Below are positions 1-64,000 of a stretch of DNA of 64,000 nt, piece after piece. How positions within the stretch are numbered: the first letter of the stretch is position 1; each line of letters starts with the position of its first letter. The notes beneath the pieces were generated by a model. That model searched no databases. It saw only the letters and a list, made by a program, of their open reading frames with translations, and had not been told where the DNA came from. The translations under genes were made by a program, and so were the position numbers. The stretch is from an uncultured Candidatus Saccharibacteria bacterium (GTDB lineage Bacteria > Patescibacteriota > Minisyncoccia > Phycocordibacterales > DATGWK01): contig CAYHIR010000001.1 in assembly GCA_964356815.1 (NCBI GenBank), positions 32,297 through 96,296 of the forward strand, read 5' to 3'.

Positions 1-657
1 AATTTTCTTGTCGGCCGAAGCAGTAATTACTTTCTGCAAAATCCCCTGCGTATCACGGAAAGAGCCGTCGCCTAGAAGAGCAATGAGATCGGCGGCATCT
101 GGCGAAAGTGTGAAGCCTTCTTTTTTGGCCACGCCCGCGATGAATTCACGCAGCACAGCCTGATGTGGTTTTTTAAATGTAAAAACCTGACAACGCGACA
201 CAACTGTCTCCGGCAATTTTTCCGGCTCGGTGGTGGCAAGAATGAAGAGTGCGTGCGCGGGCGGCTCTTCGAGTGTTTTGAGCAGAGCGTTGGCCGCGTC
301 TTTGGTGAGCATGTGTGCCTCGTCAATAATATAAACCTTGTATTTCGACTCAAAAGGCAAAGTACGCACACCCTCGCGAAGTTCGCGGATGTCGTCTATA
401 CCACGATTTGACGCGGCGTCTATTTCGTAAAGATCAGCGTCAATCGTGCCGAGTTCGCGGGCAAAAATACGCGCCACAGAAGTTTTTCCCGTGCCACGTG
501 AACCAGCGAAAAGATATGCGTGGGCAACGCGTCCGAGTTTTATAGAATTTTGGAGCACACTCACCACATGCTCCTGCCCTATGACATTTTCAAAAGTTGC
601 TGGCCGGTATTTTCTGTAGAGAACGAATTCATCTTTATGCGCGCCAGTTTTGTTCAT
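1..657 (-). CDS. dnaX: DNA polymerase III subunit gamma/tau, N-terminal part (gene continues beyond window start)
   Basis: Manual minus-strand translation from the ATG at 657..655 gives MNKTGAHKDEFVLYRKYRPATFENVIGQEHVVSVLQNSIKLGRVAHAYLFAGSRGTGKTS...YIIDEAHMLTKDAANALLKTLEEPP. This is a clamp-loader AAA+ Walker A/B pattern. The ORF runs off the window edge and is absent from the ORF track. Confidence 0.85.
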   Translation of the reverse strand, partial: MNKTGAHKDEFVLYRKYRPATFENVIGQEHVVSVLQNSIKLGRVAHAYLFAGSRGTGKTSVARIFARELGTIDADLYEIDAASNRGIDDIRELREGVRTLPFESKYKVYIIDEAHMLTKDAANALLKTLEEPPAHALFILATTEPEKLPETVVSRCQVFTFKKPHQAVLREFIAGVAKKEGFTLSPDAADLIALLGDGSFRDTQGILQKVITASADKKI

Positions 658-675
658 GATAAATAGTATAACAAA

Positions 676-950
676 AATAAAACCAGTCAGTTCTTACACA
701 ATGGAGTGCTTAAACTGACTGGCTACGATCGAACGATGGACGGTTGTCGACGACAAAGGGCTTCCTGAGGATGTTTTCGTTCGGGAACGAAGTCGGCCTT
801 GGCCACAAATCGAGTTGTTTTGTTCCCTAAACCCCAACGAGACCGGGTCGATATCGGTGCGGATTAGACTCAGTCCCATTTACCCTTCATAGTGGCAGCT
901 GCCACCAGTACTCGCCGCCTAGCATCGTGACGATCACAATTCTTCTCCCG
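676..950 (-). ncRNA. Unidentified ~275 nt transcribed element (structured ncRNA or attenuator-type leader) immediately upstream of dnaX
   Basis: Bounded by a sigma70-like promoter (minus strand TTGACA-17nt-TAGTGT) and an intrinsic terminator (CCAGTCAGTT/AACTGACTGG hairpin plus U-run at 683..722) about 20 nt before the dnaX ATG. No convincing protein ORF. SRP RNA, RNase P RNA and tmRNA core motifs were not recognised. Confidence 0.4.
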
Positions 951-956
951 CACAGA

Positions 957-985
957 ACACTACACCTGGGTTATTTTTCTGTCAA
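957..985 (-). promoter_or_regulatory. sigma70-like promoter (-35 TTGACA, 17 nt spacer, -10 TAGTGT) driving the element upstream of dnaX
   Basis: Reverse complement of 980..985 is TTGACA; reverse complement of 957..962 is TAGTGT; spacer is 17 nt. Confidence 0.4.
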
Positions 986-1002
986 CAGTTACAAATAAAA
1001 TC

Positions 1003-1042
1003 AAACAAAAAAAGACCCCGGCGCGCAATGAGCGGGCCGGGG
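1003..1042 (-). terminator. Rho-independent terminator (GC-rich hairpin CCCCGGC...GCCGGGG followed by U-run on minus strand)
   Basis: Plus-strand A7 run then CCCCGGCGCGCAATGAGCGGGCCGGGG. Read on the minus strand this is hairpin + UCUUUUUUUGUUUG. Confidence 0.6.
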
Positions 1043-1108
1043 CGAAGGTGTGTTGCGAGAAAACGATAGCAGCGAATGAGAAATTTGATCCAGCCGATCG
1101 TAGGCCGA

Positions 1109-1264
1109 TCAGTTTCCCGTGACGTTCATGGCGCGACGGCGGCGATGGAAGGGATCCTTGTCGGCGTCGTAGAGGGTGGTCGAGCGACGAGAAGCCTTGT
1201 TCGCCTGCCTGCGATCAAGAAGAGCCGTGCTGGCGCCGTTGTCAGTGGTGGTGAACGGTTTCAT
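1109..1264 (-). CDS. Small basic hypothetical protein (51 aa), GC-rich
   Basis: Manual translation: MKPFTTTDNGASTALLDRRQANKASRRSTTLYDADKDPFHRRRRAMNVTGN. AAAGGAA upstream of the ATG. Followed by the terminator at 1003..1042. Below the 60 aa cutoff of the ORF track. Confidence 0.3.
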   Translation of the reverse strand: MKPFTTTDNGASTALLDRRQANKASRRSTTLYDADKDPFHRRRRAMNVTGN

Positions 1265-1396
1265 CTGGGGATTCCTTTCATGGAAGCCTTCAAACTGAGG
1301 TAGCCCACAATGGCAAACCTCTCCATTGATTACATTACCACCCCTGTTTTTTCTTGCAACTCTTTTTTAAACGCCTGTGGATAAACAAATTTTAGC

Positions 1397-2458
1397 TTAG
1401 TACTGACCACTGGCTTCAATTATTTTTCGCACATCCCCCGCCGCGTTGGCTTCCATAAGTTTCAAACGCAATTCTTTTGCGCCGTCCCAACCGTTTACAT
1501 ATGCCTTGAAATGTTTTTTCATAATGGCGAAATTTTTTGTCTCGCCTAAAATTTCTTCAAAAAGTGCTGAGTGCTCGACGAGCGTTTCTAATCGCTCTTT
1601 TATGGAAATGCCTTTGGTTGGGTCGAATGAGTCGAAAGACTTGGTCCGATCAAAAAGCCACGGGTTGCCGAAGATTGCCCGACCGAGCATCACGCCGTCG
1701 GCACCCGATTCGCGAGCGCGCACTTCCGCCTCCGCTAGATTTTTTACATCACCGTTGCCAAAAATAAGTGTCTGCTTGTCGGCCGCGAGCGCGCCTTGCA
1801 CCTCATTTCTAATTTCCACCGCGCGTTTTACCTCTTCCCACCGCGCTGGCACTTTAGACATTTCTTTGCGAGTACGAGCATGAATAGTGACAACCGCCGG
1901 ATTTTCTGCGAGTAGAGCTGGGAGCCAAGTGTCGAGTTCGTTTTTATTGAAACCGATTCGAGTTTTAATCGAAACAGGCAGAGCGTCGGACAAATCGCCG
2001 CTTGAGCCAACCGCGCCTCTTTTGGCCGCGGCGATTATTTCGCGAGCAAGTGCTGGCGTTTTTATAAGAGCCGCACCAGCACCCTGTTTTTCTATGCTTT
2101 TGTCGGGGCAACCCATGTTGATATCGATGCCGTCAAACCCAAGCTCACGCGCCAGCCTCGCAACCTTTTCCATATTTTCTGGTTTGCTCGTAAAAAATTG
2201 AGCGACGATCGGTCGCTCAGCCTCAGTGAAAATCAGATCTTTCATGAGCTTGGAACGACCAAGAGCGTCGGCATGAATGAGACCATCGGCAGAAACAAAC
2301 TCTGTCCACATTACATCTGGCTTACCTCTCGCGGCGATGAGACGACGAAAAGCCGCGTCGGTCACATCGGCCATCGGTGCCAACACAAAAATCGGCGAGT
2401 TCTTCTGCCGCTTAAGTTTTTGCCAAAAATTTTCGGAGTTTTCTTTCAAGACTTTCAC
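1397..2458 (-). CDS. dus: tRNA-dihydrouridine synthase (Dus family)
   Basis: 353 aa; FMN/TIM-barrel Dus motifs (VLAPMADVTD, INMGCP, KTRIG). Confidence 0.85.
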   Translation of the reverse strand: MKVLKENSENFWQKLKRQKNSPIFVLAPMADVTDAAFRRLIAARGKPDVMWTEFVSADGLIHADALGRSKLMKDLIFTEAERPIVAQFFTSKPENMEKVARLARELGFDGIDINMGCPDKSIEKQGAGAALIKTPALAREIIAAAKRGAVGSSGDLSDALPVSIKTRIGFNKNELDTWLPALLAENPAVVTIHARTRKEMSKVPARWEEVKRAVEIRNEVQGALAADKQTLIFGNGDVKNLAEAEVRARESGADGVMLGRAIFGNPWLFDRTKSFDSFDPTKGISIKERLETLVEHSALFEEILGETKNFAIMKKHFKAYVNGWDGAKELRLKLMEANAAGDVRKIIEASGQY

Positions 2459-2468
2459 GAAAAAGAGT

Positions 2469-4283
2469 CTACCACCACAGACCTTGAATACCCAAATATT
2501 TCATTTGTGTTCGAGTGATAGATCCAAAATATCCAACGCTAGGAATGATGGCGTATTTGGCTTGGTATTCAGCCAAAGCATCTCTGGTGTAGTTTACAAA
2601 ATAGCCGGTAGCGCCGATGCGGGCCAGCTCCAAAGCTTTTTGTCCGACATTTTGGTCGATCAAAATTTTCTGTAATAGCCGGACATCTTCACCTTCCATG
2701 CCTACAGTGAGATCACGCACGAAAGATAGATTTTTTGAGTCCGAAATACCAAGCTGAGCCTGAAGATTGGCAATTCGATCCATCAAAAGATCCATAGCCT
2801 GCCACCCTTTGCCTTGTGATTCTAAATTTTTTACTCGCCCACGAAATGATGTGCCGCTGCTACCACCAGACGACTCTTGCGATGATGTTGGCTCGTCTAC
2901 GGTGGTAAAACTCCAAGTCGTAGTATCGGAAATACCAGCATAACTATTGCCGACAGAATCGTCGAAAGCGGTAGCGGCGATTTGGACATAATATTCTGTA
3001 GCATATTCCAATGAAGCTGAAGGATTTATAGTAATTGCCGACGCTCCACTTCCTGTCACCTGCCCACTTCCAACAGCAATGGCTTCAACCACCGAATCGT
3101 CGGATGATTTAAAGATCGTTATATTGCCAGTTTCAGCGTCTACATCTTCATCAAAAGTGACAATAAGATTTGCATCAATCGCCACATCGACAGCATTATC
3201 GGCAGGAGAAAAAGTTGATACCGTTGGAGCTGTGGTTTCTCCTTCAATAACCGTTACACTAAGACCGCTTTCGTTCGCCACATATACCTTTGTGCCAAGA
3301 CCAACCATAGAATATGGAGTGGCACCGACTGGCACGCTAGACACGGAATTGCCATTGGCAGTGTCTATAATGGAGACGGTATTAGCCCCAATATTTGCAA
3401 CATAAATTTTTGAGCCATTAGCTATTATTGCTTGAGGTCGATCACCAACATTTACAGTGGACACAGAATTGTTGTTTGCGGTATCTATTATAGATACAGT
3501 GTCGGCGCTATTATTTGAGACATAAACCTTTGTACTAGAAGCTATCACGATCGGACCCGGACTTCCGCTCATTCCGACAGTTATAGAAGTAGTTGCATTG
3601 CCGCTACTGGTATCAATTTGAGTAACTGTTGTACCAGTATTCGCCACAAAAACTTTTGTGCCGAGGCTAGTTATAGATGAAGGAGTTACACCCGTACCAA
3701 CGCCTAGAGAGGTCACAGAATTGTTGTTTGCGGTATCAATAATAGAAACATTTCCGTCACCCTCTGCAACATATACCTTTGTACCAAGTGAGGTCATTGC
3801 AACAGCAGAAAATCCAACATTAACGGTCTCGACCGAATTGTTGTTTGCGGTGTTGATGACGGACACAGTATTATCTCCACTGTTTAAAACATAAATCTTT
3901 GAACCGAGAACTATCTGGGCCAAGGGAGTACTTCCAACAGTTACCGTAGAGACTGAATTGTTGTTTGCGGTGTTGATGACAGAAACTGTACCATCGCCAG
4001 TATTTACTACATAAACTTTTGTGCCGAGAGCGACATTGAAATCTGGAGCACCTCCAACAGTTGCAGTAGTGATCGAATTATTGTTTTCTGTGTCGATAAT
4101 ATCCACCTCGCTCTCATCATAAATAGCCACATAGATTTTTGTACCGAGAGCGGCCAAGCCTCGTGGGCCGCTACCGGTGGTGACAGTAGCCACAACTTCA
4201 TCGGCCAAAACCACCTCTACTGGATAGTAGAGAATTGATAGTGTCAGAATGAGGGATAGAAACAGAGAGGTGATTTTTTTCAT
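2469..4283 (-). CDS. Secreted YVTN-type beta-propeller repeat protein with Ig-like domain and C-terminal putative peptidoglycan-binding domain
   Basis: 604 aa; signal peptide; about 10 repeats of GTKVYVANxGxNTVSVIDTANNNSV; Ig-like segment; C-terminal PG_binding_1-like helix bundle (LLQKILIDQNVG...ALAEYQAKYAI). Confidence 0.75.
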   Translation of the reverse strand: MKKITSLFLSLILTLSILYYPVEVVLADEVVATVTTGSGPRGLAALGTKIYVAIYDESEVDIIDTENNNSITTATVGGAPDFNVALGTKVYVVNTGDGTVSVINTANNNSVSTVTVGSTPLAQIVLGSKIYVLNSGDNTVSVINTANNNSVETVNVGFSAVAMTSLGTKVYVAEGDGNVSIIDTANNNSVTSLGVGTGVTPSSITSLGTKVFVANTGTTVTQIDTSSGNATTSITVGMSGSPGPIVIASSTKVYVSNNSADTVSIIDTANNNSVSTVNVGDRPQAIIANGSKIYVANIGANTVSIIDTANGNSVSSVPVGATPYSMVGLGTKVYVANESGLSVTVIEGETTAPTVSTFSPADNAVDVAIDANLIVTFDEDVDAETGNITIFKSSDDSVVEAIAVGSGQVTGSGASAITINPSASLEYATEYYVQIAATAFDDSVGNSYAGISDTTTWSFTTVDEPTSSQESSGGSSGTSFRGRVKNLESQGKGWQAMDLLMDRIANLQAQLGISDSKNLSFVRDLTVGMEGEDVRLLQKILIDQNVGQKALELARIGATGYFVNYTRDALAEYQAKYAIIPSVGYFGSITRTQMKYLGIQGLWW

Positions 4284-4295
4284 GAACTAAATTTA

Positions 4296-5237
4296 TTAGT
4301 TCTTCAATTTTACAAAAGCCTTACCAGAAAATCGGACATCGACTTTTTCTACCCGATCAATAAAAGAGCCGCGAAATTCTACCTGCTTCGCCGCTACGAT
4401 AGACTCGATATTCTGCAGAGTTTGTTCGTAACTCATTTTACGATTTACAACTATCACGCCGCCATTGGCCAAATGAAGCTCAAGCTCGCTTTCGGAAATT
4501 TCGACTATCGAAACTGTTTTGAGTCCGAGTTTAGCAACATCTTTTACAAATGAATTTAGTTTTTCAAAAGAAACTTGTGGCATGATGTGTTGACCAACCG
4601 GCGTAGTAGAATCTTCTGGTGTTTTTAAGAAACCGTTCCACATTATAAACACATCGCCACCAAAGACTGGCGCTTCAGAAAAAATGTAGCCAGTTTTGTC
4701 TAGATAAAAACATTTTTGAGCGGCGTCGGCCGCGACATTGGCCGCACTAACCGCGACATCGCCGCTTCCGTCGCTATCCCCACACCAAAGTGCGGCCGGC
4801 ACACGCTCGCGCACGCTCACCACAAGATCGTGAGGTGAATTGAAAGAAACTTCAGCGAACTCGATTGTCTTAAACAAGTTTTTTATATCTGCTTCAATAT
4901 TCTCGCGCGGTGCCAAAAGCAAATTGTTTCGCGAAAGCACACCGAGAAAAGCTGTGGCTGTTTGTTTTTCAACGATCTTTTTTATTTCTGACTCGGGAAT
5001 AAGACTCGCTCCACGAACATGAACAGCGGAAAGAGAGACTTGCGGCGAAAAAGAAAATCTTGATAGACCGAAACCGCTGGCGATGACAAGGGCAAAGGAA
5101 ACCAACACGATAACCCATCTTTTGCGACGGCGACGTTCGGCGAGTGTAGCTGGACGCTTGCCACCACGAGTACTCATAGCGCCACGACTACTTATTCTGC
5201 CACTTTTTATCCGATTAATTTTTATTTTATTGGCCAT
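4296..5237 (-). CDS. ftsQ: FtsQ/DivIB-like cell division protein (basic N-terminus, one TM, POTRA-like domain)
   Basis: 313 aa. Arg/Lys-rich N-terminus, TM, then VHVRGASLIPESEIKK...VRERVPAALW, which matches the FtsQ POTRA pattern. Confidence 0.5.
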   Translation of the reverse strand: MANKIKINRIKSGRISSRGAMSTRGGKRPATLAERRRRKRWVIVLVSFALVIASGFGLSRFSFSPQVSLSAVHVRGASLIPESEIKKIVEKQTATAFLGVLSRNNLLLAPRENIEADIKNLFKTIEFAEVSFNSPHDLVVSVRERVPAALWCGDSDGSGDVAVSAANVAADAAQKCFYLDKTGYIFSEAPVFGGDVFIMWNGFLKTPEDSTTPVGQHIMPQVSFEKLNSFVKDVAKLGLKTVSIVEISESELELHLANGGVIVVNRKMSYEQTLQNIESIVAAKQVEFRGSFIDRVEKVDVRFSGKAFVKLKN

Positions 5238-5259
5238 TTAAAATTTCTCGCTATTTTTA

Positions 5260-5291
5260 CTACACCGCCACTACACCGCCACTACACCGCG
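5260..5291. repeat. 11-bp tandem repeat x3 (CTACACCGCCA) straddling the serS stop codon
   Basis: Direct reading: ctacaccgcca ctacaccgcca ctacaccgcg. Confidence 0.6.
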
Positions 5292-6565
5292 CGTTCGATT
5301 TTTGTCTTTCCGCCCATGAATGGCTGGAGTGCCGCAGGAATATTTATCGAGCCATCTTCGTTTTGATTGTTTTCGAGCAACGGAACAAGAATTCGCGGAA
5401 TAGCGAGCGCGGTGTTGTTAAGCGAATGAACAAATTTGAGTTTGCCGTCGTCATCGCGATAACGAATGCCGAGGCGTCGTGCTTGGAAATCGTGGAAGTA
5501 TGACGCTGAATGAGTTTCGCGATAAGTATTTTCCGAAGGCACCCACGCTTCGATGTCGTATTTTTTTACTTGGCCCAAGCCGAGGTCGCCACCACAATTG
5601 AGCACAACGCGATACGGCAAACCAAGCGCCTGCATAATTTCTTCGGCATTGGCTGTGAGTTCTTCATGATGCTTCACCGACTCTTCATGGCTAGCTTCGC
5701 AAAGCACCACCTGCTCGTATTTATAAAATTCATGAACACGAATAAGACCTTTGGTGTCTTTGCCATGACTCCCTGCTTCGCGACGAAAACACGGAGAATA
5801 AGAAAGAATTTTTCGCGGCAAAGATTTTTTGTCGAGCACTTCGTCCATAAAATAACCCATGGTCGCCACTTCGGCCGAACCAGAAAGATGGTCGTCGTCT
5901 TGAGTTTTATACAAATCTTCTTCGCCTTGTGGCAAATAACCGGTGCCGATGAATGGCGCTTTTTTCACGAGTGAGGGAACGATCATTGGCGTGAAATTTT
6001 TGCCACCAAAATGAGCTAGGACAAAACTGCCAAGAGCTTGAGTGAGTAAAACAGCATCGTTCATTAATGTATAGCCGCGGAAACCAGCGACTTTTGCACC
6101 GCGTTCAAAGTCGGCCATGTTTAAATCGGCCATGAGCTCTAAATGATTTTTCGGCGTGAAAGAAAAATTTGGCTTCTCACCCCAAGTGCGGACCTCTACA
6201 TTTTCTTTATCACTTTTGCCTTCTGGCACAGACATGTCGGGAATATTTGGCACAGCAACCATGAGCGCCTGCCAAGCTTTTGTGGCTTCTTTAAGCTTAT
6301 CTTCTTCATCAGCCGCACTTTGCTTTATGGCGCGCATTTCTTCTATGAGTTTTGTGCGCTCTTCATCATTTGCGGCGGTGCCTGCGGCGGCGATTTTTTC
6401 ATTAGCAATTCCCTGTTCGGCCCGACGGACTTCCACAGTCGCCAAAAGCTTCCGACGGGCGTCGTCTACAGTAATGAGTCTTTGAAGATCGAAGCTTATA
6501 TGCTTCTTTTCGACCGCGGCCTTTATCAAATCTTGATTTTCTCTTATGAACTTTATGTCTAACAT
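5282..6565 (-). CDS. serS: Seryl-tRNA synthetase
   Basis: 427 aa; N-terminal coiled-coil arm plus class II core motifs. Confidence 0.9.
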   Translation of the reverse strand: MLDIKFIRENQDLIKAAVEKKHISFDLQRLITVDDARRKLLATVEVRRAEQGIANEKIAAAGTAANDEERTKLIEEMRAIKQSAADEEDKLKEATKAWQALMVAVPNIPDMSVPEGKSDKENVEVRTWGEKPNFSFTPKNHLELMADLNMADFERGAKVAGFRGYTLMNDAVLLTQALGSFVLAHFGGKNFTPMIVPSLVKKAPFIGTGYLPQGEEDLYKTQDDDHLSGSAEVATMGYFMDEVLDKKSLPRKILSYSPCFRREAGSHGKDTKGLIRVHEFYKYEQVVLCEASHEESVKHHEELTANAEEIMQALGLPYRVVLNCGGDLGLGQVKKYDIEAWVPSENTYRETHSASYFHDFQARRLGIRYRDDDGKLKFVHSLNNTALAIPRILVPLLENNQNEDGSINIPAALQPFMGGKTKIERAV

Positions 6566-6582
6566 ATTGGAATTAGTATAGC

Positions 6583-7608
6583 TTGCAGAGAGCTAAATTG
6601 CCACACAATATGGACGAATACCCAATAAAAATCATCCGGCGGCGCAACTTGCCGCCCATGCTTCAAGAAATTCCCCAGCCACCACCCCAATTATATGTGC
6701 GGGGTGATATCGACTGGCTGGGCAATGCTGGCGCGAGCGGCACGCGCGGCGAAAATGACCCGAAAATTTTATGCGTCGTTGGCTCACGACGAGCTACGAG
6801 CTATGGCCAAATGGCGTGTGAACAACTCATCGCTGGCTTAGCCGGACACAATATAGTGATCGTTTCGGGCTTAGCTCTTGGTATAGACTCGATCGCCCAC
6901 CGAGCGGCGCTCAAAGCTGGGCTCAAAACCATCGCTATTCCGGGGTCCGGTTTGGAATGGCGGGAAATTTATCCCAAAGTTCACTACGCACTGGCGCAGG
7001 AAATTTTAGAAAGCGGCGGAGCACTCGTCTCACCTTTTCCGCCAAATTTTACGGCTGCAAAATATAGTTTTCCCCAAAGAAATCGAATAATGGCAGGTCT
7101 CGCGCACGCGGTGCTCGTGGTGGAAGCACGCGAAAAAAGTGGCACACTCATCACCGCTCGACTCGCCACTGAATACAACAGAGATGTCGGTATCGTTCCC
7201 GGCTCAATTTTTTCCGAAAATTCCGATGGTCCACATCTATTAATGAGGCTCGGTGCGGCACCAATATGCAAAAGCGCAGATCTACTTGAGCTGCTCAGGA
7301 TTGAGACGGACACAGAGACAGAAAATTTGGCGGCGGAAAATTTACTCGGCACAAAAAATGGGACAACCGCGCCGAAAAATGTCGCGTCGAAAAAAATCTT
7401 CAACATTTCTCATTTCGCCGAAAAAAATAATGCTTTGGGCAAGAATGAAAAGTTCATAGCAAAAATTTTAAAAAGCCCACTGACCTTCGATGAGCTCGTC
7501 GAGCAATCCAAACTTTCAGCGCAAGAAGTAAACATTGCGCTGTCTAGTTTGGAGATAATGAAACTCGTTACCATTCGCGGCGGCATTATTACGCCAAATA
7601 TTTTTTGA
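6583..7608 (+). CDS. dprA: DNA processing protein DprA (Smf)
   Basis: 341 aa; Rossmann-like DprA core (VVGSRRATSYG...SGLALGIDSIAH...RNRIMAGL). Confidence 0.85.
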   Translation: MQRAKLPHNMDEYPIKIIRRRNLPPMLQEIPQPPPQLYVRGDIDWLGNAGASGTRGENDPKILCVVGSRRATSYGQMACEQLIAGLAGHNIVIVSGLALGIDSIAHRAALKAGLKTIAIPGSGLEWREIYPKVHYALAQEILESGGALVSPFPPNFTAAKYSFPQRNRIMAGLAHAVLVVEAREKSGTLITARLATEYNRDVGIVPGSIFSENSDGPHLLMRLGAAPICKSADLLELLRIETDTETENLAAENLLGTKNGTTAPKNVASKKIFNISHFAEKNNALGKNEKFIAKILKSPLTFDELVEQSKLSAQEVNIALSSLEIMKLVTIRGGIITPNIF

Positions 7609-7670
7609 CGGCCGCTACGGCGCGGCCAAATTTGCTTTAACCAAATCTTTGTAGTATTAGTTAATACGCC

Positions 7671-9947
7671 ATGAAACTACTTGTTGTTGAGTCGCCAGCC
7701 AAAGCGAAAACAATTTCCAAATATTTATCGGGCATGCCATCGGGAGAAAAATTTGAGGTTGTTGCGTCTGTTGGACATGTGCGCGATTTGCCAAAATCAA
7801 ATAAAAAAGCCATCGACATTGAGGCTGGTTTTGTGCCGCATTATGAAATTTCGCCGGGTAAAGAAAAAGTGATCGACGAAATTCGCCGACTCTCCAAAAA
7901 AGCCGACGAAGTTTTCCTCGCCACCGACCCCGACCGCGAAGGTGAGGCGATTGCATGGCACATTGCTCAGGCTGTGGGCTTAAAAAATCCGGAGCGCGTG
8001 GTCTTTCATGAAATTACAAAAGAAGCGGTGCAAGAAGCGCTAGAGCATCCGCGAAAAATAGACACGAATTTGCGTGAAGCTCAAGAAGCCCGCCGCGTAC
8101 TCGATCGACTCGTGGGCTACGACCTTTCCGGTCTAATTTGGAAAAAAGTTCGCTACGGCCTTTCTGCCGGCCGAGTTCAGTCGCCCGCTCTACGCATCAT
8201 AATGGAGCGCGAACGTGAAATCCGCGCATTTAAATCGCACGCTTTTTGGATAATTACGGCAGACACGGAGACAACGGGTGCGGCGAAAAAAGAACCGATG
8301 ACGCTCACCTGTTCTGAAGAACCGACGGAACTCAAAGAGGTGGAGCGGATCGTGGCCGCGGGCAATGCCGCTGGCAAAGCTGGCTCTAGCGACGCGAAAA
8401 ATGGCTGGCGCGTGATAGATGTAAAAGAAACAGCGGTCAAACGATCGCCGAAGGCCCCGTTCATTACTTCTACCCTTCAGCAATCAGCCAGTTCACGCCT
8501 TGGTTTTGCGCCGTCGAAAACTATGGGTGTTGCTCAGAGGCTATATGAGGCCGGACACATTACTTATATGCGTACGGATAGTACGAACCTCGCAGGGATG
8601 GCGCAAAAACAAATCGCCGCTGTGGTAAGCAAAAAATTTGGCGAAAAATATTTGAGTCCGCGCGTCTTCACCGCAAAAAGCAAAAATGCTCAAGAAGCTC
8701 ACGAAGCAATTCGTCCGACAAATTTCTCTGCCGAATCTGCTGGCCTCACCGACGAACAGAAAAAGCTCTACCGTCTCATTTGGCAGCGCACTGTCGCGTC
8801 ACAAATGACCGACGCTGAAACACTTCGCACAAAAATTACGGCGAATATCAGCGACGAAAATTCCGTCGCCACCGCCACCGAAAAAATTCCCGACTTTTCT
8901 ATCACCGGCTCACGCGTCATTTTTGCTGGCTGGATGGAAGCCGACGACATGGCAAACAAAGAAGACACGATTGTGCCAGCGGTAAAAATTGGCGAACCAC
9001 TCAAGCTCGTGGAAATAAAAACCGAAGAAAAACAAACCGAACCACCAGCGCGCTATTCTGAAGCCGGCCTCATTAAAGAATTGGAAAAACGCGGCATCGG
9101 CCGCCCGTCTACTTACGCTTCGATTATTAAGACAATCGAGGAGCGAGGCTACGTGGAAAAAATAAATAAAGCACTAATTCCAACAGACACCGGCGATGTG
9201 GTTTCAACATTTCTTGAAGAAAACTTTACCGATTACATCAGCGACACTTTCACCGCCGAAATGGAGGACAAACTCGACGACATCGCAAACGGCAAACGCG
9301 AATATTTGGAAACTCTCGAAAAATTCTACAAGCCTTTTAAAAAAGATGTGAAGTCGAAAGAAAAAATAGAAAAAATCACAAACCTTGGCAAAGCTGATCC
9401 GAGTCTCAAATGCCCAGTCTGTGGCGCAGGCATGATTATCAAACTCGGCAAGTCTGGCAAGTTTTTGAGTTGTGAAAAATTTCCAGATTGCGTTGGCGCG
9501 CGCACTATTACTGGCGAAGAATTAGAGGGCCCGCGCGAAACTGGCGAACTCTGCCCCGAATGTGCAACTGGCAAACTCATCGAACGCGATGGCAAATACG
9601 GCCGCTTCATTGCCTGCAACAATTATCCAAAATGTAAATTTGTAAAAAAAGATCCCGAGCTCGAGAAAAAAGCCTCAACCGGCGTCGCTTGTCCTGTCTG
9701 CAAAAAAGGTTTCATGATGGAAAAACGTGGTCGCTTCGGCCTCTTCTACAGCTGTAGCAATTATCCCGATTGTAAAAATGCCATCAAAGCCAAACCGACT
9801 GGCAATATCTGCGAGTACCCACGCGAAAAAGGCCCTTGCGGCGCCCTCATGATGGAAGGCACAAAAACTATTCCGGAGAGATGCAGTGACAAAATGTGCC
9901 CGAATCATAATCCGCATAAGTTGGAAGATTCTCCGGCAAAAAAGTAG
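7671..9947 (+). CDS. topA: DNA topoisomerase I with C-terminal zinc-ribbon repeats
   Basis: 758 aa; TOPRIM N-terminus (LVVESPAKAKTI), catalytic Tyr region (HITYMRTDS), multiple CxxC zinc fingers. smf-topA synteny. Confidence 0.9.
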   Translation: MKLLVVESPAKAKTISKYLSGMPSGEKFEVVASVGHVRDLPKSNKKAIDIEAGFVPHYEISPGKEKVIDEIRRLSKKADEVFLATDPDREGEAIAWHIAQAVGLKNPERVVFHEITKEAVQEALEHPRKIDTNLREAQEARRVLDRLVGYDLSGLIWKKVRYGLSAGRVQSPALRIIMEREREIRAFKSHAFWIITADTETTGAAKKEPMTLTCSEEPTELKEVERIVAAGNAAGKAGSSDAKNGWRVIDVKETAVKRSPKAPFITSTLQQSASSRLGFAPSKTMGVAQRLYEAGHITYMRTDSTNLAGMAQKQIAAVVSKKFGEKYLSPRVFTAKSKNAQEAHEAIRPTNFSAESAGLTDEQKKLYRLIWQRTVASQMTDAETLRTKITANISDENSVATATEKIPDFSITGSRVIFAGWMEADDMANKEDTIVPAVKIGEPLKLVEIKTEEKQTEPPARYSEAGLIKELEKRGIGRPSTYASIIKTIEERGYVEKINKALIPTDTGDVVSTFLEENFTDYISDTFTAEMEDKLDDIANGKREYLETLEKFYKPFKKDVKSKEKIEKITNLGKADPSLKCPVCGAGMIIKLGKSGKFLSCEKFPDCVGARTITGEELEGPRETGELCPECATGKLIERDGKYGRFIACNNYPKCKFVKKDPELEKKASTGVACPVCKKGFMMEKRGRFGLFYSCSNYPDCKNAIKAKPTGNICEYPREKGPCGALMMEGTKTIPERCSDKMCPNHNPHKLEDSPAKK

Positions 9948-9958
9948 GGCAAAAAAAC

Positions 9959-11014
9959 CTAAAGCGAAAAATTCGTCACCGAGTACAAATCGTTTTCATC
10001 TTTATTTTTTTCTTCGGTGCTACGATCATCGAGCGGCAAATCGGCGGCGACTTCGGAAATTTGCGGCGCGCTTATCTGCCCCGCCTTTTTCTTCTCAACG
10101 ATATGTTTTTCTAAAAGTTCGTTTGGGTCGCGATGTTTGTTTGAGTTGATGAGATTGATGATTGAATAGAGTTCGTCATTGGAAAAGAAATCAATAGTGA
10201 GTTTGCCGCCGTCTTTGCGTCGCTCAATTGCCACACGCGTACCGAGCGAAGCGGCGATGCGCTCTTCAAGCTCGACGAGTTCTGGGTCGGCCAAAAATCC
10301 AACCTTCCGTACTTTTTCGTAAGCAATTTTGCGCGAAATAAGCTCGGCTTCGCGCACGGTGAGACGCTTGTATAAAATTTCTTTGAAAAGAGTGGCTTGC
10401 TCTTCGGGCCGGTCGATGAGCATGAGAAGCGGACGAGTATGACCTTCAGAAATTTTTCCAGCGGCGAGTGTTTCGAGCATTTCTGCCGGCAAAGAAAGCA
10501 GGCGGATGGTGTTGGAAACATATTCGCGGCTCTTGCCAACTTTCTTCGCAATCTCTGTATGTTTAAAACCAAATTCTTCTACGAGCCGATTGAAAGCTTT
10601 GGCCCGATCGACAGGATTCAAATCTTCGCGTTGCAAATTTTCGATAATTGCAAGCTCGAGCTTGGCCTGATCTGTGTCGTTGCCAATTTTAATAAGCACC
10701 GGCACCTGCGCAAGGCCAGCAATTTTCGACGCACGCAGACGACGCTCACCGGCGATAAGCTCATACTCTGTGGCGAGGCCACCGTCGGGCTTCGTTACCT
10801 CTTTGCGCGTTACCACCAGCGCCTGCAAAACTCCGTACTGACGAATCGAATCGGCCAAACTCTGCAAATGCACCGGATCAAACTCTTTGCGTGGCTGAAA
10901 AGGGTTCGGCTTTATTTTCTCCACCTCAATCCAAAAAATCGAATCGCGAAAATAGTGCGAGGCGGGGTTTGGATTGTTGAGATTGTCGGTGCTGTGCGCT
11001 TTTTGGTCGGGCAT
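9959..11014 (-). CDS. parB: ParB/Spo0J-family chromosome partitioning protein
   Basis: 351 aa; ParB box (ELIAGERRLRASKIAGL) and HTH. Confidence 0.85.
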   Translation of the reverse strand: MPDQKAHSTDNLNNPNPASHYFRDSIFWIEVEKIKPNPFQPRKEFDPVHLQSLADSIRQYGVLQALVVTRKEVTKPDGGLATEYELIAGERRLRASKIAGLAQVPVLIKIGNDTDQAKLELAIIENLQREDLNPVDRAKAFNRLVEEFGFKHTEIAKKVGKSREYVSNTIRLLSLPAEMLETLAAGKISEGHTRPLLMLIDRPEEQATLFKEILYKRLTVREAELISRKIAYEKVRKVGFLADPELVELEERIAASLGTRVAIERRKDGGKLTIDFFSNDELYSIINLINSNKHRDPNELLEKHIVEKKKAGQISAPQISEVAADLPLDDRSTEEKNKDENDLYSVTNFSL

Positions 11015-11093
11015 AAAGATATTTTACCACACGATTTTATTTTCAGGCGTTTTATAGTAGAGTGGACTGGTTCTAGAAAGGTGTGTAAAAAAT

Positions 11094-11175
11094 GCCAGAG
11101 TGGCGAAATTGGTAACCGCACACGACTCAAAATCGTGCGCCGCAAGGTTTGTGGGTTCGAGTCCCACCTCTGGCA
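11094..11175 (+). tRNA. tRNA-Leu (anticodon CAA)
   Basis: Manual cloverleaf: acceptor GCCAGAG/CTCTGGC; anticodon stem CACGA/TCGTG with loop CTCAAAA; long variable arm; T-loop GGTTCGAGTCC. Confidence 0.8.
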
Positions 11176-11235
11176 CATTTTAGAAAAGGAAAAAGCCGCG
11201 AAGCGCGACTTTTTCTAGGGTCATCTTTATTATAC

Positions 11236-12168
11236 ATGAAGAAAATAAAAAACACCGGCGAAAAAATTGTCGTCATCCTCGGCCCAACAGCTTCAGGCAA
11301 AAGTGCTTTGGCGGTTGAGTTGGCGCGCAAATTGGACGGCGAAGTTGTGTCGGCTGATTCGCGACAAGTGTATCGCGGGCTAAATATTGGCACAGGAAAA
11401 ATCACCAAACGTGAAATGTGCGGTGTTCCCCATCACCTGCTCGATGTTGCTTCGCCAATGTCGCGAAAAGGGCGAAAATTTACCGTTGCAGATTATCAAA
11501 AACTCGCCGGAAAAGCTGTCGACGACATTCTCGCGCTCGGCAAACTGCCGATAATTTGCGGCGGCACCGGCTTCTATATTCAAGCCCTTGTCGACGATGT
11601 TGTACTGCCCGATGTGCCGCCCAACAACGCACTTCGCAAAAAGCTCGCCAAAAAATCGCCAGCCGACTTGATAAAAATTTTAAGAAAACTTGATCCTGTT
11701 CGTGCTAAGAATATCGACCCACAAAACCCTCGTCGCCTGATCCGCGCAATTGAGATTGCCACGGCGCTCGGTAAAGTGCCGGCAATCAAAAAATTTAGCT
11801 CAAAATACGACCCGCTTTTCATTGGCCTGAAAATTCCACCAGAAGAATTGCGCCACAAAATTGCTGTACGACTAAAAGAGCGACTCAAAGGCCGTGGTAA
11901 GAAAAATATGATTCAAGAAGCTCGCGACCTGCACGCCGCCGGCCTCTCATGGAAACGCATGCGCGAACTCGGCCTCGAATACCGTTATCTGGCTGATTTC
12001 TTAACAGGCAAAATTTCCCGCGAACAAATGGCGCGCGAACTCGAAACCGCAACTTGGCAATACAGTCGTCGACAGATGAGCTGGTTTGGGAGGGATGGGA
12101 GGATTGGGTGGGTGAAGCCGGAGAACAAGGCAAAGATTGAAAGATTGATTAAAAAAATTATGCTCTAA
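11236..12168 (+). CDS. miaA: tRNA dimethylallyltransferase
   Basis: P-loop GPTASGKS plus DSRQVYRGLNIGT. The ORF-track start at 11149 overlaps the tRNA; the ATG at 11236 was chosen instead. Confidence 0.85.
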   Translation: MKKIKNTGEKIVVILGPTASGKSALAVELARKLDGEVVSADSRQVYRGLNIGTGKITKREMCGVPHHLLDVASPMSRKGRKFTVADYQKLAGKAVDDILALGKLPIICGGTGFYIQALVDDVVLPDVPPNNALRKKLAKKSPADLIKILRKLDPVRAKNIDPQNPRRLIRAIEIATALGKVPAIKKFSSKYDPLFIGLKIPPEELRHKIAVRLKERLKGRGKKNMIQEARDLHAAGLSWKRMRELGLEYRYLADFLTGKISREQMARELETATWQYSRRQMSWFGRDGRIGWVKPENKAKIERLIKKIML

Positions 12169-12195
12169 TTACAGCAGAACTCATCTTAAAAAACT

Positions 12196-13122
12196 TCATG
12201 GTCTTTTCGCAAACTCTTTCTCAAATTTCTTAAAGATCTCCGGCTGAAGACAATACTCGCGAATCTTCTTTTCCACCCTGCTCCCAATGGTAGTTTTAAA
12301 ACTTTTATAATCTATTAGTCGTATATCAGGGAAAGAAAAACGCGCATCAATACCCTTACCCATGTGTATCACGTGAAAGTGTTTATCATGATCATTGCTA
12401 TAAACCCTTAATTCAAAACCATTGAATTGTGAAACTATCCCTCTGAGTAGCGGACCACGCCATTCCAAAGCATCCTTATAGCGTTCATTCAAATCTTGTT
12501 CCCGTTGGTCATCGAGGCTATAGGCATACTCATCAAATTTTTCCGTATCTTCCTCAATTAGCTGAAAAATCTCAAAACCCATAGTGGTATTGTCACCATA
12601 AAGATATCGATAATCTTTGCCATGATCTTTGGACGCTCGACTTTCATAAACCTTCTGCATTTCTTTATAATATTCCCTAAGATCTTGCTCATATTGAATT
12701 TCTTTCTTTCCAACCTCGGAATGCTCTATTAAAATTTCTGGTCTTCCTGTGGCAGTAGTTTCAAATTGTTTCACAACTAGTGGTAGGTAAATCGACGTCA
12801 TTGCTTTATTTGGACTACCAATTTTAAGGGTAATCCGTCCGTGGGACTTTTTAATAAAGTGAATATTGAGATAATCGAGTTCACAATTTATGGAAAAATA
12901 AATCTTGTCACCCCTCACATTCTGGTCATCCAGTCGAGGGTGTTCAGACCCGCCTTTGAATACCTTGACGTCAAGTCCAAGGTAATCGACAAAGATTCTC
13001 CAATCAGGACGACCAGTATCACTATCAAACCATGACAGATGTACCCATCCCGATACAGTAAATTTTGCTCCTATATATGCAAAGGATTCTGGGCTATTTA
13101 TTTCTATAAATTTATTTTTCAC
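12196..13122 (-). CDS. Hypothetical protein with C-terminal DUF4160-like domain
   Basis: 308 aa, AT-rich. C-terminus LRVYSNDHDKHFHVIHMGKGIDARFSF...EKKIREYCLQPEIFKKFEKEF matches the DUF4160 (YxNDHxPPHfHv) pattern. N-terminal 200 aa unrecognised. Confidence 0.55.
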   Translation of the reverse strand: MKNKFIEINSPESFAYIGAKFTVSGWVHLSWFDSDTGRPDWRIFVDYLGLDVKVFKGGSEHPRLDDQNVRGDKIYFSINCELDYLNIHFIKKSHGRITLKIGSPNKAMTSIYLPLVVKQFETTATGRPEILIEHSEVGKKEIQYEQDLREYYKEMQKVYESRASKDHGKDYRYLYGDNTTMGFEIFQLIEEDTEKFDEYAYSLDDQREQDLNERYKDALEWRGPLLRGIVSQFNGFELRVYSNDHDKHFHVIHMGKGIDARFSFPDIRLIDYKSFKTTIGSRVEKKIREYCLQPEIFKKFEKEFAKRP

Positions 13123-13126
13123 AATA

Positions 13127-13786
13127 TCAATCTCTAATCAATCTCTGTGTATATCCCTGACCAATTAAATATTCATAGGCCCCCCACACATCTTTCGGAA
13201 TATCCTGCTCTATCTGGAAACCTTTCTTTGGATATTCTTTTATTCGTTGAAGATCACCAACTAAAGTATTTATCACCGCCTCCCCACTATTCGCCTCGTT
13301 TGGATATTCATTAAAAGGAATTTTTGGAGAAGTAACGATTAATTCAATATTAGGCAACCAAACCTTTCCAGTGGCGTAAGCCCTTCTTTCCATATAAGGT
13401 TTTTGAACTAAAATCATTCGTTTCGGATCAATACCTAGTTCTTTTAATTTCTTAATGGCAAATTCGTAATTCTGACCAGTGTTTTGGGATTCGTTTTCTA
13501 CAATGATTACTTCTTTGGGAACACCCATTGCGATAGCAATATTTGCAAAAACCTCGGCTTCGGTTGAGCCAATAAACTGCTCGTGTCCTGGTTTGTCATG
13601 ATGGATTGAGCCAGAACCCGCAACAAGCAATACCGGTGCCCATCCGTCTAGATAAAGCTGGGCTGCATATTCGGCCGTACGAGTGTCTCTATTACCTAAT
13701 ACAAAAATCGCATCAGATTTCTGAAGAGGGTGATGCATGAGCATGTAGTCCCAGATTTTTTGTACAGCTGTTTCTATACTCATCAC
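13127..13786 (-). CDS. YdcF/DUF218-family protein
   Basis: 219 aa; DUF218 motifs (IFVLGN...LLVAGSG, IVENESQNTGQN). Confidence 0.7.
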   Translation of the reverse strand: MMSIETAVQKIWDYMLMHHPLQKSDAIFVLGNRDTRTAEYAAQLYLDGWAPVLLVAGSGSIHHDKPGHEQFIGSTEAEVFANIAIAMGVPKEVIIVENESQNTGQNYEFAIKKLKELGIDPKRMILVQKPYMERRAYATGKVWLPNIELIVTSPKIPFNEYPNEANSGEAVINTLVGDLQRIKEYPKKGFQIEQDIPKDVWGAYEYLIGQGYTQRLIRD

Positions 13787-13831
13787 ATTAGGATTTTAAC
13801 AGTCCATCACGATTTGGATATAAAAAATTTA

Positions 13832-14317
13832 TCAACAAGGATCAAGCTCCATCTCGATATGAGCGCCCTTAGATCCAACATCTTTAAACCCCAGTCTACG
13901 GTAAAGATGTCGAGCTTGATTTTCTTTAAACACCTGAAGTTTTATTGGTATTTTCTTCTGTTCAGATTCTTGTTTTAGTTTGTTCAAAATTTCACTTCCA
14001 ATTCCCCTTCCTTGAAATTCGGGCAAAATGACTAGCTCGCTAGCAAAAATGTAATCTGGCTTATATTCTATACAACAATATCCGCAAGCCACACCATTAA
14101 AATATATAATCTCATGAGTCTCAGGCTTCCATGATTTAGCAAAAAAATCATCTTGGATTTTTTCATCCCAATTTCCAAATTGTCTGACAACTACGCCATG
14201 ATAAGCAGAATGATGAACTTTTCTTGCAAATTCTGTATCCGATTCGGTTGCTATTCGCTTGGTTATTGAAAATTCCATATTGGCGGACCGTCTCAAGCTA
14301 GAACCGCTAGTGGTCAA
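13832..14317 (-). CDS. GNAT-family N-acetyltransferase
   Basis: 161 aa; acetyl-CoA binding motif LPEFQGRGIGSEIL. Confidence 0.8.
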   Translation of the reverse strand: MTTSGSSLRRSANMEFSITKRIATESDTEFARKVHHSAYHGVVVRQFGNWDEKIQDDFFAKSWKPETHEIIYFNGVACGYCCIEYKPDYIFASELVILPEFQGRGIGSEILNKLKQESEQKKIPIKLQVFKENQARHLYRRLGFKDVGSKGAHIEMELDPC

Positions 14318-14374
14318 GCCCAGATTGACGGAATAGGTATATTTTACACTAATTCGCCGAAGCTATTCGAGCAC

Positions 14375-14752
14375 TTAATTTTTCTTACGATCATCGAACA
14401 AAGTTTCGTAACTTAGACCAAGATTAGCCATTCGATATCTTGAGGCTTCTTTTATCATGGTTTTAGTAATAATGTTTCTGTCACGATATTTCTCAATTGG
14501 AAGAGTAGTGTCATTCGAAAGAAGGTCTTCGGTGCAACATCCTACGCTGACAGCTAAAGCCGTAACTATTTCTGGGTCACGACCATCATGTAATTCCAAA
14601 TTATCGGTCCAGGATAAGATATCTAAAAATCGTGGGGAAAAATTAATTATTTTACCCGTCCTCCTATACCACTCAATCTGCATTGATGAAACTGTTGCAT
14701 GAGCAACACACGCGGGAATATCTCTCTGGTTAAACGGAGTAATTTTTGACAT
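14375..14752 (-). CDS. Hypothetical protein with papain-like Q-x5-C N-terminal motif (possibly a truncated C1-like peptidase); start uncertain
   Basis: ORF-track 14375..14983 overlaps tRNA-Trp. The internal ATG at 14752 follows a GGGAAG RBS and gives MSKITPFNQRDIPACVAHAT... (Q six residues before C, as in papain). Too short to hold the His/Asn catalytic residues. An alternative ATG at 14890 abuts the tRNA 3' end. Confidence 0.35.
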   Translation of the reverse strand: MSKITPFNQRDIPACVAHATVSSMQIEWYRRTGKIINFSPRFLDILSWTDNLELHDGRDPEIVTALAVSVGCCTEDLLSNDTTLPIEKYRDRNIITKTMIKEASRYRMANLGLSYETLFDDRKKN

Positions 14753-14890
14753 AACATCTTCCCAAACTTCGGACCAATAAGGTATATTTTTTTGAATTCC
14801 GAAAGTCCTAGCGATCCCGCTAGTGTAAATTTTGAGCCAAACAAAGGAAGAGAGGTATTCTCGAATTGTTTTTAAGAAATCGAATATCAT

Positions 14891-14965
14891 TGGCGGGCCC
14901 ACCCCGACTCGAACGGGGAACTGCGCGTTTGGAGTGCGATGTTTTACCATTGAAACTATGGGCCC
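14891..14965 (-). tRNA. tRNA-Trp (anticodon CCA), CCA encoded; anticodon stem has two non-Watson-Crick pairs
   Basis: Minus-strand reading: GGGCCCA...T-arm CCCCGTTCGAGTCGGGG...TGGGCCC G CCA; anticodon loop CUCCAAA. Positions 27:43 (U:C) and 31:39 (A:C) are unpaired. rpmG–tRNA-Trp synteny supports the call. Confidence 0.6.
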
Positions 14966-15021
14966 GTGAGGCAATCCTATCAAAATTCGGCCTATTTACA
15001 AAACGATATAAAAACGACACA

Positions 15022-15045
15022 AAAAAGCCCCGAGCGGGGCTGATT
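15022..15045 (-). terminator. Rho-independent terminator after rpmG
   Basis: Minus strand: AGCCCCGCUCGGGGCU hairpin followed by UUUUUUGUG. Confidence 0.7.
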
Positions 15046-15048
15046 TGT

Positions 15049-15207
15049 TTATTTTTTCGACTCTTTATGCGCTGTTCGCTTTCGGCAAGTATTACAAAAC
15101 TTTTTGAGGTCGATTTTGCGCTCAACAGATTTGCGGTTTTTGACGCTGTAATAATTGACCTTTTTGCAGGTCGTGCAGGAAAGTTTTATCAGATGATCTT
15201 GTGACAT
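15049..15207 (-). CDS. rpmG: 50S ribosomal protein L33
   Basis: Manual translation, 52 aa, not in ORF track: MSQDHLIKLSCTTCKKVNYYSVKNRKSVERKIDLKKFCNTCRKRTAHKESKK. Two CxxC pairs typical of bL33. Confidence 0.8.
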   Translation of the reverse strand: MSQDHLIKLSCTTCKKVNYYSVKNRKSVERKIDLKKFCNTCRKRTAHKESKK

Positions 15208-15268
15208 AGTGGGAATAATATACGCGACCCTTCAAAAAAATGCAAATCTATATGATAATTAGGGGCAA

Positions 15269-16414
15269 CTATACGATAATCCGCTTGATTAAAGGGTTGA
15301 TTCTAGTGACAAATTCATAGTTTGAGGTGTCGGCCAATGCGGCGAGTTTGTCTACTGGCGCGTCTGGACCGATGATCGTTACCTCATCAAAAGCTTGCAC
15401 TTCGGGTATGTCGGTCACATCTATAACGATCATATCCATAGACACCCGACCGAGCACCTTTGCCGGCCGCCCATGAACCATCACAATACCCTTGCCCGAA
15501 AGCGCGCGTGGAAAACCGTGCCAATAGCCTATCGGGCAGACAGCGATTTTTGAATCGCGCGAGAAAGTTTCGGTGAAATCGTAGCCGGTGCGATCGCCCG
15601 CTGGTACAGACTTCACTTCGCCGATGAGCGTCTTCCACGAAAGTGCCGGCTGGAGCAATGCTTTTTCTTTGAAAAACTTTTCTGTCTCGGCCGAAGGATA
15701 CAGGCCGTAAATTGCTATGCCAAAACGCACCATATCAAACTGCGCTTCTGGAAAAACTATTGCCCCGCCGCTCGCCGCCGCATGAACAATCGGCCGAAAA
15801 CCAACATCGGCAAAAATTTTTCGCCATTTATCAAAAATTTCGATTTGTTTTTTTGTGTCCGTGGTAGATTGCGGATCTTTAGCGGCCGCAAAATGAGTGA
15901 AGAGTCCTTCCACCTCCACCCTGTCTTCTAAGTATTTCAAAACGGCAACGAGCTCACTCGCCTGTTCGAGCAAAAAACCTTGCCGATGCATGCCGGTGTC
16001 CACCTTAATATGAATTTTTAGACGATTGGCGGGCGAAGATTTGGCTGGCGGCATTTTGGAAAAAGCCGAGAGCACATCAAAAGACGATATGGCCAACGAG
16101 ATATTTTTTTCAAGCGCAACTGGAATTTTTTCCGGCAATGTGAGGCCAAGCACAAAAAGCGGCTTCGTAACACCAAGCTCGCGAAGTGTTTCGGCTTCCA
16201 CAATAGAGTCTACTCCTAGCCAGTCGGCACCAAGCTCGGCAAAAACCGGCGCGGTGTCGAGCAAGCCGTGACCATAAGCATTCGATTTCACTACAGCCAT
16301 AAATAGCGTTTGCGGCGCAAGCAAACCGCGAAGTGTCGCGTAATTGTGCTCCAAAGCCGAACGGTCGATTTCGATCCAAGTACGAAGGCCGGTGTGAGAT
16401 TGGTCTTTTCTCAT
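15269..16414 (-). CDS. alr: Alanine racemase
   Basis: 381 aa; PLP-lysine motif VVKSNAYGHG; two-domain Alr fold pattern. Confidence 0.85.
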   Translation of the reverse strand: MRKDQSHTGLRTWIEIDRSALEHNYATLRGLLAPQTLFMAVVKSNAYGHGLLDTAPVFAELGADWLGVDSIVEAETLRELGVTKPLFVLGLTLPEKIPVALEKNISLAISSFDVLSAFSKMPPAKSSPANRLKIHIKVDTGMHRQGFLLEQASELVAVLKYLEDRVEVEGLFTHFAAAKDPQSTTDTKKQIEIFDKWRKIFADVGFRPIVHAAASGGAIVFPEAQFDMVRFGIAIYGLYPSAETEKFFKEKALLQPALSWKTLIGEVKSVPAGDRTGYDFTETFSRDSKIAVCPIGYWHGFPRALSGKGIVMVHGRPAKVLGRVSMDMIVIDVTDIPEVQAFDEVTIIGPDAPVDKLAALADTSNYEFVTRINPLIKRIIV

Positions 16415-16426
16415 TATCTTTAGAAA

Positions 16427-17062
16427 CTAGTTTTTGTCTGGGTTGTACTTAGTTTGGTAACCAGGATTTTCTTCAGGACGAAGTTTGTTTGGATAATGAA
16501 TATCGGTTTTGACATCGTGATAGACTTTTTTGAAAAACTTAAAAACATCGTACGGATTTTTAACGTGACTTATAGTGTAGCGCTGATACCCACCCTGATT
16601 AGTTTGTGTAAAAGAGCCGGCGGTAGAAACATGGATACTGCCGGTATTGCCTTTTTCAAATATTTTGTCGAAAACTCCCACATTTACCTCTGCGTTAGTA
16701 ATTTGGTCAAAATCAACAATCTGAAAATCACGACCAATCCATCCTTTTTGGAAAATTACTCTCTTGTCTGTAATTGCATAGTAGGTATGTTTGTAAACAA
16801 GAACTAAGTAAATCGGCATACCTATCAGAAAGAAAATGCCTGCCCAGAAATGAGGCAGAAGAAATATTCCAAAGCCATAAAAATGAGAACCGTAAAAAAT
16901 ATCCTTAAACGCGCCGATAATAAACGGCGTTAGAACAGCCATCCAAAATAGACCAAAAATAAATGTAAAAACTGAGACACCTAGCACAAATGGCCAAAAG
17001 CTAGGTACCCCTTCCCACAGAACCCTCTCATCTTGATCTAAAATTTTGTTTAATTCTCTCAT
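16427..17062 (-). CDS. Membrane protein with bacterial PH (bPH_2/YdbS-like) domain
   Basis: 211 aa; TM helices plus YAITDKRVIFQKGW motif. Confidence 0.55.
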   Translation of the reverse strand: MRELNKILDQDERVLWEGVPSFWPFVLGVSVFTFIFGLFWMAVLTPFIIGAFKDIFYGSHFYGFGIFLLPHFWAGIFFLIGMPIYLVLVYKHTYYAITDKRVIFQKGWIGRDFQIVDFDQITNAEVNVGVFDKIFEKGNTGSIHVSTAGSFTQTNQGGYQRYTISHVKNPYDVFKFFKKVYHDVKTDIHYPNKLRPEENPGYQTKYNPDKN

Positions 17063-17107
17063 TTTTTTATCAATTACTAATTCGTAAAAACAGCCCCAAA
17101 TACCGAT

Positions 17108-17190
17108 GCGTAGGACAGGATTCGAACCTGTGTAGACATATAGTCGCGGGTTTTACAGACCCGTGCGATTGACCGCTCCGCCACCTACGC
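17108..17190 (-). tRNA. tRNA-Tyr (anticodon GTA), class II with long variable arm
   Basis: Minus-strand reading: GCGTAGG...anticodon stem CGGGU/ACCCG with loop CUGUAAA...long variable arm...GGTTCGAATCC...CCTACGC A. Confidence 0.8.
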
Positions 17191-17307
17191 GATATGGGCA
17201 TTGTATGTAAAATTGTCCGCCGCGGCAAGCGAAAAAATTTTTAGAAAAAACACCAGCGTCCCCCGAAAGGAATGCTGGTGTTTGGAAAAAGGAGGTTTGT
17301 GACACGA

Positions 17308-17718
17308 CTACCGAATCACGCCGTCTGCGAATGGGCGACGATCCCAGAACCACTCGCGGACGAATCCGTCTGCGTACTTGCCATACTCCGGATCGCCACG
17401 ATCGACCACCTTGATGATCTTATCGTGAGAATCAATTTCCCGAGTAAATTCGCCGTCGACCATCGCGATCTGACCGCTAGTGGCGGCCCGCTCCGTGTAG
17501 AGCACGAAGAAGACGAGTTCTCGTTTTTCCCCATCACCAAGCTGGCGCTCGATGACAACGAAACCGCCGTCCTTTGCTCCAGCAGCAGTCAGAACTTCTG
17601 ACGTCCGAGTGATGTCGGAGACTCTGTCTTCATGATCCATTCGGAGAAGACTCACAGCCCCGTAAACGAGGAGGAGAAAAACCCCGAGGGAAACGACCGA
17701 AACGATTACCCTATTCAT
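17308..17718 (-). CDS. Hypothetical secreted/membrane-anchored protein, GC-rich codon usage
   Basis: 136 aa; N-terminal hydrophobic helix; no recognised domain. Composition differs from neighbouring genes. Confidence 0.45.
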   Translation of the reverse strand: MNRVIVSVVSLGVFLLLVYGAVSLLRMDHEDRVSDITRTSEVLTAAGAKDGGFVVIERQLGDGEKRELVFFVLYTERAATSGQIAMVDGEFTREIDSHDKIIKVVDRGDPEYGKYADGFVREWFWDRRPFADGVIR

Positions 17719-17831
17719 TAGAAACCCTTTCTCAAAGAGCCGTTACTACAAAATGGCGGAACAAACCGCTTATTTCGTAGATTAAAATCCTGTCTTATAT
17801 AATACACCAATTTACAATTTCTGTCAAGCGG

Positions 17832-20570
17832 CTACTTTGCCACCACCTCCCCAGGCATCATCGATCCTTCAATAATACTCCCCCGTCTTCCCTTCTTCAC
17901 CTCGAAAGTGAGCTCGCTTCCGGCGCTGAGAGCGCCATTTTTATCGCCACCTTTATCTGCATTCTTTAATCCCACCACCACAGAACCACCTTTTACCAAA
18001 CCCTTACTTAAGATGAGCGACGCGACGGGATTCAAAATTTTGTTTTGGATAAGACGCTTTAAAGGTCGTGCACCGTATTGCGGGTTGTAACCTTCACGGG
18101 CGAGGTAGGCCATGGCTGGTTCGGATACGTCGAGAGAAATTTCTTTTTGAGTGAGACGCTCTTTCACGAGTTCGATCTGAATGCGGACGATTTTTTCAAT
18201 CGCTTCGTGAGAAAGGACGTCGAAGGTGACGATGTCGTCGAGGCGATTGAGAAATTCTGGTTTGAAATAATCTTTGAGGCTGTTGAGCAATTTGCTTTTT
18301 ACTTCATCGTACGATTGTTTTTCGCTCGTCTCCACACCAAAGCCGATTTTTTGCATGCGATCGATGTATTGCGCGCCAACATTTGATGTCATGACGATAA
18401 TAGTATTTTTGAAATTCACCACACGGCCCTTGGCGTCGGTGAGACGGCCGTTATCGAGCACTTGGAGAAGAATGTTGAAGACCTCCGGATGAGCTTTTTC
18501 GATTTCATCGAAAAGAATCACCGCGTATGGACGATGACGCACGATCTCCGTGAGCCCACCACCTTCTTCATGGCCAATGTAACCCGGAGGCGCACCAATG
18601 AGTTTGGAAACAGAATGTTTTTCCATATATTCCGACATGTCGACACGAATAAGCGCGCGATCATCGTCGAACATAAAGTGCGCGAGAGCTTTGGTGAGCT
18701 CTGTTTTTCCTACACCAGTCGGACCAAGGAAAATAAATGAGCCGATTGGACGATTGGGATCGGAGATACCGGCGCGTGAGCGTTTTATAGTATCGGAAAT
18801 AATTTTCACGGCATTGTCTTGGCCCACTATGCGGCGCTGAAGAAATTCTTCCATGCGAGTGAGCTTCTCAGCTTCGGCTTCGAGCATGCGTGCCATTGGA
18901 ATGCCGGTCCAACGAGCCACGATCTCCGCAATGTCTGTCTCGGTAATTTCTTCACGCAAAATACTGCGCGAGCTCTGGAGTTTTTTTAATTTTTTGGTTT
19001 TTGTTTCGAGTTCTTTTTCTATCGCCGGAATTTTTCCATAGCGGATTTCGGCCACGCTCGCAAGATCTACACGGGCCTCGGCACCTTCAGCATCGAGGCG
19101 TAAACCTTCGAGCTGTTTTTTCATGTCTTTTATTTCGGCGAGCGTCTCTTTTTCGTTTTTCCATTTGAGCTCGATCTCTGATGTTTCTTCTTTCAGATCG
19201 GCAATGGCACGCTCGATTTCTTTGATGCGAGTTTTGACCTTCGGATCTTTCGAAGTTTTTACCTCCTTAGAAAGCACCTGACGCTCTATTTCGAGCTTCA
19301 TTACTTTTGAGTGAACTTCTTCAAGCACCTGCGGCATATTTTCGAGTGAAATGCGGAGGAAAGAAGAGGCTTCGTCTATAAGGTCGACAGCTTTGTCGGG
19401 CAAAAAACGATCGGTGATGTAGCGGCTGGAGAGATTGACCGCCGCGCGAATGGCTTCATCTGTAATCCGCACACCGTGATAAAGCTCATATTTTTCTTTT
19501 AAACCACGCAGAATGGTGATGGCATCTTCGATAGATGGCTCATTTACATACACGGGTTGAAAGCGACGCGTGAGCGCTGGATCTTTTTCGATGTGTTTTT
19601 GATATTCCTTTATAGTAGTGGCACCAATGGCTCGGAGCTCACCGCGCGCAAGAGAAGGCTTGAGCATATTTGATGCATCAATAGAGCCCTCAGCCGCACC
19701 AGCGCCTACGATAGTGTGTATCTCGTCTATGAAAAGAATAATTTTACCGTCGGAGCGTTCGATTTCTTTAATTATATTTTTGAGACGCTCTTCAAATTCG
19801 CCGCGATATTTTGTACCAGCGATTAAGAGGCCGAGGTCGAGCGAAACCAATTCTTTATCTTTAAGCGACTCCGGTACATCACCAAGTGCCATCTTAATAG
19901 CCAAACCTTCAGCGATCGCAGTTTTCCCCACACCAGCTTCGCCGATGAGAATCGGATTATTTTTTTTGCGACGAGAAAGAATTTGCACGATGCGAGAAAT
20001 TTCATTGTCGCGGCCAATAACCGGATCGAGTTTGTTTTCTTTCGCCATTTTTGTGAGACTGCGCGTATATTTGGCGATTGATTTCATTTTCTTTGGCGCC
20101 TGCACGTCAGCCGTTGAGCTATGTTTGAGTTCGTCGAGAATTTTGAGAACACTCGCTTTGTCTATTTTGAATCGTGCTAAGAGCTCGCGAGCCGCGCCTG
20201 GCGCTTCAATCACCGACACAAAAAGATGCTCCGTGGAAACAAATTCGTCGCCTAAGCTCGTAGCGATTTTTGTACTGCCTTCAATGGCCTGCGCGAGTTC
20301 GGGGGTGAGATAAATCTGATACGAAGGCGAGAGTGTAGTACTTCCCTCCGGACCTTCAATAGACTCGAGAATAGAATCGGTGAGAAGAATGGAATCGATT
20401 TCCATTCTGTCTAAAATAGAAGTCACCATACTTTCTTCTTGCAAAATAAGTGCCGCGAGCAGATGAAGAGGGTTGACATGATTTTGACCACGCTCAATAG
20501 CCAGCTCATGCGCCTTGCGAATAGCCTCTTTGGCTTTGGTTGTGAAATGATTGAATGGGGGCATTGCCAT
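17832..20570 (-). CDS. clpB: ATP-dependent chaperone ClpB (two AAA+ modules, middle coiled-coil, extended C-terminus)
   Basis: 912 aa; Clp N domain, Walker [10 protein letters not shown] and GPTGVGKTE, coiled-coil M-domain. Confidence 0.9.
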
Positions 20571-20597
20571 AATTTTGTTTTTTATTTTTACGAAAAA

Positions 20598-21473
20598 TTA
20601 ACGCGCTTTTGACGACTCAAAGAATTTGGTGCCAGCCGTGCGAATCATGTTGAACGGTGTAAATTGATCTGGAATTGAAGGTGCGTCTGGTCGCCAAATT
20701 TCTACACCTACGAGCTCGCCGTTTAGATTGAGCAGAAGCGCGCCGGAAATTTCGTCTTTAAGTGAGCTTTCTGTTTGGATTATGACCACAGACTTGCTCG
20801 ATGTAGCCACAGAAGTGTCGGAAAAATTGAGAAAACTCACGCGGCCGATTGCCACCTGGCTTTGAGCTTTACCGCCGAGGGCGATTATCGTTTGGCCAAG
20901 CTGAAGTGTGTCGGAACTTGCGGTGACTGCTGGGAAAAACGCATAATCAGCATCTTTATTTTCTCTAATTGTTTCAAGATAAGCAGAATTTGGAATATTG
21001 CCTGCAAAATTTGATGCGGAAGGCAAACTCGAAGATACAAGCTTTACTGGAAACTGGCGACCGTCGTGGAATGTGGCGACGAAAGAACTGCCATCAGTAA
21101 TAGCCCGACGATCGACTAAAATATTACCGTTGGTGGAAACTACTAGGCCGAGAGCCACAGTATTTTGCGCGCCACTCGAGCCGGTGCCACCCGAAGCCTG
21201 AGCAATGCGCACCAAACTCTTTTCGTTCTTCTTTATTGAGTCAATTACTAGATCTTCTTCTTTCACAACGACAGTCACCTCTTTTACCGTCTCACGGGAA
21301 GGCCCGGGCACGACTCTTTCCACCGTCCTTTCGACGACTTGATTGATGGTCTGAGTAACTCCTGGTGGTGCTTCTTGAAGTAGTGAGACGGTAATGATGC
21401 CAGTACCGATAGATGTAACGAAGCTCACCAATACACACAGAAGTACTGTTTGAGTTCTGGTTAGTTCCTCCAT
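20598..21473 (-). CDS. Trypsin-like (HtrA/S1C-like) serine protease, membrane anchored, apparently without PDZ domain
   Basis: Start set at the ATG at 21473 (MEELTRT..., TM helix); the ORF-track start at 21584 is TTG. S1-like segments (HDGRQ, DADYAFF, EISGALLLNLNGELVGV). Confidence 0.5.
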   Translation of the reverse strand: MEELTRTQTVLLCVLVSFVTSIGTGIITVSLLQEAPPGVTQTINQVVERTVERVVPGPSRETVKEVTVVVKEEDLVIDSIKKNEKSLVRIAQASGGTGSSGAQNTVALGLVVSTNGNILVDRRAITDGSSFVATFHDGRQFPVKLVSSSLPSASNFAGNIPNSAYLETIRENKDADYAFFPAVTASSDTLQLGQTIIALGGKAQSQVAIGRVSFLNFSDTSVATSSKSVVIIQTESSLKDEISGALLLNLNGELVGVEIWRPDAPSIPDQFTPFNMIRTAGTKFFESSKAR

Positions 21474-21539
21474 TGGCAATATAATACCGCGAAAAAATCT
21501 TTTTGCAAATAATGCGTAAAATATGTATAATTTTTCTCT

Positions 21540-22055
21540 ATGTTGGACTTTTTGAACTATTTTGCATCGTCGGAAATGCCTCAATTTCTTCCCCTCGCTG
21601 TCATCTTGGTGATTCTCATAATCATCGTTTTAATATTTTGGATTATCGCTTTGGAAAGACGAATCAATCGTCTGCTCGGTAGTGGCGGCGCAAAAACAAT
21701 AGAAGAATCGGCCAAACAACAATTTGCCCGCCTTTCTGCGCTGGAAAAATTCCAAATCGAGACCGTGCGATATTTACGAACCATAGAAATGCGCGTCCGC
21801 CGAAGCATTCAGGCAAGCGAGACGATCCGCTTCAATCCTTTTAAGGGCAACGGTGAAGGCGGCAATCAAAGTTTCGCCACTTCTTTTCTTAGCGAAAACG
21901 GCGACGGTGTGGTAATCTCGAGCCTCTACAGCCGCGACCGCGTAAGCGTCTTTTCTAAGCCAATCAAGGGCTTCAAACCAACATTTGAGCTTTCCGAGGA
22001 AGAAGCCGAAGCTTTGAGCAAAACGGGCGCAGAGGTGAAGAAAAGAACCGAGTAA
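21540..22055 (+). CDS. DUF4446-like membrane-anchored protein
   Basis: 171 aa; N-terminal TM; RFNPFKGNGEGGNQSFATSFLSENGDGVVISSLYSRDRVSVFSKPI resembles the DUF4446 signature. TATAAT box 11 nt before the ATG; alternative ATG at 21576. Confidence 0.45.
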   Translation: MLDFLNYFASSEMPQFLPLAVILVILIIIVLIFWIIALERRINRLLGSGGAKTIEESAKQQFARLSALEKFQIETVRYLRTIEMRVRRSIQASETIRFNPFKGNGEGGNQSFATSFLSENGDGVVISSLYSRDRVSVFSKPIKGFKPTFELSEEEAEALSKTGAEVKKRTE

Positions 22056-22104
22056 AACCGCCTGCGAATGAGCCGACCGAGAATGAGCCAACAAAAAAAC
22101 ATTC

Positions 22105-23694
22105 ATGAAATCTTCGACGCCAAAAAACAATCCTACTTCAACTCGCGCGGCGGCTGGCACAGCGGCGGGACTTTCGTCGCGCCCGCCGATCGTGGTGGTC
22201 ATGGGTCATATTGATCACGGCAAATCCACTCTTCTCGATTACATTCGCAAAACCAATACCACAGATAAAGAAGCCGGCGGCATTACTCAGCATGTGTCGG
22301 CCTACGAAGCTCTGCACACCACTGCCGACGGCGTGGAGCATGCCATCACTTTTCTCGATACGCCCGGCCACGAAGCCTTTCAAGCTCTCCGCACCCGCGG
22401 TGCACGCGTGGCCGACATAGCAATTCTTGTCGTTTCTGCTGAAGACGGTGTGAAGCCGCAGACAGTGGAGGCCTACAAAGCTATCAGCGAAGGTGGCATT
22501 CCATACATCGTTGCTATCAATAAAATAGACAGACCGGGCGCCAATATAGACCGCGCAAAACAAAGCCTCGCTGAAAACGAAATATACGTCGAAGGCTACG
22601 GCGGCACAATTCCCACCGTGCCAATTTCCGCCAAGACCGGTGAAGGTGTGCCCGAACTTTTGGAAATGATCGAACTCGTTTCTAGCCTCGCCGAACTCAA
22701 AGCCGACCACTCGCCGCTCGCTGAAGGCATTGCCGTAGAAAGCAATCTAGATCCCAAAAAAGGCATTGCCGCTGTAGTAATAATTAAAAACGGCACACTG
22801 AAGAGCGGAACTTTCATCGCCGCGGGCTCTGCCATCGCACCTGTGCGCATGATGGAAAACACTCTTGGCAAAAATATTAGTGAAGTCACATTCTCTAGCC
22901 CAGTGAAAATTTTCGGTTGGAGCGAACTCGTAGCCGCCGGCTCACCTTTCAAAACTTTTGAAAACAAAAAAGAAGCGATTGAATTTGCGGAGAAAAATGC
23001 CGCAGAAAAGGCGGGTGCAAAAACAGCAGAAAAAAATGCGGAGCGAACGGCCACCGCCGTCACACCACTCGCCCCAGAAATTCCAACGGTCAACTTCCCC
23101 CTCGTCATCAAAGCCGACACTACCGGCACACTCGAAGCCATCAATTATGAAATTGCTAAAATAAAAAAAGATGAGCGCGTTACGATAAAAGTTTTGAGTC
23201 AAGGTCTCGGTGCCATTGGCGAAGGCGACGTGAAGCTCGCAAGCACAGACAAAAGCGCAGCGGTGCTTGGGTTTAACGTCAAAACCGACAATCAAGCGCA
23301 GAGCTTAGCCGAACGCGACAGTGTGCCGATAAAAGTTTTTTCAATTATTTACGAACTCAAAGATTGGATCGAAGCCGAACTCTCCACTCGCACACCAAAA
23401 ACCAAAACTGAAGAAATCACTGGCAAAGCGCGCATCCTGAAAATCTTTAGCAAAACAAAAGACAGGCAGATTGTGGGCGGCAAAGTTGATCAAGGATTTT
23501 TGGCGCTCGGTGAACATGTAAAAATCGTCCGCCGCGAAAGCGACATCGGCACCGGCCGCATCCGTGAACTCCAACAGCAAAAACAATCGGCAAAAGAAAT
23601 TAAAGAAGGTACAGAATTTGGCGCCCTCGTCGAATCAAAAATTGAAATCGCTAGCGGCGATGTGTTAGTGTCGTTTACGATTGTGGAGAAATAA
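22105..23694 (+). CDS. infB: Translation initiation factor IF-2 (short form)
   Basis: 529 aa; G-domain GHIDHGKST, DTPGHEAF, NKID; C-terminal beta-barrel domains. Confidence 0.9.
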   Translation: MKSSTPKNNPTSTRAAAGTAAGLSSRPPIVVVMGHIDHGKSTLLDYIRKTNTTDKEAGGITQHVSAYEALHTTADGVEHAITFLDTPGHEAFQALRTRGARVADIAILVVSAEDGVKPQTVEAYKAISEGGIPYIVAINKIDRPGANIDRAKQSLAENEIYVEGYGGTIPTVPISAKTGEGVPELLEMIELVSSLAELKADHSPLAEGIAVESNLDPKKGIAAVVIIKNGTLKSGTFIAAGSAIAPVRMMENTLGKNISEVTFSSPVKIFGWSELVAAGSPFKTFENKKEAIEFAEKNAAEKAGAKTAEKNAERTATAVTPLAPEIPTVNFPLVIKADTTGTLEAINYEIAKIKKDERVTIKVLSQGLGAIGEGDVKLASTDKSAAVLGFNVKTDNQAQSLAERDSVPIKVFSIIYELKDWIEAELSTRTPKTKTEEITGKARILKIFSKTKDRQIVGGKVDQGFLALGEHVKIVRRESDIGTGRIRELQQQKQSAKEIKEGTEFGALVESKIEIASGDVLVSFTIVEK

Positions 23695-23708
23695 CGGCGA
23701 AAAATTTT

Positions 23709-24026
23709 ATGAAATTCCGAGACGAAAAAGTTGAATCAGCGATAATGAGGCTTTCCGCCGAGTTTATTCGTCGTGAAGCTGGCCCAGCGTCGCTCATTAC
23801 CGTGACCGGCGTCCATTTTGAAGATCGGGCCAATCGCGCAAAAATAATGATTACTGTTCTGCCTGATGAAGCCGAAACTCGTGCCCTCGAATTTCTCAAT
23901 CGCCAACGCGGCGAACTCGCTGATTTCATCCGAGACAATATCCGCATGCGATCTGTCCCCTTACTTTCTTTCTCTCTCGACATCGGCGAAAGAAATCGTC
24001 AACGCATAGATGAACTCGGCGCGTAA
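23709..24026 (+). CDS. rbfA: Ribosome-binding factor A
   Basis: 105 aa; KH-like RbfA pattern; conserved infB-rbfA order. Confidence 0.85.
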   Translation: MKFRDEKVESAIMRLSAEFIRREAGPASLITVTGVHFEDRANRAKIMITVLPDEAETRALEFLNRQRGELADFIRDNIRMRSVPLLSFSLDIGERNRQRIDELGA

Positions 24027-24161
24027 CGCATAGCGGTGCGGCGACACTCGCGCGCCAGCACACGCGTAGCGTCGGCGGCTTTATTGGTGTATATTTTGCT
24101 TAGGCGGCGGCCAGCTTGGCCGAGGAAACGGCCGAAGGGGTGACGGGAGCTGACCGAAAAC

Positions 24162-24235
24162 GGCGTAGTGGCGAAGTTGGTCAACGCGGCAGTCTGCAAA
24201 ACTGCTATGCGCCGGTTCGATTCCGGCCTACGCCT
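24162..24235 (+). tRNA. tRNA-Cys (anticodon GCA)
   Basis: Acceptor GGCGTAG/CTACGCC; anticodon stem GCAGT/ACTGC with loop CTGCAAA; T-arm CCGGTTCGATTCCGG. Confidence 0.8.
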
Positions 24236-24249
24236 TAGAAAGACGAAAT

Positions 24250-24333
24250 GCCCGGGTGATGAAATTGGTAAACATGCAACACTTAAAATGTTGTGAGCGA
24301 AAGCTCTTGCCGGTTCGATTCCGGCCCTGGGCA
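24250..24333 (+). tRNA. tRNA-Leu (anticodon TAA)
   Basis: Acceptor GCCCGGG/CCTGGGC; anticodon stem CAACA/TGTTG with loop CTTAAAA; long variable arm; T-arm GCCGGTTCGATTCCGGC. Confidence 0.8.
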
Positions 24334-24387
24334 CAAATTAAAAGAGCGAAGTTTGACATATATATCTAGTATATATAAGATATATGC

Positions 24388-24663
24388 ATGACTACGCAAG
24401 TAATATTCAACATCGATAAAAAGCTCAAGGACAAAGCGATGAAAAAAGCTCAGAGTGAAGGCATGCCATTTGGAGTTGTTCTTAAGCTTGCCACCAAAGC
24501 TTTCGTTGATGGCACCCTTGGAATCAGACTCGTCTCTAGCGAATCCTTCAATCCAGCGACCAGAAAAGCCGTTGACGAAATGATCAAGGATGTTAAAACG
24601 GGCAAAAACCTATCTCCTCGCCTTCGTACGGCAAAAGAAGCAGTGGCTTATCTAAGGGGCTAA
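24388..24663 (+). CDS. Type II antitoxin, RelB/DinJ-like ribbon-helix-helix family
   Basis: 91 aa; N-terminal RHH pattern (VIFNIDKKLKDKAMKKAQSEGM...VVLKLATKAFVD); AT-rich near-palindromic sequence upstream; 50 nt before the toxin gene. Confidence 0.6.
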   Translation: MTTQVIFNIDKKLKDKAMKKAQSEGMPFGVVLKLATKAFVDGTLGIRLVSSESFNPATRKAVDEMIKDVKTGKNLSPRLRTAKEAVAYLRG

Positions 24664-24713
24664 GTTGAAGATAACTTAAATATTTCTTGATCTAAGAATG
24701 GCAATGTTTTGCC

Positions 24714-25142
24714 ATGGATAACACAGAAAAAGACTTTGACAGATGGGGTTTAGAGAAAAAATATACTCATACTTATTACAGGAAAATAATTTTTTACGAA
24801 CGAGAAATTTGGTGGGCAAAAATCGGTGTGAACGTAGGAGTAGAAATTGACGGAAAACATGAGCTTTTTCTTCGGCCTGTAGTTTTATTAAAAAAATTTA
24901 ATAAACATATGGTTTTGATCGTGCCAACCACAGGCAAAGAAATACAGGATGAATATCACATTCCTGTTTCAGGAGAAGACGGTAAAATCTACCATGTTTG
25001 TATTTCCCAAATTCGAACCATTAGTACGAAGAGGTTATTTAGAAGAGTGGGTAAAACAGATAAAGAAAGTTTTACATTGCTTATTAGCGCAACCTTAGAG
25101 ATGATTAGAAAAAATACCGTGAACAACGAAACCCCGCATTAA
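24714..25142 (+). CDS. MazF/PemK-family endoribonuclease toxin
   Basis: 142 aa; REIWWAKIGVNVGVEIDGKHELFLRPVVLLKK...LIVPTTGK...ISQIRTISTKRL matches the PemK/MazF SH3-like barrel signature. Hairpin terminator at about 25127..25160. Confidence 0.7.
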   Translation: MDNTEKDFDRWGLEKKYTHTYYRKIIFYEREIWWAKIGVNVGVEIDGKHELFLRPVVLLKKFNKHMVLIVPTTGKEIQDEYHIPVSGEDGKIYHVCISQIRTISTKRLFRRVGKTDKESFTLLISATLEMIRKNTVNNETPH

Positions 25143-25283
25143 GCGGGGTTTCTCGGATGGTCATCGAACCTAGAATATTATTAGGCCGAAACCGATAATG
25201 TACTAAATACTAGCAAACCCTCGGCAAAAAACAAGTTCAAAAAGCTCGAATTTTATGCTCTGATGTGATAATCTGAAATTTCT

Positions 25284-25345
25284 CCCACCCATAGCTGTTT
25301 TGGTAGAAATCAGCAAGTTCCCACCCATAGCTGTTTTGGTAGAAT
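25284..25345 (+). repeat. Two tandem degenerate copies of the tRNA-Lys 5' half (CCCACCCATAGCTGTTTTGGTAGAA), 36–41 bp period, immediately upstream of the tRNA-Lys gene
   Basis: 25284..25308 and 25320..25345 match tRNA-Lys positions 1-24 except that CAGTTGG is replaced by GTTTTGG. Confidence 0.7.
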
Positions 25346-25361
25346 TACAGAAAATTAATAT

Positions 25362-25434
25362 CCACCCATAGCTCAGTTGGTAGAGCAGGTGCCTCTTAAG
25401 CACTTGGTCGCAGGTTCGAGTCCTGCTGGGTGGA
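25362..25434 (+). tRNA. tRNA-Lys (anticodon CTT)
   Basis: Acceptor CCACCCA/TGGGTGG; D-arm AGCTCAGTTGGTAGAGC; anticodon stem GGTGC/GCACT with loop CTCTTAA; T-arm GCAGGTTCGAGTCCTGC. Confidence 0.8.
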
Positions 25435-25589
25435 CACGAGGTAATTTGTGCTCATAATCTCAAAAAGATAAACGAGTGGCCGCCCAGAGAACATGCCTTG
25501 AGGCATGTGCGTCAGGACGAGAAAGGCTTTTCGTTATCGAGCGAGCCTTTGGCGAAGCGAGATCGAAAAGCACCTGCGGCGGTAGCCGA

Positions 25590-25607
25590 GAGTCCTGCTG
25601 GGTGGAC
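25590..25607 (+). repeat. 18-nt direct repeat of the tRNA-Lys 3' end (GAGTCCTGCTGGGTGGAC), att-site-like
   Basis: Exact copy of 25418..25435, located 155 bp downstream of the tRNA. Confidence 0.65.
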
Positions 25608-25643
25608 CGCAGAAAAAATGTTAGGATAGCGAAACACCTCAAT

Positions 25644-25725
25644 GCCGAGGTGGCGAAATTGGTAGACGCACTTGCCTTAGGAGCAAGCGGGGTAACCCAT
25701 GGAGGTTCGAGTCCTCTCCTCGGCA
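25644..25725 (+). tRNA. tRNA-Leu (anticodon TAG)
   Basis: Acceptor GCCGAGG/CCTCGGC; anticodon stem CTTGC/GCAAG with loop CTTAGGA; long variable arm; T-arm GGAGGTTCGAGTCCTCT. Confidence 0.8.
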
Positions 25726-25762
25726 CATTTAGAAACATTTAAAATAGACTTTAATAAACTTT

Positions 25763-25999
25763 TTATCTCTTCTTGGTTGTACGTGCCATTCGTTCCAAAT
25801 CTCTCTGAAGGTTCTGCAACTCTCCGTTGTTGTGAGCCATTTCCGCGCGCGCCCGACTTATTTCGCCATCCAACCTTCTCATCTCGTTTTCCCTTTCTGC
25901 CAATTCCCGCTTTTCTTTTTCAATTTCCAACTTTAATCTCCTGTGTTCAGACTCCTTTGTTTCAACAATTCTTGCCTCTTTTTCAACTTCTTTTTTCAA
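25763..25999 (-). CDS. Small charged coiled-coil hypothetical protein
   Basis: 78 aa, Glu/Arg/Lys-rich heptad-like sequence. May be spurious. Confidence 0.3.
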   Translation of the reverse strand: MKKEVEKEARIVETKESEHRRLKLEIEKEKRELAERENEMRRLDGEISRARAEMAHNNGELQNLQRDLERMARTTKKR

Positions 26000-26137
26000 A
26001 TCGCCGATTCGTGATGAAATTTCAATTGTCTTGTGTTTTAACGAATTAATTAATGACTAACAGTGAGTTCATTATAACGCACTCTTCGGCGACAAACCGT
26101 CCAAGCTATTGAACCATTACGTTGCGCTTGACAATTC

Positions 26138-26166
26138 CTTATAGACTGATATAATCCCGAGCGGAA
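26138..26166 (+). promoter_or_regulatory. Strong sigma70-like promoter (TTGACA-16nt-TATAAT) with ~85 nt 5' UTR containing a perfect 8-bp hairpin (GGATTTCA/TGAAATCC)
   Basis: Direct reading: ttgacaattccttatagactgatataat. AAGGAG RBS 8 nt before the ATG at 26256. Confidence 0.55.
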
Positions 26167-26255
26167 CTAGATCTTGGATTTCAATGTGAAATCCGGTGGT
26201 TCTGTGGAGTTCGTTGACACTGTGGTAAAACTACAAAAACAAAAGGAGTCATCTG

Positions 26256-27410
26256 ATGTTGTTCAATATCATAGAGACAGTGGCTCTTGCCATTGTTGTC
26301 GTCCTCATTCCGATCATCTTGTACAGAGCAAGAGAAAACAACCAACAAGCCACTTCAGTCAAAGAAGGAACCATGAAGTTCAAGGTGGCTGGTGGAGAAC
26401 TGGTCGAGATCATTCCCAATGTTCCCGGCTATGTCTTGGTGCGAGATGAAAATGGTTTCGATATTCTGATGCCTGAAGACAAGGCCAGGGCCGAAGGAGA
26501 GGAAATTCTGAGAAGCGGACCGATCGCCCGATGGTTCCAAAAAAAGTTTGGATTCTGGTGGGTTAGTATCTTCTACCCCGCTATCAAGATTCACAGATTC
26601 GAGATCTTCAAATCAAGACTCACCACCGGCAAAAAAGTTGCTGGTGATGGTGCTGAGAACAGATCTATCCTCGATGTCATAGAGGATGAAGACGAGCCGT
26701 CTCTGGTGCACGAACTTCGCTGGCGATTCCCAATGCCAGTCGGTATCGCTGGAGTCGAATCAAAAGATCGACTCCGTATCGACATCCTCCTTCTTTGTAC
26801 ATTCCAAGTGATCATGCCTGCGATACCCATCTTCATCTTCAACGCCGACTTTTTCAAAATCCTCCGCGCGGCGGTGTCAGCGGCGGTGATAAATGAGGTC
26901 AGGTCAATGCACTACACCAGCCGAGATGACGTGGAAGGCTTCGTTGACATGAAAAAAGGATCTGGTTCACCCTTCATCCTCGAAATTATCAGGGCCGTAA
27001 ACGAAGAGGGTGCTGTTGCAAGCCCTCCCGTACCAGGAGTACCCAAAGCACCTGAAGGAATCGAGCAGGGCTTAGGAATCAGGATGATCGACTGCCGTAT
27101 GGAAAACTACGCTCTGGCCGAAGCCAAAGAAATCCTTGCGGCCACTCTAGCTCTTGAAAGAGCTAGACTCGAAGGCGAAGCCGCTGTGCAAAAATCACTG
27201 AAAGATCTGGCCGTTGCCAAAAACAAAGCGGAAGGTGACGCAGCTAGAGTCAAGGCTCTGGTTGCCGAATACGGCTCACCAGAACTTGCCAGCAGACAAG
27301 TCTGGGCTGAACAACATGGAAGTTTGACTACCATTGTGAACGGTGGAGCGACCGCACTAAACATTGATGGAAAAGACAAGAAACCACTAATTCCCCCGAC
27401 CACACCCTGA
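26256..27410 (+). CDS. SPFH/band-7 (stomatin/HflC-like) domain membrane protein
   Basis: 384 aa; N-terminal TM; C-terminal Ala/Glu-rich coiled-coil typical of band-7 proteins (AEAKEILAATLALERARLEGEAAVQK...AEGDAARVKA). GC-rich. Terminator hairpin at 27430..27460. Confidence 0.6.
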   Translation: MLFNIIETVALAIVVVLIPIILYRARENNQQATSVKEGTMKFKVAGGELVEIIPNVPGYVLVRDENGFDILMPEDKARAEGEEILRSGPIARWFQKKFGFWWVSIFYPAIKIHRFEIFKSRLTTGKKVAGDGAENRSILDVIEDEDEPSLVHELRWRFPMPVGIAGVESKDRLRIDILLLCTFQVIMPAIPIFIFNADFFKILRAAVSAAVINEVRSMHYTSRDDVEGFVDMKKGSGSPFILEIIRAVNEEGAVASPPVPGVPKAPEGIEQGLGIRMIDCRMENYALAEAKEILAATLALERARLEGEAAVQKSLKDLAVAKNKAEGDAARVKALVAEYGSPELASRQVWAEQHGSLTTIVNGGATALNIDGKDKKPLIPPTTP

Positions 27411-27553
27411 GCTCAACAAGCTCAACCGACCAGCACTACGGAGTGCTGGTTTTTTGTTGACAAATTTTACAAACATGATACAATCCTAAAGGATACTGAT
27501 GCGAGTGAGTAGCTCGTTGAAAACAAACATCGAAAAACAAACGGAGGTAAAAA

Positions 27554-28480
27554 ATGAAAAAGTTTTGGAGTTGGGTACAGTGGCTAAAGGACATTTCCTT
27601 CTCTGTCATCTTCGGAGTTCTGGCACTCGCGCTTGTCTCGGGCGCGGCATTCTTAATCTGGAGAGATGGAGCAGCGGAAGTGCCGACCTTAAAAGCGCCG
27701 ACCTTCGATTTGGATCTGGTTGCTTCGGTCATCTCGGCTTGTGTGGTTGTCGTAGCATTCATGCTCCAGACTTTTTTCTATGAGCCACCAAAAGATGAGA
27801 AGAAGTCCATTGGAAGTGACGGAGCAACCGAAGGTTCTGTTGGGCGCAGTCGACCACATCTCTATATCATCTTTGTTCCGATGGGTTGGTGGACTGTCGT
27901 TTTTCTGTCATGGCTCATGAAAGACACCGTCTTCATCGCGGAGATCTTCTGGGGTATTCTTTGGGAAGAAAATCCAAGAATGACCATCGCCACACCTTTG
28001 GTTCTTGACTTGGTTATCTTTCTCGTCAAAAAGGGCAAGAAAAACGAAAGTCCTGAAACCAAGGCAACTGGCATGGTAATTTTGGCGGTCATCATCGTCT
28101 TCTGGGCCTCGGCTTTTGGACAGAAGATTTGGAAGATTGCCGAGGAGGTCGTGCCAAGTACATGGACAGACAAAGCCTCGACTAGCATCACTGCACCAAA
28201 TCGAAAAGGTGCTGATGCGGCCGAGACTACCCCCCTCACCATCCCGATCACCACAACGGACGAGTGGGGCCCAGTCATCACTCTGACTGGCCGTGGCTAC
28301 AGTGGGTTCGACATCTTGGTCGACAACGGGCTCGCAAGAATCCGTCCCGACGAGAATCCGAGTAGAGAGTACGACGCCGGACCAGACACCAAAACAGACA
28401 TCGGTGTCACGAGAAAGGTTCGGTTCAAATCGAGTAGACCTGGAGAACCGGCTCGAGCTCGAATCGTTTTCAAGAAGTAG
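27554..28480 (+). CDS. Multi-pass membrane protein, hypothetical (possible NfeD-like partner of the SPFH protein)
   Basis: 308 aa; GGAGG RBS; at least 4 TM helices; C-terminal soluble segment; GC-rich. Terminator hairpin at about 28497..28530. Confidence 0.5.
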   Translation: MKKFWSWVQWLKDISFSVIFGVLALALVSGAAFLIWRDGAAEVPTLKAPTFDLDLVASVISACVVVVAFMLQTFFYEPPKDEKKSIGSDGATEGSVGRSRPHLYIIFVPMGWWTVVFLSWLMKDTVFIAEIFWGILWEENPRMTIATPLVLDLVIFLVKKGKKNESPETKATGMVILAVIIVFWASAFGQKIWKIAEEVVPSTWTDKASTSITAPNRKGADAAETTPLTIPITTTDEWGPVITLTGRGYSGFDILVDNGLARIRPDENPSREYDAGPDTKTDIGVTRKVRFKSSRPGEPARARIVFKK

Positions 28481-28579
28481 GAGCTTCGCACGCACAAGGG
28501 CGGCCCACACAGTGGACCGCCCTTTTTCATACACTTTTTTGCAATTTTAGCCGCGATTTTTCCGACTGCGAACCAAAAA

Positions 28580-28834
28580 CTAGAGCCCCGGCGTACCAGT
28601 GATTCCGAAAGTGTTGAGGATAACGTCAAGAATACCGTAGACCGACACCATAATAAGCATGCCGATAATCCCCCACATGATATTTAGCCGACCCTTGCTT
28701 CGCGCTTCATCAGAAGCCGCACCACTGATCATTTGGAATATGCCCCAAAGAAATACGAGTAGAGCAATAGCAAACAACAGATAAATAATCGGGTTTAATA
28801 TAACCTCGCTTATTCTATTTAGGAGTTCGAGCAT
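28580..28834 (-). CDS. TrbC/VirB2-like small two-TM protein (T4SS_pilin-type), paralog 6 of array
   Basis: 84 aa; TM1, charged loop (SGAASDEARSKGR), TM2; pattern ...GIFQMISGAASDE..IMWGIIGMLIMVSVYGI shared with the upstream paralogs. Confidence 0.6.
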   Translation of the reverse strand: MLELLNRISEVILNPIIYLLFAIALLVFLWGIFQMISGAASDEARSKGRLNIMWGIIGMLIMVSVYGILDVILNTFGITGTPGL

Positions 28835-28857
28835 CTAGTTTGACCTATCATCACCTA

Positions 28858-29211
28858 TCATCGAGGCGCCTGCGGCAAATTTGGTGTGCGAGTATCTAGA
28901 TCGAAAGCATCACCGAAGAAATTGACGATACCCCAAACAGAAACCATCACGAAGAAAGCGATGATGCCCCAAAGCATGATGTTTTTACCTTTTGTCTGAG
29001 CATCTTCATCACCAGAGTTTAGAATGAACTTTGCAAGACCCCAGAAGAAGTAAAGAAGTGCGAGGGCAATAACGATCGGTAGAAGGGTGTTGTTTATTAA
29101 ATTGAGAAAATTTCTTAAAGTGCCTTCGATGTTGTTGAGGCTTGAGGTTTGCGCAAAAGCCATAGCTGGCGAGAGAAACATAAAAGAACCGAGAATGAGT
29201 GCCTTTTTCAT
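28858..29211 (-). CDS. TrbC/VirB2-like small two-TM protein (T4SS_pilin-type) with signal peptide, paralog 5
   Basis: 117 aa; signal peptide AMAFA; LPIVIALALLYFFWGLAKFILNSGDEDAQTKGKNIMLWGIIAFFVMVSVWGIVNFF. Confidence 0.65.
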   Translation of the reverse strand: MKKALILGSFMFLSPAMAFAQTSSLNNIEGTLRNFLNLINNTLLPIVIALALLYFFWGLAKFILNSGDEDAQTKGKNIMLWGIIAFFVMVSVWGIVNFFGDAFDLDTRTPNLPQAPR

Positions 29212-29318
29212 TTATTTTGTTAAAACTTGAATAATAAAATTAATCTAGTACCCAGAAATTTTACCACACCCACCGAGCAATACAATGTCGGGTGTTAATA
29301 ATTAAGACCACTCAAAAC

Positions 29319-29702
29319 TTAATTTTGAAAAGGGCCACCACCATAGTCGTTTCTCCGATTTTGTCGCGGAACGGATTCTGGAAAAGCGGTGCCGCTATAA
29401 TCGGCATTTGGATCAAGATCGCCAGAATAAGCTGGTGGTCCACCGCGTTCTCCAAAACCAAAAGAATCAGCCAAAAAATTCACAATGCCCCACACAGACA
29501 CCATTACAAAAAGAGAAATGATGCCCCAGAGCATTATTCGCTTGCCCTCTTCAATCGCCTTCTCATCGCCCGCCACTCGAAAAATCATCCGCGCCAAACC
29601 CCACATAAAATAAAGTAGTGCCAAAGCCACCAAAATCGCAAGTAGAGTATTTATAACATCGTGACTGGCCAATATTAAGCCTTTTAAATTTGTAAACCGC
29701 AT
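29319..29702 (-). CDS. TrbC/VirB2-like small two-TM protein (T4SS_pilin-type), paralog 4
   Basis: 127 aa; LAILVALALLYFMWGLARMIFRVAGDEKAIEEGKRIMLWGIISLFVMVSVWGIVNFL; Gly/Asp-rich C-terminal tail. Confidence 0.65.
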   Translation of the reverse strand: MRFTNLKGLILASHDVINTLLAILVALALLYFMWGLARMIFRVAGDEKAIEEGKRIMLWGIISLFVMVSVWGIVNFLADSFGFGERGGPPAYSGDLDPNADYSGTAFPESVPRQNRRNDYGGGPFQN

Positions 29703-29728
29703 GTATTTTGTGTGTGTTTAAGAAAACT

Positions 29729-30151
29729 TTAAGACTGAGGAAAAATCGGCAATTGAGGCGGAATATTTAAGCGTCCACCAACAAGGTCTGAATAGAAAAA
29801 TTGCAATATGCCATATATCGAAACAGCCACAAAAAGGCCAATGATGCCCCAGAGCATAATTTGCTTCCCTTCCTCTATTGCCCCCTCATCGCCACCCACT
29901 CTAAACACAAATTTTGCCAAACCATAGAAAAATACGAGGAGCATCAATGCAATGACGACAGGTATAACGGTATTTATGAGGTCTAAGAAAAGACACACCA
30001 GATCTTGAAATTCTCTTATGCTACCAGGAGGATTTTCCGGACATAGTGGAGCATAAGCCTGAGCCGAAGAAATAAGGGGGGCTAGAGACAACAACAAAAA
30101 GAAAGTTGTAAGAACGAATATTTTTGATATTTTTTTTAGTTTTTCCTGCAT
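29729..30151 (-). CDS. TrbC/VirB2-like small two-TM protein (T4SS_pilin-type) with signal peptide, paralog 3
   Basis: The ORF-track start at 30199 overlaps the upstream gene; the internal ATG at 30151 (MQEKLKK...signal peptide SSAQA) is preferred. VIPVVIALMLLVFFYGLAKFVFRVGGDEGAIEEGKQIMLWGIIGLFVAVSIYGI. Confidence 0.6.
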   Translation of the reverse strand: MQEKLKKISKIFVLTTFFLLLSLAPLISSAQAYAPLCPENPPGSIREFQDLVCLFLDLINTVIPVVIALMLLVFFYGLAKFVFRVGGDEGAIEEGKQIMLWGIIGLFVAVSIYGILQFFYSDLVGGRLNIPPQLPIFPQS

Positions 30152-30162
30152 ATCTATAAAAA

Positions 30163-30606
30163 CTACAACCTCGGACCAACAAAATCTTCTGAGTAACACG
30201 AGTTTGGCACAATTTTACAAATGGTTGTCTGAATTGCTTTGGCGATCACCACCGAGCCAAGCAAAATCGCCGCGCCAACCACCACCCATAGAAAAGTTTG
30301 TCGCGCATCCTGAAGCTTATCAGCGTTGCCCTGTGCCGTCACAAAAAGAAAGCCTGAGTAGATGACGAAAAACACCACAATCACCACACCGAGTGGTAAG
30401 ACAATATTTTCCAAGACATAAGTGACAAACGAGAATATGCTGTTTACATTGCCTGCCAAAGGATTTCCTATTCCACTTGGTATCTGACCGGTAGAGCCAG
30501 CAGAAGGCGGTATTGTTCCCGTCGACTGAGCTAAAATTTCTACCGTAGGAATGAAAGCGGCGCTCAAAATTACTACCAAAATAATAAGCGAGACTAAATA
30601 TTTCAT
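30163..30606 (-). CDS. TrbC/VirB2-like small two-TM protein, divergent paralog 2
   Basis: 147 aa; signal peptide; TM1-AQGNADKLQDARQ-TM2 architecture; C-terminal Cys pair. Confidence 0.55.
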   Translation of the reverse strand: MKYLVSLIILVVILSAAFIPTVEILAQSTGTIPPSAGSTGQIPSGIGNPLAGNVNSIFSFVTYVLENIVLPLGVVIVVFFVIYSGFLFVTAQGNADKLQDARQTFLWVVVGAAILLGSVVIAKAIQTTICKIVPNSCYSEDFVGPRL

Positions 30607-31019
30607 AAAATAATCTTATCAGCCTTAGCCGTTTTATCAAACTGGCCCGAAGATTCGAAAACGAAAGGATTCCAATAGCTTCCGTCTTCAAGGAGCACAG
30701 AAGTGATGGTGCGAACGATGAGCCAGCCTGAGAGCACAAAAAGAAAACCGATTAAAACTTTCCAGAAAATTCCTTTAGCTTCGGAAATTTTTGATGAACT
30801 GCCCTGCGCGGTGAGCATTATGAAGCCGGCCCAGGCAAAAGCCACGGCCGCCGCAGGAATAGACACAATTATAATGAAGTCGATGATGTTGCGCGCGAGA
30901 TTTAGCAGGTCGTTGAAATCGCAATTGGGTGCACCGGCAACGCAATCCACACCGAGCGTTTGGGCTGAAACAAAAATGGGCACGATGAGCACGAAAGCGA
31001 ATATTTTAATTGTTTTCAT
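30603..31019 (-). CDS. TrbC/VirB2-like small two-TM protein, divergent paralog 1
   Basis: 138 aa; signal peptide (VSAQT); Cys pair; TM1-AQGSSSKISEAKG-TM2; 4-nt overlap with the next gene. Confidence 0.55.
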   Translation of the reverse strand: MKTIKIFAFVLIVPIFVSAQTLGVDCVAGAPNCDFNDLLNLARNIIDFIIIVSIPAAAVAFAWAGFIMLTAQGSSSKISEAKGIFWKVLIGFLFVLSGWLIVRTITSVLLEDGSYWNPFVFESSGQFDKTAKADKIIL

Positions 31020-31022
31020 TTT

Positions 31023-32303
31023 CTATTGTGAAATTTGCAGGCCAACCAAATCATTCGCGCGCGCCACGGCTTCGCTCACGGTGTCGCGGCCGCCCGTCAC
31101 ACTTTCGACCATTTCTTTAAATATCGCGGGTGTTTTTGCGGCATCTGGCACGAGCCAAGATTTCGACTGCACAGCCGCATCGTAAAACACAGAAAGATAT
31201 GGCTGATTTGGTTTCACTGCTAAAGAATCGCGGCGGACGGGCGGCAGGTTTGTGGCTTTGGAGAAGGCGTCGATCATTTGCTGGCTCGTGAGAAGGGTGG
31301 CGACGTTGTAGGCGTCAGCGACATTCAGAGAATTTTTGGAAATGGCTAAGCCAGTGATGTCGGCAATGGTGGTCACACGAGCGGCGCCTGTGGTTTGCGG
31401 AATGGCGGCCACGTCAAAGTTCAGATTTGGATTTTTGAGTCGCAAATCGGCAAGCTCGGAAGCAAAACCGAAATATGTGGCTAGGCCGCCGGAAAGAAAG
31501 AAATTTTTGGAAAGCGGCAGAGAGCGATTCCATGAGTAGTACGCTTTTAGAGGATTGGCAAATTCGGTGAAGAAAGACAGCCCGCGCTCAGCGGCTAGTG
31601 GCGGCTCGTTTATAGCACTTCGGAGCAAGCCGTCGGTGCTACCAGTGCGCACTATCGGGCTACCAGCCTGCATGAAAAGCAAGCTCACAATGTCGAAAGC
31701 ATGAGAAATATTGGCAAACTCACCGAGTGGCGCAGAACTCACCGTCACATTTAAATTGCTGTCTTTTTTGGTTATTAAAATTGAGAGATCGTAAAAGCCA
31801 CTCCAAGAGCGCGGCGGGCTAGCCAAGCCCACATTGGTAAACAAATCGCGATTCCAATACATCACCATTGGATCGACAGAAAACGGCAGAGCCAAAACGC
31901 CATCGGTAGTGAGGAAAACTTCGCCAGCTTCTATAAAATTGTCGAGAAAATCGCGCGCCGGATAATTTTCATAAGGAATGGTGAGAATTTTTGCTCGGTG
32001 TTTTATAACGCTCTCATTTGTGAGAAAGAAAATGTCTGGTCCAGTACCAAGAGCCAAAGCCTCGAGGAGTTCCTGATCGAAAGTGGCGGGATTTTTTTGG
32101 AGATAAGTAATGGAGACGGATTTGTCTTGATACAAACCAGCGCTCGCGAGCGCACCTTCAAAAACTTTCGAGTCCATCGTGCCCCACACCGTCGCCGCCG
32201 AAACATTTGCCTCTTCAGAAAGACCACCGAGGGCAAAAATCGCTACACCAACAACGATAAAAAATCCAAAAACGAAAAGGGAGACTAATTGAAATTTACT
32301 CAT
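31023..32303 (-). CDS. Membrane-anchored extracellular solute-binding protein (ABC-type SBP family 1-like), first gene of the pilin-like operon
   Basis: 426 aa from the ATG at 32303 (GGAAGG RBS); the alternative ATG at 32312 is nearly equivalent. N-terminal TM anchor; periplasmic-binding-protein fold pattern. A 12-bp perfect palindrome GTCGCGCGCGAC at 32326..32337 lies just upstream. Confidence 0.65.
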   Translation of the reverse strand: MSKFQLVSLFVFGFFIVVGVAIFALGGLSEEANVSAATVWGTMDSKVFEGALASAGLYQDKSVSITYLQKNPATFDQELLEALALGTGPDIFFLTNESVIKHRAKILTIPYENYPARDFLDNFIEAGEVFLTTDGVLALPFSVDPMVMYWNRDLFTNVGLASPPRSWSGFYDLSILITKKDSNLNVTVSSAPLGEFANISHAFDIVSLLFMQAGSPIVRTGSTDGLLRSAINEPPLAAERGLSFFTEFANPLKAYYSWNRSLPLSKNFFLSGGLATYFGFASELADLRLKNPNLNFDVAAIPQTTGAARVTTIADITGLAISKNSLNVADAYNVATLLTSQQMIDAFSKATNLPPVRRDSLAVKPNQPYLSVFYDAAVQSKSWLVPDAAKTPAIFKEMVESVTGGRDTVSEAVARANDLVGLQISQ

Positions 32304-32348
32304 GCCTTCCATATTTTTTCTTGTAGTCGCGCGCGACTTTATTTAACT

Positions 32349-32882
32349 TTATTGTACACCTTTTTTAAAAATCATGCCGTAATGATGTGTACCAGCATTT
32401 ATTCTTTTGTCCAACACAAAACCATTTTTCAGAAAAAGTTCTTTGGCTGAAGCTTCGGAAAGCAAAGTGTCGCTCGCTGGTCCGAGTACGCGCGAAGAAT
32501 CCGACCAATCTATAAGCAAAACTCTACCCTGCGGACGCAAAATTCTAAAAATTTCCGCCAAAACGACATCTCTTTTTTGTATTTGAAACAAAACGTTACT
32601 CAAAATCACTCTATCTATACCGCTACTTTTCAAACGCGAACCATTTGGCTTTTCCAAATCAACCCAAAGCGCGTCCAGATTGCGAATGTGTTGATGACGA
32701 GCCTCGCGCGCGACGCTCTCCACCACCTCTTTTTTTATTTCGAGCGCATACACATGGCCAGTCGCCCCCACCATTTTTGCCGCCGCGAATGCATAGTGAC
32801 CGATACCAGCACCGAAATCGGCCACCGTCATGCCCGGTATCAAATCTATCTGGTCCAAATTGTTCTTGGGGTTTGAGAACAT
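32349..32882 (-). CDS. Class I SAM-dependent methyltransferase
   Basis: 177 aa; motif I VADFGAGIGHYA; Methyltransf_11-like. Confidence 0.8.
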   Translation of the reverse strand: MFSNPKNNLDQIDLIPGMTVADFGAGIGHYAFAAAKMVGATGHVYALEIKKEVVESVAREARHQHIRNLDALWVDLEKPNGSRLKSSGIDRVILSNVLFQIQKRDVVLAEIFRILRPQGRVLLIDWSDSSRVLGPASDTLLSEASAKELFLKNGFVLDKRINAGTHHYGMIFKKGVQ

Positions 32883-32907
32883 TTTTGCTTAATTATTCAT
32901 TTAATTG

Positions 32908-33029
32908 TAGCACAACAGTTTTATGTGTTGACTGAGTGACTCTCGGAAGCCGACGGGCTGAGAGTGAGGCGCGATTCGAGCACCGAATCGACGCCGGTCA
33001 CGAGGGCGACACATAAAACTGTTGTGCTA
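32908..33029. repeat. Hairpin element with perfect 20-bp terminal inverted repeats (TAGCACAACAGTTTTATGTG / CACATAAAACTGTTGTGCTA) and 82-nt core; the gyrA stop codon lies in the right arm
   Basis: Direct reading. Core contains GGAAGCCGACGGGCTGAGAGTGAGG, which resembles the core of the element at 53831..53941. Confidence 0.6.
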
Positions 33030-35528
33030 GAAGCAGATCAACGAAGCAATCTTGTCTTTTTCTCTAAGTTTCATGATTCTTACTCCTTGAGTTTGTCGTC
33101 CCAAAGAAGGTATCTCTTTCACATCAAGCCTAATCACCTGACTTTTCTGCGACATAGCAACAACTTCCTCAACTTCGTCGGTAATTAGAGAAGCAGACAT
33201 TATATCGCCTGTCTTTGGAGTAACTTTTGAGGTTTTTATACCAGAGCCACCGCGCTTTTGGATTTTGTATTCGTCGAGCTCGGTCTTTTTGCCGTAACCG
33301 TTTTCGCTGATGATGAGAAGGGATGGGTTAGTGGCAGACTTAGAAGCGGCAAGAGCAGCGATGACCGTATCGCCACGACCAAGCTTCATCGCACGCACAC
33401 CGCCAGCACCACGACCCATTTCGCGAATGTCGGATTCTTTAAAGCGGATAGACTGACCCTTGGCTGTCACGATCGCCGCGCTGTCGCCTTTGTCGACAAA
33501 AGATGCAGAGACTAAGCTGTCGCCCGCCGCGAGCTTGATAGCGATGAGACCACTGCGACGCACATCGTGGAAACTCGAAGCCTTCACCTTTTTGCCCACG
33601 CCCTGCTTAGTGATCATGAGAAGTGCGAGCTCATTTGCGCGCTTGATTTCTTTTGGCATTGTCAAAACAGATGTAACTTTTTCATCGTCGGCAAGAGCGA
33701 TGTAATTTAAAATTGATTTGCCTTTTGTGGCGCGTTTACCTTCTGGCAATTCGTACATTTTTATTTGAAACACGCGGCCTTTGTTTGTGAAAAATAGAAC
33801 ATCGCTGTGAGTGTTGGCCATGAGGAGAGTCGTCACAAAATCTTCGTCTTTTGTATCGAGATCGACGACACCCACACCGCCACGGCGTTGTTTTCTAAAT
33901 TCTTCTGGATTTGTGCGCTTAATGTAGCCGCCAGCAGTGAGCACGAGGGCATTTTCTTCTTCCGGCACCAAATCTTCCACAGAAAGTACCTTAGCGCCAC
34001 CGGCTAAAACATTTGTTTTGCGAGCATCGCCGTGTTTTTCGGCAACTTCTTTAAGCTCGGTTTTGACGATGTCGGAAATTATTTTTACGCTGGCAAGAAT
34101 TTTTTTGCAGGCTTTAATAAATTCTTGAACGGCTGCGAGTTCGTCTTCGATCTTTTTGCGCTCCAAGCCAGCGAGTTTTTGCAAACGCATTTCCAAAATA
34201 GCGGTGGCTTGAATGGCAGAAAAACCAAACTCTTTCATCAAATTGCGATGGGCATCTGGTGTATCTTTCGAAGCTTTGATGAGCTTGATTATTTTATCGA
34301 TATGATCGAGGGCTTTTGAAAGACCGAGCAAAATATGCTCGCGATCTTCAGCTTTTTTTAGATCAAACTCCGTGCGACGGCGCACCACGACCTTGCGATG
34401 AGCGATAAACTCGGTGAGCATGCTCTTCAGAGAGAGTGTTTGTGGCACACCATCTACGAGGGCGACGAAATTGCAATGGAAAGTGTCTTCGAGCTGGGTG
34501 TGTTTATATAATGTATTTAAAATTTGTTGCGGATGAGTATTGTTTTTGAGATCGATGACAATGCGAATGTCTCTTGTGGACTCATCACGAAGCGCTTTAA
34601 TGCCCTCAATCTTTTTTTCGCGCACCAGATCGGCAATTTTTATAATGAGATCAGACTTATTGACACGATATGGAATAGCAGAAATAACGATTTGAAAAGT
34701 GCCCGACTTCGTCTCCACTATTTCAGCAATGCCACGCGTGACGATACCGCCACGGCCTGTTGAATAAGCGTGGGTAATATCTTTTCTATTAAAAATGACA
34801 CCGCCAGTAGGAAAATCTGGACCTTTGATGTATTCCATGAGCTCTTCCACAGCGGCTTCTGGCTTATCTATCAAAAGGTTTACCGCACCAGCCACCTCGC
34901 CCAAATTGTGCGGCGGAATATTTGAGGCCATACCAACGGCGATACCGAGCGTGCCGTTCAAGACTAAATTTGGCGCGGCAGATGGCATCACCACAGGCTC
35001 TTTGCGAGTGGAGTCATAATTTGGTCGCCAATCGACCGTTCCTTTATCAATATCACGAAGCATGTCGCCAGCAATGCGCGACATTTTTGTTTCGGTATAA
35101 CGCATTGCGGCGGCTGGATCGCCGTCTATATTGCCGAAGTTTCCTTGGCCAAGAGCGAGCGGATAGCGCGTAGAAAAATCTTGCGCCATTTTTACGAGCG
35201 AGTCGTACACGGCCACATCGCCGTGCGGATGATAGCTTCCGAGCACATCGCCCACCACCACCGCCGACTTTCGAAACTTAGCCGAAGCCGTGAGGCCGCG
35301 TTCGTGCATCGCAAAGAGAATGCGGCGATGGACAGGTTTCAAGCCGTCGCGCACATCGGGCAACGCACGCGCAGTAATAACCGACATCGCGTAGTCGAGA
35401 TACGACTCTTTCATTTCTGTCGTGATATTGCGCTCAACGACAGACTGATGAACAGGCTTTATTTCGCCGCCGCCGCTGTCGCCAGCTGAGCCTTTTGCCT
35501 CTGAGTTTTCGCCTTTTTTGCTAGCCAT
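33027..35528 (-). CDS. gyrA: DNA gyrase subunit A
   Basis: 833 aa; catalytic region (AAMRYTE), beta-pinwheel C-terminal repeats. Confidence 0.9.
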
Positions 35529-35537
35529 GAAGGGACA

Positions 35538-35888
35538 TTATAACATATTTTCTTCAGTTGAAGTAGCTGTAGAAGTAGCGTTTTCTGGCGGAGCGGAGAC
35601 CTTTTCTAAACTCTCGACGGCCGACTTCAGCTCACCAAATTGCTCCATAATAGAGGTCCAAACACGAGTCGTACTTTCACTAAATGCGGCGACGGGGCTT
35701 TTGTCTATGCCACTTACAATTTTATCCACACCAATATCTGCCGAGACTATCTCTCTAGCTGTACCACGGAAGAAAACTGTCGCCCACACACCGGCAATAA
35801 CAATAGTAACAACCGCGGAAACGCAAAGTGCCGCCAATCGACGCGTACCTTCATCTTTTTTTCGCCAATTTTCAAGCTTTTGCCACAT
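35538..35888 (-). CDS. Small membrane-anchored hypothetical protein
   Basis: 116 aa; one TM helix; upstream of gyrA in the same orientation. Confidence 0.4.
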   Translation of the reverse strand: MWQKLENWRKKDEGTRRLAALCVSAVVTIVIAGVWATVFFRGTAREIVSADIGVDKIVSGIDKSPVAAFSESTTRVWTSIMEQFGELKSAVESLEKVSAPPENATSTATSTEENML

Positions 35889-35891
35889 AAA

Positions 35892-36530
35892 CTACGAGGT
35901 TGGATTTAGGACAACGATCTCCCCTTCTTTACCTTCGAGATCTTTCTTTTTGATCGTTAACTTATCGAGGGTTTCTGGAGCCTCACCGCCGGCCTCTTTT
36001 ATGAAATTTTTCAAAGCGCCTTCTGCACCCAAAGAGCCGTAATGAATCGGCACAATGATACGCGGCTCTATTTGCACGGAAATTTTTTGAGCTTCAGCCG
36101 CCGACAAAACTCCTTCTCCGCCGATCGGCACAAAGAGAATATCGACATCTTCCAAATCTTCGGCAATATCGTGAGGGAGCTGTGTGTTGCTCAAAGCGCC
36201 AAGGAAACAAAGATTCATACCCTCAAGGGCCACTGTATATATAGTATTCAGACGCGTTTTGCCGCCATAATTCGACTCTGAAGGATAGCCTTTGACATAA
36301 ACCCCTTTCACTTCATATTCGCCGGGACCACTTATTGCAAATGGTGCTTTATCGCCACGCGAAGCATTTTCTACACCATTCATATCTTCATGATCGAGGC
36401 TTGTGAGCACAATATCACTACCAAAACTCGTGGCTTTTAGCTTGGAATTTTTAGAAATTGGATTGTAGGCGATAACTATGTCGCCAAATTGGACCTTCAG
36501 AGACTCGCCACCCATGAATGAAATAATCAT
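35892..36530 (-). CDS. MBL-fold metallo-hydrolase (UlaG/YtkL-like); start uncertain
   Basis: Internal ATG chosen; beta-lactamase-fold layout (LTSLDHEDM...GD, ILFVPIGG, IVPIHYG). Confidence 0.55.
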   Translation of the reverse strand: MIISFMGGESLKVQFGDIVIAYNPISKNSKLKATSFGSDIVLTSLDHEDMNGVENASRGDKAPFAISGPGEYEVKGVYVKGYPSESNYGGKTRLNTIYTVALEGMNLCFLGALSNTQLPHDIAEDLEDVDILFVPIGGEGVLSAAEAQKISVQIEPRIIVPIHYGSLGAEGALKNFIKEAGGEAPETLDKLTIKKKDLEGKEGEIVVLNPTS

Positions 36531-36728
36531 GCCGCAGTATATCAAAAATCGGCCCCCGTTTACAAACATCATTTACAAATTGGTCGTTTTAGTATAGACT
36601 GCTGGCTCGTAATTGGAGTTTGGTAAAAGGCGAAGAAATCGGTTTTTTATTATTTAATAGCGAAATAGCGAAAGATAACCTCGCGGCAGACGGCTACTCC
36701 AGGCGCCAGCGAAACTTTCGCCCCATTT

Positions 36729-37865
36729 ATGGAAAAAAAATTAAAATCAACTAAGACAAAATTGGTGGAGGCTGTGGAAAACGAAGTGGGTGAAGCAGAA
36801 GTAGTGAAAAAAGATAGCTTGATGGCCACTTTGATGGCCGATAGCAAAACACCGCCCTCAATCGGTGATTTAGTCGAGGGTACGGTTATTGGTATTGAAA
36901 AGTCGGCTGTCTATGTTGATCTACCTATATTCGGAACAGGTATCATTTTCGGTCGCGAATACATCAACGCTAAAGACATTATAAAGAAGGTCAACGTCGG
37001 CGACGGCATTGCTGGAAAGGTTATTAGCCTCGACAACAAAGAGGGTTATATTGAAATCTCTCTCAAGGAAGCTCGCCAAGCTCTCATCTGGAGCGAGGCA
37101 GAGCAAGCTATAAACAGCAAAACTGTCTACGAACTGCCTATTCAAGATGCCAATAAGGGTGGTCTTATTCTCATGTGGCAAGGTTTGAGCGGCTTCCTTC
37201 CGGCCTCCCAGCTAAATACTCAGCACTACCCTCGCGTAGCTGATGGCGATAAAGATCGAATTCTTGAAGAATTAAAAAAACTGATCGGTCAGAAGATTGC
37301 TGTCTCTATAATCGGTGCAATACCAAAAGAAGGTAAACTTATTTTCTCTGAAAAAAGTCCGGAAATTAAACAGAAAGAAAAAATTATCGGCAAATATGCT
37401 GTTGGTGATGAAGTCGGCGGCGAAGTTACAGGTATTGTCGACTTCGGCGTCTTCGTAAAACTCGAAGAGGGTCTTGAAGGTCTCGTTCATATCTCTGAGG
37501 TTGATTGGGCACTCGTCGAAAATCTAAAATCGATGTTTAAAGTTGGTGAAAAAGTAAATGTAAAAATTATTGAGATTAAAGAAGGCAAAATTTCTCTCTC
37601 TATCAAAGCTCTCAAGCCAAATCCTTGGGTTGAAGCCGAGAAAAAATACAAAAAAGACAGCGTGGTGCAAGCAGTAGTCATCAAGTTCAACAAACACGGC
37701 GCTCTCGCCTCAATAGAAGAAGGCGTTGCTGGCCTTGTCCACATCTCCGAGTTTGGTAGCGAAACAAAAATGCGCGAGAAGTTAAGTCTCGGCAAAAGAT
37801 ACAACTTTAAAATCACCCTTTTCGATCCAAAAGAGCAGAAAATGACACTTTCGTTTGTGGAGTAA
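36729..37865 (+). CDS. rpsA: 30S ribosomal protein S1-like (four S1 RNA-binding domains)
   Basis: 378 aa; repeated S1 OB-fold motifs (GxVxGxVxxIxxFGxFVxL). Confidence 0.7.
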   Translation: MEKKLKSTKTKLVEAVENEVGEAEVVKKDSLMATLMADSKTPPSIGDLVEGTVIGIEKSAVYVDLPIFGTGIIFGREYINAKDIIKKVNVGDGIAGKVISLDNKEGYIEISLKEARQALIWSEAEQAINSKTVYELPIQDANKGGLILMWQGLSGFLPASQLNTQHYPRVADGDKDRILEELKKLIGQKIAVSIIGAIPKEGKLIFSEKSPEIKQKEKIIGKYAVGDEVGGEVTGIVDFGVFVKLEEGLEGLVHISEVDWALVENLKSMFKVGEKVNVKIIEIKEGKISLSIKALKPNPWVEAEKKYKKDSVVQAVVIKFNKHGALASIEEGVAGLVHISEFGSETKMREKLSLGKRYNFKITLFDPKEQKMTLSFVE

Positions 37866-37870
37866 AATTT

Positions 37871-38491
37871 TCAGCTCTGATTAAAACTCCCCATCGCCCT
37901 TTCGTGGCCTTCGGAAATAATCGCTTGTACCGCGGCAGGAATTTTTGCTAAAACCTTTTTCAGTTCTTTCTCTTCGTTTGGACGAAATGGTGCGACGATA
38001 AATTTGGCCACCGCCTCATCGCCGGCTGGCTTTTTTATTTTGCCGCTTGGTGTGACTGGCGCGATACCAACACGAATACGCACAAAGCTTTCTGTCTTCA
38101 GCGCGCGAATAATGGATTCGACGCCGCGATGACCGCCAGAGCTACGATTGAAAGAAATTTTCATTTTGCCGATTGGTAAATCGAGGTCGTCGTAAACCAC
38201 AATAAGCTTGGTGGCGGCTTTTTGGCTTTTCACAAGTGCCGCCGCAGTGACACCAGACTTGTTCATAAAAGTTTCTGGCATGGCGAACAGAATTTTTTGG
38301 TCGGCGGTGGCTGATTTCGAGGCGACGCCGCCCGCAACACCAGCAGAAATTAGCGCCGAGGATTTTTTTTGAGCCTCCCACTCAGGCAAATTAAATTTTT
38401 TGCGCGCGATTTCAAGTGCCATGCGGCCAGTGTTGTGCCGCGTTTTTTCGTATTCTTCGCCGGGATTGCCGAGACCTAAAATTGTATACAT
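37871..38491 (-). CDS. pth: Peptidyl-tRNA hydrolase
   Basis: 206 aa; GLGNPG...HNTG and DDLDLPxG motifs. Confidence 0.9.
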   Translation of the reverse strand: MYTILGLGNPGEEYEKTRHNTGRMALEIARKKFNLPEWEAQKKSSALISAGVAGGVASKSATADQKILFAMPETFMNKSGVTAAALVKSQKAATKLIVVYDDLDLPIGKMKISFNRSSGGHRGVESIIRALKTESFVRIRVGIAPVTPSGKIKKPAGDEAVAKFIVAPFRPNEEKELKKVLAKIPAAVQAIISEGHERAMGSFNQS

Positions 38492-38595
38492 GAAAATATT
38501 TTAACACGATAAATTGATTTTAATTAGTACAGAGACACAGCTAAAACGACTATGTCAATTGTGCAGAATGCAGACAGGTACTACAATGTACGCCA

Positions 38596-39192
38596 ATGGA
38601 CGAGCTTGAAAATAAAAATGTTGTTGAAATTAGTAAAAGTAAAAAATCTTTTTTTGTCGAAATTTTTAAATTTGCTCTAATTGCCATCCTCATCGTCGTT
38701 CCCTTCCGTCTCTATGTCGCTCAGCCTTTTATTGTCTCCGGCGCTTCGATGGATCCCACTTTCCACGACGGCGACTACTTAGTGATCGACCAACTCTCAC
38801 ACAATTTTAAAGATCCACACCGTGGTGAAGTGGTAATTTTTCGTTATCCAAAAGATGAAACAAAGTTTTTTATAAAAAGAATCATCGGTTTGCCAAACGA
38901 AACGGTCGAGATTCACAGTGGCGTGGTGGTTATAAAAAATAAAGATTATCCAGACGGTTTTGCGCTCACAGAAGCCTATATCACCCTAGAAAACAAAAAA
39001 GTAACCGATTTTTCATCTTTCAAGTTGGGTGACGAAGAATTTTTCGTCCTCGGCGACAATCGTCTAGCCAGTCTCGACTCTCGAGTGTGGGGAGCGGTGC
39101 CAGAAAAGCTCATCGTTGGCCGACCGTTAGTGCGCGTTTTACCAATAGATCAAATCGGTACTCTGCCTGGCACGATGCAATTTGCGCAGTGA
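38596..39192 (+). CDS. lepB: Signal peptidase I
   Basis: 198 aa; catalytic SGASMDPT (Ser) and KRIIGLPNE (Lys) boxes; GDNRxxSxDSR box. Confidence 0.85.
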   Translation: MDELENKNVVEISKSKKSFFVEIFKFALIAILIVVPFRLYVAQPFIVSGASMDPTFHDGDYLVIDQLSHNFKDPHRGEVVIFRYPKDETKFFIKRIIGLPNETVEIHSGVVVIKNKDYPDGFALTEAYITLENKKVTDFSSFKLGDEEFFVLGDNRLASLDSRVWGAVPEKLIVGRPLVRVLPIDQIGTLPGTMQFAQ

Positions 39193-39222
39193 GGTGTGGA
39201 CGAAAAAAATTAAAATACCAAA

Positions 39223-40494
39223 ATGAGCACGGCAAAAAAATCTAACAACGGACAACATTATGCTCTCAAAGATTGGGGTCGAGCCGCCGAGACAGCTCTT
39301 TTCTACGGATTCACACCGGTCAAAACGCCCCGCATCGATAAAAAAGATTTAAACCTTGGTCAAATAATACTCGAGCAAAAAAAAGAAATTATTTATCCTC
39401 ACAAGCTCTACCCGCGTCCAGAAGAAAGAGCTGCCGTGCTTCGTACATATAATGAGTGGCAACTCTCCAACATGCCCCAGCCCGTAATGCTCTATTATGA
39501 GCGACCTTTTGGCGGAGTCAAAGAAAGACGCGCGCCAAACGAAGTACAGATCGGCTTGGAAATAATTGGCGCGGGTGGCGGCGTGGCTGATGCAGTAGCT
39601 CTAAAAACTACTTTCTCAATTCTTTCCGACTACGGCCTGAAAAATCTGGTCGTAGAAATAAACAGCTTGGGCGACAGAGAATCCATCTTGAGATTCGACC
39701 GCGAGCTTTCAACCTTTGTGCGCAAACAGAGCAACCAGGTCGCCCCAGAACTTCGCCAAGCTTTTCGTCAAGATCCTTTTGAGGCGCTTTTTTCCAAAAA
39801 GGAAGATGTGGAGAAAAATTATCGCGAACTTCGAAGCCGAGCGCCACAAACCCTAGGATGCCTCACCGAACCAAGTGCTCTCCACTTTAAAGAAGTCTTG
39901 GAGCACTTGGAGGCTCTGGAAATGCCGTACAGAATAAATCATGGACTTTTGCCAGAAAGGCAGTATTGCTCGCACACCACTTTTGAAATTCACAGCATTG
40001 ATGAGGGCGAAGTTGGAAAAACAAACGGCAACACAGCCAGCGGCGCGAGTGAGGGTCGTGAAGCAAGTGACGAGATCGTAGCTTTTGGTAGCAGACACAA
40101 CCATATCTCTAAAAAAATCGGCTTTAAAAAAGACATACCGATGATGAGCGTCAATATCGCCTTCAAGAAAAAAACTCCGGATCCAAAAGCAATATTAAAA
40201 TCTCGCTTCAAGCCAAGATTTTATTTCATTCAGTTCGGCAACATCGCCAAGCTAAAAAGTTTGCCGCTCATTGAGACACTTCGCCGGGCAAATATTCCGG
40301 TTCATCATTCTCTTACTCGTGACAAGTTTGTAAGCCAACTCTCAGTGGCCGAAGACACCGCGTCGCCTTTTGTAATCATCATGGGTCAAAAAGAGGCCCT
40401 CGAGAACACGGTTGTGGTGCGCCACTCTGTGACCCGTGCCCAGCAGATTGTCTCTATACTCGACCTGCCCCGATACTTGAGCAAATTACGCTAA
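39223..40494 (+). CDS. Divergent class II aaRS-like protein (HisRS/HisZ-like) with recognisable C-terminal anticodon-binding-like domain
   Basis: 423 aa; the C-terminal segment FVIIMGQKEALENTVVVRHSVT resembles the HGPT anticodon-binding fold of HisRS. Canonical motif 2/3 are not evident on reading. Confidence 0.45.
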   Translation: MSTAKKSNNGQHYALKDWGRAAETALFYGFTPVKTPRIDKKDLNLGQIILEQKKEIIYPHKLYPRPEERAAVLRTYNEWQLSNMPQPVMLYYERPFGGVKERRAPNEVQIGLEIIGAGGGVADAVALKTTFSILSDYGLKNLVVEINSLGDRESILRFDRELSTFVRKQSNQVAPELRQAFRQDPFEALFSKKEDVEKNYRELRSRAPQTLGCLTEPSALHFKEVLEHLEALEMPYRINHGLLPERQYCSHTTFEIHSIDEGEVGKTNGNTASGASEGREASDEIVAFGSRHNHISKKIGFKKDIPMMSVNIAFKKKTPDPKAILKSRFKPRFYFIQFGNIAKLKSLPLIETLRRANIPVHHSLTRDKFVSQLSVAEDTASPFVIIMGQKEALENTVVVRHSVTRAQQIVSILDLPRYLSKLR

Positions 40495-40508
40495 TGTGTT
40501 AGCATCTT

Positions 40509-40757
40509 TTGACCTATATGATAAATGTTCAAGTAGAGAAAAATGCCAACGAAAACGGCCTTAGCCTGCTTAAGCGCTTTACCCGAAAAGTTCAAAGCTC
40601 TGGGGTTATTGTGAGCGTCCGAAGCAATCGCTACAGCGAACGACAGCCTTCCGAATACACTAAGAAAAAGCGAGCCCTTAAATCTATTGCTCGCCGAGAA
40701 AAAATCAACGAGCTCATTAAGCTTGGCAAAATCACAGAAAAACCAGCGAGACAATAA
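40509..40757 (+). CDS. rpsU: 30S ribosomal protein S21
   Basis: 82 aa; basic, SLLKRFTRKVQSSGVIVSVRSNRYSERQPSEYTKKKRALK pattern; alternative ATG at 40518. Confidence 0.65.
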   Translation: MTYMINVQVEKNANENGLSLLKRFTRKVQSSGVIVSVRSNRYSERQPSEYTKKKRALKSIARREKINELIKLGKITEKPARQ

Positions 40758-40780
40758 ACGGCATTAGAGAGACACAATAA

Positions 40781-41251
40781 ATGACATCGGAGACTTCATT
40801 GAGCGCATCATCTGCAGATACCAACTTCCTCATAGTAAAAGAAACCAAGGGCGAGCTACCAAGCTTGCCTTTTGATTTGATGAAACAAGGTGTCTTGGGC
40901 ACAGACTACGATTTGAGTCTCATATTTGCGAGTAACGAAAAACTCAAGGAGTTGAATAAAAAATATCGCGATAAAAACGGCACCACAGATATTTTGAGTT
41001 TCCCTATTTCAGAAAAAAACGGTGAGATTTATATTTCGATAAAAGAATCTGCACGACAAGCAGAAAATTTTGGTTATAAAAATTTGCCAAAAAAAATTTC
41101 GACGGGAGAAGCAACAGAGATCGAAAAATTTATCGGTTTTTTGTTTATCCACGGAATGCTTCATTTGAAAGGTTACTCTCACGGTAGTACAATGGAACGA
41201 GAGGAAGCGAAATTCGTCAAAAAGTTTCGCCTATCACCTTCAGGCGAGTAA
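40781..41251 (+). CDS. ybeY: rRNA maturation endoribonuclease YbeY
   Basis: 156 aa; DILSFP and HGMLHLKGYSH (H-x3-H-x5-H zinc motif). Confidence 0.8.
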   Translation: MTSETSLSASSADTNFLIVKETKGELPSLPFDLMKQGVLGTDYDLSLIFASNEKLKELNKKYRDKNGTTDILSFPISEKNGEIYISIKESARQAENFGYKNLPKKISTGEATEIEKFIGFLFIHGMLHLKGYSHGSTMEREEAKFVKKFRLSPSGE

Positions 41252-41305
41252 AGATTGCCTGCACAGATTCTCACGACAGATAAAAGTGCGCAGAAAAAAA
41301 TATAA

Positions 41306-42484
41306 ATGGCAAAAAAAATTGCTGTTGGCATCGATATAGGTACATATCAAATTAAAACCGTCGTCGCAGAAGCCACGGAAGAAGGCGGTGGTCTTTTGCC
41401 GCGCATACTTGGCACTGGCTTTGCCGAATCTCGCGGTTTGCGCCACGGATATATCATCAACCCAACAGATGTCCTCGCATGTCTAAAGCGATCCGTTGTT
41501 CAAGCAGAAAAGTCGAGTGGTGTAAGAATAAGAAAAGCTTTTGTGTCCGTCGGTGGTGTAGGCCTTGGTAGCGTTGTTTCGAGCGGCTCGGTTATTATCA
41601 CTCGTGCTGATGCAGAGATCGGCAAGCTCGATATGGACAAAGTAGTGGAGGCGGCTGGCAAAGAAATCCCGCCATCTATTGCCCTAAACAGACAGGTCAT
41701 TCACAGCGTGCCCATTCAATACAAACTCGACGGCAAAGTGGTGCTTGGGAATCCTGTGGGTATGCGTGGCGCAAAGCTTGAAGCGAAAGTGCTTTTTGTA
41801 AATTGTCTTGAAAGACACATAGAAGATTTGGTAGACGCGGTGGAAGCGGCTGGCATAGAAGTGGTAGATGTCATGGCCGCGCCTTTTGCGGCCGGGCTCG
41901 TCACTCTGAGCAAAACTCAAAAAATTGCTGGCTGTCTGCTCGCAAACATTGGTGCGGAAACGCTTTCCATTGCTGCCTTTGAAAACAATCGCCCGATTTC
42001 TCTAGAAGTTTTTCCTCGCGGCTCTACAGATATTACAAACGACATAGCCATTGGCTTTAAAATTCCGATAGAAGAAGCGGAGCATTTAAAACTCGGCGGT
42101 TTGAGTGTGGGAAATTATCCAAAGAAAAAGCTCGATGAAATAATTGAGGCGCGCCTTTCTGATATGTTTGAGCTCATCGAAGCTCATTTGAAAAAAATCG
42201 GCCGCGCGGGTTTGCTTCCGGCCGGCATTATCATCACTGGCGGTGGCGGTGGCGTAGATTTTGTAGAAGAACTTGCCAAGCGTTCACTGGCACTACCTTC
42301 AAAAGTCGCTACCATATTAGTAGCCGACAACAAATCACCATTTAAAGATCCCTCTTGGTCTGTAGCTTGCGGTTTGTGTGTTTTTGGCCTCGAGGCCGAA
42401 CATTCTGGCTCAATAGACCTCGGCATTCCCATTGGAAAAATCCGTGATAGAATTGTAAATCTTTTTAAACAATTTTTGCCATAA
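41306..42484 (+). CDS. ftsA: Cell division protein FtsA
   Basis: 392 aa; actin-like ATPase (GIDIGT, ...GGGG). Confidence 0.9.
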   Translation: MAKKIAVGIDIGTYQIKTVVAEATEEGGGLLPRILGTGFAESRGLRHGYIINPTDVLACLKRSVVQAEKSSGVRIRKAFVSVGGVGLGSVVSSGSVIITRADAEIGKLDMDKVVEAAGKEIPPSIALNRQVIHSVPIQYKLDGKVVLGNPVGMRGAKLEAKVLFVNCLERHIEDLVDAVEAAGIEVVDVMAAPFAAGLVTLSKTQKIAGCLLANIGAETLSIAAFENNRPISLEVFPRGSTDITNDIAIGFKIPIEEAEHLKLGGLSVGNYPKKKLDEIIEARLSDMFELIEAHLKKIGRAGLLPAGIIITGGGGGVDFVEELAKRSLALPSKVATILVADNKSPFKDPSWSVACGLCVFGLEAEHSGSIDLGIPIGKIRDRIVNLFKQFLP

Positions 42485-42554
42485 TCTTCACCATTGCAAC
42501 ACTTTTTACCCCCTTGCACAATCCCCTTTTAACGCCCCAGACAGGTGTGCTATC

Positions 42555-43769
42555 ATGGTGGCACTTCTAAAGGAAAGAAATAAATATATGCCCCAAATAA
42601 AACCAGAAGTTGAAGCCTTTGCTCGAATAAAAGTTATTGGTGTTGGCGGTTCAGGAAAGAATGCTTTGAACCACATGGTCAACTCGAAAGTTCGAGGGGT
42701 GGAATTTATCGCTGTTAATACCGACGCGCAAGATCTACACAACACTCTCGCCAAGAAAAAGATTCATATTGGGAAAAATCTAACTCGCGGTCTCGGCACT
42801 GGCATGAATCCAGAGCTTGGTAAGCGCGCCGTAGAAGAGACTCAGGAAGAAATTCAAGAAGCACTCAAAGGAGCAGACATGGTTTTTGTGGCTGGTGGTG
42901 CGGGTGGCGGTACATACACCGGTGGTGCCCCACGCGTGGCTCGAATCGCTAAAGAGCTTGGTGCACTCACTGTGGGTGTAGCCACAAAGCCGTTCTTCTT
43001 CGAAGGTCAGCAGAGAATGCGCATTGCCGAGCAAGGCCTTGAGGAGCTCCGAGCCAATGTAGATGCAATAATCATCATTCCAAACGATCGTCTTCTCTCT
43101 ATTATCACAAAAGAGACGACGGCTAAAAACGCCTTTGCTATCTGCGACGACGTTTTGAAACAAGCAGTCGAAGGCATCTCCGATCTCATAACCAATCCTG
43201 GCGTGATCAACATAGACTTCGCCGACATTCGCGCCATTATGGAAAACGCTGGCCCAGCTCTCATTGGTGTGGGCTCTGCTGGTGGCGAAAAGCGCGCCGA
43301 AGAGGCCGCAAAAATGGCCATCAATTCCCCACTTCTTGAGCTTTCTATCGCCGGCGCCCGCGGCGTCCTCTTCTCTGTGGCTGGCGGCGAAGATCTTACG
43401 ATGTTCGAAATTCAAGACGCGGCAAAAATCATCACCGAATCTGTCGATCCAAACGCTAAAATTATTTTCGGTACAGTGCGTGATGAAAGACTAAAGAAAA
43501 ACGAAATCCGCATTACCGTTATTGCTACTGGTTTTCCAGAATCACTAGTACGCAAAACTCTTTTTCACCAAGCAGGCGCAGATGACAAGAGCGGCGACTC
43601 CTCAAAACGCGGCAAAATCTACAATCCAATCTCAAGCCCAATTACTCCTAGTGGCATCGGTGCGGTAGAAAAAGATACAAACACTGAGGACAAAAAAAAT
43701 AATCCTGTAGAAGACGATGACGACTGGGGTGCCGTGCCAGCCTTTTTGAGACGCTCGAAGCTCAAATAA
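42555..43769 (+). CDS. ftsZ: Cell division GTPase FtsZ (alternative start at 42588)
   Basis: Tubulin signature GGGTGTG-like ([14 protein letters not shown]) and NTDAQ; C-terminal acidic tail. Confidence 0.9.
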
Positions 43770-43785
43770 TAGGAACGCAGAAAAA

Positions 43786-43933
43786 TTTGCTCGGTCCAGC
43801 AGGAAATTTTTCGAGGATTATGGCTAAAGCCATGACAGCTCCTCGGCTCAGAAACACAAAGGTAAACCTTTGTGTTTCTCTCGCCCTACGTCGCTGATAA
43901 GTGAGCGCGCCCAAAGGCAGGCACGCGAACGGT
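43786..43933. repeat. Partial, TIR-less copy of the 52215..52352 element (inverted orientation) with a 76-bp insertion bearing a perfect 12-bp-stem hairpin (43851..43880)
   Basis: 43786..43826 matches the reverse complement of 52272..52312 (1 mismatch in 41 nt). 43903..43933 matches the reverse complement of about 52229..52265. Confidence 0.55.
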
Positions 43934-43978
43934 TTGAGCAAATAGCTATACGATTTTTCGTGCTATAATGTTTTTTCT

Positions 43979-44914
43979 ATGATTTACGATTTAGCAATCA
44001 TTGGTGGTGGTCCGGCTGGTGTAGCTGCCGGAGTTTATGCCGCGCGAAAAAAGCTTCGCACGATTTTCATTACATCCGATTTTAATAGTCAAAGTGTGGT
44101 TTCTGACGACATTCAAAATTGGATTGGCACAGTTTCCATCCGCGGCGAAGATTTGGCAAAAAGTTTGCAGGCTCATCTCGAGGCGTATGCGAGTGATGTG
44201 TTAGATATAAAAATTGGAGAAAAAGCTGTTGATATCCAGAAAGAAGAATGGGGTTTTAAAATAAAAACTGACGCAAGCGAAAATTCTCCCGAATATCGAG
44301 CAAAAACCGTTCTCATCGCCACTGGCGGACAAAGACGGAAGCTTGGTGTACCTGGTGCAGCCGAATTTGAGCATAGGGGTGTCACATATTGCGCTTCGTG
44401 CGATGGGCCACTTTTTGCGGGACAAGATGTCGTTGTTATCGGCGGTGGTAATGCCGGCTTTGAAACTGCCGCCCAACTACTCGCATATGCCAAAAGCGTT
44501 ACTCTGCTTCATAAAAATAAAGAATTTAAAGCTGACGCTATAACTGTCGAAAAAGTTCTCTCTCATCCAAATATGAGGGCGATCATCTCAGCCGAGCCGA
44601 CAAAAATAATTGGCGAAAAATTCGCAAGTGGTATCGTTTATAAAAATTTAGAAACTGGAGAAGAGACTACCCTTTCGGCGACCGGAATTTTTGTGGAAAT
44701 CGGCCTCATTCCAGCAACCAGCTTTGCAAAAGATGTCGCGAAGTTAAATGAGTACGGGCAAATTGTCGTTGACCCTAGAACCCAAGCCTCTTCTACATCT
44801 GGTATTTGGGCGGCTGGCGATTGTACCGACGGCCTCTATCACCAAAACAATATTGCTGCTGGTGATGCGGTCAAAGCCCTCGAAGATATTTATCTCCATT
44901 TAAACGCTGAATAG
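43979..44914 (+). CDS. trxB: Thioredoxin-disulfide reductase
   Basis: 311 aa; FAD GGGPAG, redox CASCDG, NADPH GGGNAG. TGcTATAAT extended -10 upstream. Confidence 0.9.
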   Translation: MIYDLAIIGGGPAGVAAGVYAARKKLRTIFITSDFNSQSVVSDDIQNWIGTVSIRGEDLAKSLQAHLEAYASDVLDIKIGEKAVDIQKEEWGFKIKTDASENSPEYRAKTVLIATGGQRRKLGVPGAAEFEHRGVTYCASCDGPLFAGQDVVVIGGGNAGFETAAQLLAYAKSVTLLHKNKEFKADAITVEKVLSHPNMRAIISAEPTKIIGEKFASGIVYKNLETGEETTLSATGIFVEIGLIPATSFAKDVAKLNEYGQIVVDPRTQASSTSGIWAAGDCTDGLYHQNNIAAGDAVKALEDIYLHLNAE

Positions 44915-44953
44915 CAATTGTGCTTCGAGTTTGCGTAATGCATAATTATACTG

Positions 44954-47281
44954 ATGAAATCTTTCGTCGCGCTTTTTTTATTCTCCTTATCGATAATTTT
45001 TGTTTTCTTTATCACAGGAGCTGACTTTTCTAAACCAAAAGTTTCCGAGGCGGCAGTCTGCACCACTATCAATCGCCCACTCTTCTTTGGTCTAAGTGAC
45101 CCACTCACTGGTGGCCAAGTTACTGAGCTCCAAAATTTTTTGAAAAGTCAGGGCTATTTTTCTGAGGCTATAACTGGCTTCTTCGGAGAAAGCACTGAGG
45201 CGGCAGTGAAAAAATTCCAACGCCGCTACACCATAGCGCTTTTTGGTGAGGTCTACAACATCGGCTTCGGAGCAACGGGTCCACTTACTCGCGCAAAAAT
45301 AAAATCGGTGAGCTGTTATGTCCCGCCGCCACCTCGACCAGCAGCAGTAGTGCCTGCAACCACACCACCGCCAGTCGCTATACCTGTTGTTCCACCACCA
45401 GTAGAGCCGCCAGTGGCGCCACCTACAGCTGGACCGCTTTCTGTCACATGTCGCCCATCACCAAGCGGAACCACGATAGGAGATTCGATAAATTGGCGCT
45501 CTACAATAGTGTCTAGCCCAAACACAACCCACACTTACAACTGGCAAGGTACAGATGGACTTACGGGCACAAATTCTAGTGCACCAAAAACATATTCAAC
45601 TGTAGGCACCAAAAGCGCTTCGGTCACGGTCGATGGCCAAACATTCACATGTACACCAAATCTAACTGTCAGCCTCGTGCCGCCTCCTACAGTTTCATGG
45701 CCATTAGCTTCTCTCTCACCCGAGCCGCTTTTCGCCACCACAGACAGCTTCAATGGTGGTGGACAGCAAAATTATGCTTATTTAACTCAACGATACGGCA
45801 TTCTTTTCAGCCCATTCGCCACAAACCAAAGCAGTGAAGTCGCTCGTTCAATGAGTGATATGGGCAAGATGCTTGAAGGTCGAAGGGTTTTTTATTCTTT
45901 AACCTCTTATCCAGACCATGCAGCAATTGCCGGCGATTCATTAGATAATTGCAAAAGTGTGGTGGACGGAATTGAAACACTGACATCTTTTCCTTGTCCA
46001 TGGTGGGATAATGGCGTCGACAAAACAAAAACAGCTTTCACCGATTTTGCCAGCGCTTTCAAAACCGCCGGCGGAGTTATGGATTTCATAATACTCGATA
46101 CTGAACGACATTTTGTAAACTGGACAATACAATCGGTGGAACACGCTGATGCCATACAAAATGATCCGCGCTTTGCTGATTTACTAACAGAGCTCCAATC
46201 GTCACTCTCTTTCTATGTAGTGCCCCCACCCGCTGAGTTTCATTTTTTTGAGAGTATTATTTCAGGCAACAATTCTCCCGCTCCTAAATGGGGGCAACAC
46301 GCAATACCCCAGCCAGAAGCCGCCGACAATTATCTAAAATGGAACGAGTGGAATTATGGACTAACTGCAGATTATATAGAAGATGCAATTTATGATCCAT
46401 TGCGATCGCAATTTGGTGGTGGACTCAAGGGTACAGACTATGGGTATCACAATCACAACCAGTCTGATGGTATAGAAGACTTCAACGGACATCGAGTAAG
46501 CGACTACGGAAACGGCGCAGTCGTTGGTACTCACCAAAGCGCGAGTCTTTATGGCGCACTTGGAAATATTTCACTCAGCAAAAATGCTTTCAACGCTTTC
46601 AAATATGATCAGAACCAAATGCGGTCGATGCGGCTTTCTTCTGGAGCACCACTTTCACCCTGGTTTGCACCACGCTCTTGGAATGGCGACAGCGCTTACA
46701 ATGTCCAAATAGATAATTCAGATTACTACGAAGAAAATGTTATACACGCCGCGCTTGTAAGCGATGAAGACGACGAGTTTATTCTTTGGAATAGTGGTGG
46801 CTCAGCCACAAACGATCAGGCCTTCCACAACGCTTTATCTGAGTTCAACATTGCCGCCGGCTACAGCAATCGCCAGCCACTCACAAACGATTTGATAGAC
46901 TTAGACGACGATGAGGTGGTATACACAGGCACACGGGTGGGCGGTTATAAAGTTTGGCGATTTACACCGAGATTAAATAGTGGTCAAAATATAACAAGCT
47001 TCATAACAAATGACGGCAACCCCGATGGTAGCGAGTCTGTGGTGTTTGATGTAAATGGCGACACTACTACTTTTCCCAACGCTTTCATCTACACTCCAAG
47101 CAGTCCAGTTTCCGATTTTGGTGCTTGGGTAATACAGACAGGGAGTGCAGGTAATCCGCAAGTGAGCTCACTCGATGGTGCAAACAAAAACAGCCAATTG
47201 GCCAATGTGTATGCCACAAAAAAATCTTTCTATAATTTTTGGTCAGTGGTGTGGAGAGAAATTCTCGAAATTTTTAAATAG
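44954..47281 (+). CDS. Large secreted protein: signal peptide, peptidoglycan-binding-like domain, Pro-rich linker, PKD-like domain, large uncharacterised C-terminal region
   Basis: 775 aa; PG_binding_1-like LTGGQVTELQNFLKSQGYF...AVKKFQ; PPPPRPAAVVPATTPPP linker; GC-rich. Confidence 0.6.
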   Translation: MKSFVALFLFSLSIIFVFFITGADFSKPKVSEAAVCTTINRPLFFGLSDPLTGGQVTELQNFLKSQGYFSEAITGFFGESTEAAVKKFQRRYTIALFGEVYNIGFGATGPLTRAKIKSVSCYVPPPPRPAAVVPATTPPPVAIPVVPPPVEPPVAPPTAGPLSVTCRPSPSGTTIGDSINWRSTIVSSPNTTHTYNWQGTDGLTGTNSSAPKTYSTVGTKSASVTVDGQTFTCTPNLTVSLVPPPTVSWPLASLSPEPLFATTDSFNGGGQQNYAYLTQRYGILFSPFATNQSSEVARSMSDMGKMLEGRRVFYSLTSYPDHAAIAGDSLDNCKSVVDGIETLTSFPCPWWDNGVDKTKTAFTDFASAFKTAGGVMDFIILDTERHFVNWTIQSVEHADAIQNDPRFADLLTELQSSLSFYVVPPPAEFHFFESIISGNNSPAPKWGQHAIPQPEAADNYLKWNEWNYGLTADYIEDAIYDPLRSQFGGGLKGTDYGYHNHNQSDGIEDFNGHRVSDYGNGAVVGTHQSASLYGALGNISLSKNAFNAFKYDQNQMRSMRLSSGAPLSPWFAPRSWNGDSAYNVQIDNSDYYEENVIHAALVSDEDDEFILWNSGGSATNDQAFHNALSEFNIAAGYSNRQPLTNDLIDLDDDEVVYTGTRVGGYKVWRFTPRLNSGQNITSFITNDGNPDGSESVVFDVNGDTTTFPNAFIYTPSSPVSDFGAWVIQTGSAGNPQVSSLDGANKNSQLANVYATKKSFYNFWSVVWREILEIFK

Positions 47282-47309
47282 AAACAGAAATTATTTGCTA
47301 TCGCTCATT

Positions 47310-47396
47310 CGGAAGAGGTGGGATTCGAACCCACGATGCCCTTACGGGCATGCCGCATTTCGAATGCGGTTCATTCGACCACTCTGACACTCTTCC
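47310..47396 (-). tRNA. tRNA-Ser (anticodon CGA)
   Basis: Minus reading: GGAAGAG...anticodon stem CCGCA/TGCGG with loop TTCGAAA...long variable arm...GGGTTCGAATCCC...CTCTTCC G. Confidence 0.8.
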
Positions 47397-47514
47397 AAAA
47401 TTGTCGGCACACTATCGTCGATCTGTTATATCAGTTTTTGGCGTTTTAGACAAAAAGTGCTAGAATTTTTTGGTTTCAATTTTGGGCAAAAGTTGCCCAG
47501 TTTTGTTCATTTCC

Positions 47515-47586
47515 GGCCCCATCGTCTAACGGTTAGGACAGTGCCCTTTCAAGGCGCAAACCCGGGTTCGATTCCCGGTGGGGTCA
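47515..47586 (+). tRNA. tRNA-Glu (anticodon TTC)
   Basis: Acceptor GGCCCCA/TGGGGTC; anticodon stem GTGCC/GGCGC with loop CTTTCAA; T-arm CCCGGGTTCGATTCCCGG. Confidence 0.8.
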
Positions 47587-48050
47587 TACTGGATACAGAA
47601 ACGTGCGTTGTGATCGACAAAACCATCGTCTCCATGAATGACCATGTGATCGGCCCATTCGAAGCAGGTGATATCGTGGGGTTCTCCGAATACTTTCTGA
47701 GAACACACAGTGTCACGCACACATCTTCTTACTGGGCAATCTGCCGATAGTCCAGGCGCAACGGATATGTGCCAATCCAATCCATTAGTGTCACCACAGC
47801 ATGCGATTTGCAGAGCTTTTTCTTTTCTTGTCAAGAATTAAGAAAATGGGAGTTGTTAACTACTTGTTAATAAGCACTTGAAATTTTCACCGATATTGTG
47901 GTAGTATTTCGGAGGGTTTATTTTCTCAGTTCTTGTGTCATTTGTACCTTGAAAATAATAGCGTAAATTTACGCTTTTTAGATAATCAGCAAACAATGAT
48001 TCGCCATTAAAGTGGTGTATCATGGAGCCGAAACCGGCAAGGAGGAATTG

Positions 48051-48752
48051 ATGAAACCATCTAGTATTCTTCTGCGCATTCTGTTCTTTGTTCTTCTGAT
48101 GATTCTCGTTGGTACATTGTCAACCTCGATCATTTTTGTGAGAAGCGACAGCGAGAACCGGCACACAACCCCGTTTTCAGAACTCGACACAAGCTGGTGC
48201 GATGAGATTATCGCAGTACCAGTAAACTCCAAGATCTTATATGGTCGGGCAACAAACCAGACCACAGGCGGAAGGTTGGATTCTGGGGACAGGCTGAAGA
48301 CCGGGTATTACAGAGTCAAAAATGGATCGAGGACGATGATCTCTTTCCAGCCGAATGGATGGAGCGGACCAATCTGGGAATTGGAATTGAATTCCAATGC
48401 CCTTCTCGCTGTTGGTCGTGTTCCCGATGAAGCAATCGTCCCCCACATCATCTTCACAGAACTCGAACCGGGACCAGCAACACCAATCGAAATGAGTGAG
48501 GAGGAGCAGATTCTGGCTTCAGACAAGAAGAAAGAACCAGAAAATGTTCGCAGGGGGATGTTTGTGTGTTACGTCAATTTTCCAAAAGGATTTGCTCCAG
48601 ACGATAGCAATTCTTGCTATCGAATCGAATCTGGAAATCCGATCGACGCGCAATCCCTTGAGAGGGGTTGGGAAGTGGAAGATTCAGCAATGTTCCACAA
48701 GTGGAGAGTCGCTAAACTCGCCCAAACAACCAAGAAAGGAGACGATTTCTAG
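48051..48752 (+). CDS. Hypothetical membrane-anchored protein, GC-rich
   Basis: AAGGAGG RBS immediately before the ATG at 48051 (MKPSSILLRILFF..., TM helix); the ORF-track start at 48012 is less likely. Confidence 0.5.
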   Translation: MKPSSILLRILFFVLLMILVGTLSTSIIFVRSDSENRHTTPFSELDTSWCDEIIAVPVNSKILYGRATNQTTGGRLDSGDRLKTGYYRVKNGSRTMISFQPNGWSGPIWELELNSNALLAVGRVPDEAIVPHIIFTELEPGPATPIEMSEEEQILASDKKKEPENVRRGMFVCYVNFPKGFAPDDSNSCYRIESGNPIDAQSLERGWEVEDSAMFHKWRVAKLAQTTKKGDDF

Positions 48753-48821
48753 AGGTGTCTCGGCATTCGCACCCCAATCGACCCGTCATAAAAAAGTACG
48801 GGTTAGAAAGAGAGTTGAGAA

Positions 48822-49409
48822 GTGAAATTCCCTTCCCTGTTTGCACTTGTGATCATGATGATCTCGCAAGCTCAGGCGAACACACCCGTCGCTCAAGAAC
48901 CCCAAGCTCGGGTCGTTACCGCCCAACGACCCGAAGGAACTCAGATCGTCGACGGTCTGGTATTCGATCTTCAAAACGGCGAGTTCGTCGAGTTGCAAAC
49001 GCCACTCGGAATCGGTCGGTACATCATTTTTTCAGACGCTTCGATGGTACTCTGGTTTGATGGTTGGCAATCGCCAATCATCAAAAACCTCGGGCTTTCA
49101 GCCGGGGTTTTGATGCAGATCGTCTCAGCACCAACGCTTGATCAATTGTCAATCGAGGTGTGGGATCTCATCACATTCGCCACCAGAAACCCAACACTCC
49201 CGCCTGCAACTTGGCACGGTACGCCATGGGACAGATGGTGTACAAACACTTGCCCGCCAGGTTCGTTTTGCGGACCAGGTTGCAAATGCTGGATCATCAA
49301 AGAAGCCTCGTCAGAAGCAAATCCGTTTGCCCCAGAACGCGAACTGAGGGAGATGACCACTCGTCCACCTCGGCAAGCCCAAGCCTGTGACAGCAGAAGA
49401 GATTTCTAG
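48822..49409 (+). CDS. Secreted Cys-rich hypothetical protein (GTG start), GC-rich
   Basis: 195 aa; signal peptide ending AQA; C-terminal Cys cluster (CTNTCPPGSFCGPGCKCW). Terminator hairpin at 49437..49466. Confidence 0.5.
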   Translation: MKFPSLFALVIMMISQAQANTPVAQEPQARVVTAQRPEGTQIVDGLVFDLQNGEFVELQTPLGIGRYIIFSDASMVLWFDGWQSPIIKNLGLSAGVLMQIVSAPTLDQLSIEVWDLITFATRNPTLPPATWHGTPWDRWCTNTCPPGSFCGPGCKCWIIKEASSEANPFAPERELREMTTRPPRQAQACDSRRDF

Positions 49410-49436
49410 CTTCTGAAATGACTCTACTGAGACCAC

Positions 49437-49466
49437 GAAACCCCGCGCCTTCGCGGGGTTTTTTCT
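49437..49466 (+). terminator. Rho-independent terminator
   Basis: AAACCCCGCGCCTTCGCGGGGTTTTTTCTT. Confidence 0.7.
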
Positions 49467-49496
49467 TACCGATTTTTGTGTTAATCTAGCGTTCTC

Positions 49497-49519
49497 GGGC
49501 GGTTAGCTGTTTTGGTAGG
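49497..49519 (+). repeat. Degenerate copy of the tRNA-Val 5' half (GGGCGGTTAGCTGTTTTGGTAGG) 17 nt upstream of the tRNA-Val gene
   Basis: Matches tRNA-Val positions 1-23 except that CAGTTGG is replaced by GTTTTGG. This is the same substitution seen upstream of tRNA-Lys. Confidence 0.65.
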
Positions 49520-49536
49520 TAACGCTAAAAAATCAC

Positions 49537-49612
49537 GGGCGGTTAGCTCAGTTGGTAGAGCGCAACATTGACGTTGTTGATGCCAGAGGTTCGAGTCCTC
49601 TACCGCCCACCA
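49537..49612 (+). tRNA. tRNA-Val (anticodon GAC), CCA encoded
   Basis: Acceptor GGGCGGT/ACCGCCC; anticodon stem CAACA/TGTTG with loop TTGACGT; T-arm AGAGGTTCGAGTCCTCT; ACCA 3' end. Confidence 0.85.
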
Positions 49613-49644
49613 ATTCGGTTTTCTGTATTAAAAAATTTATTTAC

Positions 49645-50889
49645 ATGATTATTCTAAGCATCGAGACAAGCTGTGACGAGACAGCAGTGAGCATTGTACA
49701 CGCCGAGAGTGGTGCGAAAAGTGGCACAAAAAGCGAAAAGGAGTCGCCGCATTTTGATGTACTCGCAAATTTAGTTTTGTCGCAAATAAAAACTCACGCT
49801 CAGTACGGCGGTGTTTTTCCTGCAATTGCTCGACGCGAACATTCATTGGCCATTGCACCGCTTATTGAACAGGCCTTAGTTGAAGCAAAAATAGAAAAAA
49901 CTGCGGTTCAGACGACAAAAATGAATGGAAATGTCGCGACACAGACACGAGCGCGTGAAATCCTCCACCGCGACCCAGATCTAGCAGAAAAAATTATCAC
50001 TCTCGTAGAAAAATTCCCACGGCCGAAAATAGACATGCTTGCCGTCACCTATGGCCCTGGTCTCGAGCCAGCACTTTGGATTGGCCTAACCGTTGCCCAA
50101 ACCCTGAGCACGATATGGAACATTCCCCTTATGCCGATAAATCACATGGAAGGACACATTGTCTCCGTTCTTTACGGGGCCAACCAAAATCACGCGATTA
50201 AATCGGTGCAATTCCCTGCTCTCGCTCTGCTCATTTCCGGCGGTCACACTGAGCTTGTGCTTGTTAAAGATTGGACCGAGTATGAAATAATCGGCGAAAC
50301 ACGCGATGACGCAGTTGGTGAAGCCTTCGATAAAGTGGCACGAATGCTCGGTCTGCCATATCCTGGCGGACCAGAAATTTCGCGCCTAGCGGCGGAGTGG
50401 CGCGAACAACGAGCGAGCGGCACGAACGGGCCGACAGAAAACCCTTTTCACTTTCCCCGCCCGATGATGAACACAGCCGATTTTGATTTCTCTTTTTCCG
50501 GCTTAAAGACAAGTATTTTATATACACTTAAAAAACTACCGCGGTTGACGCCGGAAATTATTTCTCAAGTGGCCGAAGAATTTGAAAATGCGGTAACAGA
50601 AGTTTTGCTCAAAAAAACTCTTCGAGCGGCAGAAGTGCATGGCGCGAAAAGTCTAATCATCGCTGGCGGTGTAGCGGCCAATAAATTCATTAGAAAATCT
50701 TTTGAGGAGGCCACGGCCGAAAAAAACATTGCTCTTTTTGTACCAGAAAATAACCTATCCACAGACAACGCTCTGATGATTGCTATTTGTGCCTATATGA
50801 GAAATCTTTACGGCAAAACCGGCGATTTACAAAACAATCTACTAGAAAAAGAAATTCGCGCTGTGGGCAATGCTCGCCTCGGCGAATAA
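49645..50889 (+). CDS. tsaD: tRNA N6-adenosine threonylcarbamoyltransferase TsaD (Kae1/OSGEP family) with internal insertion
   Basis: Start moved to the ATG at 49645 (MIILSIETSCDETAVSIV), downstream of tRNA-Val. HxxH-less ASKHA fold motifs; conserved TYGPGL and LISGGHT. Confidence 0.85.
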   Translation: MIILSIETSCDETAVSIVHAESGAKSGTKSEKESPHFDVLANLVLSQIKTHAQYGGVFPAIARREHSLAIAPLIEQALVEAKIEKTAVQTTKMNGNVATQTRAREILHRDPDLAEKIITLVEKFPRPKIDMLAVTYGPGLEPALWIGLTVAQTLSTIWNIPLMPINHMEGHIVSVLYGANQNHAIKSVQFPALALLISGGHTELVLVKDWTEYEIIGETRDDAVGEAFDKVARMLGLPYPGGPEISRLAAEWREQRASGTNGPTENPFHFPRPMMNTADFDFSFSGLKTSILYTLKKLPRLTPEIISQVAEEFENAVTEVLLKKTLRAAEVHGAKSLIIAGGVAANKFIRKSFEEATAEKNIALFVPENNLSTDNALMIAICAYMRNLYGKTGDLQNNLLEKEIRAVGNARLGE

Positions 50890-50933
50890 AATCTCGAAAA
50901 CAAACTCCCGCGGCGTTTTTGACCTGATATAAT

Positions 50934-51701
50934 GTGAGCATGATTCTTGGTCTTTCTTATGAGACGATCGCTTTCTCGCTCGCTGGCGGCGTTTTTCCTA
51001 CTTTTCTTTGGCTTTGGTTTTGGCTTCGAGAAGATAGCGCGCATCCAGAGCCAAAAAGGTTTGTGATCGCCACTTTTTTAGCTGGCATGGCGAGCGTGAT
51101 AATAGTTTTGCCGATTCAGAGACTTATCTACGATTATTTTGGGAATATGAGTTCGTACTCGCTCAGCAATGTAGTACCAATTTTAAAAATAAGCATAGTA
51201 AGCTCCACAATTCTCATTATTATTTGGGCGGCGTTTGAAGAAATTTTTAAATATCTTGCCGCGCATGTCGCTGGTATGTGGCGCGGAGCGATGGACGAGC
51301 CGATAGACGCGGTAATGTATCTTATCACTGCCGCGCTCGGCTTTGCCGCCATGGAAAATACCCTTTTTCTCGTCGAGCCAATCATCGCCGGCAATTTTAC
51401 AGACAGCATCATCACTGGCAATCTCCGGTTTGTCGGTTCAACACTCCTACATGTACTTTCTTCGGCTGTTGTGGGCGTTTTCATGGCTTTTGCTTTCTAC
51501 AAAAGCCGTGTGGAAAAATTTATCTACGCAATTTTTGGCCTTATCCTCGCCACTGCGTTGCACACCCTTTTCAACTTGTCTATAATAGATGCAAGTGAGG
51601 GCGACGCGCTCATCACCTTTTCTTTTCTGTGGATTCTGATACTCGGCCTACTCCTGTTTTTGGAAAAAGTTAAAAGTTTGAAACAAAAGACGAACGCATA
51701 G
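50934..51701 (+). CDS. PrsW-family intramembrane metalloprotease-like protein
   Basis: 255 aa; multi-TM; AAFEEIFKYLAAH (EExxK) and the later FxxxH region typical of PrsW/PF13367. Confidence 0.5.
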   Translation: MSMILGLSYETIAFSLAGGVFPTFLWLWFWLREDSAHPEPKRFVIATFLAGMASVIIVLPIQRLIYDYFGNMSSYSLSNVVPILKISIVSSTILIIIWAAFEEIFKYLAAHVAGMWRGAMDEPIDAVMYLITAALGFAAMENTLFLVEPIIAGNFTDSIITGNLRFVGSTLLHVLSSAVVGVFMAFAFYKSRVEKFIYAIFGLILATALHTLFNLSIIDASEGDALITFSFLWILILGLLLFLEKVKSLKQKTNA

Positions 51702-51704
51702 AGC

Positions 51705-52211
51705 ATGGGGGGTGATATAACAAAGTTAATTTTAAAAAACATAGACATGGCAAAAGACCGCAGATCATTTTTTGAGAGATTAACTGGCGCAGTCCGTTTG
51801 CCAGACGACGATGATTCGCGCGATTTAAAAATTCAAGCCGAGGGTGACGACGATTCTGCCGAATTAGAACCTGCCGAAGGCCAACTTATTGTCGATGTCT
51901 ACCAAACTCACAACGACATTATCATCAAAACCATGGTGCCAGGTGTCCGCCCTGAAGATTTGGATATAAATATCACCCGTGAAATGGTGACAGTGAAATG
52001 CAGGCGCGAAACCGAGCGCACCGTAGCCGACGGCGACTACTTTCACCGCGAGCTTTACTGGGGTAGTTTCTCTCGCACCGTTATGCTTCCTCAAGAAATA
52101 GATATCGACGGCGCCGACGCAACAGAAAAACACGGTCTTTTAATAATTAAATTACCGAAACTAGATAAAAATAGGCAGACGAAGGTGAGGGTGAAGAATA
52201 GTGGGAATTAG
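51705..52211 (+). CDS. Hsp20/alpha-crystallin small heat-shock protein (alternative start at 51747)
   Basis: Alpha-crystallin domain (QLIVDVYQTHNDIIIKTMVPGVRPEDLDINITREMVTVKC...GLLIIKLPK). Confidence 0.8.
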   Translation: MGGDITKLILKNIDMAKDRRSFFERLTGAVRLPDDDDSRDLKIQAEGDDDSAELEPAEGQLIVDVYQTHNDIIIKTMVPGVRPEDLDINITREMVTVKCRRETERTVADGDYFHRELYWGSFSRTVMLPQEIDIDGADATEKHGLLIIKLPKLDKNRQTKVRVKNSGN

Positions 52212-52214
52212 GTA

Positions 52215-52352
52215 GACAAAATCTCCGTAGTGAGTTTCTCAAACCGTTCGTGCGCCTCCTGCGGGCGCACTCACTTAATCCTCGAAAAATTTCCTGCTGG
52301 ACCAAGCAAATTTTTCTGCGGCAGTTTTCGAAACTCACTACGGAGATTTTGT
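52215..52352. mobile_element. MITE-like element: perfect 24-bp terminal inverted repeats (GACAAAATCTCCGTAGTGAGTTTC / GAAACTCACTACGGAGATTTTGTC) around a 90-bp core; directly after the hsp20 stop
   Basis: Direct reading. Core has an internal 7-bp hairpin (GTGCGCC/GGCGCAC). A partial inverted copy of the core is at 43786..43933. Confidence 0.6.
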
Positions 52353-52356
52353 CTTG

Positions 52357-52809
52357 TTAATTTACGAAATAATTCTTTTTTCTTAGAAGATAGGTGGCGA
52401 TAAAAATACTCGGAATAATCCAAGATAGGAGTGTAAAAATTGTCACGAAATAAATAATATTTTCACCTAAAGCTATATCTTGCGGGGAAAGCGGCGTATC
52501 ACTCAAAACTTCGAAAGTACCTCCGTTCCACAAAATAGCAAGAATGTCCATAAAATTAAGGACGGCAAAATATATCGAGAATATTATCGCTGTCTTTCTG
52601 CCATCTTTATTTTTTTTAGATATTCCCCAGAAACAAAAAATTAAGATAAATAGAATTCCAAAATTCTCTACAAGTGCAAAATTGTCTTCTAATAATATCG
52701 GCCCCTTACCAAAAAAATTTAACGTCGTTGAAACAATCGCCAAGCCGATGAAAAACAAAACTAACGCTATCCCTATTGGCATTTGCCCTGGCGTGTTTAT
52801 ATTTTTCAT
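52357..52809 (-). CDS. Hypothetical 4-TM membrane protein, AT-rich
   Basis: 150 aa; four hydrophobic helices; no recognised motif. Confidence 0.45.
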   Translation of the reverse strand: MKNINTPGQMPIGIALVLFFIGLAIVSTTLNFFGKGPILLEDNFALVENFGILFILIFCFWGISKKNKDGRKTAIIFSIYFAVLNFMDILAILWNGGTFEVLSDTPLSPQDIALGENIIYFVTIFTLLSWIIPSIFIATYLLRKKNYFVN

Positions 52810-52847
52810 GAAATATGATTAAGTCGACAATATATATCTAGTAACGG

Positions 52848-52920
52848 TGCCGAGGACCGGGCTCGAACCGGTGACCCCATGCTCTTCAGGCATATGCTCT
52901 ACCAACTGAGCTACCTCGGC
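52848..52920 (-). tRNA. tRNA-Phe (anticodon GAA)
   Basis: Minus reading: GCCGAGG UAGCUCAGUUGGUAGAGC A UAUGC CUGAAGA GCAUG ... CCGGTTCGAGCCCGG ... CCTCGGC A. Confidence 0.8.
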
Positions 52921-53047
52921 GTTGCGTAAACTTCTGATTCTGCGGTGACCGGAAATTTCTGCTGAAATTTCCTAACCCTCGGCCTCTTCGGCCTGCGTAG
53001 TCAATTCAAAACTTTAATTTACTCTCGCGGACGAACTAACCATACCA

Positions 53048-53314
53048 TTAACCCCCAAAAGCCTTCAAAGCGCCTTGAATGTTGCTGTAATCGTTTGAAA
53101 AACTGCCGTAGACCCCCATCAACTGATCGACATACGGCTGAATGACATAGTATGCACCAACGGACAGACCGATAATCACTAGCCAATAAACGACCCGAAA
53201 GGCCTGAGAAAACCTCATACTCCGACGCATACTGCGAAGTAGGTGGTTGTTTTCCTCGGCCAAATCAAAGGTTTTTTCAAGCAACTCGCGATCTTTCGGG
53301 TCCATTCTGGGCAT
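53048..53314 (-). CDS. Small membrane hypothetical protein
   Basis: 88 aa; one TM helix (VVYWLVIIGLSVGAYYVI). Confidence 0.4.
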   Translation of the reverse strand: MPRMDPKDRELLEKTFDLAEENNHLLRSMRRSMRFSQAFRVVYWLVIIGLSVGAYYVIQPYVDQLMGVYGSFSNDYSNIQGALKAFGG

Positions 53315-53400
53315 TCTACCAGAAAGTCGCCCAAAGAAAAAGGCGACTGATGAGGTCGCCCATAGAAGATTGCGTTATGCTGTACATGAGTTTACATCTC

Positions 53401-53658
53401 TCAATCGCGATGTTTGTTGTTACAATTAGAGCAGTTGGTTGTCGGTTTGCGATTTGTGTAGTAACAACGAGTTTTCTCATCTTCGATTTTGTAAAACAAG
53501 TTGACGAGAATTCCAAAGTGCAAGAAAGTAACGGCCACCCAGCCGAAAAAGGCAGCCAACGCAAGTGAGACGCTCCTAGTTTGATAGTAAATGAACACAG
53601 TGGACGCGATCATTGAACCAATCGCGACAATCAAGAAGCCTGGAATAGGCGGCAACAT
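53401..53658 (-). CDS. Small 2-TM membrane protein with Cys-rich C-terminus
   Basis: Start set at the ATG at 53658, preceded by AAAGGAGG 9 nt upstream (MLPPIPGFLIVAIGS...). The ORF-track N-terminal extension has no RBS support. Confidence 0.5.
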   Translation of the reverse strand: MLPPIPGFLIVAIGSMIASTVFIYYQTRSVSLALAAFFGWVAVTFLHFGILVNLFYKIEDEKTRCYYTNRKPTTNCSNCNNKHRD

Positions 53659-53830
53659 GCGACAACCTCCTTTTGAATGAACGGGGTGCCTTGGAACAAT
53701 GACAAAATCGAACATCGATTTTGTCCAAACCAACGAGTAAGATAACACATGAAAAGATACATAGCCATAGCGGCTAAAATTACATTTTGAAATGACTACG
53801 CCGGCCGAAGAGGCTGATTTTAAATACGAA

Positions 53831-53941
53831 GTAAGCACACAAGTGTTCTGAAAAGACTCCGCGGAAGCGCTTGGCGCTGAGCGGGAGGAAAATTTTCAGA
53901 AGAAAATTATTCCGTGCTTTTCAGAACACTTGTGTGCTTAC
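53831..53941. repeat. Hairpin element with perfect 25-bp terminal inverted repeats (GTAAGCACACAAGTGTTCTGAAAAG / CTTTTCAGAACACTTGTGTGCTTAC) and 61-nt core, 7 nt from the tRNA-Arg 3' end
   Basis: Direct reading. Core contains GGAAGCGCTTGGCGCTGAGCGGGAGG, which resembles the core of the element at 32908..33029. Confidence 0.6.
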
Positions 53942-53948
53942 GCAGATA

Positions 53949-54020
53949 TGCCACCGGCAGGAATTGAACCTACAATAACGCCTTAGGACGGCGCTGTTAT
54001 ATCCGTTTAACTACGGCGGC
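53949..54020 (-). tRNA. tRNA-Arg (anticodon CCT)
   Basis: Minus reading: GCCGCCG UA GUUAAACGGAUAUAAC A GCGCC GUCCUAA GGCGU UAUU GUAGG UUCAAUU CCUGC CGGUGGC A. Confidence 0.75.
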
Positions 54021-54026
54021 GCGAAT

Positions 54027-54260
54027 TTAAATACCCAAAAGTTTGGACAAAACGGGTTTGTTGAAACCAATAACCAAATCATTGTCGATAGTAATAACTG
54101 GCACGCCCATTTGGCCAGATAGATCGATCATCTCGGTGCGCCTAGCGGCGTCGGCCGAGACATCGTGCTCTTCAAACTGAATTCCTTTTTCTTTGAAGAA
54201 TTCTTTAGCGTGACGACAGTAAGTGCAAGTTGGTGTGGAATATATGGTGACTTTTTTCAT
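54027..54260 (-). CDS. Glutaredoxin-like protein (NrdH/Grx family)
   Basis: 77 aa; CTYC active site near the N-terminus; GVPVITID motif. Confidence 0.8.
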   Translation of the reverse strand: MKKVTIYSTPTCTYCRHAKEFFKEKGIQFEEHDVSADAARRTEMIDLSGQMGVPVITIDNDLVIGFNKPVLSKLLGI

Positions 54261-54279
54261 GAATTAGAGATTATCATAT

Positions 54280-54675
54280 TTACTCAATATGCACAAAAGC
54301 TAAGAATCCGTGCCACAACCGACCGAAAAACGAGCGCTCGATCGGAGCTGTGCTCGAAGCTGTGCCATTTTTGCCTCGGACGATAATCACCGCATCCTCC
54401 CCTTCTTTTACCACGCCAAACTTTTCCCGAATTTCTCGGTCTAGACCCCGCTCGCTTTCCAAATCCTCTATTTTTTCAGCCAACTCGGCGCTACTAGCTT
54501 GAAGTGCTGTTAGTTCATCCTCGGCTCGCACCAAGCTGTTCTTCGCTTCTTGATTTTTTTGATAAATGCCCCAGGTGGAACGCGCAAGAAAAATAAGAGC
54601 GATAAGCAAAACAACCTGCACTGGCCGCGAATATATTCGCCGCTTTATTTTCTGCCTTTCGCGGAGATGTTGCAT
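54280..54675 (-). CDS. FtsB/DivIC-like septum formation initiator (TM plus coiled coil)
   Basis: 131 aa; N-terminal TM; coiled-coil (LVRAEDELTALQASSAELAEKIEDLESE); C-terminal beta region. Confidence 0.5.
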   Translation of the reverse strand: MQHLRERQKIKRRIYSRPVQVVLLIALIFLARSTWGIYQKNQEAKNSLVRAEDELTALQASSAELAEKIEDLESERGLDREIREKFGVVKEGEDAVIIVRGKNGTASSTAPIERSFFGRLWHGFLAFVHIE

Positions 54676-54955
54676 GTTTTATGTGTTTCTATTATAACAG
54701 GAGAAATTGCGACAGGAGAATTCCGGCAAAATATGCTAGGATATCCAAATTATGATATTCGAACAGAAAAATAAAAAGATTATAAAGATCGTTTGGACAG
54801 TCCTCTGTATTATCATTATCGTGAGCATGGTTTTGCTTTACAGCCCGATGCTTTTTCAATAGTAAACGCAAACAGATACACCGCCTCTGAAGCTTCGTGG
54901 TGAGGTAAATTCTTTTTATGTTTGTATTTTCTTATACACTTGTTACGCTTACGGC

Positions 54956-56119
54956 ATGCAAATGGGTGAGCTCAGAGACGTTGTAAAAAACTTCCCAAAG
55001 TATCCTGGGACGATAGAAAAATCACCAGCGTCTGTTTGTAATGATGGTTTCCCAGGTACATTTAACATGAGCTACAGCGAGGCAGAAATGATTGAATATT
55101 TTGGTCAATATTTGGACTATAACAAAGACCTCATTTATTCAAAGATACAGCCGGTTATTAGATATCAAGATTGGAAACATATTGCAGATGCCGATGAACA
55201 TAGTTATCGCTATCTAAGTCTTTTTGACCTTGCCGATATTGGCGGTGCGATCATTTTAAAAGAACAAAAAAATGTGAAGGGGGTGATTCATTTCTGCGTT
55301 AAAAATCTGTACACATTTCTTATTGAAAATTTGAAATTAAAAAAAGAGAATTTGAGAATAAGTTTTTTTCCGGGAGGTGACGTGAAAACAGCGACAAAAG
55401 GTAAATACGATTTTGATTATCAGTTACCGTCGGATGAAACAGTGAGTGTTTGGAAAGAGCTGGGACTTAAAGAAGGACAATTCCTGCCAGAATTTTCCAG
55501 AGACACCCTTCTTGCGGTTAACATATTTGGCTTACCTACACCCTGGGGTTTCAGACATGAAGTAAATTATCTGCACAAAGGAAAATTATTAGACATAGCA
55601 ACATTTGAGTACATAATTTATCGCCCTATTTTCAAAGAGGGTAAAATTGTTGATTTAAGAGAATGGGAACATTTATTTTCTATTTCAGCCGTAGGATTAG
55701 ATAGAATTCTTATGGTGGTAAACGACTTAGAAAAAACTACGGACTGTCCGCACATAAAACCACTTATTGAACTCTGTTTAGAGAAATCAAAGAATAAAGA
55801 TGAAAAAAAGGCCATAATTGCCGCTCAAGCTATACGTTCACTTCATAGGGTTTTTACAGATTGTGACTCGTTCACTAATTTAACCAGAAAACGAAAAGAA
55901 AAAGTGAGAAATTTCTATACAGGCATCAACTCGAGTTTTAAATCCCTGGGTATAACTGATGGATCCAACCTACTAGACGAATTGCTCACTCTGAATAGCA
56001 CTCTGCAAAATTACTATCCGGAATTAAGAAACTCTATAAAAATAACAAAGGAAGAAATTCTTGCTGGACTTTCAAGACTTGGAAAAAAGAGGCTGAAGAT
56101 TAAGAAGGTGGTAAAGTGA
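54956..56119 (+). CDS. Hypothetical protein, AT-rich (weak resemblance to class II AlaRS catalytic-core motifs)
   Basis: 387 aa; segments LSLFDLADIGGAII and SAVGLDRILMVVNDL loosely resemble the AlaRS TFFEMLGN and GMGLERL motifs. Unverified. Confidence 0.45.
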   Translation: MQMGELRDVVKNFPKYPGTIEKSPASVCNDGFPGTFNMSYSEAEMIEYFGQYLDYNKDLIYSKIQPVIRYQDWKHIADADEHSYRYLSLFDLADIGGAIILKEQKNVKGVIHFCVKNLYTFLIENLKLKKENLRISFFPGGDVKTATKGKYDFDYQLPSDETVSVWKELGLKEGQFLPEFSRDTLLAVNIFGLPTPWGFRHEVNYLHKGKLLDIATFEYIIYRPIFKEGKIVDLREWEHLFSISAVGLDRILMVVNDLEKTTDCPHIKPLIELCLEKSKNKDEKKAIIAAQAIRSLHRVFTDCDSFTNLTRKRKEKVRNFYTGINSSFKSLGITDGSNLLDELLTLNSTLQNYYPELRNSIKITKEEILAGLSRLGKKRLKIKKVVK

Positions 56120-56120
56120 C

Positions 56121-57929
56121 CTATTCTCCTTGCACCATTTTCATGAATACGTCTTGAGGTATGTTAACCGTCCCCTGTTCCTTCATTCTTTTCTTTCCCT
56201 CTTTTTGTTTTTCCCAAAGTTTCATTTTTCGAGTGCGATCGCCGCCGTACATGTGCGCGGTAACGTTTTTCTTAAGAGCCGGTAAAGTTTGTGAAGCGAT
56301 GATGCGTCCGAGACCCTTAGCTTGAATTTTTGTCGCAAACATTTGGCGAGGCAAAGCTTTGTAAAGCCTATCCACAACATCTACCGCTTCGCGCTCTACG
56401 GAGCTACGCGCTACAATCCGAGCAAACGCTGGCACCGCTTCTTCGGCGACCAACACTTCGAGCAAAGAGACATCAGCTTTTTGAAAACCAACAATTTCAT
56501 AAGAAAGCGAAGCGAAGCCTGAAGAAATACTTTTGAGTTTGTTGAAAAAATTGCGCATGAGTTCGCGAAGCGGCATTTCGGCCGAAATTGAAAGACGATT
56601 TTCACCAAAAGAAATTGTATCGCCCATGATGCCGGCATGTTCAAAAATGAGTTGAGAAATTGGCCCGACATACAAGCTTGGTGTGATTACCGAAAGCTTC
56701 ACCCACGGCTCTTCGACGGTAGCAATGAGATGTTCTTCCGGAAAAGCTGCTGGTGAGTAGCAGGTTTGTCGTTCACCATTTTTTAAAACAACTTCATAAT
56801 GAATGCTCGGCGTCGTCACCACGAGATCCATGCCGAATTCACGCTTCAGGCGCTCGGTAATGATTTCCAAATGAAGCATTCCTAAGAAACCACAACGAAA
56901 ACCTTTACCGAGAATGTTTGACGATTCTTCTTCAAATGTGAGCGATGAATCGGAAAGCTTCAGCTTCGAAAGAGCTTGGCGGAGAAACGGAATGTCGTCT
57001 TGGCTTTTTGGGAAAAGAGACGACCAAACAACAGAATTTGGAATTTCATAACCAGAAAGTGGTGGTGAAGTGTCGCTCGGCGAAGCAATGGTATCGCCCA
57101 CAGAAGCCACGCCAGGCTCTTTCACGCCTGTGACGATGTAGCCGATTTCGCCCGGCCCAAGCTCTGCGACTGGCGTTTCGTCTGGTGCAAAAATACCGAC
57201 ATCTATAGCGCGAAAGGTTTTTTCAGCAATTTTAAACACGAGATCATCATTTCTTTTTACACTGCCAGACACCACACGGATGAAAACGATGACACCGGTG
57301 TGATTTGAATATTGAAAATCGAAAATAAGTGAACGGAATTTTTCTGCGCTTTTTTCCGGTGCATTCGCAGGCATTTTTGGCGGCGGCACACGACGGATAA
57401 TTTCGCCAAGCAATGTTTCAACACCTTCGCCTGTTTTGCCAGAAGTTTCGACAATGTCTTCCATCGAACAGTCTAGAAGTTTGATAATTTCTTGCTTCAC
57501 TTCATCGCGGCGTGCTAAAGGTGCGTCAATCTTAGAAAGCACTGGAATGATAACCAAGCCAGCAGCACGAGTGGCTTGGAGGGTGGATAGTGTTTGAGCC
57601 TGAACACCCTGAGTCGCGTCTACGAGCAAAATAGAGCCTTCCACGGCCTTCAGAGCACGCGAAACCTCATAGTAGAAGTCGATATGCCCGGGAGTATCGA
57701 TGAGATTTAGAATGTAGTCTACGCCGCCCTGTGAGTAGTCGAGACGCACCGGTCGCATCTTTATAGTGATGCCTCGTTCGCGCTCAAGCTCCATACTATC
57801 GAGTACCTGATCGCGCATTTTGCGCTTTTCTACCGCCCCCGTTATCTCAAGCAAACGGTCGGCCAAAGTGGACTTACCGTGGTCGATATGGGCGATTATA
57901 GAGAAATTTCTGATTTTACTAACGTCCAT
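56121..57929 (-). CDS. lepA: Elongation factor 4 (LepA)
   Basis: 602 aa; G-domain AHIDHGKST, DTPGH, SKID; LepA C-terminal domain. Confidence 0.9.
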   Translation of the reverse strand: MDVSKIRNFSIIAHIDHGKSTLADRLLEITGAVEKRKMRDQVLDSMELERERGITIKMRPVRLDYSQGGVDYILNLIDTPGHIDFYYEVSRALKAVEGSILLVDATQGVQAQTLSTLQATRAAGLVIIPVLSKIDAPLARRDEVKQEIIKLLDCSMEDIVETSGKTGEGVETLLGEIIRRVPPPKMPANAPEKSAEKFRSLIFDFQYSNHTGVIVFIRVVSGSVKRNDDLVFKIAEKTFRAIDVGIFAPDETPVAELGPGEIGYIVTGVKEPGVASVGDTIASPSDTSPPLSGYEIPNSVVWSSLFPKSQDDIPFLRQALSKLKLSDSSLTFEEESSNILGKGFRCGFLGMLHLEIITERLKREFGMDLVVTTPSIHYEVVLKNGERQTCYSPAAFPEEHLIATVEEPWVKLSVITPSLYVGPISQLIFEHAGIMGDTISFGENRLSISAEMPLRELMRNFFNKLKSISSGFASLSYEIVGFQKADVSLLEVLVAEEAVPAFARIVARSSVEREAVDVVDRLYKALPRQMFATKIQAKGLGRIIASQTLPALKKNVTAHMYGGDRTRKMKLWEKQKEGKKRMKEQGTVNIPQDVFMKMVQGE

Positions 57930-57986
57930 TTTATGTGTGGAGCTGTATTAAAGCACGCCACGGCGATTAAATCACGCGATAAACGG

Positions 57987-59747
57987 CTAAATCACGCTCT
58001 CGACATCCGGGCCAACTACTGGCGCACGCCAGAATTTTCTGTGGAGTGTCTGCCAGATTTCGGCCGCTTCCCGATTTTTTATAAGCACCAAAAGTATAAT
58101 ACTGAGCACCAAGCCAACCAAACCAGCAAAAAATCCTTGAAAGAAAATTCCTACGAATGTGTCGATCGAAAAAACGTCGTCGAGAATATTGAGGGTGACA
58201 TATGCCGATACGGCCATGACCAAGGATGCCATCAGACTTTCAAAAAAAGTTTGGCCGACTTGGTGCAGGTTGGATTTTTCGAGTGGCGCGGAATAAGTTT
58301 TGAACTCACGATGGAAAGAAAAAATGTGGATAATGGCGGCAATCGTTACACCGATAGAAAAGGCCAGCGGCAGAACGAGAACGGAGGTGTCTGCCACATC
58401 GCCCACGCGCAAAAGTTGAGCTAGAAAATCGTGGAAAGCTGGTACGACTTTGTATATATGAAGCAAAACGAGAGCTAAAACGATTGTGAGAACGGCAGTA
58501 AAAATGTTTATAAAAACCGGCGTTTTCGTATTGCTACTTGAATATCGTGCGCGAGTGAAAAGCAAAACGAGCGATTGAGAAACTAAAGAGAGCATAAAAA
58601 TCGCGAGCATGGCGGCGGTGAGACGAGTGTCTGACCAAGAAAATTCGCCAGAGCCGAGAATGACGCGCACTATCTGCGCGCGGAGAACTATAAAAATCGC
58701 CGCTACCGGCAAACATAGAAAAATAATGTGGCGTGTGGCGGTGATGACATGCTCAACATATTTATGATGCTCACCGCTCGAAATATATTTTGTAAGCGTT
58801 GGAAAAGCGGCCATTGAATAACTTACACCAATAATAGAAAGTGGGACAGATTGCAGATTCCAAGCGAAATTGAAAACGGAAATCGAGCCCGCTGCCATAA
58901 GCGAGGCGGTGGAGATGAGGAAAAATTTAGAAATTTCGGTGGCAGAAATGGCAAGCGTGCGCGGCACAGAAAGGGCCATAGCGGCAAAAGCCACAGGCCA
59001 TTCTCGCACGCGGGCAAAAACTGGGAACATGCCCTCAGAAGCAATAAACGGCACCTGCACAGCCATATGAGCAAAAGCGCCGAGCACTACACCAGCCACC
59101 AAACCATGAAGACCGAAGCGTGGTACAAGAAAAAGAGCGCCGAAAATAATGCCCAGGTTGTACACAAGCGGACTAAGAGCATAAATGAAAAACCGGCTAC
59201 GAAGCTGAGTAATGCTCGCAAAAAGATTTGAAAAGCCGAGAAAAATTGGTGACAAAAGTAAAATGCGTGTGAGAGCCACGAGGGTCTGAAGCGTTTCTGG
59301 ATCGCGGAAACCGGGCAATACAAGTGGCACGATAGCTGGCGCAAAAATAAAAACGATAGCCGCCACGAAAATAATAGCCACAAAAAAGACGGTGAAGATG
59401 ACATCGAAAAACTTTTTACCTTCGCTGTGGCTGTTGGTAGCGCGCGCACCCCCACTTTCGCCGCCGCCCGCTACAACAGCTTCCCCCATAGCAAATTTCT
59501 GCGACAAAAAAGGAATGAGAACTGAGGCAGAAACGAGTGAGGCGATGGTCACAAAAAGAAAATCAGGAATCCTAAACGCGGCGTAGTATAAATCGAGCTC
59601 AGTGCCAGCGCCAAAGCCGTGAGCGAGCAAGCGGTCGCGCACAAGCGCAAGGATCTGAGAAGCGATGGCGGCCAAACCCAAAAGATATGCGGCTTCATGC
59701 AAGCCACTAATTTCCCTTTGAATAAAACTAACAATTCGATTAACCAT
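57987..59747 (-). CDS. murJ: Lipid II flippase MurJ (MviN)
   Basis: 586 aa; 14-TM MOP flippase pattern; N-terminal SGLHEAAYLLGLAAIASQILALVRDRLLAHGFGAG. Confidence 0.8.
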   Translation of the reverse strand: MVNRIVSFIQREISGLHEAAYLLGLAAIASQILALVRDRLLAHGFGAGTELDLYYAAFRIPDFLFVTIASLVSASVLIPFLSQKFAMGEAVVAGGGESGGARATNSHSEGKKFFDVIFTVFFVAIIFVAAIVFIFAPAIVPLVLPGFRDPETLQTLVALTRILLLSPIFLGFSNLFASITQLRSRFFIYALSPLVYNLGIIFGALFLVPRFGLHGLVAGVVLGAFAHMAVQVPFIASEGMFPVFARVREWPVAFAAMALSVPRTLAISATEISKFFLISTASLMAAGSISVFNFAWNLQSVPLSIIGVSYSMAAFPTLTKYISSGEHHKYVEHVITATRHIIFLCLPVAAIFIVLRAQIVRVILGSGEFSWSDTRLTAAMLAIFMLSLVSQSLVLLFTRARYSSSNTKTPVFINIFTAVLTIVLALVLLHIYKVVPAFHDFLAQLLRVGDVADTSVLVLPLAFSIGVTIAAIIHIFSFHREFKTYSAPLEKSNLHQVGQTFFESLMASLVMAVSAYVTLNILDDVFSIDTFVGIFFQGFFAGLVGLVLSIILLVLIKNREAAEIWQTLHRKFWRAPVVGPDVESVI

Positions 59748-62077
59748 TAGGGCGTTGTTTGGGTTTCTTCAATCGAAGTACGGACTTCAGAAAGTGAACT
59801 GCGGCCGGCCTTTATATTTTCTAAGATTGCGTTGACTTCTTGGTTTTCGGGATTTGTTTTTACCAAATACTCAAACTGCTCTATCGCATCAACCAAACGA
59901 TCGGCATTGTAATAGCTCATGCCTAAAAAGTATCTCGCATCTGCATAATCTGGGACAATTTCAACCGCCTTTTCGAATGACGAAGCCGCCGCATTCCAAT
60001 CTTTCTCTTCATATTTCAAAAGACCGAGATAGAAAAAAGCTGTTGGGTCGTTTGGGTTTAGACCGACAAGTTTTTCCAAAGCCGAAACCGCCAAAAATGC
60101 ATTGCCATTTGTGACATCAATTTTCGAGATAAGTAAGACGGCTTCAGAAAAATTGGGTTTTAGCTCTAAAGCTTTTACAACATACTCTCTAGCTTTGGTA
60201 TTATCTTTATTTAAAATTTCTAGGCGCGCACGCTCAAGATATATTAGAGGATTTTTTGGACTGCGCTTAATGGCTTCATCGAAAAGTTCTGAGGCTACTT
60301 GGTAAGATTGCGGTGCATCGACACTCGCCATAAGCGAATAAACTCTAGCCATTAAAAACCAGTTGGTAAAATTTTCTGGGTCAAAATCTCTGGCTCTTCT
60401 TGAGGCCTCGACAGCGACACTTAAAGATTGTTCAAAATTTGAGCGTGTTTCTTCGGTAATCGTCGCACCACTAGCCGCTAAATCAATGAAATTTTTTAAT
60501 TCGACAAGCTTTACATCGGCCAAGGCTCGATAGTAAAAATCGTTTTCACTTATATTTATAGCTTGGAGAATATTTTTGGAAGCAGTATCGATATCTCTGG
60601 CAGTCGAAAGGGCTGCGTCGGCCTTTTTGAACTGCGAAAGCGCATAGGCTCTTTTAAAAATCAGAAAATCAAAATTTACCGTCGCAATTATCAGAATAAT
60701 GAGACCAACAATTACAAACGGCGTAAAATAATTTTCGTTTTTTCTGAAATTAATGACTCTATTTTTTAAATCACTAAATACTAAAAGTGAGGCGATGCTT
60801 AGGCCTGTAAAGAAAAATGTTAGGGTAAGAATTGTTAGGCTCGGAACGAAGAAAATATTCACAGCCCACAAAAACATGGTCGTTACGGAGGAAGAGGCGA
60901 CCACAAAAACAGATTCTGGTCTTGAAGCTTTTATAAATAAGTTTTTTGAAATTGACCAAAACACAAAACCCAAGAAAATCAGCCAGCTAAGGAGGCCGGC
61001 TAGGCCAGTTTCAATAATTGTCGTAGGCAAAAAACCGACCCCCGAAGAAAACGGTGCATTCCAATAATCGGTAAAGTTTATATCGGGCCGATGAAGCTCC
61101 CAGTCGAGGGAAAAACGATTTGGTCCAGAACCCAATAAAGGATTTTCGTAAAAAGAAGCCTTGGCGACATCAAGCGTACCAGACCATGACGGGCGAACAT
61201 TTAAAAAATTAATATCAAAAAATTTACTAACTCTCTCACCTACCATTTGGCCAGTAAACGGAAAAATGAAAACGAGTGAAATCACAAAGAGAGACACTGC
61301 TCTCCATGGTACTTTGCGAAGAAATAAACCTTTATCAAAATAAAATGCACCGGAGAAATAAAGACTCAGAAATAAACTAGCGACACCGATTGCGTACCAA
61401 ACAATATTAAAATTTACCACAACCAACATAGCTAAAGATAGAACAAAAACCGCATTCAAAAACCACTGAAAAAGTGGCTTCAAATTTAAACTTTCAACAG
61501 CTGAGACTGAAACTATTGTCGACACACCAAAAAAAATCGCGAGCTCTGGCCAAATACCAATCGGTGTAGAAGTTAATTTTTGAAACACCCCGAATGAAAG
61601 GAAGTCCGCACCTAAAAACAAACGGCAGAGATGAAAAATAGCAAGCAAAAAAGCGGCAAATAGAAAAAAACTGTTGGCCAAGATAATTCGAGAAATAGAT
61701 CTGAATTCCAAAGTAACCAATAGTGTGAGAACAAACATAAAAAACAAAGATGCCAATGTAAAAATTTCTGAACCATATCCCAAAACAGAAACCCAAGCTG
61801 GCCCCCTAGAAAATACAGCAGACAAAATATAGACTCCAAACACAACTGCGCCGAAATAAAATAATTTTGTGTTTGGAATTAAAAAATAACCACGCTTTAT
61901 AATTAAAACCAAATGAACAATGAACAAAATGGCGATTAAAGAAAATACAAACACCGTCTTTATAGAACCGAGAGATAATATATTAGGAGAAATAAATAAA
62001 ATTGGCGCAATAAAAACCAGAGCATACAGACCAAAAGAAAAAAAATTATCTTTCAACTTATCTTTCAAACCTTCCAT
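59747..62077 (-). CDS. Polytopic membrane protein (O-antigen ligase/Wzy_C-like N-terminal region) with C-terminal TPR repeats
   Basis: 776 aa; at least 10 TM helices in the N-terminal 450 aa; C-terminal TPR units (AxxxLxxAxxxxPxxxxA periodicity). Confidence 0.5.
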   Translation of the reverse strand: MEGLKDKLKDNFFSFGLYALVFIAPILFISPNILSLGSIKTVFVFSLIAILFIVHLVLIIKRGYFLIPNTKLFYFGAVVFGVYILSAVFSRGPAWVSVLGYGSEIFTLASLFFMFVLTLLVTLEFRSISRIILANSFFLFAAFLLAIFHLCRLFLGADFLSFGVFQKLTSTPIGIWPELAIFFGVSTIVSVSAVESLNLKPLFQWFLNAVFVLSLAMLVVVNFNIVWYAIGVASLFLSLYFSGAFYFDKGLFLRKVPWRAVSLFVISLVFIFPFTGQMVGERVSKFFDINFLNVRPSWSGTLDVAKASFYENPLLGSGPNRFSLDWELHRPDINFTDYWNAPFSSGVGFLPTTIIETGLAGLLSWLIFLGFVFWSISKNLFIKASRPESVFVVASSSVTTMFLWAVNIFFVPSLTILTLTFFFTGLSIASLLVFSDLKNRVINFRKNENYFTPFVIVGLIILIIATVNFDFLIFKRAYALSQFKKADAALSTARDIDTASKNILQAINISENDFYYRALADVKLVELKNFIDLAASGATITEETRSNFEQSLSVAVEASRRARDFDPENFTNWFLMARVYSLMASVDAPQSYQVASELFDEAIKRSPKNPLIYLERARLEILNKDNTKAREYVVKALELKPNFSEAVLLISKIDVTNGNAFLAVSALEKLVGLNPNDPTAFFYLGLLKYEEKDWNAAASSFEKAVEIVPDYADARYFLGMSYYNADRLVDAIEQFEYLVKTNPENQEVNAILENIKAGRSSLSEVRTSIEETQTTP

Positions 62078-62151
62078 ATTATTTTATTGTGTCTAATTAT
62101 AACCCGCGACTGACAAAACAAAAACCCGCTTTAGACGGGTCTTTGTTATTT

Positions 62152-62578
62152 GTTTGCTTGTGTCTATAAGCCGAATTCTGTACTCCACGATCACCGCCGA
62201 AGCGGTGCCGCTAAGCGATAAACATTTATCTGCCCTGTGAGTTACCCCACGGGTCAAGCGACTCTTTTTTCCAAAACAGCAGTTTTTATTCTGAAGTTTC
62301 AAAAAAACTCGGTCTTGCACTTAGGTAAGGATTTGGCCGTTTCACCTCGAAAATTACTTTTCGAGCTCATCCTCGAATCGAGGATGCCTCCCCCATTTCG
62401 GGTTCGGCGTCTCTGTTCGCACCTCGCAGATTGCTCTGGACGGGCGTTACCCGCTACCCTCCTGCCGTGACACCTGCGGAAATATTTCTATTTCCACCAC
62501 GCCACGACAAGTGTTCGGACTTTCCTCCCACATCGCTTGTTGCCAAGCTTTGTAAGCGTTTACCCGACACAAGCTAGA
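62152..62578 (-). ncRNA. rnpB: RNase P RNA (bacterial type)
   Basis: Minus-strand reading gives CR-I GGGAGGAAAGUCCGAACAC (reverse complement of 62510..62527), a CR-IV-like ACAGAAUUCGGCUUAUAGAC near the 3' end, P1 complementarity (GCUUGUGUC at the 5' end / GACACAAGC at the 3' end), and an intrinsic terminator ACCCGUCUAAAGCGGGUUUUUG downstream. ORFs 62093..62320 and 62237..62470 overlap it and are rejected. Confidence 0.75.
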
Positions 62579-62599
62579 TAACTATATCACAAAATATAA

Positions 62600-64000
62600 T
62601 TAAAATCCAGTCGACTCAGACTCAGGTTCGGTCTCTGGTTCTGTTTCTGGAGAAATATCTTCATCTACAACTGATTCTGAAATTTCCGGAGTTTCTGTAA
62701 TTTCTGTAATTTCTGGAGTTTCAGAAGAAACATCTTTTGTGGGCTCAACATCTTCTGGCACAGCAATAATAACATCATCGACTGGCGGACCAGCTGGTGG
62801 CTCGTCGACAACAACCGGACCATCGTCTGAATCATCGCCACATTCCCCACGCACATTTATAATTTTGCCGTTTTTAATTTTTAGACAATACGGCTCGCCA
62901 TTTTTTTCGTCGTACAAAGTAATACCACTTGGCTTTTCTGATGAGCCGATAGTGAGGGCCTCTGCCGCAACATCCTTGAAGCGTGCAAGCGTATGGCTGA
63001 TTTCTACTCCAAAACTTTCTAGACCAGCGATCATAGCCCCAAGAGAAAAGCTGTTGTGAGTGTTTTGTTCAAGATTTGTAACTCGATCAGCCAATGCTGT
63101 AACTTTTTTATCCAGCATCTGAACAAACTTCGTGAGCAGGCCGGTATATCTTCCATAATCGAAGGCCACAGGGTCGCCCTTTCTAAATAAATGGCCGTCC
63201 ATAGTAAAATCAATATCGGCAACTTCAATAAGAGCTGGGTCAATCTTGAGCGCGTCTTCAGCAATAAAACCGTAACGAAGTTCGTCATCGCTGTTGGTCA
63301 AATAAGAAACGGCTTTTAGGTCGAGAACTTTCATGGCCGCTTCTTCTGTTATGTCGTCAATATCGTGTTTTGTGTATTTTGAAGATGTAACGCAAGTAGT
63401 ATTTCCAGCGGTAACGAGCTCTTTTGTGGTTGCATCAATACAAACAGCATTTTTGTTTGTATCAGAAGTGAGACCGTCGATCGCTACACCACCTACCACA
63501 GAAAGCTCTTTCCAAGGTGTAGACGTACTAACTCCAATCTTAGCTGGGGTAATGTAAAGAGTTGGATACAAACCATCACCACCTTCTGAAACAGAAAATA
63601 CGAGATTTGTACCAACTGGATCGCCACCACCAGCCGGTGCACCTACCACATACGAATAAATAGAGGAAGATTCTGCATATGCACTACCGTTGTGCGGCGC
63701 GCCGACAAGCTTAAAAATAGTGTCGCCATTGTTGACAACAATTGGAGAAGCATTAGTACCCCTTGAACGATTAAAATTATTACCTGGAGCAGCCGTTGGG
63801 GTAGCAGAGGAAATTATTTGAGTTATCGTGTCGTCCACTTCTCCAATTAGTTGGAGTTTAGATACTGCTGTTGTGGGTGCTGCACCGATTCCAACCTTTC
63901 CACTATCTAAAATCACAAATTTATCTAAATTTGTGCTACCGGTAACAGTGAGGGCTCTGCCGGTAGCTGTGCCCTCTCCAACAACCACGAGTCGACTGTT
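62600..64000 (-). CDS. Tail-fibre-like surface protein with peptidase S74 intramolecular-chaperone domain and acidic Pro/Glu/Thr-rich C-terminal tail (5' end beyond window)
   Basis: C-terminal region KHDIDDITEEAAMKVLDLKAVSYLTNSDDELRYGFIAEDALKIDPALIEV...YTGLLTKFVQMLDKKVTALADRVTNLE matches the auto-cleaving chaperone domain of phage tail spikes/endosialidases. Upstream Gly/Thr/Val-rich beta segments. The ORF reaches the window edge. Confidence 0.55.
   Translation of the reverse strand, partial: NSRLVVVGEGTATGRALTVTGSTNLDKFVILDSGKVGIGAAPTTAVSKLQLIGEVDDTITQIISSATPTAAPGNNFNRSRGTNASPIVVNNGDTIFKLVGAPHNGSAYAESSSIYSYVVGAPAGGGDPVGTNLVFSVSEGGDGLYPTLYITPAKIGVSTSTPWKELSVVGGVAIDGLTSDTNKNAVCIDATTKELVTAGNTTCVTSSKYTKHDIDDITEEAAMKVLDLKAVSYLTNSDDELRYGFIAEDALKIDPALIEVADIDFTMDGHLFRKGDPVAFDYGRYTGLLTKFVQMLDKKVTALADRVTNLEQNTHNSFSLGAMIAGLESFGVEISHTLARFKDVAAEALTIGSSEKPSGITLYDEKNGEPYCLKIKNGKIINVRGECGDDSDDGPVVVDEPPAGPPVDDVIIAVPEDVEPTKDVSSETPEITEITETPEISESVVDEDISPETEPETEPESESTGF

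Follow-up and report, generated by a model that had tools for sequence, protein, structure and literature searches.

A lineage-restricted family of edited tRNA 5' copies upstream of tRNA genes in Patescibacteria

Within the 64,000-nucleotide stretch of Saccharibacteria DNA analysed here (the window), tRNA-Val and tRNA-Lys are each preceded by short copies of their own 5' ends in which three D-arm nucleotides have been exchanged, and comparisons at the sequence level show that these copies, which we call decoys, belong to a lineage-restricted family that is conserved at an orthologous locus. The arrangement looks like a conserved part of tRNA expression in Patescibacteria and has apparently gone undescribed—searches of the accessible literature by topic and by motif string returned no description of decoys, and the 15-mer found no match there. 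Matches to an 11-mer were primers, among them the 5' end of E. coli 9S RNA. As to function, we tentatively favor a cis-acting leader or promoter-proximal module that would tune transcription and 5' maturation of the tRNA, a reading that we place a little below an even chance.

The decoys and tRNA genes of the window, with the candidate promoter elements ahead of them, are as follows.

25266..25274, + strand: candidate extended -10 element (TG-a-TAATCT) before the Lys array, read from the sequence and ending 10 nt before decoy 1
25285..25309, + strand: Lys decoy 1, consisting of CCACCCATAGCT (equal to tRNA-Lys nucleotides 1-12), GTTTTGG and TAGAAA
25321..25345, + strand: Lys decoy 2, consisting of CCACCCATAGCT, GTTTTGG and TAGAAT; the 3' portion, TGGTAGAAT, matches the extended -10 consensus
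25362..25435, + strand: tRNA-Lys(CTT), with two decoys upstream at periods of 36 and 41 nt
49479..49487, + strand: candidate extended -10 element (TG-t-TAATCT) before the Val decoy, ending 9 nt before it and conserved in locus L003
49497..49521, + strand: Val decoy, consisting of GGGCGGTTAGCT (equal to tRNA-Val nucleotides 1-12), GTTTTGG and TAGGTA, with orthologous decoys in loci L003 and L004
49537..49612, + strand: tRNA-Val(GAC), called by ARAGORN and Rfam, its 5' end 40 nt downstream of the Val decoy start

The tRNA-like stretch of the Val decoy (49497-49519) reads GGGCGGTTAGCTGTTTTGGTAGG and ends 17 nt ahead of tRNA-Val; both Lys decoys read CCACCCATAGCTGTTTTGGTAGAA. Compared with tRNA-Val, the Val decoy is identical at nucleotides 1-12 and 16-22, has GTT for CAG at 13-15, and differs from nucleotide 23 on. 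The original prediction of edited 5' copies upstream of both tRNAs holds, far from chance, with two corrections of detail: GTTTTGG is indeed present where CAGTTGG was expected, but the actual change is of three nucleotides (CAG to GTT) with TTGG left as it was, and the copy spans 22 nt rather than 23, nucleotide 23 differing as well. Over the 64 kb, the 14-mer AGCTGTTTTGGTAG has exactly three occurrences, two at the Lys decoys and one at the Val decoy, and just ahead of each stand the same 8-9 nt with which the downstream tRNA begins (Lys-CTT twice, Val-GAC once). With up to two mismatches it has four matches in the window against a mean of 0.46 in shuffled sequence, and none of 100 shuffles reached four. 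Random duplication or chance was rejected as a source of the decoys on the strength of these shuffles, of conservation in sister genomes and of recurrence of the family. ARAGORN and Rfam call only the real tRNAs and no cloverleaf at the decoys (the Lys decoys have no match up to an E-value of 10), and Rfam 15 matched no family to the decoys, even below threshold, with only tRNA and RNase P RNA called. As side observations, tRNA-Phe of the window has at most a relic of a decoy, a tRNA-Lys 3' fragment at 25590-25607 indicates that fragment duplication does happen at the Lys locus, and the window also encodes a short IF-2 and a class-A RNase P RNA that scores barely.

The TsaD gene downstream of tRNA-Val is found, 100% identical, on a Hainich groundwater contig (H41, 0.2 um) annotated as Patescibacteria, and the closest TsaD relatives have 59-68% identity to that of the window. 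In L003 and L004 (TsaD identity 62-68%), tRNA-Val upstream of TsaD is retained, and so in both is the decoy—GGGCGATTAGCTGTTTTGGCAGG in L003 (in the fuller stretch, GGGCGATTAGCTGTTTTGGCAGGTAACGCC) and GGGCGATGAGCTGTTTTGGTA in L004, which has one more partial copy. Neutral intergenic DNA at this level of TsaD identity should be beyond recognition. In L005 and L006 (63% TsaD identity), TsaD is not preceded by a tRNA, and these two loci are uninformative on decoys. At position 6 of the acceptor copy, decoy and tRNA are G and G in the window, A and G in L003, and A and A in L004; the decoy thus tracks changes in its tRNA with a lag. Random duplication, which the original prediction had tied to copies missing from sister genomes, is not what these loci indicate.

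To gauge the family as a whole, we scanned one genome per species for AGCTGTTTTGG followed by 27-57 nt and then AGCTCAG..GAGC, which returned at least 118 stretches, and, since this first scan had fixed the core, carried out a second, unbiased scan of metagenomes with positions 12-18 left free. Genomes and metagenomes together yielded more than 150 decoy units (a lower bound), nearly all of them in Patescibacteria. Among the matches listed, the same core stands ahead of tRNAs with dozens of acceptor stems in more than 100 Patescibacteria genomes, and nearly all of those listed from the genome scan have, directly ahead of the core, 8 nt identical to nucleotides 1-8 of the tRNA downstream. Every listed match with such an acceptor match comes from Patescibacteria or from unclassified MAGs; the listed matches include about 40 Saccharibacteria, many Paceibacterota, and Nomura-, Lloyd-, Taylor-, Zambryski-, Yonath- and Woesebacteria. 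One listed match labelled Nanoarchaeia is probably mis-binned, and the ten clearly non-CPR matches among those listed (Bacteroidota, Firmicutes, Chloroflexia, Proteobacteria) lack the acceptor match and look like chance. Recurrence of one edit at unrelated tRNAs had been put down to a shared cause, and the presence of the core beside tRNA genes throughout the family, kept in relatives, strongly supports this; the motif, whose absence elsewhere would have pointed to random duplication, is instead found beside tRNA genes at hundreds of loci.

Loci fetched from the listed matches contain the core 158 times; in 147 cases a tRNA on the same strand starts no more than 250 nt downstream, and most of the others are at contig ends. 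The 99 decoy-bearing tRNAs of these loci carry one unit (67), two units (24) or three (8), and are those with a TAGCTCAGYTGGTAGAGC D-arm, namely Val, Lys, Ile, Thr, Phe and Met. Occurrence is nonetheless sporadic: among the eligible non-index tRNAs of the same loci, 4 of 26 have decoys. Given this, and the tRNA-Phe of the window with a relic at most, decoys are not universal and any benefit may be small, which lowers the claim of an essential role.

The edit itself is stereotyped. Among the matches listed from the unbiased scan, there are 81 upstream copies with at most two acceptor mismatches; the edited ones read GTTTT (34), GTCTT (16) or GATAT (2), one further copy has CGTTTT at 12-17 (T12 to C, with GTTTT kept), and 25 are unedited, with CAGTT or CAGCT. 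The counts of GTTTT and GTCTT identify the recurrent edit as G13-T14-Y15, and intermediates between edited and unedited cores are nearly absent from these listed matches. Unedited upstream copies among the matches have a complete D-arm, G+C-rich spacers and a poorer match to their own tRNA, and look like a different phenomenon in other organisms. The core is unchanged even where the real D-loop is CAGCTGG or CAGTCGG (among the matches listed). On its 3' side, in the loci from the listed matches, the decoy consensus is T20-A21-G22-R23-T24-A/C25, versus TAGAGC in the tRNA, with the last base of the hexamer A in 49%, C in 27% and T in 18%, and about 22% of decoys there have the spacing GGTTAG, in which the TGnTA register is broken. 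In terms of established tRNA structure, an edit at 13-15 abolishes the 13:22 pair as well as the U8:A14 and R15:Y48 contacts. The invariant G13 is accounted for by none of the models tested.

The acceptor copy is held less strictly. In loci from the listed matches, its 8 nt show no mismatch in 91 of 147 copies, one in 26, two in 14 and three or more in 16, and some decoys have 3-7 acceptor mismatches yet an intact core. Of 59 differences from the tRNA, 45 are transitions, C-to-T (22) and G-to-A (21) being about equally frequent; the former retains pairing with the tRNA 3' strand and the latter breaks it, so that the balance points to AT-biased decay of the acceptor copy, and we rejected selected pairing with the 3' strand on this ground. 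Unit periods have their mode at 38-41 nt over the 99 tRNAs of these loci, and at 37-41 nt, with a minimum of 34, among the matches listed from the unbiased scan, whose pattern permitted 27. Between decoy and tRNA lies an A/T-rich spacer of 10-45 nt and nothing else. Spacers inside one array are near-identical, one locus (L045) has three identical decoys with a common mismatch that is not in the tRNA, and arrays evidently grow by duplication of whole units, spacers included. We infer that the units originated when the 5' part of the tRNA gene was duplicated in tandem, and that unequal slippage between the 12-nt direct repeats would both make and remove units and keep them matching the tRNA; such refreshment from the functional gene would explain how decoys track their tRNA with no selection on the acceptor copy.

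Slippage of this kind could also be the whole story, with frequent duplications of the 5' end, mostly harmful, and survivorship bias leaving inactivated copies that have no positive function. Unit-level duplication, AT-biased acceptor decay and the sporadic 4/26 occurrence (all from the matches listed) fit this account, as does the existence of unedited and other partial 5' copies for other tRNAs. However, we hold it improbable: many changes could inactivate a copy, yet G13-T14-Y15 and T24 recur from Saccharibacteria to Paceibacteria whatever the D-loop, intermediates are nearly absent among the listed matches, and reverting the edit leaves predicted misfolding unaltered. Moreover, relatives with 62-68% TsaD identity still have the Val decoy along with a portion of its spacer, although neutral DNA should be scrambled at that distance. 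Decoys resemble tRNA pseudogenes and tRNA-derived repeats in deriving from a tRNA gene, but are tRNA-like over only 22 nt, carry a stereotyped 3-nt edit rather than decaying freely, co-evolve with the neighboring functional gene, and are conserved over a superphylum.

Tandem growth bears equally on the idea that decoys are the scar or end of a tRNA-targeting mobile element, or a product of templated repair, which we regard as barely credible. It is true that tRNA genes are classic integration targets, that the Lys locus holds the tRNA-Lys 3' fragment at 25590-25607, and that decoys, like attL and attR duplications, are partial tRNA copies lying as direct repeats beside an intact gene. Integrase att duplications, however, comprise tRNA sequence from the anticodon loop or T-loop through to the 3' end and lie on either side of an integrated element on the kilobase scale, whereas decoys copy nucleotides 1-12, lie 34-90 nt upstream with only a spacer and no element, and have a fixed core that is not that of the tRNA. 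Right-hand ends are not conserved, and the arrangement has no match in 2.9 million viral contigs. Two of the three mechanisms first proposed fall on the same evidence: templated repair or integration with a common guide, since the acceptor part is always that of the local tRNA and units and spacers are tandemly duplicated, and a selfish element carrying a mimic of the tRNA 5' half, for which neither viral matches, conserved ends nor an element body were found.

Where the arrays sit relative to promoters says more about how they might act. The predicted tRNA promoters of these genomes are extended -10 elements preceded by a T-tract (such as ttttgTGGTATAGT and even aaaaaaTGGTAGAGT), and the same TGnTAATCT element lies ahead of both the Lys and the Val array of the window. 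Across the loci from the listed matches, TGnTA hexamers are most frequent at -9 to -11 relative to tRNA 5' ends and to distal decoys, and a predicted sigma70-like -10 ends, in a sharp peak, 8-13 nt before the 5' end in 34 of 151 tRNAs that have no decoys; the same distance is found for 13 of 91 distal decoys versus 5 of 98 real tRNAs behind decoys. Longer units (at least 47 nt) often have a well-placed predicted -10 of their own in the spacer. Eight of the 99 arrays start within 60 nt of a same-strand tRNA that lies upstream, and in three the gap is only 3-10 nt, so decoys can occupy operon spacers. Judged from the predicted promoters and these operon positions, transcription most likely includes the decoys in the 5' leader, though what lies upstream of a distal decoy may be no more than the surroundings that the tRNA had ancestrally and would then say little about function.

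The core itself partly resembles these promoters: the edit destroys the D-arm contacts and turns the D-loop into a T-tract followed by TGnTA, like a local extended -10, which leads us to a cis-acting leader or promoter-proximal module. We built a position weight matrix (PWM) from 43 positionally enriched TGnTA promoters, scoring free positions only and real promoters leave-one-out, and obtained mean scores of 2.03 bits for decoys, 1.51 for real promoters, -1.58 for background TGnTA and -3.01 for the real D-arm. Ranked by the same matrix, GTT is 7th, ATA 8th and GTC 48th of the 64 triplets. Taken to its limit, the resemblance would make each decoy a secondary promoter in tandem, an extended -10 made from the D-loop TTGGTAGAGC, with the acceptor copy a functionless passenger and arrays an amplification of promoters that raises expression of a single-copy tRNA. 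The local tRNA promoters are of the same type; decoys score on a par with them and 5 bits above the real D-arm, with GTT and ATA ranked high; the minimum period of 34 fits the closest allowed -10 position; and acceptor decay looks neutral. The full TG-n-TAnnnT consensus is present in Lys decoy 2 (TGGTAGAAT) and in the L004 decoy (TGGTATTAT) but not in the Val decoy (TAGGTA), and a promoter scan flagged Lys decoy 2 as TTCCCA-16-TAGAAT with TG upstream.

Even so, we consider tandem promoters unlikely as a general account. Only 12 of 137 decoys in the loci from the listed matches have TAnnnT, 125 of 137 not matching, and C closes the hexamer in 27% of these decoys versus 2% of real promoters, where T (72%) and A (25%) prevail. 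The GTCTT variant has C at -17, a position at which 72% of real promoters have T; GGTTAG variants lose the TG-to-TA spacing but retain GTTTTGG; and G13 is disfavored by the PWM. Placement is also unlike that of a real -10, position 25 falling 13-16 nt before the tRNA in units of 38-41 nt against a real peak at -9 to -11, so that decoy hexamers lie about 5 nt farther from the tRNA (loci from the listed matches), in keeping with a period mode about 5 nt above the prediction from promoter geometry. That the decoy hexamer might serve a promoter farther downstream as its -35 was rejected for want of a fixed spacing. [quoted passage not shown] Promoter function covers some copies and part of the edit, not the whole family. 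Within the reading of a cis-acting module, and with the same confidence, short of even, that we give to it, some copies such as Lys decoy 2 (TGGTAGAAT) may be extra promoters.

Tests for conserved RNA structure came out negative overall. A self-contained hairpin between the acceptor copy and a complement within the unit was rejected (cognate versus non-cognate, p=0.49; no antiparallel covariation); in MFE folds of the window Val decoy, L003, L042 and L067, such a hairpin had looked convincing. Pairing of the core with downstream sequence was likewise weak (mean z -0.27, p=0.054 versus shuffled) and is real only in sub-families, for example at tRNA-Ile (GCUGUUU...AAACAGC). We also discarded a T-box-like contact between UGGN and NCCA, as N20 does not covary with the discriminator base N73 (among the matches listed, C20 with A73 19 times; T20 with A73 83, with T73 31 and with G73 3 times); decoys share with T-box leaders a UGGN able to pair with an NCCA end, but lack Stem I and a terminator and precede a tRNA, not an aaRS gene. 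No intrinsic terminator or attenuator was called at the Lys or Val decoy locus, and no hairpin precedes UUUU there. Two rRNA leaders, a very small sample, have canonical boxA-like sequences (UUUCCUUGAAAAG and UGACCUUUGAAAUC) that are unlike the core, on which ground boxA was rejected, and a relation to RNase P RNA was dismissed as chance resemblance, CUGUUUUGG being an arm of an A/U-rich stem and GGUAACGCC an ordinary P8 loop.

The leader could, on the other hand, act as a folding or processing switch, in which the pseudo-acceptor pairs with the 3' acceptor strand of the tRNA and blocks RNase P at +1 until resolved. In the window precursors the modelled decoy-paired fold is about as stable as the native one (-38.0 versus -37.0 kcal/mol for Val, -50.8 versus -49.2 for Lys), and it is predicted to be the more stable in 80% of 74 loci from the listed matches, though the energy model ignores tertiary structure and always favors the outermost strand. 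Inhibition of RNase P through pairing of the leader with the acceptor end has precedent, and such pairing has been engineered into riboswitches, as two reports describe (PMC9433436, PMC7897497). We nevertheless think a switch very improbable: the pair-breaking G-to-A is as common as the pair-keeping C-to-T, 3-7 acceptor mismatches coexist with an intact core, and the fixed core is left unexplained. Set beside leaders that modulate RNase P, the decoy leader likewise has a segment predicted to be able to pair with its own acceptor end, but its conservation lies in a linear motif rather than in the pairing segment, and the pairing shows no sign of selection. A lowering of misfold stability by the edit holds at the window Val locus but not over the 74 loci, where reversion has no effect (p ~0.4); loss of the D-arm contacts may matter beyond what the fold model scores. 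Folding the precursor with its leader, as first suggested, thus gave a decoy-paired fold about as stable as the native one, with no general effect of the edit. The remaining proposal of the original prediction, a tRNA-like leader that must not form a D-loop, comes closest of its three, with the leader position and the lost D-arm contacts in its favor and the inertness of reversion over the 74 loci against it.

Constraint that lies in sequence rather than structure would also suit a site in the leader RNA that is recognized or cleaved as linear sequence, with a single-stranded G ahead of UYUU that would fit RNase Y or RNase E/G. RNase Y cuts after G in A/U-rich RNA, and RNase E/G prefers RN↓WUU; a cut here would free the pseudo-acceptor strand or begin turnover of the leader, and another RNA-binding protein might read the site instead. 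G13 is invariant, U16-U17 are kept in both the GTTTT and the GTCTT class, and units occur in inter-tRNA spacers, where only roles at the RNA level make sense. The case is one of motif resemblance alone, however, and leaves the tRNA-like flanks TAGCT and TTGGTAG unexplained, so that we view such a site as a long shot.

Returning to the cis-acting leader or promoter-proximal module, we picture each unit as a copy of tRNA nucleotides 1-12, a core of G13-T14-Y15-TTGG-(T)AG-R-T-A/C and a spacer of 10-45 nt rich in A and T. Such units lie downstream of the promoter, or of the previous tRNA where the gene is part of an operon, and upstream of the mature 5' end of a single-copy tRNA with a GCTCAGYTGGTAGAGC D-arm. 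Units would be transcribed in the 5' leader and removed by the RNase P cut at the true +1, and selection would act on the linear sequence of the core rather than on the acceptor copy or a hairpin. More speculatively, and in our view improbably, the elements might combine into a lineage-wide and hitherto unrecognized layer of tRNA control, in which one to three inactivated 5' copies at the start of the precursors of many single-copy tRNAs, a GUYUUGG core read by a dedicated factor (RNA polymerase with its sigma factor, an endonuclease or an RNA-binding protein being candidates) and a pseudo-acceptor competing for the 3' strand would together set the yield of mature tRNA, with copy number, changed by slippage, as heritable tuning.

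Patescibacteria (CPR) account for a large part of bacterial diversity, with tiny genomes and single-copy tRNA genes, and to our knowledge their gene expression is almost unstudied. Decoys are a simple sequence marker for Patescibacteria contigs, and as direct repeats they can confuse tRNA annotation and assembly. They also exhibit concerted evolution between a functional RNA gene and an adjacent non-coding copy. A conserved 25-nt module, made from the 5' sequence of each tRNA itself and carrying a stereotyped three-base edit, would give a new handle on tRNA transcription and maturation in these organisms, and the core, if it is a binding or cleavage site, would lead to the factor that reads it.

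Copies of tRNA 5' parts were not confined to the decoys, that is, upstream copies carrying the GTYTT edit. On several metagenome contigs (loci L181, L207, L209, L232 and L235, among others), we found unedited 5' parts standing in tandem upstream of tRNAs, with periods of 29-56 nt. Their surroundings are richer in G+C, and the copies include a complete D-arm, reaching positions 25-37 or beyond; these arrays are a kind separate from the GTYTT-edited decoys. Partial 5' copies without the edit also precede tRNAs with other D-arms, and in several of them the copy and its own complement make a hairpin, as L109 shows with GCGCCCATATATCCATATAGGCGC:

L034, upstream of tRNA-Arg(CCT)
L053, upstream of tRNA-Cys and tRNA-Leu(TAG)
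L078 and L037, upstream of tRNA-Ser
L093, upstream of tRNA-Ala
L109, upstream of tRNA-Lys(TTT)

Within the window, two further short copies of tRNA parts were recognized:

52971-52983, reverse strand: GCCGAGGGTTAGG, some 50 nt ahead of tRNA-Phe (52846-52920)
25590-25607, forward strand: GAGTCCTGCTGGGTGGAC, an exact 18-nt copy of the tRNA-Lys 3' end (tRNA nt 57-74)

The first consists of the opening 7 nt of tRNA-Phe followed by GTTAGG, which resembles a decoy end; possibly this is what remains of a decoy after an internal deletion. Apart from it, the window tRNA-Phe has no decoy, despite sharing its D-arm with the decoy-bearing tRNAs; Phe tRNAs of other genomes do carry decoys. The second copy lies 155 nt downstream of tRNA-Lys; tRNA-Leu(TAG) follows 36 nt later, and an extended -10-like site, TG-t-TAGGAT, comes directly after the copy. 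An old att-type scar is one possible origin, some other kind of fragment duplication another.

A promoter-like element, found also in locus L003 (at about 293-301), was located ahead of both decoy arrays of the window:

25266-25274 and 49479-49487, forward strand: TGnTAATCT element preceded by a T-tract

More generally, the promoters of Patescibacteria tRNA genes appear, from sequence, to be of extended -10 types, placed so as to give primary leaders of only ~2-4 nt, and these genes show a preference for A-T-A-T at positions -4 to -1.

The RNase P RNA of the window scored only slightly over the threshold and contains large insertions:

62151-62575, reverse strand: RNase P RNA, 102.5 bits (threshold, 100)

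The window RNase P RNA has no CGGGUA in its L15 region, the segment through which class-A enzymes base-pair with the tRNA 3'-CCA. Consistent with this absence, CCA is not encoded in 10 of the 12 window tRNA genes, the exceptions being Val and Trp.

In these organisms, tRNA-Lys and tRNA-Ile open with C1:G72 (CCACCCA.., CCGCCC..) where G1:C72 is usual, as seen in the window tRNA-Lys (25362) and at many other loci (e.g., L064, L084, L008, and L044). One decoy-bearing tRNA, from a Paceibacteria MAG (L024; decoys CCGCCCGT..), was called by ARAGORN as 'tRNA-Stop(tta)', a UAA-reading anticodon; this points to a suppressor tRNA or a recoded lineage, unless the anticodon was mis-called. Another contig, labelled 'Candidatus Nanoarchaeia archaeon' (L089; DATGWK010000060.1), holds a tRNA-Lys of typical bacterial form, together with a decoy of the Patescibacteria type, and was probably mis-binned or mis-classified.

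Finally, in the decoys of tRNA-Ile (L008, L014, L044, and L065), the core continues into TTATCTAAACAG(C), producing a strong 7-bp hairpin, GCUGUUU/AAACAGC, that is kept across Nomurabacteria, Paceibacterota, and Saccharibacteria. Some sub-families thus have a structured decoy, a feature that the family overall lacks.

Follow-up and report, generated by a model that had tools for sequence, protein, structure and literature searches.

The palindromic element that follows hsp20 in the window (the whole 64-kb stretch of DNA analyzed here) is made up of a structured core that recurs at several intergenic sites in related genomes and a long inverted repeat around it that is particular to this one locus. 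We tentatively explain it as a composite, in which a conserved non-autonomous double-hairpin module has been enclosed by a long, locus-specific DNA palindrome with template-switched arms and a terminator-like role. A conserved apex with locally templated arms is an unusual property among small structured intergenic repeats.

The window comes from a Patescibacteria (Paceibacteria-like) organism from the Hainich H41 groundwater well, and its genes are tightly packed. The tiny, tightly packed genomes of the Patescibacteria (Candidate Phyla Radiation) are generally assumed to have few mobile elements and little non-coding DNA.

A long perfect palindrome between hsp20 and its convergent neighbor

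A first-pass annotation, made from the letters of the window alone, had placed an element with perfectly complementary 24-nt ends at 52215-52352. Its place is borne out, and GACAAAATCTCCGTAGTGAGTTTC (52215-52238) is the exact reverse complement of GAAACTCACTACGGAGATTTTGTC (52330-52353), which puts the end of the right arm one base beyond the annotated end. The perfect complementarity in fact spans 25 bp (52214-52238 with 52330-52354), and a repeat finder grows the inverted repeat to 39 nt at 87% (52206-52244 with 52324-52362). The element occupies the entire gap between the hsp20 stop codon (52209-52211) and the stop codon (52357-52359) of its convergent neighbor, a 150-aa membrane ORF (52357-52809, minus strand). 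Its parts are as follows:

52206-52244, no strand: left arm at the hsp20 site, perfect over 52214-52238; covers the hsp20 stop codon TAG (52209-52211)
52245-52323, plus strand: core of family F1, short form, written on the C-rich strand
52324-52362, no strand: right arm at the hsp20 site, perfect over 52330-52354; covers the stop codon (52357-52359) of the convergent ORF

The short-form core reads, in order, CGTTCG, hairpin 1 (52250-52270, loop TCCTGCG), the linker CTCACTTAATCCTCG, hairpin 2 (52284-52316, loop CCTGCTGGACCAAGC) and TGCGGCA. The annotated 7-bp hairpin is the stem of hairpin 1 (52250-52256 paired with 52264-52270) and was correctly located in the 91-nt core between the perfect arms; the stem of hairpin 2 (52284-52295 paired with 52305-52316) is a second one inside the same core. 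Arm and core meet at CTCAAAC on one side and at GTTTTCG on the other, and CTCAAAC, the innermost 7 nt of the left arm, is itself part of the conserved core. A small protein gene in the core was considered and rejected, as all six frames are open across hairpin 2 and no start codon or frame is conserved.

We estimated the chance level from 30 composition-preserving shuffles of the window, searched for perfect inverted repeats with a 20-260-nt spacer; the longest was 14 nt, against 25 bp at the hsp20 site. Folded as RNA, the element reaches -69.6 kcal/mol (z = -9.8 against 200 shuffles). Its sequence is identical across three independent ENA assemblies (L001, L002 and L009; related loci and assemblies are numbered with L throughout), so it is not an assembly artefact.

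A conserved core dispersed among related genomes

The repeated unit of F1 is about 85-93 nt long and consists of AAACCGTTCG, hairpin 1, a UCCUCG linker, hairpin 2 and CUGCGGCWGTTT; a long form adds an extra two-hairpin domain of about 77 nt. Cores that are 90-95% identical lie at three or four loci in at least five related Patescibacteria. The first-pass annotation had proposed a dispersed family of structured intergenic repeats, and this is what we find: F1 lies at the 3' end of hsp20 and between ftsZ and trxB in the window, upstream of tpiA in L017, and between ftsA and ftsZ in L025. Occupancy differs between relatives, and the orthologous hsp20 site in the sister species L026 has no core, so the copies are not simply two terminators conserved in synteny, an outcome that the annotation had allowed for. 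Neither blastn with short words nor a covariance model run with filters off found a third F1 core in the window, and extensions of about 8 kb and 7.5 kb beyond it held no further element; the two window copies are the only F1 copies seen in about 82 kb of this genome.

L014 and L017 were recovered from the same aquifer by an exact-pattern scan of metagenome contigs with the hairpin-2 loop, and L021, L022, L023 and L024 were added by looking up homologues of TrxB; most of the relatives are short, low-coverage metagenome contigs. L017 carries the short form. L014 carries the long form in the spacer between ftsZ and trxB, oriented forward; L021 has a forward core at the same locus, where its contig begins inside the core. 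At this locus L023 has hairpin 1 alone with a T-rich tail behind it, and L022 and L024 have other cores. A distant member, L025, was scored at 41.6 bits by a covariance model of the core. Both of its hairpin stems are wholly replaced (for example, GAAAAAUUU/AAAUUUUUC by GGCGGUUUUGC/GCAAAACCGCC), and it retains the loops UCCGGCG and ACCAAGC and the linkers UCCUCG and CUGCGGCA.

Covarying stems and conserved loops mark the core as a structure under constraint. In a core alignment fitted to the covariance model, and therefore leaning towards that model, 16 of 23 pairs have changes on both sides and 91% of cells are paired, compared to 72% in shuffles; the observed pairing was reached by none of 500 shuffles, and sliding the partners left 36-59% paired. 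In an unfitted alignment of four core sequences, 4 of 500 shuffles reached the observed pairing. Cores at different loci agree at 73 of 79 to 76 of 80 positions, while trxB coding DNA is 77% identical between the window and L014 organisms.

In several samples, Logan short-read contigs break off within the core, from either side. These ends fit the presence of several near-identical cores in the community, though they are no proof of this for the genome studied here, and the element explains why short-read assembly breaks at such sites. Wider searches returned little. The exact hairpin-2 loop pattern had one match, a chance one in a cyanobacterium, among 185,579 species-representative genomes (a set that apparently lacks the source genome), and two real and six chance matches in metagenomes. 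A chimeric six-frame peptide of the core matched none of 5.8 billion predicted proteins, and the core matched nothing in phage and plasmid collections. A scan of viral contigs for the hsp20 arm, the loop pattern and the arms of two further window elements (B and C, below) and of L022 found nothing, giving no support to phage-derived, spacer-like arms. No insertion event that distinguishes near-identical strains was caught.

A second F1 copy and the hsp20 site in a sister species

An inverted recurrence of the core between ftsZ and trxB had been reported by the first-pass annotation and is confirmed at 43776-43939:

43776-43939, minus strand: second F1 copy, long form; hairpin 2 at 43780-43812, hairpin 1 at 43906-43927 with an altered loop
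43821-43897, minus strand: long-form domain, with a perfect hairpin of 14 bp (43850-43879) and a small one, ATGGCT-AAA-GCCAT (43820-43833)
43940-43969, no strand: diverged remnant of the trxB-side arm, CAAATAGCTATACGATTTTTCG; 12/24 identical to the L014 arm

This copy matches the hsp20 core over 45 nt with one mismatch (43776-43820 against 52276-52320) and over another 51 nt at 80%. Its 3' end is cut off at the ftsZ stop codon and it has no second, ftsZ-side arm, in agreement with its earlier description as lacking terminal inverted repeats. The extra segment described for it is present, with a length of about 77 nt (43821-43897), but its perfect hairpin (43850-43863 paired with 43866-43879) has 14 bp instead of 12, and the supposed 76-nt insertion is a conserved domain of the long form: L014 keeps it too, with compensatory stem changes that alter both sides of 5 of the 13 pairs of the main hairpin. 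After the arm remnant comes an extended -10-like box, GTGCTATAAT (43960-43969), 9 nt before the trxB ATG at 43979. The window copy is oriented opposite to its orthologues in L014 and L021, and changes unique to it in the hairpin-1 and hairpin-2 loops suggest that it is decaying.

The hsp20 site can be compared with L026 and L027, which are syntenic with the window (identities of 81% for PrsW, 88% for Hsp20 and 36% for the membrane ORF). In L026 the spacer behind hsp20 holds a plain 26-bp perfect palindrome with A6/T6 flanks and an 18-nt loop, lying across both stop codons, and its arms are unrelated to those at the hsp20 site of the window. The 18-nt loop begins with AAACCG and ends with TGTGGC, compared to AAACCG and TGCGGC at the ends of the core. 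Judging by these 11 of 12 matching bases at fixed positions, the L026 palindrome may be a relic of a core-bearing element or a proto-site. Ordinary short terminators lie near hsp20 in more distant relatives; several also occur in the window, with stems of 9-10 bp.

A second core family

A scan of the window for long perfect inverted repeats found two more elements, B and C, and a covariance model of their shared core family, F2, found a third, D:

53831-53941, no strand: element B; 25-bp perfect locus-specific arms (53831-53855 and 53917-53941) around a 61-nt F2 core
32896-33041, no strand: element C; 21-bp perfect arms (32908-32928 and 33009-33029) around an F2 core
52947-53001, minus strand: element D; F2 core without arms, 24.9 bits, E about 2e-4 (F2 covariance model)

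Element B begins 7 nt past the 3' end of a minus-strand tRNA-Arg gene. Element C lies between gyrA and a methyltransferase gene; its gyrA-side arm begins within the gyrA stop codon TAG (33027-33029), and its other arm ends in TGTGCTA, inside a promoter-like sequence of the gene that follows (TGTGCTACAAT, minus strand, 32914-32904). Element D is flanked by a tRNA-Phe gene and by the stop codon of an 85-88-aa ORF.

In addition to D, the members of F2 are B, C, L024 and L022. On the G-rich strand the family reads as a stem, GGA, a hairpin, GA and a second stem, after which come a linker resembling GAGG and a hairpin whose loop is AGCA(C). Alignment scores within the family exceed those of shuffled sequences (42 for C against L024, shuffle maximum 30; 35 for B against L022, shuffle maximum 25). 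The hsp20 core aligned to B scores just above its shuffles (31 versus 29), a score on which F1 and F2 may be distantly related. The two families can also occupy the same site, since the ftsZ-trxB spacer holds F1 in L014, L021 and the window and F2 in L024. With both families counted together, the window has five elements in 64 kb, and most of its long non-promoter spacers hold one kind of structure.

Arms are local, strictly Watson-Crick and not carried by the element

The first-pass annotation had taken the inverted ends for the terminal repeats of the element itself. Between copies, the arms are identical at 4-9 of 24 positions, which is random identity, while the cores are 90-95% identical, and the inverted ends therefore lie outside the repeated unit. 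The arms of the hsp20 element, L017, L014, B, C, L022 and L024 are all unlike one another, and each intact F1 copy has its own long stem (25 bp and perfect at the hsp20 site, 29 bp with 29 of 30 positions paired in L017, 20 bp and perfect in L014). We counted arm pairing by script because MAFFT, run on whole elements, put the unrelated arms out of register. Across the outer stems of three F1 copies there are 82 Watson-Crick pairs, no G·U pair and eight mismatches, and 19 of 30 columns differ on both sides. In five further elements the perfect arms, of 21-33 bp, are likewise free of G·U pairs, for a total of zero in about 210 arm pairs.

Several arms reach into the neighboring genes. The 33-bp perfect arm of L024 includes AAATTAAAATAA, the K-L-K-stop end of ftsZ. 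Since the C-terminus of FtsZ (…SKLK) is conserved in five orthologues, it is the distal arm that was copied from the coding flank. All armed copies begin no more than a few bases from the stop codon, or the tRNA 3' end, upstream of them, and they finish where the next stop codon or an extended -10-like promoter lies. Such a box follows most elements that have a co-directional downstream gene (the fts copy, C, L014, L017 and L021-L024) and is not clear at element B.

No perfect inverted repeat of 13 bp or more, in the window or in any of the relatives' loci that were fetched, falls outside an element of this kind. Arms are not obligatory, since element D and the ftsZ-site copy are cores without them, and L026 is a palindrome without a core. 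No direct repeats indicating a target-site duplication lie just outside the perfect arms of the hsp20 element, B and C, where the inverted repeat instead fades to imperfect complementarity. The features expected of arms homogenized by template switching are present, namely perfect arms without wobble, inversions of the spacer, and an arm that copies adjacent constrained sequence.

Proposed origin and role of the palindromes

The composite explanation accounts for these observations as follows. The module is dispersed among the intergenic sites of a narrow Patescibacteria (Paceibacteria-like) clade, where it occupies differing loci in either orientation and decays, and it would turn over like a small selfish element; its spread may follow a non-transposase-like route comparable to that of mitochondrial hairpin and double-hairpin elements. 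The palindrome around it takes up all the space that separates transcription units, reaching from one stop codon to another or as far as the following promoter, with arms that probably derive from local sequence and were not carried in by the module. Intrastrand template switching (quasipalindrome correction) could create such arms, keep them perfect and extend them outward, copying the constrained gene-proximal flank onto the opposite side and occasionally flipping the spacer. Selection, and not a mutational mechanism, could instead be what keeps the arms perfect.

Once transcribed, the 25-39-bp stem would probably terminate or insulate transcription, in both directions at the hsp20 site, and protect the 3' end; it may also be cleaved by RNase III, for which its length would be sufficient. 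The first-pass suggestion of a bidirectional terminator or RNase III substrate is plausible as a prediction. The hsp20 element, C, L014, L017, L024 and L026 lie just 3' of a stop codon, and B lies behind a tRNA gene. The tail is U-rich after the hsp20, L014 and L024 stems, and L026 has its A6/T6 flanks. Weak or absent U-tracts behind the stems of C and L017 speak against the composite explanation, and a simple consensus terminator scan found no canonical terminator at the elements. Also counting against it are the low number of F1 copies seen (two in about 82 kb), the failure to find a gene for a mobilizing enzyme in that stretch or to catch an insertion event, and the occurrence of cores without arms. 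A further point against it is that a functional RNA, too, classically shows conserved loops with covarying stems.

This last point leads to the main rival, in which the core is an independent structured small RNA, either derived from a 3' UTR or stand-alone, that RNase III would free from the long stem. Its loops and linkers would bind a protein or targets, among them the invariant UCCUC and CUCC stretches, which resemble anti-Shine-Dalgarno sequences (C-rich strand), or GGA and GAGG (G-rich strand). We consider this unlikely, yet the conservation of loops and the better folding of the G-rich strand keep it alive. Stems covary around conserved loops and linkers even when the distant L025 is included, and cores are conserved above coding DNA. 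In all seven of the structured-core elements tested, folding is more stable on the G-rich strand than on the C-rich one, and the core-less palindrome of L026 has the opposite preference, by 0.7 kcal/mol. The G·U pairs and mismatches of the inner stems also lean to the G-rich strand but are too few to decide which strand folds.

Orientation is difficult to reconcile with such a role. The cores of L022 and D are inverted relative to those of B, C and L024, the L025 core is antisense to its neighboring genes, and in both families orientation relative to neighboring genes is split about 3:2. Copies also occur on both strands of a single GC-skew domain, which led us to reject a replication-strand bias. 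The core therefore has no fixed polarity towards transcription or replication, which counts against a strictly cis-acting RNA role. In addition, the core is not accompanied by a conserved promoter or terminator and has no match in Rfam, and its locus differs between close relatives, with copies that appear to be decaying (the ftsZ-site copy, L023 and the possible relic in L026), which would be atypical for a housekeeping small RNA.

Quite unlikely, in our assessment, is that the elements are vertically inherited terminators or insulators encoded by the host, with core likeness due to gene conversion or common descent and with neither mobility nor a function for the module. The extent of the armed copies, from stop codon or tRNA 3' end to the next stop codon or extended -10-like promoter, is what this would predict; L023, reduced to hairpin 1 and its T-rich tail, resembles a simple terminator, and L026 has the shape of a textbook bidirectional one. 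However, ordinary short terminators exist elsewhere in the genome, a pure terminator would not conserve its loop sequences, the ftsZ-trxB spacer holds either of two core families, and the hsp20 site is wholly different between species whose Hsp20 proteins are 88% identical.

Very unlikely is a structure acting at the DNA level, a cruciform or single-strand hairpin bound or cut by an HUH/Y1-type enzyme, a recombinase, or a replication or segregation factor. The strict Watson-Crick pairing of the arms and the independence of placement from orientation would suit a DNA structure, and a subterminal hairpin with a conserved loop at each end of the core is loosely reminiscent of IS200/IS605. The two hairpins are nevertheless unlike each other, no candidate enzyme gene lies nearby, and the elements show no polarity relative to the single replichore suggested by GC skew, with F1 on both strands.

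A classical MITE, whose 24-25-bp ends would be its own terminal inverted repeats for a transposase encoded elsewhere, is barely tenable: the element has the perfect inverted ends, small size, intergenic position and several dispersed copies of one (F1 occupies four kinds of locus across five or more related genomes and occurs twice in the window), but it lacks the defining shared terminal repeats and target-site duplication, its ends are unrelated between copies with 90-95% identical cores, the arms of other copies contain host coding sequence and promoter, no transposase is encoded in about 82 kb, and the hsp20 arm has no exact match in viral contigs.

Returning to the composite explanation, it is possible, if doubtful, that it represents an undescribed class of bacterial intergenic sequence, a "capped palindrome", in which a double-hairpin module spreads among the gene ends of Patescibacteria without terminal repeats or target duplications and is then enclosed by a long perfect palindrome, for which the replication and repair machinery of the host would use the local flank as template, as far as the stop codons and promoters and partly inside them. 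Unusually active homogenization of palindromes, possibly tied to reduced sets of repair genes, would in that case shape the intergenic architecture of these streamlined genomes. If this is true, these genomes carry a small selfish or co-opted repeat family that standard finders of MITEs, TIRs and TSDs overlook. Long perfect palindromes would arise from local sequence, including coding ends, and would make visible how template-switch mutagenesis acts on gene termini and promoters. A candidate new motif of structured RNA or single-stranded DNA would be defined by the conserved loops, in two related families that can be modelled and searched for.

Comparison with known systems

No Rfam family other than tRNAs and RNase P scored above its gathering threshold in the window, and permissive scans of four element regions gave weak matches to generic hairpins of the miRNA type alone. 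SRP RNA, 6S RNA, 5S rRNA, self-cleaving ribozymes and riboswitches were rejected for lack of an Rfam match and of a matching conserved core, and CIRCE and HAIR operators were also considered and rejected. The ORFs of the window and of about 17 kb beyond it include no transposase, reverse transcriptase, integrase or HUH gene. The architecture of a retron msr-msd is superficially similar, but the neighbors of the elements (hsp20 and the membrane ORF, ftsZ and trxB, gyrA and the methyltransferase) include no reverse transcriptase. The first-pass comparison with REP-like sequences does not hold either: palindromic arms are not conserved between copies, no Y1/HUH gene (RAYT) was seen in the window, and the density of elements is low.

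The Correia elements of Neisseria, ERIC and RUP are bacterial MITEs that fold into long RNA hairpins; such elements bring conserved terminal inverted repeats with them and generate target-site duplications (TA in the case of Correia). The elements described here resemble them in size (about 100-160 bp), in their intergenic position near gene ends, in being non-autonomous, and in the prediction that a long-stem transcript can terminate transcription and be a target of RNase III. They differ in that the inverted ends change with each locus and hold host stop codons, coding sequence or promoter sequence, and in that no duplication is found.

Bidirectional intrinsic terminators share with the elements a position just after convergent stop codons, the A-tract, stem and T-tract seen in L026, and the U-rich tail of the hsp20 element. 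Unlike in ordinary terminators, the stems are two to three times as long as the 9-10 bp of others in the window and carry a structured apex of 60-170 nt in place of a 3-8-nt loop. Integron attC sites are likewise hairpins at gene 3' ends with conserved structure and variable arm sequence, but in attC the conserved boxes are outermost and the apex varies, the reverse of the present arrangement. The boxes RYYYAAC/GTTRRRY are absent from the locus-specific outer ends, and neither an integrase nor a cassette array is present here, so attC was rejected.

Template switching is known to homogenize the arms of inverted repeats and to invert their spacers (PMC5941160, PMC8604942). Perfectly complementary arms, mirrored multi-nucleotide changes and inverted spacers are common to quasipalindrome correction and the elements studied here (PMC5941160, PMC8604942, PMC7202029). 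The documented cases mostly have arms shorter than about 15 bp, compared to arms of 20-33 bp here, which extend into coding ends and stop codons and have a conserved, dispersed module between them (PMC5941160, PMC8604942, PMC7202029).

The module itself is comparable to the double-hairpin elements of Allomyces and the repetitive hairpin-forming elements of sponges, which are mitochondrial and have neither target duplications nor an associated enzyme (PMC2800124 and its reference 12). They too are modules of one or two hairpins, intergenic, in compact genomes, restricted to close relatives and differing in occupancy (PMC2800124). The hosts differ, bacterial here and an organelle there, and no sequence relationship connects the two groups; enclosure in long, locus-specific perfect palindromes is not described for the mitochondrial elements (PMC2800124).

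F2 elements and their neighboring genes

The F2 elements of the window, which belong to one of two possibly related families (F1 and F2) of double-hairpin cores lying between genes, differ in their arms, the locus-specific halves of a perfect palindrome around the core:

53831-53941, element B, a 61-nt two-hairpin core inside 25-bp perfect locus-specific arms
32896-33041, element C, a core with perfect arms of 21 bp
52947-53001 (-), element D, a core without arms (cmsearch 24.9 bits)

Element B starts 7 nt beyond the 3' end of a tRNA-Arg gene (-). The GTG annotated as the start of the ORF at 53401-53838 (-) was probably mis-called, because the element's far arm runs into it. In element C, the stop codon of gyrA falls within one arm, and the other includes the TGTGCTA of the promoter-like TGTGCTACAAT, with a methyltransferase gene 22 nt further on. 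Element D lies between a small ORF and tRNA-Phe, and its hairpin reads GGAAATTTC-AGCA-GAAATTTCC, with AGCA separating the two halves.

Core sites in short-read contigs and a distant relative

Eight Logan contigs from several sequencing runs (L003-L008, L010 and L032) end inside the F1 core at the 3' end of hsp20, reaching it from both sides and stopping within 52271-52322, at about 52271, 52276, 52278 and 52322. Such breaks are expected if the assembly graph branches at near-identical cores that come from elsewhere in the genome or from other organisms. In L025, from a more distant relative (TrxB identity 71%), the ftsZ-trxB spacer (5925-6030) holds three small unrelated hairpins in place of an F1 or F2 element, and the F1 homologue of that genome occupies the preceding spacer, upstream of ftsZ and downstream of ftsA.

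Promoter-like boxes and the hsp20 start

Extended -10-like boxes of the pattern TGTGnTAnAAT, which has three exact matches in the window where 0.4 would be expected, were listed at four sites:

11021-11031 (-), extended -10-like box
29258-29268 (-), extended -10-like box
32904-32914 (-), extended -10-like box
43960-43969 (+), extended -10-like box

No more than 6-47 nt separate these boxes from the start codons that follow, a spacing that points to leaders that are very short or missing altogether, and to promoters that would lack a clear -35 element.

The listed hsp20 ORF (51705-52211) encodes 168 aa, compared with 155 aa in all close homologues (query coverage 92%), a surplus of about 13-14 N-terminal residues. 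Translation probably begins instead at the ATG at 51747 (MAKDRRSFF).

Other features of the window

Two ordinary terminators at unrelated genes (25128-25152 and 49438-49461) have nearly identical stems, GAAACCCCGC…GCGGGGTTTC and AAACCCCGCG…CGCGGGGTTT, and may thus be copies of a further small terminator motif that is repeated. At 24388-25142 (+), within a tRNA-rich stretch, a 91-aa ORF that has no Pfam match precedes a MazF/PemK-like toxin gene (24714-25142) and is probably its antitoxin. Five small paralogous ORFs stand in a row at 28858-31019 (-), four of them matching the Pfam family T4SS_pilin. The bacterial class A RNase P RNA (62151-62575 (-)) is a divergent version, scoring 102.5 bits, barely above the Rfam gathering score of 100.
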